From contig OZ287720.1 of assembly GCA_965649825.1 (NCBI GenBank), forward strand, positions 1 through 51,779: a stretch of DNA of 51,779 nt. Reading direction: 5' to 3'. Origin of the DNA: Penicillus capitatus (lineage: Eukaryota; Plantae; Chlorophyta). A program made the position numbers and the translations under genes. Positions within the stretch are counted from its first letter, which is position 1; the number at the start of each line of letters is the position of its first letter. Below are positions 1 through 51,779 of this stretch, piece after piece. The notes under the pieces were generated by a model. It had not been told where the DNA came from, searched no databases, and saw nothing but the letters and a program-made list of their open reading frames with translations.

Positions 1-12824: not shown

Positions 12825-13761
12825 TTATTCAGCACGCTTAAAAAACTTGATCCCTTCGTCGTCTGCAGACGTTCCGCGAAAGAGTCTATGTTTGCAGCAC
12901 ACAGAACGGCGATTACTCGTGTGACGATGGTGTGTAGTAAAGAATCGTACTTTGCTTGGCCCTTGGCCTCCAGAACGCCCACGGCTCGTATGACAATCTC
13001 TCTGTCGAGTCCTTCTAGCTCTAAACAGGGAACGATGCCTTTTTGACGGACGCATTGTGCTGGCGAAGGGTGACATGCCTGTGCCCGAGGTCTCCTCTCC
13101 ATGCGAGATATCGTCGACTGTCAGGACAGACTCTTCCAGACCGAAGGAGTAAACCCATTCCATGAGTGTATCTGCCCATTGTGCAATCTAACGACACCGA
13201 AAGCGCTTTCTGCTCTGTGGATGAGACACTCATTTCCACTTACTGTTTTCCACAGGACAAGGAGCTGCTTCTCATCGTCTCCTTTCCACAGACCATACCC
13301 TGAAGTGTATGCAAGACCCGACCTCCAATCGAGTAAGGCTCAAATGCATACCTCTCTTCACCAGCCAGTCGAAGAACACTCTCTTCGCGTCTCCATTCAG
13401 ACTTCCTGCCGCACAGCCATCTCATACATTACTGTGATGTGACACTCAGTGTGCCCTACGCTTGATCGATTTGTTGCAGAAGAGATCGGATTCATCGGTG
13501 TCGTCTGTCCGCAGTACATAAATCTACGCAGCAGCAGAACGTCGAGTCGACCTTCTCAGGGCACTCATGGACCATCGACTTTGTGGTGTTTGCAGTAGCT
13601 GAGGATGAGGGAACCCCACGAACTGCATTGCTTCTCTCGGGTGATGTCCACCGGTTGCAATCTGGAGCCGTCCAACAGCGCATCCCAGAACACGCACGAC
13701 CCTACGTGTAGTAAGGAGGATAGTCGTGGAACGCGGGGAACTCGAAAGCGTCGGTCGCCAT
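12825..13761 (-). CDS. VPS25: ESCRT-II subunit VPS25; multi-exon
   Basis: Manual translation from ATG 13761 gives MATDAFEFPAFHDYPPYYTLQPVDITREKQ...LILSYCKHHK. The C-terminus is LFRGTSADDEGIKFF. Confidence 0.88.
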
Positions 13762-14039
13762 CTCATGGACGCGTGATGTGACGTCGGTGAGCCCATCGTT
13801 CGATCAGTGTTACACTCGCAATTATAACGAACAAAGGCTATTATTCGCCGACAGATTGCTCTCATAGATTCGAAGTCTTTCATAGATAGCCGCGAAGAGT
13901 CACATCGTGGTGGTGATGAGTATCCACTCTTCTTGTGCATCTATTTCATTCATTAAAGACATTTCATTGTCTCGCTTCGACGGTGCTCTATGCCCACAGT
14001 GGCTGCATATCCCACGAGACCTTTTGCTTCTTGTCTTCT

Positions 14040-15193
14040 TCAATCTTCCAATGCACTTATTAGGGATGCATAGCTTGCCGAGGATCTATCCAGCCTGAGC
14101 TGACTATTACTGTGTGTCCTCTGAAAAGCATTCTTGAAACAAAAGATCAAAACCGTGACGTTGTCATGTACCCCGAACTTCTTGGCAGCTTTCACCTGAC
14201 ACCACGTTACATCCATCCATGCAAACGTACAGATAAGGGCAAGAGGGCTAACTAACCACTGCCTCAGCTGCTGTTTCGGGTGCGTTGTGCTCGACAAGAC
14301 TCTTTCGTGCAATTCGAATGATTTGACCGGGGGTCATCACATCTAAGGCACCGTCCGATGTCAGCACCACAAATTCATCCGACGTCTCGATTTTCTGCTC
14401 CAACAGGTCCGGCTCTGCAATGAGAAATCCCGACCCGTCTTCATTCTTGAGCTCTGTGTATTGAAAATCTCCGATGGCTCGCGATACCTGTAGTTCGCCA
14501 TTGAGATATCCTTCCGAGTCGATGTGGCCTCCGGCGCTCTCGATTCGTTGTCTCTCGGAGGGTGTCGTTGGTCGATGATCGGTCGATAGATCCACCGCCC
14601 GACCATTCCGACAGAGAATCGCACGGCAATCTCCAACATGTGCCACAAACAAACGCATTTCCAGCACCGCTGCAGCCATCACCGTTGTCCCCGAATGCGA
14701 TAAACCTCCTTCCTTCACCACTTGCAGAAATTCTAAATCCGTCCTCACAAAACTCTCGCGCTATACCATCGGTCATGCATCTCGGACAATGTACACAAGA
14801 GACTAAGAGATTACCAGTGCCGTAGCGGGATCATTTGTGAGGGCTGGATGTTTCAACATAAATCTCAAGAGGTTTCGAGAGGCGAAGTTTGCCGCATCTG
14901 CTCCACCGTGTCCGTCGCAGACCTGTGTACAGAACTGCCTCGTGCCCATAGATCGCTAAGATACGTTAAGATACGGAAAGATACGTATCTCTTGGGGAGA
15001 GCACTCAGCTTACAACATAGAATCCGCGCCAAGCGCCGAGGTGTGGTCGATTTTGGGACAACAATGCCCAGTGTGCGTCTTCTTGAGTGGCACGCCCTCC
15101 AACATCCGCTGCTGCGCCGTGGCGCAAAAAATCACTCGATGAACATTCGCCGGCTGTGCCGTGTTCGGTGTCCAAAGAAACCATAACGGACAT
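14040..15193 (-). CDS. PP2C/PPM protein phosphatase; multi-exon
   Basis: GGRATQED, VCDGHGG, SGTT, AHVGDCRA, DHRP, LQVSRAIGD, LTSDG and HDNVTV motifs in order. The start codon is approximate. Confidence 0.9.
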
Positions 15194-15216
15194 TTCCGTG
15201 GTCATCTGCTTTCAAA

Positions 15217-16542
15217 ATGAAAAGCGCACGAAAACGCAACGTCCAAGAAGACGATGCCACGTCAAAGAAACAGAGAACGTCACATGGTCCAGGTGACACG
15301 CCAATAAGAGGGTGAGAAGTCCTTGACGGTGCGATGGATACTAGACACCATGACTGACAACGTGGTCTCAGCCTTGCGAAAGATTCGCTGCCACGTTGGC
15401 GTTTCTGCCAAGTTTAACAAAGCTGCCCGATTGGTTTTGAGCCTCTGCCAAGAAGGACACATAACAACGGCATCTGGCTCCCTGTTCTTTCAAGTACAGT
15501 GCTCGTCGCACCGAGGCGGGGCCAAGAATGTGATGGAAATGTAGATATTGATGATTGCTATGATGGATAAAGATGCTTCCCTGGCGACGGAGCATCGCAA
15601 GGGCTACTGCAAGCTGATCACAGAAGGAGTAAAATTGGCATCATTGTTCACGCCGTCGCAGAGGAAGATGTTGGAAGTTTATCAGATTTGGACCATCTGC
15701 CGTAGTGAACTGAACACAGACGACTCTTTCCTTTTTGGCAAGAACATGTCAAGACTCAGGGTCTTGCGATTCTGTTGCTTACTCTTGTTACTAGATTACC
15801 TTTTTGCGCAGGAAATGGCCCTTCAGCTGCCTTCCTGTACAGAGGCTGACGACGCCGCTGTGCTTAGATGGAAGCAAAAAATGGCAAGAGATGATGATAG
15901 ACATAGTTAAGAGAGATGGAAACGGTTACTGTGCTTAGGATCATGCTAAGGAATACTATCACAAGCATCGCCGTGGACTTGAAAATTGGACAGATGAAAA
16001 CCTGCCGGCTGAGCTCACACTGTATGTCTTATCAGAATTTGAGACTGTGATACAGTGGGATGTCTGTGTGCAGGGAATGGGACGAAGAAGAATGTCTCGT
16101 TGCAAAGAGAGGAGCAATTGTGGACTGGTTGGAAGCCTCGAAGAGCATGTATCGACATCAGTGGGCATGCACAGCTGTGGATATGTCTATTCATGTCAGC
16201 ACTTACCTGTTGCCGTTGCACAATCCTTACGGATGGCTGATGAAGGTTTTGAACAAAAACAAGGATAAGTTCTGCAAAGAGCACAGAGACCGGATTGAGA
16301 CGTTGTTGAAGTTCTCAAAGGACCAGAAACTGCGACGTCAACAGGTGGACCGACCGTCCCTCATTCCACATAACACTCCCTTGAGTACTGCTCCTTGCTT
16401 TTAGGGACCATCGATGAAAGAGAAACGACGTGATGTCACTGCTTTTGAAGAAGCAAGAATCGAGTGGTCTAAGGAGAAGGTGTCGAATAGAGGCATGGTT
16501 GGTGCCAGTGGAGATCACAGATCTGAGGCATGGCTGGGATAG
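15217..16542 (+). CDS. Conserved protein of unknown function (resembles a green-lineage family); multi-exon
   Basis: Coherent exons SALRKIRCHVGVSAKFNKAARL, ELNTDDSF, LEASKSMYRHQWA, KFCKEHRDRIETL, ending VTAFEEARIEWSKEKVSNRGMVGASGDHRSEAWLG*. The family resemblance is from recall only. Confidence 0.6.
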
Positions 16543-16759
16543 TACCCAAAGTTCCATTCCTGTTGTCCACGACAAGAATGCACATTACCTCGAATCAGGC
16601 GTGATCGGATTGTCGATATTATTTCTGTGGTGATCCGTTTTCCGATATTCCTCTGTTTGCGCGATTCTAAACATTTGCGTCGTACAAGAGATCAGCTCTG
16701 TTTTGAGTGGACGCTGCCGATGGCGTTTCAGTTGAAAGCGAGCGAGAAAGAAAAGTCCA

Positions 16760-18590
16760 TTAAGAGACAATGTGTGCAATGAATGCGATGAAAGCCACAC
16801 GTAAGACGAGACGAATCAGGCGCCGCGATCGAGAGAGCGCTTCCAAGTCTGCAGAGGACTCGTCTTCGCAACAGGGATAGTCTCCGGCAAGTGCGACCGC
16901 TCTTCCAGCATTCAATCGTCCGCCTGTGCGAGCGGACGTGTAGACTGGACATGACACCTGTCTTACCTGATAGCGTTTTGCCTTCCAGGTCCGGGACAGG
17001 ATCAACGGACAACAGGATGATCTCTTTGACTTTCATTCCTCTGGCGTGTGTAGAATTCTTCTCTTTGGATATCGTCGACAGAACAAGAGCGGCTGTTGCT
17101 GCAACCAGCGGCGTCGCAGCCGATGTGCCTTTAGCATAGCCATAGCCGAAATGACGCTGTGTGCTCAAAATATCGACTCCAGGGGCGCCGAGATCGATGG
17201 ACGTAGCGCCGAAATTCGAGAAATCTGCTAGCTGATCGTCTCGCGTCGTCGCTGCCACCGAGAGAATGATCGGCGAGTGTAGACTCGCAGGAAACTCTGG
17301 CTCCATATCGGCATTTCGATCTACACAACACCTCAGGCCTTCATCTCTGAAGTCATATCTAAAACACGCACGTTTGTTGCCGGCAGCGGCGACGTAAAGC
17401 TGGTCGGTTCGCTCCAAGACGTTCAAGAGTCGAGAGAATGCGACTGAGTATTTAATGTCGGGTGTTCCAAAGGAATTGGAAGTGATGTGGGCGCCCATTT
17501 CCAGACTGTATTCGACAGCTGCGATCACGTCCGACAAACGACCGTTGCCGTTCGCATCCAGCGCCTTGATCGCCATGATACGCACGTTGGGTGAAACGCC
17601 ACTGACACGCTCCTTTACATTCGCAACGCCTCCGACGATTCCGGCACAATGTGTGCCATGACCGTTGTCGTCGTACGGATCGCTGTCGTCGTTTGCAAAG
17701 TCGTAGCCAAAGACGTCATCCACAAAACCGTTTCCATCATCATCGATGCCGTTGTCCGGAATCTCACCTTCGCTCGTTTGAAATCGTCTTCACGCAGACA
17801 GTTACTGAGAAAGAAGACACCTCGATTCATCCAGATGTTGGTTTGGAGGTCTGGATGTGTATAGTCGATCCCCGTGTCAATGATAGCAACGATGATGTCG
17901 TCGCTGCCTTTGCTGTAGTCCCAGGCATTGAACCCGTCCGATCCGTGAACAGAGATTGCTTCTATATGCCACTGCTTAAAATTCTGTTCCGCCAAAATGT
18001 GCACTTCTGCATCGAGTTCTGCTTGATCAGGGTCTGCCTTGATAAAGGAATGATGTCTTGGAAGAGATTGTGGCGTCGAGTTGACGCACCTTCATCCAGG
18101 TAGTCACCGAGGCATTCGATACCCCGCGAAATGTCTTCCTGGTCTGCGAGGTGATGCGTCTCGATGATTAACACATCGGATTTCGGACAGTGCTTGACAG
18201 AGACGAAGACGTCGCTGACAGCGACATCACAGGAGACGACGCTCAGATTCAGCAGCGAACAGGCTCGACGAGTCTGTACACAATTCCGAGCCCTCCCTCA
18301 CTGTCGAGTGCTTCGTAACTCTTGTAACCTTTTCTGCTCGGAAAGCACCAGATGCGGTAGAGGATGGTCGTGGACCGTTCAGCGTCACAATGAGCCTGTT
18401 GCTTTTGCGTTCGTTGTAAGATTCATCGGAGAAACTGGACGCCTAGGGCGAAGTCGAGTCGACGGTTTGTTATCAAGCTGAATGCATATAAGACCTCCGG
18501 CACAGAAGTCACGAATGTCTTGATAAACATTGTAACAAAAAGGAAAGCGACCAACAGCCTTCGTAAATAAACGACACCTGTACGTTCCAT
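16760..18590 (-). CDS. Subtilisin-like serine protease (S8) with N-terminal hydrophobic segment; multi-exon
   Basis: Catalytic Asp (IIDTGID), His (DDNGHGTHCAG), oxyanion Asn (AAAGN) and Ser (GTSAATP). Confidence 0.9.
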
Positions 18591-18728
18591 TTTCGACTCT
18601 GTGTTTTTGCTAAGGTGTCGTTTCCATTTCCAAAGACGTCGCCTCGATATAGCCGAACCATAACTTTGCGACACATTGTATTTGTGATGGTTCCGAAAGA
18701 TACGTAGGTACAAAGACGTGTGAGTAAT

Positions 18729-19940
18729 TTACGTACCGCACGTTACCGCGAGGTTGGAACATCTCCTCTAGCATCTTTGATCACAGAATTCGTTCGCAGT
18801 GTATCCAAGTTGGAGCTGTTTCTTACGTTGATGATATCGTTGTGGGAGGGTCTTCTGAGGAGGAACATGACGCCCGATTACAGGCACTTTTCCAAGTTTT
18901 GTTGCGCTACGGCTTTCGTTTGAATTCGAATAAGATAAAAATTGCGACGGATCGGGTACAATTTTTAGGATTTGATTTATTTCACGGGACTTATTCTTTG
19001 CAATCATTTATTCTTAGTCAACAACAAGCACCCCCGCGAGCAAGATCTCAGCAAGAGGTACGCAAATTGTTGGGACTGTTTAATTTTGTCAGAGGATTTG
19101 TCCCACGATTGGATGTGTTGTTATTGCTTTTACAGGAAGTTAAAAAAATCAATGGCGCAAAGAAAGTCATTGCGGCTTTACAAGACACGTGTTGTTCTAT
19201 TTAGCATTACAATTTTCACAAAACCTTAATTTGTCAATTTTTGATGCTTATGTTGATACAATTTGGACTCTCAGTGTTGTTTGGTCAACTACAGGGATGG
19301 GATATGTGTTGTTTCGAGGACTCATTGAAGATCGACGAATAATCTCTATTGGATCCAAAAGCTTGGGGGAACACCTCTCAAGTCGCCTTGGAGAGTTGCT
19401 GGCAGTTAAGTGGTCTCTTAACCAAGTGAAAGCAATCATGACCGGACAGAAGATGGTGTTACTTTCTGATTCCGCTTCGGTGGCGGCACGATTACTGAGA
19501 GAGCCCAAGAGCCGAGACGTCGAGACGTGAGGCAGGCACGCTTGTATGCGTGGATATGGTCAAATTATTCTATTGGAACACGCCTCGTGCCAAAACACTG
19601 CCCGGGCGACTTCAATATTCTCGCAGACCTTTTGTCTCGCTGAGCACATGAGGAAAACAACCCGACTTGTGATCTAACGAATGTGAGTGACGATATCGAA
19701 GATGGCACTCCTCCTACAGATGCTTGGGATATCATCCGGCAAACACACGAAGAAGGACATTACGGCGACAATGCGACCTACTTACACATGAAGCGAGATG
19801 GACACTCATGGGCCGGGATGCGACGCATGGTGGAGGATGTGGTGCGCTCGTGCCGAAACTGCCAGTACTTTAGACGAGAAAAGTACTCGCATTGTTTTCG
19901 CACTAGAGTTTGCACACAACCTGGGGAGCTGACGGGGATG
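18729..19940 (+). mobile_element. Degenerate Ty3/gypsy-type LTR retrotransposon pol fragment (RT-RNase H-integrase Zn finger)
   Basis: YRTLPRGW...YVDD...QFLG (RT), GELLAVKWSL...NILADLLSR (RNase H) and HEEGH...CRNC (integrase HHCC), in gypsy order with frameshifts and stops. No gag, protease, integrase DDE core or LTRs are visible. Confidence 0.85.
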
Positions 19941-20589
19941 CGTCGGACAACGTGCGCCGCGGACGCGCGCACGCGTAAAGACAAGCGGAGGGAGCAGTGT
20001 CGAGCAAATGCAAAGACTACAAGATGGTGCGCGCACGTCGGATAAATACCCTGGTCGCCTGCAGACGGACGTCACATCGCGAAACTGCGACGTGTCCGGT
20101 CCGACGGGGACCGTAAACCGTTGTACCGTACCCGTCAATCTGGCATAGGAGTTGGAACAACACATCGCGGACCTTCCAAAAGCCATGAACCTTCAGGTCG
20201 TCGAAACGGCACTGCTGGTCGGCAGTACAAATCAGTAGCTTCTAGAGCTTTTTGGAGCTTAAAACGCGATTTTGCATCAACGGTTCGTGTTAAAATGAAA
20301 AAAGTCTCAGCAGCAGCAGAAGCATGAAAAGAACTGGACGGGTGAAGTGTAATAATCCAGATTGCGTTAGAATTAGAAAGTCCTGCCGTTGTCTTAAGGT
20401 ATCTCTAAACTTACTGCCTTGTAAGATATGCGACTGCGTTGTCTGTGCAGCAATTGCTTAGGAACGTCCGCGAATCGACGTCGTCTTCCTCAACCGAGCC
20501 AAAAACACGAAGAAAAATAAACTCATCGCAAAAAATCAAGCGCCATCGTTTTTCTAAAAAGTTACATAATGATATGTGTCGCAAAGAAC

Positions 20590-22500
20590 ACGGATGGATC
20601 CGGACAGGAAGTTATTCGCGGTGTCGTTAATAAATGTACTGTTTAAGAGTATGGAAGCTTTAGTGTTGAGGTATTTTTCCTACTGCGGTATAGTGATAGG
20701 TGTTGTTTTAGGTAAATATTTATGCGAGTACAACTCCTATTGTTTTAGTATAGAAGTTGACGATGACGGCAGACGAGACGGAAGAGGTGTCGTCAGTTTC
20801 GTCACGGAGGATAATAATAATAACGTTGGCGGTTTTACATGACTTTTGTTTGTTTAAACATATCAGCCATGTAGGGTGTCGTTTAGGGCCCTAGTAAGCA
20901 GTCCACCCCGGTAACTGCCAACTGCCAAAATCCATCTTGTTTTGAACTACGGAGATTGAAAAGCAAAGAAAAAAACTCCAATCGTGAATTGTGAATTCTA
21001 ATTCGGTAAAGACAAGTCGAGCATGTTAGCCAGCTAAGGAGGTTGGTATTTCCTTTACCGATGAAACATTGTCTAAACAACCATTCTGCAGTCGTCACGG
21101 AGGATGGCAAAAAGCTGCCTTGAGAAAAACAACGTGGCATTTGACGGAAGGGTACCTATTGTTTGTAACGGTTGAGTAAAGACGATTCAATTTCTTTATT
21201 ACCGACAACGCATGGATGAATCAGTTTGCTAAAAAGAAATCATCGACAAATAATTCCTCTTTTGAATTCTACTTATGGGACGCAATCCAAACGTATACGG
21301 AAATGATCACTCCAACGACATCTATTTGTTTTCCAGCACCATCGTTTTTTCGTTGTTTTTCAGAGTAGAATACCAACCAGATTACCGAAGTTTAAACCGA
21401 AGCAGGGAGCAAAGAAAACATCCTAGCGAAGCCAATGGCAATGTTAAGCGTGGAACTGGTGAGACTGACGTACTCGAGTTCAAGAAGCAACATAGTATTT
21501 GTTTCGATATACAGGCACTGTGATGATTAGTGTAGTTTTTACTGTTCACTAACACACGTTCTTATGTTGTGCAAGTATCCAAGTATTGTTAACGACAAGT
21601 TCATCTTCTTTCTTATATTGTGTACTTCATTATCATGGCTTCTGCTTAACTACTATTCTCCTAAAGACACTTCACCGAACACGGCTGATGATATTGACCT
21701 AAACACCATCGACAAACAGAATTGTGCAGAAAGGGTTAAGTACATTGAATTGTCACGATCTGTCATAACGTGTGAATTGGACGAGTTGGATTCGCAAGAT
21801 CTCCGACAGATGCGACCATTTTAAGAGCCCAGTCTCCCCAACTATCTTTGCCATATACGTAAACGACATCCCGAAAACCTGCTTAGGAGATGTACAATGC
21901 CAAATATATGCCGACGACATCATCGTTTAGAAAGAAATTAAAAGAGATGGCACACATATCATTGATCTACAAAGCTCTACAGGGACTAAAAATCTGGTGC
22001 ATTGCGAATCGAATGAAATGCAACAAAGAGAAGACACAAATGATCCGCATGACACGTCTGCGTAGGGCAACGAAGCCCCCTGTTAGAATTCCATGGATCA
22101 GCTCTGCATAAAGTTAAGACTTTCAGGTATTTAGGTATTCTGCAAGCAAAGATTTTTAGGTATCTGGGTATCATCTCGTACTTTAGGTTCTTCTTTAATG
22201 GTCATCTTAGTAAATTGGAAAAGCAAGCAGTGTTGCGAGTGTTGAGGATTTACTCTCCTTCGGCGTCCAATTGGGGATCTACAATTCTCACGTCGTTTGA
22301 TTCGCATCATGATTGCCACTCCACCCGTTATCCTACGTTACTGAGGGCTGGGACCCATTCGTTTTTTGCAATCAAATTAGCAAGCAAGACACGTATAAAC
22401 CGAATCCTCTAAACAGTCGCTTTCATTATCGCAGGAGCCTTCAAAACTCCTCTCCATTCAGCGTTGCTATATACACCTCGCACGATTCGAACGCTTTAAA
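20590..22500 (+). mobile_element. Fragmented non-LTR (LINE) reverse transcriptase remnant
   Basis: Core 21830-22200 reads PTIFAIYVNDIP...YADD (21907-21918)...WCIANRMKCNKEKTQ...FRYLG. Downstream is IAGAFKTP; an upstream piece reads VSLINVLFKSMEALV (~20610). Multiple stops and frameshifts. The upstream pieces are less certain. Confidence 0.75.
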
Positions 22501-22916
22501 GATCTGAACGAGCTCAGAATAGTCCGTCATGCCAACTTCCTGGGACGACAAACACCTTAAGACCGAAACCCAACCTATTCGCCTAGCTCATCTGGGGAAA
22601 CGCTATCTATCCCTTTTGTCGGAAAGATGTATGTTACTATGCGGTGAGTCTAATTTTACTTTGAAAAGTCATTGTCCTGCTCGTTTTTCGTACAAAGAAG
22701 GATCATAGGTTACATGCAGTCGAACGAAGTATCAACGGCTATTGCCATAGCTTTCGATCACCCCTTAAATTCTGGCATTTTAGCATTGATCGCTTGGCAA
22801 GGGCGTCGAAACAAAAGCAGTGTCAGCGAATCGTGCAACTACAAAAACCTTACATCGCATCCCAAAATACGTCACGTCATCGCAACTGCCGAAAAGGCTC
22901 GCTCATTCCATCGACC

Positions 22917-24480
22917 ATGGGATCCAAAGGTGCGCGGCGACGCTTAAAACAAAAACGCAAGGAGCTCGCGAATGACGTCAGAAAACAAACACAGACCTAC
23001 ACTGTCTTAAAGGCATGAACTCCTGTCCCTAGATCGATGATTTTCTTGACAGTCGAAATCAACACGCGTCGAACAATCTCTCCCAAGCACACGACAATGA
23101 TTTGTTCTCTATAGACAAGGTGAATAGCACCCGCATCCCATATCAGCTGATTTTTTTCCTGTGGGTCAGTCTGGGTTAAAACCAAATGTCACATCAAACA
23201 AGAAGTCAAGTGATACAGGACGTCCTCCCATTCGACAATTGACACCATCGAAGAAACGGGGCATCACCAAGAAAACCAAACCGCGAAACAAAGCTCAACT
23301 CTCCGCTCAAAAGGGTGAGTGAGATCTATGCGAGAATGAGATCACATAATCGTTGCGTTGACACATGACAGCTGAGGAGTTCTTTGATATCTGGGCCGTG
23401 GATGCTGAACGCACTAAACAGGACCGCGACCCTGATGCTCCCACTATCTGGAAAGGAGATCGAACTCCGAGACCTGGAAAGGGACCACGACCGAACATGC
23501 CTGCTGTCATTGTTGATGAACCTGGTTGTTCCTTCAATCCTGACCCTGTTCAACACCAAGTTTTGCCATCCAGCTGCATACGACACAGACGATGGGTATT
23601 TGTCTTTCTTAGGCAGCGATGCGAAAGAAGGAGATCGCGATGCAGACAACAAACAAACCAGCAGATGTGACAGTACTAGATCTCCTGCAGCAGGAGCAGC
23701 TTTTTGATGAACTGGAGCAGATAAACGTCGACAGATCCTCACTCGTTTTGCACGTCACGTTTTTATTTCTCTTTCAGATTGGCGAAGATGCATCGAGCGA
23801 TGATGAGGAAGAGAAACCAGGAATCGTCTACCGACCTAAGATTCCTGAAAAGAAAACGCGCACACAGCGTAACAAAGAAGTGATGCCATCCTCGATGAAT
23901 CACTCATGAATGCGAGGCAGTTTATTCTTAGAAACGACATAAGGAGTACTTGAAGGCAATTGAAGAGCGAAAGAAGCTGAAGAAGTTCCATGCACAGATC
24001 AACAACATCAAAGAGATCGATCGGAACATCACGAAGCAGATCCGACAGAGTCACCTCAAGAACCTTGCGAGAATCGTGGGGTGTCCTTCCAAGAGTCCTC
24101 ATCGCCATCTTTGTGGTCCCAGGAGAAACGAAGGATGCGTGACAGACACGGATTGCACAAACTTGGACGCAAAATGCTCAGAGAAGCTGCTGTGGAAGTA
24201 CAGAGCCCTGATGCTGCATCTGTACCCTGTCTAAGGAAGCTCCATGGCTCGAATGATTTAGCACTGCATCGTTACATCAGCCTGCAGAAAAGAGGCAAGA
24301 TCGAAACAGGACGCTTCCGTGGCAGAAGGAACAGAAAAAAGTCTCCAATGCATCGACGCCGATCTATGTCTTTTCACTTCTGTGATGTGACAGGTGTACA
24401 TACCACAGCGTTGGATTACAGAGAAGGCTGTTGGCAGAGGCAAAGAAAGAAACGCCTGTCTTACAGAAGAGAGTACATGA
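22917..24480 (+). CDS. NOP53: Ribosome biogenesis protein NOP53/GLTSCR2; multi-exon
   Basis: DLFSIDK, PAVIVDEPGCSFNPDPVQHQ, KKTRTQRNKE and LRKLHGS...RYISLQKRG motifs. The 3' exon is inferred. Confidence 0.8.
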
Positions 24481-24529
24481 GCTACATCATCAACTCCATC
24501 AGATCAAGCTCTCAGAGTCCGCCACTTGA

Positions 24530-27500
24530 CTATAGCGGAGGATCGCTTGCCGTACCGACACGTTTGGCAAAGGACGAAAAGATACTGCTGGAAGCGAGTG
24601 ATGAAGGTTGTAGATAGTCTCCAAACTGACCAATTCTCTGTTGAGCTAGAGCAGACATCTCGGCGGCCTTGTCGGTGAACATCGTTCCCAATGATGTAAA
24701 TGATCCCGTCTCGGCTTTCTAAATGGTCACTCTTTTCGCGATACGTCACATGAGGGCGAAATCTCACTTGGCTGGTGGGGAGTGAGGTGTGGGGAGTCTG
24801 GCCGAGATCGGAGAACGAATAGCTGCTCGATGGATCTTCCTCCAGTTCTGTAAGGTTTAAGATATCGATGCCTGTGTCGGAGTGCAGTCCCTTGCCGGTC
24901 CACATCGTCGGCCGAACCGGCAGGTATTGAAAACGCGACGCGACAGGGGCCGCTTGTAGGCAATTGGTGTCTGAACCCATAGGCAGTTTGACGGGAGTAT
25001 CCGAGTGCAGTGAATGATTGGTCGCGCCGATCATTCCGAAGAGGACCTGGGTTCGTCTGTAGCATCTTCGTTCAGCTACCCACAGATGCGGTTCATACGT
25101 TGCCCAGTCGATGGGGTCCAGCAAACTTGATATTTCGGCCTCGAGTGCCTTCGACTGGTTCTGCGACTCAGCCACTGCGCGTTTCACAGCAGGATCCGTC
25201 TTCTGAGTCATGTCGTGAAGCGATATCGTATCCTCTGGGACAGCAGAGAGCGATCGGGGAACAACGGCAGAGGGTTCCACTTCTGACTTCGGAACGGGAG
25301 CTCCCGCCGAGAAGACGTCGCTCAGAAACCGGAAATCCAAGAGAAGCTGGAGAACGTAGTTATCCGACAGATTCTCCACACCTGCATTCGCAACCAACTC
25401 TCGCAGACATTCTCTGACCTTGTCCTCCATTTTGAACTGCAGAGAATGAATGATCTGTTGCTGCATGGAGTAGAATCCCAGTCGCTGCAGTTCCTGAGAC
25501 GTATCCATCAGTAGCTGCATGGTCTGCTCAGACGGAGCCGAAGGTATGGAGAACTTCATCTGGGAGTCCTCCGCGGACTCCAGGGCCTGATGCGAGACGA
25601 CGATCTCCTGCAGATGTTCCTCGCCAGTCAGATTTCCAAACTTCATCTCGGCGATCCAGGACCCCATCAGTTGCTCCAAAGCCCACTCCATCCAGATATG
25701 GACACCGAGGAAGGCAACATGGCGGAAAGCATTGCTCAGATGGGGCGGCGCTGCTGGATCGGGTCTGACGGAGGATCGCGATCGCGCTGAACGGGGAATG
25801 GCATCTGGACGCCAGTCTTCTGCCGGTCCAGACAACAGACCCATCGATGGACAGTTCTCGGCAAGTCCCATCGCCGTTGTTCCCACCAGCAGTGCCGCTT
25901 CGACGACCTGAAGGTCCACGTCTGCCGGAAGGTCCGCAACTTGCTGTTCCAAATCCTGTGCCAGATGGAAGGCCGCTGTCTCCCACAGCGACTGGATCTG
26001 AGGCTCCAGCTCGACGCTCCGGTGTGTTTTTCGAGGGAGGACGCCGCGATGGTGTGTTCCGGAGAGCAGACTGAACGAACGCACACTGCCTTGTTTCGTG
26101 GAGGCCGTCGGAGAATGCTCGCCTTCATTTCCCGGCGCCTCCTTGACGCCCAGAACTTCGGATACTTCGTCTAGGATCTCGGCCAGACGTCGATCGAAGT
26201 CGGTCACAATGTGCAAGGCTTCGGATCTGAGATGGTTCTCTGGTGCCTTTTGCAGCTTCTGGGCGTGCAGCGTCCAAGAAGATGCCGACACCTGTCCAAG
26301 CGGTTCCAGATCGGCATGGACAAGCTTGGCTTGGAGGGACTGCAGTTTTGTTTTGAGATCTGCCGAAATGCCGTGAAAGGCGTCTCGGACAATAGACAGA
26401 CACTTCTCTTGCACTACCGCCTCAAACACTGTCGTCCACAGATCGATCTCGAGTCCCAGTCGCTCCTGAACTTCCGATTGCCATTCCGGTCTGTTCAGCA
26501 TTCCTTTGACGCTCGTTTCCAGCTGGGAGAGAGACTTCAACTGTGTGCAGTCGTGCAGGAGTCCGGTGCCTGCGTCGTGGACAATCTGTGCCACTTCTTT
26601 GAGCCAGTCTTCCACCAAGGCGTTCACCGTTCCGACCGTCAGCTCTTCCAGACCATGCTGCCGGTCCCGCAGATAGGCATCCCAGTCGTCTTGCTCGGCA
26701 ACATCACTCAGCTTTCCAAACAGAAATCCGCCGTATCCCAATGCATCCGACCCCATGCCTCTGCGAATTGGCATCTGCGATGCGCCTCCTGGCAGAAAGA
26801 GATGCAGAACGTGAACGATCGTTTCTTGCACCAACGTGCCGATTTGGCAGAACGATTCGGCCGGAGTCTTGCCAGCGGCGAAACTGGTCGAGAGATGCAG
26901 CACGCTCAGTTTTCGAAACTGCAGATGGGACTGCAGCAGCGCAGTTGACGTGTCCATTCTCAGGGTCGCCAACGCAACGAGACGCCATTGGACATCGCTC
27001 GCCGACATCTGGATCGTCCCCACGATGGACTGACGCACCTACTTCGTAACACACCACCGTCAAGAGTCACCCGGAGACACGCGAACGCACTCGTTCCAAG
27101 ATCTGAGACTTCAGCTGGGACACATTCGGCCACAGATGCTCCGCGAAGGGAAAACGACGCATCACCAGATTCTGTCCGTGGCGCATCAGCTGTTCATGCA
27201 CCCGTTCTGCCCGGAGCCATCGCCGGGCGGCCTCGACGTAGTCTCCGGCATCCAGTGCACTCCAGATCACTTCCTGCGTGTCCATAACATACTTGACACG
27301 ACTTCCCACGGCATAGAGCTCTCCGTCCACTTCTGCCTCTTCCTCTCTCACCCTTTCGGATGTCTCGAACACCGGCGTCTTCATTGTCTCCCGAATGCGT
27401 CCCAAATCGCCCAGGATGGACGTAGCGTGTTTCGACATCTCCAGAATCGCATCGGCGCTGTGGATGACATCTTTGTACGAGTCGCCCACGAGCTCTCGGA

Positions 27501-27663
27501 GTTTCGTTCTCTTCTCTTCGATTTGCCGCAGTGTGGCCTTCTCGATGGTGCGAATATCGTCGATAGGGCGCTGTTCGAACAGCGCATCTGCTCGTTCAAC
27601 GGCAATGCGTTGCGCACGCGACGTCGCGTTTCCTTTCATCGACTCGACAACGCGTGCCATCAT
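24530..27663 (-). CDS. COG1: Conserved oligomeric Golgi complex subunit 1; multi-exon
   Basis: N-terminus ADALFEQRPIDDIRTIEKATLRQIEEKRTKLRELVGDSYKDVIHSAD; QLLLDFRFL; LLDPIDWATYEPHLW; SRFQYLP. Confidence 0.88.
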
Positions 27664-28060
27664 GCCGCGTTCAATGGCATAAATGGTCCACTGTTAGACT
27701 CAGTCTTGCATTTCCTCTTCGAAGGCATTCTCATCTCTTGCGTTCGCTCGCTTCTTCGCTGCTGCGTGCGACAAGACCCGCACGAATTGTTATGCCGTTC
27801 GTTGTGACGACGTACCAAACACAAGTCCGCCGTCACGCCACGTCGCCGTTCGTTCGTTCGAATGCGTGCGTTTGTGCTTAGGTCCTCGGATTCAGTAAGC
27901 GGCAGATTTCGCAGCTCGACGGTCGTCGTCGTCCCTCTTCATGTTTGAATTGTGTCTCACGTAAAGTGCCAAAGACCACTTCCGACTGCAACTACGTTAA
28001 CGCAAAAGCTCTTCTCTGTTCGACCACGTCGTCTTCATTACTACTCTCTCTACCTCTAAG

Positions 28061-29524
28061 ATGGCGACCATCAACATCGGAGCCGAAAACGCCGCAGACC
28101 CGCACTACCGCTACAAGATGCCAAAACCAATCTCGAAGGTGCCGTCGTTGCCGCCGCCGAGGACGTGAAGCGAGGAACGGCCGTGCAGGTGGAGGGTCGG
28201 GGCAACGGTATCAAGACGAATGTCGTGAACAATGTGGAGATCGCAAAGGCACTGGAACGCCCACCGGAGTACATTCTGAAATTCTTGGGCTGCGAACTCG
28301 GCGCGCAGACAAACTTTGATTCGAAAACGGGGACGTCAATCGTCAACGGCTCCCATGACGCGAATGTTCTGATGACGTTGATCGAAGCTTTCATCAAGAA
28401 ATATGTCCAGTGCTACAGCTGTGGGAATCCTGAGACGGTTGTCTCTATCCGACGCGAGAGAATCTATCTCAAGTGCAAAGCATGTGGACACGTCTCAGAA
28501 GTGGACATGCATCATAAGTTGAACAACTACATCTTGCGAAATCCTCCGAGCTCGGGATTGACCAAAGAAGAGAAGCAACTTAGAAAACAAGAAAAAGAGA
28601 GGTTGAAAACACTCAAGACGGAGAAAGAAGAGAAGAAAAAAGAAAAGAAGAAAGAAAAGGAAGAGGAAAAGTCGCGCAAGAAAAAAGGAAAGAGTGGATC
28701 GGTGGATGTCGATGCGGAAGCAGACGGGAAGACTCCAAAACCAGACGCTTCTGAATCCAACACCGAAGCAACGCCAATCGTCGAAGTACGATCTCGTTTT
28801 GTTCGGAAAGAGATGACAGTGACACGAGTAGGAGCCGGAGAAGGAGAAGGACGAAGAAGTGGTGTGGCATTCGGAGACATCGGCAGAAGCGATCGCTCAG
28901 AGAGCCAAAGAGCAGATTTCATCGAGCGCTGTTGCATCGCTGGTGACGCAAGGGAACATCGAAGCCGAGGCCAGCGAAGCCAAGAAGAAGCTGAGAAAGC
29001 TCATGACCAAATTGGAGTTTGCCGATGAGACGATCGCGGCGGTGAACGAACTCGGAAAGCGATTGTACAAAGATGCCTCAGATTCAGAGGTGGTTGATTT
29101 TTTGACAGAAGCACTGCCAAAAGCGCCAGTTCGAATGCTGGTGCTCTATCTTGTACTGTTCTGGGAAGCTTCCCAGAAGTTGGGATCTATTGTCAAGGAC
29201 AAGTGCGCCTTGTTGAAGAAGTGTGCCGTCACGCCGCCAGATCAATTGGCTCAACTGTTTGGACTGGAATACGTCGTGGCCATGATGATGGTGGATCGAC
29301 TCAAAGAGTATCCCCAAATCTTGAAGGTGCTGTACGATGAAGATGTGATCGATGAGGATATCATTGTGGGATGGTACGAGAATCCATCCTTTTGTCAGAA
29401 GAAGTTAGGCGTGGCGAATGAAAAGCTGGAGGAGGTCCGCAAACAATGCAAGGCATTTATGGAATGGCTTCAAGAAGAATCCGATGACGAAGAGGAGGAC
29501 GAAGAAGACGAAGAGGAGGAATAG
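28061..29524 (+). CDS. EIF5: Eukaryotic translation initiation factor 5; 3 exons
   Basis: DPHYRYKMP|VEGRGNGIKT, ALERPPEY, CELGAQT, KKYVQCYSCGNPET, and a C-terminal W2 domain with acidic tail. Confidence 0.95.
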
Positions 29525-29643
29525 ATGTTGATTGTTGCGGACGATCTGTGCGAATCTGTTTGCTCAAATTCTCGAGCAGTATACAACACAGGGTGTAAGC
29601 GGGTATTGATTTCAAAGAGCACTTGGTGGTGAATGAAGTGAAG

Positions 29644-30892
29644 CTAATTATTCTCCGGCAAACCGGAAGGCCAGGTCGTATTGTGCACAGGCTCTAAAAT
29701 CGCACGCACGTCTTCGAGACAGGCGGCTTCTTCTTCGGACAGAGATGCGAGTTTAGCCGTTTCGACGTTTTCTCGCACGTCTTCGATGTTTTGCATTCCC
29801 ACCAGCGTCGAGCAGATTTCAGGTGATCTGGCAGCAGATGACGCCGACAGTGACAAGAGATCGATGCGTCGGCGATGGACTCACTTAAGTGCCGTGAAGA
29901 GGACGAGCTTGGGCAGCCGGACGCCTCTTGCTTCGCATAGCTCTCTGGCAGCCTGACAGGCGTCCATGACGGACGGAGGTGCCGGATGCCACGATGGCGG
30001 ACCATATGGACTGAGCAGTCCCATCGAAAAAGGAGACGCGTTAATGATGCCCACTCCCTTGCTCTAGACACACACATACACGCACTGCTCATGAGTCCTT
30101 TGCCGACGCTCGACGACAAGGACCTGGAAATAATCGAAGTACTCAGACAGGGTATCATCAAACAGTGTGTGATGACAGTACGACAGAATGGTGTCTACGG
30201 TCCCCGCCGCCACTCTGTCCAGAATGCCAGGGAAGACCTTCATGGGCAATCCAGTGATGCCAATGTGCTTCACCAGACCCGTTTCTTTCGCCTTGAGTAA
30301 AGCTGGAATCGCTTCGTTGATCACCTGCCGAACGATGTCCCCTTAGACATGCCACGACTCAAGATCGGCTCCAGAGTACGGACGCACTTGGTCCAGATGG
30401 ACAAACTCAATATCGTGGCACTGAATGAGATCGATGTAGTCCACCTGCAGTCGCTGGAGCGACTGGTGAATGCTTGCTATGATGGTATCGTATGAAAAAT
30501 CGAATTCTTCTGGTCCATACCTGCCCACTTTCGTGGACAGCACAATCTCCGAACGCGGCAACGTTTTCAACGCTTTGCCGAGAACCTGTTCACAACACGC
30601 GTGCGTTGGCATAACCCCAACTGCCCATCTTCACAAACCTCCTCGGACTTACCCATTCCGTAGAATGGCGAGGTATCGAAGTAATTGATGCCAAGACGAA
30701 ATGCCTCGTGGACAGCCCGTATCCCTTCATCCGGATCAAAATTCTGTCGCCCACGTTACAGATACGCGTCTTAACAGGAACCGAGCGGCTGACGCGTACC
30801 GGATCAAACACGGAGCCGAGTGGCGACGCTCCATAACCAAGGAGGGATACTTCGAGGCCAGTATCACCCAATGGCTTCCGTGGAATCGACAT
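29644..30892 (-). CDS. GalDH: L-galactose dehydrogenase (aldo-keto reductase; ascorbate pathway); multi-exon
   Basis: RKPLGDTGLEVSLLGYGASPLGSVF, STKVGRYG..FDFS, DLIQCHDIEF, HIGITGLP, ending VHNTTWPSGLPENN. Confidence 0.88.
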
Positions 30893-31156
30893 CGCGGCTA
30901 TGCGTCACGGCCGAACGCACTGTTGTGGAAAGATGATCTCCATTACATCGTAATAATTCCAAGACTCACACGGCTTGATGATGATCCGACGTGCCTGCTC
31001 TGAACCTTTCAGAAGCGGACGTCCCGATCGAAAAAACGACAAAGGGCATTCTTCCGCAGTGTCCAGAGGACGAATGGACGGGCGTTATTGATCAGGCGTC
31101 TGAACACTCCATGCTCGATAGCTCTTCCCGTGACGAAGGTCGCCGGTGTTCCAGAC

Positions 31157-31920
31157 TCAGGCAAAGTGCGATGTCGCACTTGCCGTCTGTGTCTGAACGC
31201 GCTGCTGCGCTTTTTGCGATGCCTGGGCGGCAGTCATGAGTGCCACGGCATTGTTGCGCTGCAGTAGTTGGCAATGCGCGTTGACGAGCACCGTAAACTT
31301 CGTCTGCAATTCCCCATACTCCTGCGCCGATACTTTTAGCCGCTGCGTCATCTCCTCGATCTAAATAAAACACAGAAATGCGTTAGACGACGATACGTGA
31401 GGTCGATATTGGTGATGACAGAAACTGCGGCGCCTGGCGGATAGCGTCGGAGAGAGAAGACGGACGGACGGACGATGTGTTCACCAAACACGTACCACTT
31501 GTTTTTGGGCTTGAACCTCAGCCAGTGCCGCGTTCTTCTCCTGACTAACGCGGACGAGCTGGCTGCAGAGCAGAACCTCTCGCTCGAAGTACTTCACCGC
31601 TTTGTGGCGCATGAGTGTTAGCTCGTTTCGCTTATTGCGTCTGTAGCGTTGCTGCGCGAGTCGATTTCTCTCTTTTCGCTCGGCGTGAGATTTCGATTTC
31701 TCGGATCTGAACGCAAACACCGATCGTCATCTCGAAACGGGTCAATGCTGTTGACTTACTCCTCCACCATCTCCTGCTCCTTCACCGACTGGGAGGACAT
31801 CGTTGCTTGAGAAATTGAGCTGGTGCTAGTGCTAGAGCTGTCAAAATCGTCGTTATCCTCAGAAGACGCCTCTTCTGCGCACGTGAGGTCCAGTGATCTC
31901 CAAAGCTGCTCGAGCTCCAT
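31157..31920 (-). CDS. bZIP transcription factor, copy A; 3 exons
   Basis: Exon 1 MELEQLWRSLDLTCAEEASSEDNDDF; basic region RKERNRLAQQRYRRNK fits N-x7-R and is followed by a coiled coil; paralogous to 36787-37468. Confidence 0.75.
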
Positions 31921-32256
31921 GGTGTTCCACTTTATACCCGTGACTCGGTTCCCTCAACGAAGAGTGACTCACGGCGCTCTCCTCGACGACACGAACGAAA
32001 GGTGACGACCATGACGCCGGGCGGATTTGTAGTCATATCTACCGCGCCGTACATTTGGGCGGCCACGTCAATGACGAACGGCATCCCTGATCTGTACGAA
32101 AGCGCGGCCGACTGTTTCCCAGGACGTACAGGGAGAACAGTCATCCGACTGATTGTGTCTCAACTTCACAGTCCTGTGCGCAGTGGTGACTCAGAAGAGG
32201 GAACGGTCGGGGCAATGGTCGGGACGTTGATGTTCGAAGTACTGGCGTAAGTGGAT
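31841..32256. repeat. Left arm of a ~415-bp inverted repeat (promoter + start of bZIP copy A)
   Basis: Its reverse complement matches 36449-36866 closely (roughly 90% by eye). ORF-track peptides 31932-32144(-) and 36563-36775(+) differ at only a few residues. Confidence 0.92.
31931..31936 (-). promoter_or_regulatory. Putative TATA box of bZIP copy A
   Basis: TATAAA on the minus strand 10 nt upstream of ATG 31920, conserved in both arms. It is unusually close to the ATG, so its function is uncertain. Confidence 0.4.
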
Positions 32257-32734
32257 TCAGCCGTCGTCTCTGCCAACGATGGTGTCATCGTTCAAAAAGG
32301 CGGCCGTTCTTTTGAGTGCCGTGTGCGAAGGGAAACTCCGTCGCCGGGGAGCGAAGAAATTGATGCGCCCTCGACTTCTGGATAGTATCCGGCAGCACAT
32401 CACCGAACACAGTCAACGACGGCGCTTGGACGGAGTCAACGTGGGCGACACACGGCACAGAATGCGAAGTGCGTCGAGCTGCAAGTGCACTCGGCCGGGC
32501 GAACTGGTTGCGGCTCCAGGGTGTCTGTCATGCGTCGATTTTAAGAAGGCGCGCGATTTTTCACTTCATGCTGGCAGATCTTCATCCGACGATTCGACAC
32601 TGCAAACCGTGACTCTTATTAAGAACGCCGCCGCAAGCTATTCACTTAGATATGACGGCGAAGCATGATGTCTGTGCTTAAAAGAGCGCGTTCATAAACA
32701 AGGAATCCTTGTATGGCGGCGGCAGATGTGTTGT

Positions 32735-34533
32735 TTATTTCACATCGACGATCTTGACAACAGACGCATGTCCGATTCGATGCAAAGCAACAATAGCATC
32801 TCCTGCTGCGCAGTATCCTGCCTCCTTCGAATGCGTGATCGCAGAAGACAGAATCTCATCGATCGTATCTGTATCCGTCGCACGTGAGCTGCCTTCGGAG
32901 AGCATCGGAATCAAACTCCTAAATCCACATCCAATAACGACATCAGCAGAAGCACATCCAGGCAGCACAGACCTCGTGACGAGACATTGCCTGGCTGGAT
33001 ATTCGCTGCTGCATGCCCAGGAGAGACTATCTGTTGTCAGGATCGGCACGGCCACCGTCAGTACTGGCATAGACGGTCTACAAGACACAGCATCGCATAT
33101 CAGTGCCACTCCTCCTTTGGCCGCCGACATCACACCTGTACTTTGCCACAAGACGTGCCGTGGAACCTCCTCGCGTCACACAGATAATCAATGTCGCCCG
33201 CACTTTGTGCGCCGTCCGCACAGCTGAAGAGGCCAGAGACTCTAGTGGCGACATTGGCAATGGAACCTGGCGAATGATCGTCTTGAAGAGGGCGTTGTAA
33301 TCCAGAGATGCCTCAGCTTCGCGGCAGATCTTGCCCATCACCAATACCGCTTCGACAGGGAACGAACCGGCGGCCGTTTCGCCGGAAAGCATCACACAAT
33401 CTGTCCCATCGAGCACAGCATTGGCCACATCTGTTGCTTCGGCTCTTGTGGGTTTTGGATTCTTGACCATCGACTCCAGCATCTGCGTGGCTGTGATGAC
33501 AGGCTTTCCCATGAAGTTACATTTCTGGATCATCATTTTCTGCGCCATGAAGATCTTCTCCGTCGGAATCTCCATTCCCATATCTCCCCTTGCCACCATA
33601 ATCGCATCCGCTTTCTCCACGATCTCATCGAAATTCTGAATCCCCTCTTGATTCTCCACCTTTGCAATGATTTTAATATTCTTTCCTTGATCGCCGAGGA
33701 CTCCTCGTATTTCATCGACATTATCACCCTTTCGCACGAAGGATGCTGCAATGAAGTCGATGTCATTGGGGATGCCCCAGTTGCGAATATCGTCAATGTC
33801 TTTTTCGATCAATGTTGGCAGATCGACCACCACACCTGGAAGATTCACATTCTTCCGTTCGCCAATCGTCACCGTATTCTTGCACAGTGCCTGAACAGTC
33901 CCCTCACGAACATTACAGGACAGCACTTCCTGAAATCACACCCATCGCTCATGCTATCGGCAGCAAATCTCCTACCAGTACAGCAGAACCATCTGCGCAA
34001 AGAATCTGCGATCCTGGCTTCACATCCCGTGGCAGATGCTTGTAACTGTCACGTACATAACAGCGATGTCCACATCACTTGCATGATCCAGTGATGCCCG
34101 ACCTCATTGCGACGAGTGAGGGGTTGCCTTTTTGGTTGTAGTCGGTGGTGATGGTGATCTCTTTGCCTTCGACGAGCTGAATCGGCAAGCCGTCTTCCAG
34201 GAACCCCGTTCGGATTTCCGGTCCCTTGGTGTCGAGCATTACGGCACACATAATGGCGGTGTTATCCATGGCTGTCCTCAAATTGTCGAGCGTCTCTTGG
34301 TGGTAGTCATGCGATCCGTGGGAGAAATTGAAACGGGCCACACTCATCCCTGCACGCAGGAGGGTCTCGCATTGTTCCACGGTTCGAGATGCCGGTCCCA
34401 ACGTACAAACGATCTGCCGGAGCGAGCGCACAACATGTCAGCGACGGACCGAGTGGAGAAAGAGGGTTGCTTTGGTTTTGGCTTTCCCGGTGGGAGACCC
34501 GAAGAGAATGGCGTCGAGTCCAACGTGCACCAT
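32735..34533 (-). CDS. PYK: Pyruvate kinase, plant cytosolic type; multi-exon
   Basis: KTK|IVCTLGPASR, ARFNFSHG, LDTKGPEIRTG, KVENQEG, IMVARGDMG, TQMLESM, ending ALHRIGHASVVKIVDVK. Confidence 0.96.
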
Positions 34534-34582
34534 CGATCGATGTTAGCAATTGCGTCCCCTCGATGGGCGATATTTCCATCCA

Positions 34583-36209
34583 ATGATGGGACGTCTCTCG
34601 ATGCTCTTTTGCGCTGCGTTGGCGATCGCGGTGGCAGTGGGACGCGCTCTCGTGAGTGTCGACTGGAAGACGGCGAAGGCGCTGTGCCTCGATGTCTGGC
34701 TTATCTTCGCTCCGGGAGGCAAACTGCATCCCGCTGCGTTTCTGGAGCACAAGGGGCATCTCGTTGTCGAGAGTCTGCTCTTAGTTGCCATCCTCTATCT
34801 GCTTTTCCTGCCACGAAAGAAACCAAAACAGAAAGAGACGCTCACAGAGAAAGTGTGATGTCACACAATCTATCGCAAAGGTCACATCCCTGCTGCAGGA
34901 AATCGAAGAGTTATGTCAGGAATGGCAACCAGAGCCATTGGTTCCCGAAGACTCCGAACCAGACAGAGATCCAGAGTCCATCATCGAAAGGTCTCTCCAC
35001 AGCATCATGCATCCGTGATGTGACATGTGAAAGGCCAGTCGCGTGGATCGTCATGTTATGATGGATGGCAAGAAACGCCTCAATCTCGACGGCACCGATT
35101 TTCTCGGACTCCTCTGCAGACGTGAGATTTCAGAAGCCTGTCGACAGTGCATCGAGAAATACGGAGTCGGGTCATGCGGTCCTCGTGCGTTCTATGGCAC
35201 TACGGATGTCCATTTGCATCTGGAGGAGCACATTGCACGATTCTTGGGTGTCGAGGAAAGCATCGTCTACTCTTCCGATATCGCCACCCCTCAGAGTGTG
35301 CTCCCTGCCTTTGCCAATCGAAAAGACATCTTGGTTGTCGACGCTGCTGTCTACTATCCCATCCAGAACGGATGTCATCTGTCGCGTGCACAGATTCGTA
35401 CCTTCAAGCACAATGATGTGACAGATCTGGAACGCGTGTTGCTCGATGTGGATGCCGCACACAGAAAAGCGAAGAAGCCGCTCAATCGGCGCTTTATTGT
35501 GGTGGAAGGGATCTATCACAATTGCGGCGACGTGGCGCCACTGGACAAGATTTATGAGCTGAAATTAAAATATCGCTATCGTCTGATCGTGGACGAGAGT
35601 TTGGCATTTGGTGTTTTGGGTAAGACCGGCCGGGGCGCCTGTGAAGAATTCGGATTGGCTCCGGATCAAGTCGATCTGATCACGGCATCTCTGAGCAATG
35701 CCATGGCCTCGACGGGTGGATTCTGTGCTGGAAATCATGACGTGATAGGACATCAACGTCTCAACGGCTATGGATATATCTTTTCGGCATCGTTGCCGCC
35801 ATTTCTAGCAGTGGCGGCGGATCGAGCGTTGACGTGTTTGGAAGAGCACCCGGATGGTGTGAAGCGCCTCAAGGAGAATGCCGTTTTCGTAAGATCTGCC
35901 ATGAGTGCAATTCCTGGACTGAAACTCCTGGGCGGTATATCAGCAAAAGGTGACACTGCTGTCTCTCCGGTGCTGCATCTAGAGCTGGCAAATGAGATGG
36001 AAAGCAAAGCCGCACGGGAGAAGCTCAGTGCCATTGTGGATGCGGTTTGCCAAGAATCAAACATTCTGCTGTCCGTTCCAGAGTTCTCAGGGCTGGAATG
36101 GAACACTCCATCACCAACACTGCGCCTTTCTGTGAGCATGCAACACACAAGAGATGAGCTTATGTTTGCTGTCAATGCCATTCGCGAGGCAGCAGAGAAA
36201 CAACTATGA
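34583..36209 (+). CDS. LCB1: Serine palmitoyltransferase subunit LCB1/SPT1; 3 exons
   Basis: HLVVESLLL..TEK|EIEELCQEWQPEPL, KYGVGSCGPRAFYGTTDVH, FKHND, RRFIVVEG, LIVDES. It lacks the PLP-binding Lys motif of LCB2, as expected for LCB1. Confidence 0.92.
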
Positions 36210-36448
36210 TGTGACTGTCGCTATCCTTCGCTGAACACTCCGCCTTCGTCAAACATACGCGCACTCCATTTCTGTCGACAACGCCAAGCGACGCCTCTTA
36301 AGATTTGCCGACATGGAGCGATATCGTTCGGAGAGGTTACGAGAGGTCAAGCGTCAAGGAGGGTCAGAACACGTGGTTCATCGTCGGTGGAGATATCGCG
36401 ACATCCGATGTTGTTCTGGACAGCGACGACGTCATCGCCATCCGTCTC

Positions 36449-36866
36449 ATCCACCCACGCCAGTACTTCGAACATCAACGTCCCGGCCGTTGCCCTGTCC
36501 GTTCCCTCTTCTGAGTCACCACTGCGCACAGGACTGCGAATTGACGGTACAGATTTGGTCGGATGACTGATCTCCCTGTACGTCCTGGGAAACAATCGGC
36601 TGCGTTTTCGTACAGATCAGGGATGCCGTTTGTCATTGACGTGGCCGCCCAAATGTACGGCGCGGTAGATATGACTACAAATCCGCCCGGCGTCACGGTC
36701 GTCACCTTTCGTTCGTGTCGTCGAGGAGAGCGCCGTGAGTCACTCTTCGTTGAGGGAACCGAGTCACGGGTATAAAGTGGAACACCATGGAGCTCGAGCA
36801 GCTTTGGATATCACTGGACCTCACGTGCGCAGAAGAGGCGTCTTCTGAGGATAACGACGATTTTGA
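36449..36866. repeat. Right arm of the ~415-bp inverted repeat (promoter + start of bZIP copy B)
   Basis: Mirror of 31841-32256; the ATG and outer-edge positions sum to the same value (31920+36787 = 31841+36866). Confidence 0.92.
36771..36776 (+). promoter_or_regulatory. Putative TATA box of bZIP copy B
   Basis: TATAAA 10 nt upstream of ATG 36787, conserved in both arms. Confidence 0.4.
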
Positions 36867-37468
36867 TAACACGAGTTCCGACTTGAGTTCTTCCGCAAGT
36901 TCCCCGATGTCTGCTCTCGAGAAAGGATCCTCTCGTAAAGAGCGACGGTAATGGGTTCCTGTTTACTGAGGCAATGTCTGATTCTGTCAGAGTCTTAGGT
37001 GCAAAGATGATGATAGATGTGAAAGTGCCAGGCGCGAGAAGAATCGCCTCGCTCAACAACGCAGTCGACATCGTCGCAACAACGAACTTGTCCTGCTGCA
37101 GCACAAATCTGTGCATTATTCCGAGAGGGAAGCTTTTTTGCGTCAGCAGCTTCTGCAAGCAAGTGAAGAAAAGAATGCAGCGCTTGCCGAAATGGAATCC
37201 CAACGACGACAGGTATGTACGTCGCACACATCTGCGGAGCATCTTCTGATGGTTGATCTCTTTTCAGATCGAAGAATTGGCAAAACAGCTCCAAGCTTAT
37301 GAGAATGCATGCGAGACGATGCAAGGGAAGATTACGGTACTTGCCGACGAGCACTGTCAGCTTCTGCAGTCAACGAAAGCGATGGCACCAATTTCTGCCG
37401 ATCCAGCGCTGCAGAATGCACAGCAATGTCGGCTGTCTACCGGAGTCGCCCCTGCTTACTTCTTTTGA
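36787..37468 (+). CDS. bZIP transcription factor, copy B; 3 exons
   Basis: MELEQLWISLDLTCAEEASSEDNDDF; intron 36948-36998 restores frame to RREKNRLAQQRSRHRRNNELVLL (N-x7-R-x9-L). Confidence 0.75.
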
Positions 37469-38370
37469 CGCATCTACCTAAGCGATGCATATAATGGGAA
37501 AGAGAATTGAGCATGGAAAGGGCAGAGAAGAGTCGTGGCCCACGTAATAAAAAAGATCTTTTCAAGCCTAGCTCAGACACTTCTCTCGAGAAGCTATAGA
37601 GTTGAAATGTCCGAGATCACCACAAGAACGATGTATGTATAGAAACCATCGTGCGATGAGAAACCCCTACTGTCTTACATTTGTTGCCTTCGACGAGCGA
37701 TCGTGTCAACCGTTTGCGTCGTGGCGTTGTTTGACGAGATGAAGAATGTTGGTCACTCTTGTGTGACATAAAGATCGTGAATGCGTTGCAATGACCGCCG
37801 AGGATGGTATCTATTGGAGCTCGGAGATGGTGACGTGACGGCGTGACCTTACATAATATCTGACTTTGACCTCGATGGGACTTCTTCGACTAGCACCGCC
37901 CACGATCCAAAGGTTCTTCAATAAGGCCTGGATCAGTTTGATCATTGTCCGTCACATCAGTCATCGCTGTTGTACTTGACAAAATCCCATTCGCGCGTGT
38001 TCACACCTTGGTACCACAAATTCTCGACCGGCTGAAGAAGGCCGTCACCTGATGAGCTGATTTTCGTTGCAGCAGATATTCGTTGGACAGGTTCGATGTC
38101 CCCTCCGCAGAGTCCCATCTCCTATGACAAGACAGCATCTGGATGATCTCGTGGATTTCAGCGTGTAGGAATTCGATATCTGGATTGCTTCTTATCAGTG
38201 ATCACGGATGCGTCCTGTATCCAACCTTCACTGCTGTTGTGACGGACACAGGGACGGCTTATCGACGATCTTCATACTGATGAATATAGGATGATGTGAC
38301 AGCTGTCGTCGTACACGGCCACGATGCCGTCCGTTTCATTCGTTTTCTTCGTGGCGCTGGCGTCTACGAG

Positions 38371-40689
38371 ATGGTCAGAAAGGCGAAAGAAAAGCGCACG
38401 CCTACAAAACGTGCACCGGCAGCGCAGAAACCGGTCGCCAAAAAGCGCGTCCTCCAGGCCGCCAAGGTACATACACGTCGCTGCAGATCTATCCTAACGC
38501 CTCTTTGTCCGAGCAGAAAAAGAAGCCAGCCGTAGAGAAGTTGGCCAGTCGGAAGGCGCCTCTTCCTGTAAGTGCCCATCCCTGTTATGATCTGTCCGGT
38601 AGATGGTCTTGTCGCGACAGGAAGTCCGCCCGGCGGCTGAAGAGTCCGATTCCAGCGAGGACGTAAGGTCGCCGTTGTCGCGCACGTGCGATCAAGTTTT
38701 GCGTTTAGGGGGAAGTCAGTTCAGACGAAGAGGTGTCGGAGAAGCCGGCGCTGAAGGGTCCGAAACAGAAGACGGTGCAGAAGACGAAAAAAGAAGAGAG
38801 TTCATCAGAAGAGGAAGAAGATGCCGTTGTTAATGTGGCAAAGAAAGTGGAGTCGGATGACGACAGTTCTGAAGATGACAGTTCCGAAGATGAAAAGCCA
38901 AAAGCAACGGCAGGCAAAAATGCAACAAAGCCTGCGGTAGATGACGAGGCTTCTGAAGACAGCTCAGATGAAGACGAAGCGCCGCCTGTCGTTAAGAAAG
39001 GCGTCGCACAGAATAAGAGAGTGACCAACGCCGAATCTTCGTCGTCAGATGAAGACTCTTCTGAAGAGAGTTCAGAAGAAGAGGAAAAGGAGGCTCCTGT
39101 AAAAAAAGCAGCCGTGCGAAACAAGGCGGCAAAAGCAGCAGCAGTGGAGAGCTCTTCCGAAGAGGAAGACTCTGAGGATGAGAGCTCAGATGAGGAGGAA
39201 GAGCCAAAGATGACGAATAAAGCGAAGGGGAAAAACAAGATGCCGGCAAAGAAGGCGGCAGCCTCAGACGAGGAATCGTCCTCCGATGATGACGACGAAG
39301 AGATGGACGTCGATCAGCCCACAACGAAGACACAGAACGCATCCGAAGAGAGCTCGGATGAGGACGACGACAGCTCAGACGACGAAACGGGAAACGTTCC
39401 AACGAAAGCACAACACAAACGCAAAGCGGAGATGAGACCGAAGGCAGAGGACAGCCAAGACGAGGATTCCGACGAAGACGATTCCGACGAAGAAATGGAT
39501 GACGAAGATGAAAACCCCAAAACCGTTCCATCGACATCGGCCACACAATCGAAGGTCTGATCGGGCATCGGAGATCGAGAAAAACACAATGCTTGCAGAT
39601 CGTGCCTGCGGCCAAGAAGCCGAAGACCTCATCGGAAGAACAGCACGAAGTACTGATTAGCAACATTCCGTTCAGGATTCGCGAAGACGAAGTCAAAAGC
39701 TTCTTCGCTGATTGCGGCACCGTCGTGGGCGTTAAACTCAGTACGTGCGCCTCTCTATCTTTTTCGAAGAGTCGTGATGTGTCTGCTCGTGTTGTCAGTA
39801 ACAAATCCGGATGGCAGGATGAGCGGCAAGGGTCAGGTCATCTTCGATTCGGCGGCGGCTGTGGAAGCAGCCATGCAGAAGAACCGAATGGATATGGGAG
39901 GCCGTCCAGTAACTGTACAGAAGAACCGCATGGATGTTGACGGTCGTCCTGTCGCGGCCACGACTGGCATCGAAGCGGGACAAGCATCAGGTCACACGAA
40001 CGCACTCTGCATTGGTTATGGACCAGGAAAATAATGTTATATTTTTCTAACCAGGCGAAGGAGACGGTACGACGATCTTCATCAAGGGGTTCGACAGAAA
40101 CCACGCTGTCAACGATACCTATGACGAGATCCGAGCCGTTTTCGAGACATGTGGAGAGATTGTACGAATCAGTTTACCGAAGGACCACGAGTCTGGTGGA
40201 TTAAGAGGGTTCGGATACATTGAGTTTACAAATATCGAAGCCAAGGTATTATCTGTCCGGTTTGACGCCGCCCCTGTCATGATGCTTGGTGACAGATGGC
40301 AGCCCTTGCACTATCAGGGACGGAATGTGCAGGAGGATGGTTGGTGGTGGACGAAGCGACAAAATCCCAAGGAGGTGGCCGCGGAGGGCGTGGTGGTGGT
40401 GGTGGTGGCGGTTTCGGCGGAGGTTTTGGATTCGGTGCCCGAGGACGCGGCCGTGGTAGATTTGGACGTGGTACGACGCTCATTCTATTATGACTATGTT
40501 CAAGCTCACACACTGAGATTCTCAGATGGCGGCGGACGTTTCGGCGGCGGACGCGGAGATCGTGGATTTGGAGGCGGCCGTGGGGGTCGCGGGTTTGGAG
40601 GTGGTCGTGGCCGTGGAAGGGATGCAGGAAAGCCCAGGATGAAGATCGACACGGGAACACCAACAGGAAAGAAGACGACCTTTGATTGA
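38371..40689 (+). CDS. Nucleolin-like protein (acidic/basic N-terminus, two RRMs, GAR domain); multi-exon
   Basis: Alternating SSEEE/K-rich blocks, RRM1 VLISNIPF...SGKGQVIF, RRM2 TIFIKGFD...RGFGYIEF, RGG repeats, ending GKKTTFD. Confidence 0.88.
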
Positions 40690-41043
40690 TCCAGAGGAGG
40701 TCACTCCCCAGATGGGGCGTTGATCCAAGAAGGCGTCAAGACATTTCTCCGTTAACAAGACTTTATGATTTGGCAAGACATTATTTTAAAAGCTCTCTTG
40801 CAGAAAAAGCGTATACCATGGGAAAATGATGTGGATTCAATGAATACGACATTGCTGTCGTGAATGCATCGTCGTCGTCATCGCGTGATAGGACTTTGAG
40901 TTTTCGAGCAGGGTAGATCCCGAATGGCGTGAGAATGGCTGTGCGCTGTTGGTGAACAAACACACGCATGCGCAGAATAATCTTAAAACTGAAAGCGTAA
41001 AGTGGGTTTTGATGCTGATGGACTGATTGTTGTGTTTTGGCAG

Positions 41044-42918
41044 TTTGATATGGTCGTTCAGATTCTGCCGTTTTTGATTCTGGGTCTGGGAATTGACGAT
41101 ACCTTTGTCATTATCGGCGCCTATCAGCGTGTCCCTGTCGATCTGCCTGTTCCAGAGAAGATTGCTCTGACACTGGAACGGGCAGGATCGTCGATCTTTG
41201 TCACATCAGCTACAGATTTCTGCGCTTTCCTCATGGGACTCTACACCAGACTCCCTGCTCTTTACCAATTCTCTGTTCATGCTTCATTGGCCATTCTTTT
41301 CGATTTTGGATTCCAAGTAAGTGCCTGTCCTTCTTGTTTGCGATCTGGCCTTCATTCGGATCGATCTGCCTTAGGTTACCTTTTTCGTAGCATTCCTCGT
41401 TTTGGACGCCAGAAGAGAAGCTAGATACCGTAACGGAAGTCCAAACTACGGCCTGAAGAGTTGCTGCGCCGACAGTCCCTACGACGAAGACAAAATCGTC
41501 AAAGCAGCACCAGAAGGCCAAGAAATGCGAACCACGTCCCCGGTCGAGCCAGAAAACGGACAGAAAGAGACGAGCACGCAAGCCTTTGTGAAGCATCCAG
41601 ACGCATGGAAGAAGATGTGTGGAGAAGGAGAATACAATCCAGAGACGCCGAGTTTTTCCACAAAGCTGGCTGGAACATACATCCCATCTGTCACATTGCA
41701 TCCCATCGGGCGCATCATCGTGATCGCCATCGAATGCGGTTTGCTCGCATGGGCCATCTACGGTTGCACCAAGGTCAAGATGAACTTCAACTACATCGAC
41801 ATGTTCACCCCAGACGATTCGCCGCTCAAAACAGCCTTCGATCTCGAGAACCAGTACTACAATGGCGATCAGCTCTTCTTCTCGGTCTACACGAAAGAGG
41901 CAGCGAGTGGAGACTACTTTAATCACCAGGATGAACTGGAACAGCTCAGGGTGAACTTGGATGCCGATCCGTACATTGTTGGTCCAGTGCACACATGGTC
42001 CGTAATTGCGTCACGAGTGTGCTCTTTCCTGAGCTGTGTCGGTGTCTTAGGTATGAGAGATATATCGCGTGGCTGCAAACGGATTCCGCCTACGAGGATC
42101 AGCTGACGGATGATGGTCTCCCTCCCGACTCCGATTCCTTCCACGACTGGCTGAAGGAATTCCTCCGTGGACCCGGCGCCGTTTTCAAGGACTTCGTGAT
42201 CTTCAGCAACGGATCCGATTCTCGCATCATCTCATCCAAGATCGATGCCGTCACGGTGGACATCGAGGACGGGCAACAGTCGATTGATCTCCTGGACAGT
42301 ATACGAGACACCATCGAAGACGCTGCGCCCTCTTTGGATCCCGTTCCCTTCTCCGTTGCCTTTCTCTTCTACGACGGTTTCCGTGTCATCACATGGGAGA
42401 CCATCCGCAACGTCATCATGGCTGGAGTGGGCGTCTTCGTCATGAATGTGATCGTCTTGGCCAGCATCCCTATGGCTGCCATCGTGGTGGGTATGGTGGC
42501 ATTGACAGATGTCATGCTGTTTGGATACATGTGGTATGTGGATCAGTATTTCAATCCCGTCACCGCCATCAATCTGGTCTTGGCTGTTGGTATCGCGGTG
42601 GACTATTCTGCACACATCGCGCATTCCTTTCTGGTTCTCTCTGGGGATCGTCCGAGTCGAGCCAGAGGAGCGCTCGAGCACATTGGTGGTGAAGTCATTT
42701 CTGGAGCCTTCACGACTTGGTTGGGCATTGTCATCATGGGCTTCACGGAGCACTACATCTTTCAATCCTTCTTCAAAATGTTCTTCGCCATCGTTGTCGC
42801 TGGAGCATGGCACGGCATCGTTTTCTTACCTGTTGTGTTGAGTTTCGTCGGGTCCGGCCCTTACCTCTCCAGGACGGGTGAAGAGAAGGTTTCCCGTTCA
42901 GTTGCTGCATCAAACTGA
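41044..42918 (+). CDS. Patched/NPC1-like sterol-sensing-domain membrane protein, apparently lacking its N-terminal half
   Basis: QILPFLILGLGIDDTFVI, GSSIFVTSATDFCAF, AVGIAVDYSAHIAH, FQSFFKMF, GAWHGIVFLPV. It begins at an intron-like acceptor (CAG 41041-41043) with no upstream exon found. Confidence 0.75.
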
Positions 42919-43098
42919 CTGCTGTCGAAACTGTTTATAGTACAGAACGCAAATGATGTTGTATTTTAGACTGTTTTTTGACATTCTGACGTGTCCATAA
43001 CATCCGGATCAAGGAACGAAAATTCTGAACGGTGTTGTTCTTTGTGTGCTGCAGGCTATGGGAGTATCCAGGACAGGTTTCTTCAGAACAGACGGAGA

Positions 43099-44186
43099 TC
43101 ATTTTCTTTCTTTGGGGGCAGCCCATTCGCAGTGCAGAATGAGATTGGAATAGCCATATCCGTCCAGCGTCTTGATCGCCCTTTCGGCATCCTCTCTGCA
43201 CCACTTGGCTGTCAGGGTCTTTCTTGTAGGGCATCGCACATCACCTTCTGCTGAAATTGATGAAAGCAAAGCCGCGGCTTCGGTTTGTTTCTTTGTCAAT
43301 GGCCAAGTAGATCCTCGAGATGTGGCCAAACGCAGAGAAGAGATCCTGTGGAGCAAGCAACATGGAGCGATGCCGACCGAGAAGCGTGATACGTGGAGAT
43401 CCTCTTCTGCCACTTCGTCTGACAGGTTCGTCACACGAACCGAGTTTTCGTTTCCTGGTCGTCGATACTTGTCATCTGCCACAGCATCCGGCCTCAAACG
43501 TGGTGGAACATACCTGACCACGCACACATCCAGTAGACGATGCCCTAGACGGAGCAGGCATACTTGTTGGGATTCGCCGCTCTGGCTGGCTCTTCTGCTT
43601 GCGTCTCAGGTTCGTCAGCTCCGGTGCGCCGGATGTCTTGCAGTCGACGCTCTTCTTTCTTCTGCTGCAACATGTTCTCCATTCTGCGCATAGTGCCATC
43701 GCCTTGCGCACGGAGAGGCAAGAGACAGAGGGATCGTCGCACTTCTTCACAACGGTCCTCTTATCTCCGTCCTCCAAACTTTTTTGAATGTCTTCGATTC
43801 TGTTCTGCTGCATCGTTTTGGTTTTGGTCCGCATGTTCTCAAACGGTATCTCTTCATTCGATGCAGCCGTCATGCTCTCGGCGCTTCGAGCTGCTGCCCC
43901 AAACTTCTCCCAGTCGCGACGCACTTGAGATATCTACGCCTATTCACATTGTCTGTGTCCCGAGAGGCGGACCCGAGTTTTCTGCCTTATAGACTTTCTG
44001 CTGGACAGAGGCGACACGAATCTTCGTCGTCTTCTTGATGGCCTGTCCCTTATCGTTGCGATAGTATTCGATCCTGAGTTTGATTCCGTGCTCGTCGACG
44101 GCGGTCTCTTCCGTCGGAGGGAGAAAGTCTTCGTCCTCTGGGTCTTCATCTCCCCAGCGACGTCGGTCGACGCGGGCGGCGGCCAT
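43099..44186 (-). CDS. EIF3G: Eukaryotic translation initiation factor 3 subunit G; multi-exon
   Basis: RWGDED...LPP, WEKFGAA, C-terminal RRM NSVRVTNLSDEV...AERAIKTLDGYGYSNLILHCEWA. Confidence 0.92.
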
Positions 44187-44453
44187 GGATGAAGGAATGT
44201 TGCGTGTAGGCTGTCGTGCGTTATGGATCGATCCAATTGCATTTCATTTTGGTCGACGATCCAGTCGAGACAATCCATCCAATCCTGCATGCGAATCGGG
44301 CATCCGGTCAGGTGGAGAGATCTTGACGCCGCCAATGGAAGGGAAGGGCGTTCGTGAAATGCACGAAAGCGAGAAGGGCGACGTGGCGTGGCAGGAGAGG
44401 CCATTGCTTCCACATGCGTCGCTGCAGAATGCCGATTTCATTGTGGCGGTTTG

Positions 44454-46096
44454 ATGGATTTGACCGTCGCGATGGGACATTTGCCCACAGAAGAGGTGTT
44501 GTGCAAGGATGCCGCGAAGAAAGAGGAAGCGCTCTGCATTGTGAAATGTTCATTTGTACTGAATCCCCAGGAGGATGGCTATCCAATCGAATCTGCATCG
44601 AACGGATTTCTCCATGCAGTGGAGAGGAAACGAAAAGACGTCATCGGAGAAAGCTGGAACTGTTTTGTGGTAAAGATCCCGCCGAGAAGAATCCAGTCGG
44701 TGAACATCGATACAGGATATGAATAGACGCGGCTCAGCCATTGAAGAGATGCTGGAAGCATTGCAGGAACGCAGAGCCATTGCTCGAATCCTGAACATCG
44801 TGAAGGGGAGCAACCCTTCCGAAGAGAGAGTCGTGAACCTGGTTCCTATATTCGACCACAGCCGACACACCTTGAAGTACCTTGGAAGGATCAGCACCGT
44901 GAGCGAAACGGAATCCTCTGCGGACGCGCTTCTGGAGAGAATATCCTCGCAGGTATGCTAACACTCAGCAGGGAAGATCGATGCCTTTGTGCTGAAGATG
45001 TGTGTATGTGCGCATAGGTACAGCATCACTTCCGGTGCTCACTACTGACAGAGGAGACGGCATCCGATAGCATCATTCTGTCAGCCAGTGCAGGTTTTGC
45101 AGAGCTAACAGGATTTGATCACAACGATGTCTATCGATCATCTTTTCTGGACCTCTGTGGTCCACTTCGAGAAAAAGACAATTGGAAGTCTTTGCGTTCA
45201 AGCAGAGAAGTGCTCGCGATGTCGTGGAGACCAATGCTGCTGTACAAGAAAGATGGTCATCCCTTCGAAGCGCTCGTCTTCACTTTTCCTCTTTGCTCGG
45301 CGCCGACCGGCTCCTTCGTCCATCAGTGTCTTCGAGTCGTCATCGATGTCACGGCTGCGCAGCCTGATCAGCTGGGAAACTATGTCCTTGGTCGATCCAT
45401 CGGCAGCGGTGCCAGTGGAATCGTCCGTATTGCAAAGTCCCTTGCAGGCGGTGGGCGATCCAACAAGAAGGCCCGTTTCTGTTTGTACTGGATCTCCTTG
45501 TTTGCGTGCATTAGATGAGATCGTGGCTGTCAAAGTGGTCGATGCAACGAAGTTCCGTAGCATCGCCGAGATCGAACTGATCCAGGATGAGATCAGGGCG
45601 CTGTCCAGTGTCAAACACGAGAATATTGTCAATCTGCGCGAAGTCCTTTTCGAAGACCACGTCTTCTACTTTGTCATGGATTTTGCCTCTGGCGGCTCTC
45701 TTGTGCTTCCATCCACCCTGTCCTTTCATTCTCATAAAACGCCTTTGCCTACAGGCACAACACGTGCGATCCAGAGACCCGTCTCTGCTGCCAGAGGAAG
45801 AGGCCAAAGAAATCTTTCGCCAAATCGCTGCAGCTGTCTCTTACTGTCATCGAAGGTGATGCCTGTATGCCATCCATGGCTGCACCCTTACCGAGAGATG
45901 CGCCAATGCAGACGGGTCATCCATCGGGATCTGAAGCCAGAGAACATTCTTCTCGATGCTCACGGTCGCGTTCAGGTTGCCGATTTTGGCCTGTCCGCCA
46001 TCGCTGCCCCATGTGGCAGTCTGTCGAGTGTCCGTGGCACTCCTGAGTTCCTCGCACCGGAGTTGATTTCTTCGAGTGAATTTGATGGAGCCTCGG
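44454..46096 (+). CDS. Two LOV-like PAS domains + SNF1/CAMK-type Ser/Thr kinase; 3'-truncated at the junction
   Basis: PAS1 EALCIVKCSFVL..GYPIESASNGF...VIG; PAS2 IILSASAGFAELTGF...YKKDGHPF; kinase GSGASGIV, VAVK, HRDLKPEN, DFG, GTPEFLAPE. Subdomains IX-XI are absent. The start and one splice site are uncertain. Confidence 0.8.
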
Positions 46097-46097
46097 A
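46088..46097. other. Eukaryote/bacterium sequence junction
   Basis: The intron-containing kinase (+) ends at ...EFDGAS and the bacterial TonB receptor (-) ends at ...KFTDYISE at the same point; both are truncated. Confidence 0.88.
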
Positions 46098-48053
46098 GAT
46101 GTAGTCGGTGAACTTGCTGTCATTGTAAGCGACTACACCGGTAAGGCTCAAACCCTCTAACGGTGTCAGCCAAAGTGCATCCAGTTCTATACCTTCGATT
46201 TTGGATGACCCAGCATTGTCAGTGGAAACAACTGGAGAGGCGACTCCATTGACCACCACTTCTTTTACAACAGATAGCTGCAGTTCGTCATAGTCGTAGC
46301 TATAGGCTGCACCGTTGATGCGAAGCGTATTGTCAAACCACTCCGACTTAAACCCGAGTTCAAAACCTGCAACCGTTTCGCTCAAGAATGAGTCATCGAT
46401 GGCGTCATCTGGATTCCCCGCAGTCACTGCTCGATCGAGATAGGAAGCGTTGAAGCCACCTGATTTGAAACCCTCTTTGTAATTTGCGAAAAAGTTCAGG
46501 TCATCCGTCGCATCCCAGGACACAGTGACCTCTGGCGAAAAGTTGTCTTCCGACAGTGAATCTGGATCCATATTGAATCTAGCGTCTGGCTGCCCAATGA
46601 ATCCACCTCCAGTGTCTCTTTCTTCATCGGTGTAACGACCACCGACCGACAATGAGAGCTTGTCTGTAATGTCGAGTTCTGCCTGGGCAAAAGCAGACCA
46701 AGAGCTCTGTCCAACATAAACCTCGCTGTCGGGAACGAGAGTAACACCTTGTGTAACCCAGACATTGCCGCCGGAGTCGGTCCTGCGGTCATCAACAAAC
46801 GCTCCTAACGTTGTGCGGAAGCGACCAAAGTCCCCTGAGAACCGCAGCTCCTGAGAAAACTGCTCGACGTCCACATATTGGGCAAAACCCAATATCTGGG
46901 ATGGGACGAGCGAGCGTTCAGCCACATTTCCGAAGTAGTAGTTATCAACATTGACGTAGCCCGTAATACTATGAACCGACCATTCGTCAGTTAGATCAAA
47001 CGAGGCATCCAAAGTGATTTGCGCAAGTTTATAGTCTTGCGTTGGTTTATCTGCCGCCTGAGTAGCTGGGGCTGTCTGAAAGTTCACGATGTTTAAGACA
47101 TCATCGTTCGATGTGAACGGTGCTGTAGCGAAAGTGTCATTTAAGGTACAGTCCGAATATGGATTGTCGACTAACACATCATCGCCACAAACAAAGTTCT
47201 GGACCTGATTGTACTGTCCACCTTCGCGATGGCCGTACAGAGCTTTCAGTACAACTTCACCGCGATCGAATTCACCTCTAAGCGTTCCGATACCCAAAAT
47301 GTCAGAATAGTTGGGACCTTTGTCGTTGAAAGGCTGTGCAACAGTTGGGTCGTCCTCATCACCATCACCGAACGTGTTTGTGAAAAAGCCTTCGGAATCT
47401 TGTCCTTTGACAGCCAGACGCGCACCCCAGTTTTCACTTAGCGGCCCGGAAATGATACCGTGTCCATAGACACGTTCGCCATTGAACTCGTACCCGGTTT
47501 GAACCTCTGTGAAGAACTCATCGGTCGGCATCTTTGTGCGAACGGCGATAATTCCGCCAGGACTGTTCTTTCCAAAGAACAGCGCCTGCGGCCCTTTCAG
47601 AACCTCAATGGCTTCAACATCAAAAAGGCCATACCTGAAAATCTGGGACGAGCTGTGCGCAACACCGTCCATGACGACTGAAACAGGTTCATCGCTCATA
47701 GCGTTGATGTCGTTACCCGTAACGCCGCGAAGCGAGATCTTTGGGTTGAGCGTGCCTTCCGTGTAGACGCTGAGCCCCGCAACAAGACTGTTCAAGTCCT
47801 TGAAGTTAGATGTTCCCAAGGCTTCAAGCACCTCAGAATCAAATGCCTGAACAACCACCGGCACATCTTGAAGACTTTCTTCCTGCTTTCGCGCCTCAAC
47901 AACAATTGTATCGAGCTTACGTGAAGAGGCTTCCCCAGCGGCCTCCTCAACCTTTGCGGCCTCGCCATTGTCTGTTTGCGCAAATGCTCCGGACACCAGG
48001 ATAGGTGCAGTTGCCGCAGCCACAAAAAGTGACTTCTTTGTCATTCTTTTCAA
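46097..48053 (-). CDS. TonB-dependent outer-membrane receptor, C-terminally truncated
   Basis: Signal peptide, TonB box DTIVVEA, plug motif IEVLKGPQALFFGKNSPGGII, beta-barrel strands. TTG start with GGAGG 6 nt upstream. No terminal barrel strand or aromatic C-terminus. Confidence 0.92.
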
Positions 48054-48263
48054 AGTATTCCTCCCGACAGCGCCATTCCCCGATGACGCTTTTCATTGTG
48101 CTCAATTGTCGGCAGCCTCAGGCGATAGCGCGCATGAAGACTCCTACTTTCGTAACCTCGCACACTTATTGGATCGATCGGAGAAACGATTAGTTAGGCA
48201 AAACCTTCCCGATAATTGGGCGGATCATTTGCTTCTCATAGCTAAACAATAGGCTTCTCACCG

Positions 48264-48280
48264 ACCTTGAGGCTCAAGGT
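48264..48280. promoter_or_regulatory. Perfect dyad ACCTTGAG-G-CTCAAGGT, candidate transcription-factor operator
   Basis: An 8-1-8 inverted repeat in the divergent intergenic region between the receptor and LysR genes. Confidence 0.35.
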
Positions 48281-48621
48281 GGATGGCGACAACTCCTTGA
48301 TGCAAGTCATTCGACAGCTCGAGATAGTCTTAGTTGTAAAGGATGAAGTCACTGGATTGGTCGATCAGTGACGCGCAACGACTGTTTATCACCCAACTAG
48401 TACGTGTAGAATAAATGGAGACGATAATGCGACCTGCATCTATTTGCCAAAGGCAGGAACGCGCTCCTCGCCACGGACGCATAATCATGTTGGCGACTGA
48501 ATCTGGCAATATAAAAGCACCTTGTGTCATGACCAGTGAATTGATGATTCACATGCCATTGGAAGGCCTTGAATAACCAACGGAAAACCAAAAAAAACAA
48601 ACCCAAAACGGTACTTGAAGA

Positions 48622-49539
48622 ATGAAACCCAACCCACGCTCTGCACCACTCAACCCGCTTCGCACTTTTGCGATTGCTGCCCGACATAGTACTTTCACTG
48701 CCGCTGCGCAGGAAATGAACATTAGCCAGGTTGGGGTGAGTCGGCAGATTGCGATTTTGGAAGACTACCTCGGCGTGAAACTGTTCGAAAGGAGAACGAG
48801 TTCTGCGAAGCTCACTGAGGTGGGAAGAGCTTTTGGCGCCCAAATATCTCCGCTCTTTGACAAGATCGAAATCCTTACCCAGGACCTGAGAGGACTGGCG
48901 AAGGAGACGATGATCAACATTCGTTCCTACCCCACCTTTATCAATTACTGGCTAGTTCCCCGGATTTCCGGTTTTAGTGAGAAACACCCGGACTTTGACA
49001 TCAGTTTCGACGTCAAGATCGAACGGTTGGATTTTAGCAAAGCTCATCTCGATTTCGCGATCCAACTTGGAAATGGCAAGTGGAGAGACTGCGACGCAAG
49101 GGTTCTGTTCCCTGAAGAGGTCGACCTTATATGCAGCCCTGATTATTTAGAGCGAATTGGGGGAGTGAGCACCGCGAAAGACATCAACAAAGCCACACTG
49201 CTCTACCCCTATTACAGACAGAGAATGCTGTTTGAGAAATGGGCCAAGATCAACGGAGTTGAAGACCTCAACCCGCAACACGGTTTCCACTGTAAAGAAT
49301 CGACGACCGCGTATGAAGCAGCCTTCAATGGCGTGGGCATGTGTATGGCCCAGCTTGTATTTGTTGAGCAGGCGCTCAAAGACGGCAGGCTTGTTCGACC
49401 TATCCCTACGAAAATTGATACGAACGCTCAGTTCTGGATCGTGTGGCCAAACAATCGCTCCATTAGTCTGAAAGCGAAACGCGCTATCGATTGGATTCTT
49501 GAAACGTCTGGACAGCCCAAGCAGTTTTTCAAAGATTAG
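48622..49539 (+). CDS. LysR-family transcriptional regulator, GcvA/AmpR-like
   Basis: PLNPLRTFAIAARHSTFTAAAQEMNISQVGVSRQIAILEDYLGVKLFER HTH; WLVPRISGFSEKHPD; G.G.A; 305 aa. Confidence 0.95.
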   Translation: MKPNPRSAPLNPLRTFAIAARHSTFTAAAQEMNISQVGVSRQIAILEDYLGVKLFERRTSSAKLTEVGRAFGAQISPLFDKIEILTQDLRGLAKETMINIRSYPTFINYWLVPRISGFSEKHPDFDISFDVKIERLDFSKAHLDFAIQLGNGKWRDCDARVLFPEEVDLICSPDYLERIGGVSTAKDINKATLLYPYYRQRMLFEKWAKINGVEDLNPQHGFHCKESTTAYEAAFNGVGMCMAQLVFVEQALKDGRLVRPIPTKIDTNAQFWIVWPNNRSISLKAKRAIDWILETSGQPKQFFKD

Positions 49540-49780
49540 GGCGCTGTGAAAAAAAACGACCTGTATCTCCACGCGGTGTGCGGAGCTACCCTGCCCGGCA
49601 TACAACCATCAATCGTTCGCGACTTCAAAACGCCCGCCCCGGACCGATCAGGAGACGCCCGGATTGCAACGCTTCTCCTTGACGTTCATTTGCCGGAATT
49701 CATTTCGCAATTGCCCAACAACTAAATGACAATGCAACGCACTTGCCGAGTGTTGGATTGAACGCTATTCGCTGGCTGCG

Positions 49781-50200
49781 ATGATACAACGGGGCTCCAT
49801 AACACAGTTTAGACGACACAAAGTCCTGCTCGCGATCACCCTTATGGTGGTCGCGATGCGTGCGTTGGTGCCGGCGGGTTGGATGTTTACGCCGTCCGAG
49901 CATGATGGCGGTCTACATCTGGAGATATGTGGCGGCCATTGGGAAGACTGGGATCCTTCATACAGCGTCTTTGAAACAAATGAAGACGACCAACAGGACC
50001 CGCTGAACAATGAAGGCGAGCAATCATTCAGCTGCCCATATGCGCTGACGAGCCTTTCCATCTCTACGGAGATGACCACCGAATCTGATGCACGTCTTGC
50101 TTTAACCGGAAAACCGACCCGGCCATATGTGCGCGGGCCGCCGGTGGATCGCCGAAACCAACCCGTCCTACCCGCACGAGGCCCCCCGCTCTTTCTCTGA
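49781..50200 (+). CDS. DUF2946-family (CruR-like) small protein / putative regulatory upstream ORF
   Basis: N-terminal hydrophobic helix with RALVPAGWM, LEICGGH, central CPYA, C-terminal PARGPP; lies directly upstream of a TonB-dependent receptor. Confidence 0.78.
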   Translation: MIQRGSITQFRRHKVLLAITLMVVAMRALVPAGWMFTPSEHDGGLHLEICGGHWEDWDPSYSVFETNEDDQQDPLNNEGEQSFSCPYALTSLSISTEMTTESDARLALTGKPTRPYVRGPPVDRRNQPVLPARGPPLFL

Positions 50201-50263
50201 CACATCCACCATTCAATTGTCAGCGAGCGTCGAAACACGCTCATTTGAAGAGTATCAGAAGAA

Positions 50264-51779
50264 ATGAAACTGAGTTTTTCAGGCTCCAGCGCGAGCCTTG
50301 TCGCCTTGGCCTGCGCCCTGGGTGCGCCAGGTGTCGTCTGTGCGGATGAAGCCGAACGGGTTGAAGACACGATTGTCGTCACCGGCCAAAAACTGCAGGA
50401 AAGAGACCTGCAGACATTGTCGACACCAGCTCTGGGAGTCGGCGTTAGTGCGGATCAGATAGATGCGATCAACGCGTTGAACGTGGAGGATTCGCTTCGA
50501 TATGCACCGAACATGATTGTTCGCAAACGCTTTATCGGTGACGCAAATGCTACTCTGATCCTAAGGGGTGGACATTCTCAACAAACACCTTGGGCGCTTG
50601 TTCAGGTGGATGGTTTTACGATCTCCAACTTCCTGGGCGCCAGTTGGGATACGGCCCCCAAATGGGCGCTCACTGCTCCTGGCGATGTCGAACGCGTCGA
50701 AGTTGTCTATGGCCCGACATCCGCACGTTACTCCGGCAACACCATTGGCGGCGCTCTTCTTCTCGAAACGCGGGAGATTGAGGAAAACCGAGCTTTCATG
50801 AGCGCTCAGCTGATCGAGGGCGAATATGATTACTACCAAACCGACCACGCTCTGGATGGATGGGCTGTTGATGGCGGTTTTGACGCCCGATTGAACGACC
50901 GCGCCGCAGTCTCTTTTAGTTATCGTCACTTCCAAAATGAAGGCCAGCCGCAAATGTGGCGGACGATTTCCGGCAGCTCGGAATATGCCGATCAGGCGGT
51001 GAGAGACAATACACTGGGTTTTCTGCGAATTGCCGCAGAAGACAGCGTGGTTGCGACTGAAGAAGACCAGTTCCGAATGCGCGGCGAATATGATTTCGGC
51101 GGTAACTGGGAAGGACGCGCCCTCATCGGTGTGCTCAAAGACACAAACAACTACCTCAACCCTCAAACCTTTATCGTCGACGCTGAAGGTGAACCGACGT
51201 TTCAGGACATATCCGGCGTCTCTGCGCGTAGTAGTGAAACAATCGAACGCTTGATAGGACTTGGCCTGCGCGGTGAAGCGGCTGGATGGAAGCTCGATTT
51301 CGCTCTTAGCCGCTTTGACGTTCTTAAGGGACAAAGCTCGCGTTCCGACAATTTTAGTCAAGCCAGCAATTGGCTGACGCCGCTTGATGGAACAATCACC
51401 TTCACAGACGGCACGGCCTGGACAACATTAGACGCCAGCGCGGAGCAGAGCTTTGGAACGCATTCCATTGCTACCGGGCTGTCTTATCAGGACTATCGGT
51501 TCAAGAGCCGCCGTCATGACAGCGCTGACTGGCATGCGGGCCGGATTGGTGAACTGCTGGACGGCTCTGGAGGAAACACACAGCTTCTGGGCGTGTTTGT
51601 CGAAGACTCAATCGCCTTCACCGACAAATGGATCGCGACTTTGGGACTGCGCACAGAAACCTGGGAAGCTTCCGATGGGTTGCTCATCAACGGGTCGCAG
51701 CTTGTCGCATACCAGGATCGCACGGAAAACGCCCTATCTCCTAAAGCCGCACTGTCTTTTGCACCCGATGGGAATTGGG
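50264..51779 (+). CDS. TonB-dependent receptor (partial, runs off the window; absent from the ORF track)
   Basis: Manual translation MKLSFSGSSASLVALACALGAPGVVCADEAERVEDTIVVTGQK...EDSLRYAPNMIVRKRFIGD...VERVEVVYGPTSARYSGNTIGG. Confidence 0.9.
   Translation, partial: MKLSFSGSSASLVALACALGAPGVVCADEAERVEDTIVVTGQKLQERDLQTLSTPALGVGVSADQIDAINALNVEDSLRYAPNMIVRKRFIGDANATLILRGGHSQQTPWALVQVDGFTISNFLGASWDTAPKWALTAPGDVERVEVVYGPTSARYSGNTIGGALLLETREIEENRAFMSAQLIEGEYDYYQTDHALDGWAVDGGFDARLNDRAAVSFSYRHFQNEGQPQMWRTISGSSEYADQAVRDNTLGFLRIAAEDSVVATEEDQFRMRGEYDFGGNWEGRALIGVLKDTNNYLNPQTFIVDAEGEPTFQDISGVSARSSETIERLIGLGLRGEAAGWKLDFALSRFDVLKGQSSRSDNFSQASNWLTPLDGTITFTDGTAWTTLDASAEQSFGTHSIATGLSYQDYRFKSRRHDSADWHAGRIGELLDGSGGNTQLLGVFVEDSIAFTDKWIATLGLRTETWEASDGLLINGSQLVAYQDRTENALSPKAALSFAPDGNW

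Follow-up and report, generated by a model that had tools for sequence, protein, structure and literature searches.

A tandem LOV-type PAS module fused to a CAMKL kinase in the green alga Penicillus capitatus: a putatively light-blind member of a widespread algal family

The window analysed here is a stretch of 51,779 nucleotides from Penicillus capitatus (contig OZ287720.1). At 44359/44454-46092 on its forward strand lies a spliced eukaryotic gene for a protein with two PAS domains followed by a CAMKL (SnRK/AMPK/CIPK-like) kinase; on the reverse strand next to it lies part of a bacterial gene. The sequence elements listed in an earlier note on this DNA were all recovered from the window where that note had placed them, and the open reading frame spliced from position 44454, interrupted by five introns of 46-65 nt that all follow GT..AG, gives a 453-aa product. 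The limits set for the gene did not hold up equally well: 44359 is a likelier start than 44454, and the 3' end is a chimeric join at 46092. The features of the locus are as follows.

44359..44448, + strand: coding exon proposed as the first, MHESEKGDVAWQERPLLPHASLQNADFIVA, ahead of the start at 44454 read in the earlier note
44449..44507, + strand: proposed 59-nt intron (GTTTGA...GCAAG), with the ATG at 44454 inside it
44508..44669, + strand: exon for the A'alpha helix and the first half of PAS1, with the degenerate motif GESWNCFV
44716..44952, + strand: exon that completes PAS1 with its second half and begins the inter-domain helix
45018..45450, + strand: exon for all of PAS2 that runs through the 7-residue linker into the glycine loop of the kinase, a continuous ORF matching Pfam PAS_9 and Pkinase
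45515..45702, + strand: kinase exon with the VAVK lysine, the alphaC glutamate and the hinge
45755..45855, + strand: kinase exon, alphaD-alphaE up to CHRR
45912..46092, + strand: kinase exon cut by the assembly join, with HRDLKPEN, DFG, activation segment and APE, ending ...SSSEFDGA
46088..46093, no strand: alga/bacterium chimeric junction with a short shared GGAGCC; identity to the algal contigs L001 and L002 ends at 46092
46093..48053, - strand: bacterial TonB-dependent receptor (Pfam Plug and barrel) lacking its C-terminus, not part of the kinase gene

Two related algal contigs, L001 and L002, carry orthologues of the gene and were used to revise its 5' end. The exon at 44359..44448 brings back the N-terminal motif PW..RP......QDASF of the protein family discussed below, and its ORF, GT donor and AG acceptor are all conserved in both contigs. 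The exons on either side of the intron at 44449..44507 align without gaps between L001 and L002, and in L002 the exon 1 of the earlier note contains an in-frame TGA at codon 17, within this intron. A start codon at 44454, which would put an in-frame stop in the orthologue, was thus rejected in favour of the upstream exon and the 59-nt intron; we conclude with moderate confidence that translation probably starts at 44359. The next intron, 44670-44715, is bounded by GT..AG and conserved in L001 and L002; PAS1 as a whole occupies approximately 44541-44907. PAS2, with the motif RSSFLDLCGP, covers approximately 45018-45362, and the kinase begins at about 45381; an in-frame acceptor at 45024 may be an alternative for the exon that encodes them. 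No intron separates the last PAS2 strand from the glycine loop of the kinase within this exon (45018-45450), and the same architecture is seen in transcript-derived homologues (an MMETSP transcript and Nephroselmis AML77883.1), both of which speak against the PAS and kinase exons belonging to separate transcripts.

The algal sequence of the locus is 99.06% identical to L001 and 84% identical to L002, and both identities stop at 46092; the sequences at the junction were also compared directly. At this point the contig passes into DNA of a Parvularculaceae-like bacterium, which ends the gene and cuts both the kinase and the TonB-dependent receptor. A further assembly join is suspected at 41008. 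The receptor is 74% identical to one of 830 aa from a Parvularculaceae MAG; 653 aa are present in the window, and the Pfam match covers positions 25-353 of 436. Horizontal transfer was considered for the bacterial flank and rejected, as both genes are cut in mid-domain and two independent algal contigs continue collinearly. Past the cut, L001 reads ...FDGAIADIWSMGVV..., followed by one more intron and a final exon. The contig is thus chimeric, and the apparent 3' end of the kinase gene should be treated as an artefact.

The gene is maintained, under purifying selection in its relatives. Both L001 and L002 carry it intact, with 667 codons each under the revised 5' model; their eight exons align without gaps or indels, all GT/AG splice sites are conserved, and dS between them is 0.42. 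In this comparison the kinase has a dN/dS of 0.09, PAS1 one of 0.39 and PAS2 one of 0.45, the values of ~0.4 for the PAS domains being a sign of moderate constraint only. The comparison of the window with L001 yields 9 non-synonymous and 5 synonymous changes in the coding sequence, whose divergence equals that of the introns; between such near-identical haplotypes this comparison is underpowered, and it is not reassuring. Together with the truncation in the window and the in-frame stop that the 44454 model creates in L002, it could be taken as a sign that the gene is decaying or already a pseudogene, or that unrelated exons have been joined artificially. We regard this as very improbable: the truncation is an assembly join, since L001 and L002 run on collinearly beyond it; the reading frames of both are intact and their kinase dN/dS is low; and PAS2 and the glycine loop lie on one exon.

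The earlier note had recognised two tandem LOV-like domains by eye, and this assignment is confirmed. Pfam finds PAS_9 twice (E 3.7e-11; 43.7 bits vs a 27-bit cut-off), both domains find their best PDB sequence matches in phototropin LOV domains (E 6e-5 to 1e-3), and the NCBIfam matches are to YtvA and LOV histidine-kinase models. Profile searches and structure prediction, which the note had proposed as a check, returned PAS folds for both domains: the AlphaFold2 model, built from an alignment of 16 family sequences, shows two PAS folds joined by a helix at residues 141-156, with a mean pLDDT of 85.4 and a pTM of 0.84. In Foldseek, the top match of the predicted tandem module is the LOV-PAS module of Brucella (1.9e-13). 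The Brucella abortus LOV-HK (PDB 6ph3, 6pps, 6ph4) likewise combines a LOV domain, a helical linker, a second, non-flavin PAS domain and a kinase, but it is a bacterial protein with a photoactive LOV domain and a histidine kinase as its output.

The residues on which LOV photochemistry depends are largely gone from the window protein. As the earlier note had observed, the adduct-forming Cys is absent from both domains. Its place is taken by Trp in the first and by Phe in the second (RSSFLDLCG). A classic LOV photocycle is very unlikely. GESWNCFVD aligns gaplessly to GRNCRFLQG in MAFFT and in the LOV HMM alike, and it places Trp at the adduct position with the nearest Cys two positions downstream. 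In the LOV HMM, PAS1 positions 449-454 read S-W-N-C-F-V in place of the canonical N-C-R-F-L-Q, with R467L and Q513I in addition; the equivalents of R451, Q454, R467 and Q513 are thus Asn, Val, Leu and Ile, which leaves PAS1 with neither its phosphate anchors nor the signalling glutamine. PAS2 reads S-F-L-D-L-C at the motif positions, with N482L, N492A and Q513V. Most of the polar residues that contact flavin are missing from both domains. Against the same HMM, PAS1 scores 26.6 bits and PAS2 22.8 bits, compared to 165-186 bits for canonical LOV1 domains of the family, which places the window's first domain among the most degenerate that the family contains.

There are nonetheless features that would fit a protein that is still a flavin photoreceptor, working through the out-of-register Cys (WNC) or through Cys-independent photoreduction of flavin, of the kind found in LOV proteins engineered to lack the Cys. 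The Asn-Cys pair that PAS1 retains is shifted by two residues from the canonical register; the related species has KSWSCFVD here, and so keeps both the Trp and the Cys after it, the latter as Ser-Cys. PAS1 also keeps the equivalent of N482, and that of N492 in the MAFFT alignment, though not in the HMM alignment; its overall fold is LOV-like, and other members of the family have a fully canonical LOV1. However, the exchange of all four anchoring and signalling residues, the low LOV-HMM score and the bulky Trp at the adduct position make this reading unlikely in our view. The note's suggestion of flavin binding without the classic photocycle is unlikely for the same reason: the phosphate- and isoalloxazine-contacting residues have gone along with the Cys. 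Judged from these positions, flavin binding has probably been lost, and it is the loss of both the LOV1 adduct Cys and the flavin-anchoring residues that leads us to call the protein "blind".

The kinase domain matches Pfam Pkinase with an E-value of 6.5e-48 over profile positions 1-174 of 263 in the truncated window protein, while in the full-length allele on L001 the match is complete (1-263 of 263) and the catalytic K, E, HRD and DFG are intact. The best PDB kinase matches are CIPK23 (1e-55), AMPK alpha, MARK, SIK3 and Snf1, with E-values from 1e-55 to 1e-46, and also MELK; together with the DFG motif and the activation segment of 27 residues they bear out the SNF1/CIPK/CAMK class proposed earlier. 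We consider it probable, taking all explanations together, that the product of the locus is an active CAMKL-type Ser/Thr kinase, as its catalytic residues suggest.

The layout recalls phototropins, which also carry two tandem LOV-type domains N-terminal to a Ser/Thr kinase, and which supply the closest sequence matches among solved structures. Where phototropin LOV1 has its Cys in GxNCRFLQ and the flavin residues, the window protein has GESWNCFV; phototropin LOV2 is followed by a Jalpha helix, whereas here RSSFLDLCG stands in LOV2 and, in the AlphaFold2 model and the alignment, only the 7-residue linker and no helix separates the last PAS2 strand from kinase strand beta1. The kinase, too, is not of the AGC-VIII type of phototropins, with its DFD and activation-loop insert, but is CAMKL/SnRK-like, with DFG and no insert.

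PASK (human PASK, yeast Psk1/Psk2) is a CAMKL-family kinase with N-terminal PAS domains, and PAS-PAS-CAMKL is formally also the layout of this opisthokont enzyme. The gene could accordingly be an algal orthologue of PASK/Psk1, a metabolite-sensing kinase outside any LOV-derived family. We think this very unlikely. Both PAS domains match LOV domains best, with no PASK PAS-A entry among the 60 PDB matches listed at E<=10, of which the strong ones are all LOV; PASK is also missing from the best 60 PDB kinase matches, which are to CIPK, AMPK, MARK, SIK, SNRK, Snf1 and MELK. Moreover, relatives of the window protein have bona fide LOV1 domains, and its LOV-derived PAS domains are adjacent to the kinase, while those of PASK lie far from it. 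What the two may share is a mode of working, in which PAS sensor domains regulate a CAMKL-family kinase; a non-photochemical PAS input is likely in the window protein.

The earlier note had proposed an undescribed PAS-PAS-SnRK-like sensor kinase; layout and kinase class are confirmed, but the architecture is not new. An exhaustive HMMER profile search of 1.84 billion representative proteins found ~30 full-span relatives in green algae, some of them annotated; exact cluster look-ups supplied taxa and names. A word-indexed profile search with the PAS2-linker alignment gave one match and a search with the Astrephomene LOV1 region gave none, both uninformative. The full-span matches are also the best single-pair-of-PAS matches among the 1.84 billion representatives. 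The top-scoring proteins belong to the family, with 189-315 bits compared to at most 171 bits for other kinases. The taxa include Mesostigma, Nephroselmis, Pedinophyceae, Ulva, Bryopsis, trebouxiophytes and volvocines. The alga itself has Bryopsis as its nearest named relative; the window carries no rRNA or organelle marker. Members of the family include Bryopsis BSKO_11127, Chlamydomonas reinhardtii Cre06.g251050 (PNW81547.1), Gonium BAU61589/90 (annotated as "AMP-activated protein kinase"), Ulva mutabilis UM060_0111.1, Mesostigma Mv21778 and Astrephomene GFR43165.1. LOV domain-containing labels are found on Nephroselmis olivacea AML77883.1 ("putative LOV domain-containing protein") and on Astrephomene and Apatococcus UniRef entries; GenBank entries with the former wording probably stem from the work of Glantz and colleagues that appeared in PNAS in 2016.

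The common layout is LOV1, a helical linker, a degenerate LOV/PAS2, a linker of 7 to 8 residues, a CAMKL kinase and a tail with the motif H(D/E)S(V/A)KL. LOV1 is canonical (NC[RKSN]xLQ) in Tetrabaena, Astrephomene, Nephroselmis and the sequences P0125 and P0126, where it is probably photoactive, judging by its motif, and is preceded by a longer N-terminal extension than in the window protein; it is degenerate in the window alga, Chlamydomonas (Cys to Ser), Gonium, Mesostigma (Cys to Pro), Pedinophyceae, Myrmecia and others. A degenerate PAS2 is common to all members examined. Invariant columns are the PAS2 signature SxGF..LTG, LCGP and YKKDG.PFW and the link to the kinase, DVT-x7/8-G-x-Y, all of which the window sequence follows except for one W to E change (PFEA). 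It shares with the family the tandem LOV-type PAS domains with their helix, the domain order, the short PAS2-kinase linker and the CAMKL kinase, and, although the window is cut before the tail, HESAKLTLGDW in L001 aligns to HESVKLVLGDW in Bryopsis; the photoactive-type first LOV domain, which only some members have, is absent. On this sequence evidence the window gene is a putatively light-blind member of an uncharacterised, widespread and already catalogued LOV-PAS-CAMKL kinase family, of which we found no functional study in the literature on LOV and CAMK/SnRK in algae.

We favour, as the probable explanation, a kinase with a tandem PAS regulatory module of LOV descent that is gated by PAS2 and whose input is no longer blue light. 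PAS2, predicted to be fused nearly directly to strand beta1 without a Jalpha helix, would gate the kinase N-lobe by cis-inhibition and/or dimerisation, a suggestion that draws on analogy with phototropin, PASK and the Brucella LOV-HK, and PAS1 with its connecting helix would modulate this gate. The input might be a protein partner, a small hydrophobic ligand or phosphorylation. LOV1 would have stayed photoactive in some lineages, where it still looks so, while in this alga and its close relatives its adduct Cys has given way to Trp and its flavin-anchoring residues are gone.

As a locus this gene is ordinary; as a family it is moderately interesting. In the green lineage the role of LOV-kinase photoreceptor is assigned to phototropins, and the locus points to a separate family, conserved across green algae, that couples a tandem LOV-type module to an AMPK/SnRK-like kinase. 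We can speculate, and hold it to be possible rather than probable when all its parts are taken together, that the window gene represents a blind branch of a second, so far unrecognised green-lineage line of LOV photoreceptor kinases (LOV1, degenerate LOV2, CAMKL), dating back to the divergence of Mesostigma and chlorophytes, sharing tandem LOV domains with phototropins on a different kinase, and having lost its Cys repeatedly, Chlamydomonas included, in favour of another input. Where LOV1 is canonical (Nephroselmis, Tetrabaena, Astrephomene and several environmental sequences), the proteins are candidates for CAMKL kinases under blue-light control and possible optogenetic parts, while the window protein and Chlamydomonas Cre06.g251050 would be natural experiments on a LOV module after the loss of its chromophore chemistry. 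Because the Chlamydomonas orthologue is in a tractable organism, and has been detected in cilia and assigned to a cluster of genes co-expressed in mating activation (PMC11244166), the role of a blind LOV module is directly testable.

The open stretches of 44454-46104, read in three frames and joined at GT..AG boundaries, form a spliced eukaryotic gene on the plus strand. With the ATG at 44454 that the earlier note had taken as the start, the model has five introns of 46-65 nt and a window product of 453 aa.

Exons under the 44454 start, each called from an open reading frame with GT..AG borders
44454-44669, plus strand: exon 1
44716-44952, plus strand: exon
45018-45450, plus strand: exon carrying PAS2 (the second sensor domain), the linker and the kinase glycine loop
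45515-45702, plus strand: exon
45755-45855, plus strand: exon
45912 onward, plus strand: exon cut by the assembly join

This start is probably wrong: in the orthologue on a more distant algal contig, L002 (ENA ERZ26696514), it meets an in-frame TGA at codon 17, and an upstream exon followed by a 59-nt intron fits instead. The 267-bp spacer that separates the kinase gene from a divergent eIF3g gene (44187-44453) is ~90% identical across species, at a coding dS of 0.42, and it probably includes the kinase gene's first coding exon. An ATG at 44359 opens a reading frame in the spacer that runs to a GT donor at 44449, and an AG acceptor at 44507 brings it into frame with the rest of the gene. The L002 TGA then falls in the intron, and the N-terminal motif of the family, PW..RP......QDASF, is regained (in the window, AWQERPLLPHASLQNADF); this model is kept both in L002 and in L001, a near-identical algal contig (ENA ERZ25074695). 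Judged from sequence, 44359 thus appears to give the better gene model. The stop codon that closes the 44359 frame shares bases with the ATG at 44454 (TGATG). The PAS2 exon opens with two in-frame AG acceptors at a spacing of six bases (45018 and 45024; catAG/GTACAG/CAT), so that Val-Gln may be optionally included; both are kept in the L002 orthologue.

From 46093 on, the window is bacterial.

Genes of the bacterial flank
46093-48053, minus strand: TonB-dependent receptor (Plug plus beta-barrel), C-terminally truncated; the barrel match ends at profile position 353 of 436
48622-49539: LysR regulator, beyond the receptor

The receptor is 74% identical to that of a Parvularculaceae MAG, where it has 830 aa, 653 of them present in the window. 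L001 matches the window over 41008-46092 at 99.06%, and past the equivalent of 46092 it runs on with ...FDGAIADIWSMGVV..., one more intron and the last exon; L002 (1.23 Mb) matches 41009-46092 at 84%. Collinearity between L001 and L002 extends well past both ends of this block, and the breakpoints of the window, at ~41008 and ~46092, occur in neither. The first cuts a Patched/sterol-sensing-like gene; the second lies at a six-base shared string and cuts both kinase and receptor mid-domain. The algal-bacterial join is therefore an assembly chimera, and gene transfer as the source of the flank is rejected on the same two grounds. The bacterial stretch, 46088-51779, makes up the last 5.7 kb of the window and holds additional ORFs. 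At the other end, window 1-363 is similar, in inverted orientation, to L001 368-1 (88.6%), pointing to either a repeat or a mis-join.

Owing to this cut, the Pfam Pkinase match in the window product spans just positions 1-174 of the 263-position profile (E 6.5e-48); the L001 gene has the complete domain (1-263 of 263), PAS_9 twice and no other recognisable domain. With the full kinase domain of this intact allele as query, the best solved relatives were all CAMKL kinases: CIPK23 (1.3e-55), AMPK alpha2 and alpha1, MARK1-4, SIK3, SNRK, Snf1 and MELK. The domain retains an intact catalytic Lys, alphaC Glu, HRDLKPEN and DFG, and the DFG-to-APE segment is 27 residues long, without an insert. The kinase is thus an intact, conserved CAMKL kinase, as the earlier reading of an SNF1/CIPK/CAMK type had it, whereas phototropin carries an AGC-VIII kinase.

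The two tandem domains that had been aligned by eye are indeed LOV-like. Pfam found PAS_9 twice in the 453-aa product (E 3.7e-11, above the gathering score), and NCBIfam matches were to YtvA and LOV histidine-kinase models. The closest PDB sequence matches of each domain were phototropin LOV domains (6e-5 to 1e-3), with LOV histidine kinases, aureochromes and EAG-channel PAS domains ranking next. An AlphaFold2 model of residues 1-282, built from a 16-sequence family alignment (mean pLDDT 85.4, pTM 0.84), shows two PAS folds with a connecting helix at residues 141-156. In Foldseek the top match was the Brucella LOV-HK module of LOV and PAS (1.9e-13), ahead of other tandem-PAS proteins; single LOV2 domains reached a target-normalised TM-score of 0.71. 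This LOV ancestry makes it very improbable that the gene is a PASK orthologue.

Key columns were read off a LOV HMM made from canonical sequences, in Avena LOV2 numbering, whose register was confirmed by C450, the adduct-forming Cys. In domain 1, S-W-N-C-F-V aligns to N449-C450-R451-F452-L453-Q454, R467 is replaced by Leu and Q513 by Ile, and N482 is retained. In domain 2, positions 449-454 read S-F-L-D-L-C, and N482, N492 and Q513 are replaced by Leu, Ala and Val, respectively. MAFFT placed both motifs in the same register without gaps, as had the alignment by eye, so the adduct Cys is indeed absent from both domains, with Trp and Phe in its place; the Cys of 'WNC' lies two positions out of register. 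The flavin-holding residues are lost from both domains as well, and with these anchors missing we regard residual flavin photochemistry as unlikely. The Trp of PAS1 and the FLDLCGP motif are identical in the L001 and L002 species.

Between L001 and L002 the eight exons of the revised model are gapless, every GT and AG is kept, and both ORFs have 667 codons. By Nei-Gojobori (dS 0.42), dN/dS is 0.09 for the kinase, 0.39 for PAS1, 0.45 for PAS2, 0.71 for the inter-domain helix and 0.67 for the C-terminal tail. The gene is thus a maintained one, with strong constraint on the kinase and moderate constraint on the blind PAS domains; against such cross-species conservation, decay or an artefact is most unlikely. 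Over 1353 nt, 5 synonymous and 9 non-synonymous changes separate the window and L001 haplotypes, too few for interpretation. Haplotype divergence is uneven along the locus: the neighbouring 924-nt Patched-like exon (41995-42918) has 1 difference, against 14 in the kinase gene (44454-46091).

That PAS and kinase belong to one gene, as the earlier note assumed, also holds. Exon 45018-45450 alone holds the final PAS2 strand, the linker of seven residues and the glycine loop, so PAS2 and kinase cannot be different genes; PAS1 is connected through a conserved intron, and the domain order is the same in relatives known from transcripts, namely an MMETSP sequence and the Nephroselmis entry.

The earlier note further proposed an undescribed PAS-PAS-SnRK-like sensor. 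Its architecture and loss of photochemistry appear to stand; its uniqueness does not, since, when 1.84 billion representatives were searched exhaustively by HMMER with a profile of PAS2, linker and kinase start, ~30 green-algal proteins matched over its full length. The top homologues are green-algal hypothetical proteins with PAS_9 and Pkinase (189-315 bits; Bryopsis, [Myrmecia] bisecta, Tetrabaena, Trebouxia and Volvox), compared with at most 171 bits for ordinary CAMK-type kinases in the same homology search. Cluster look-ups gave the members' names:

Family members and their database names
Astrephomene: UniRef 'LOV domain-containing protein'
Gonium pectorale BAU61589/90: 'AMP-activated protein kinase'
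Nephroselmis olivacea AML77883.1: 'putative LOV domain-containing protein'
Chlamydomonas reinhardtii Cre06.g251050: 'hypothetical protein'
Scenedesmus: 'OSK3'
Pedinophyceae sp., Mesostigma viride, Apatococcus and Ulva mutabilis: family members

A key-residue table and the Chlamydomonas sequence show the first domain in three states. It is fully canonical (NC[RKSN]xLQ, R/K467, N482, N492, Q513) in Tetrabaena, Astrephomene and two further family proteins, P0125 and P0126, and canonical apart from Q513T in Nephroselmis; one canonical LOV1 matches LOV domains of a LOV histidine kinase, aureochrome and phototropin at 1e-26 to 1e-22. It is partly eroded in Mesostigma (Cys to Pro), Gonium and Chlamydomonas (GRNSNVLQ, Cys to Ser), and fully eroded in the window's alga, Pedinophyceae, Myrmecia and several environmental sequences. 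None of the members examined has the flavin-contacting residues in PAS2, although the adduct position is still Cys in many. Between PAS2 and kinase, the link has a fixed length family-wide (DVT, seven or eight residues, G-x-Y), with no helix in the AlphaFold model, and the members also share the motif H(D/E)S(V/A)KL at the C-terminus.

Our literature search found no paper on the LOV-PAS-CAMKL architecture or any member's function; the LOV-protein survey from which the Nephroselmis entry probably comes might list the architecture. The Gonium accessions (family proteins P0127/P0268; BAU61589/90, BAU61612/13) are presumably mating-locus sequencing records. The sole mention found of Cre06.g251050 (P0275) is in a ciliary methylome study, which reports the protein from cilia, methylated on an arginine, and places it in a co-expression cluster that mating activation induces in minus gametes (PMC11244166). 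We can only speculate that the family is linked to mating or ciliary signalling.

The gene thus joins a tandem LOV-derived PAS module, in the window's lineage without the residues that flavin binding and adduct formation require, to a CAMKL kinase whose N-lobe is coupled to PAS2 by a short, rigid link. By analogy with phototropin LOV2, PASK PAS-A and Brucella LOV-PAS-HK, PAS2 would gate the kinase by cis-inhibition and/or dimerisation, and PAS1 might influence PAS2 via the connecting helix. Where LOV1 is canonical, blue light would be the input; in the window's alga a partner protein, a hydrophobic ligand or phosphorylation may have taken its place, or else the module may now serve as a constitutive scaffold. 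We favour this overall reading, a blind module gating a CAMKL kinase, as reasonably probable.

The neighbouring genes are eukaryotic, with eIF3g divergent upstream and the Patched/sterol-sensing-like gene farther upstream. Window 5633-10840 (plus strand) holds an intronless 1735-aa ORF, a NACHT NTPase followed by ~25 HEAT repeats, an NLR-like layout in a green-algal protein; the repeat probably also accounts for the long antisense ORFs at 7534-8472 and 8506-9276.

The gene at this locus is truncated and sits on a chimeric contig; it represents a blind member of a green-algal LOV-PAS-CAMKL kinase family that is conserved but unstudied. The window's gene alone is of moderate interest; the family, as a variant on the theme of LOV/PAS-regulated kinases, merits experimental attention.
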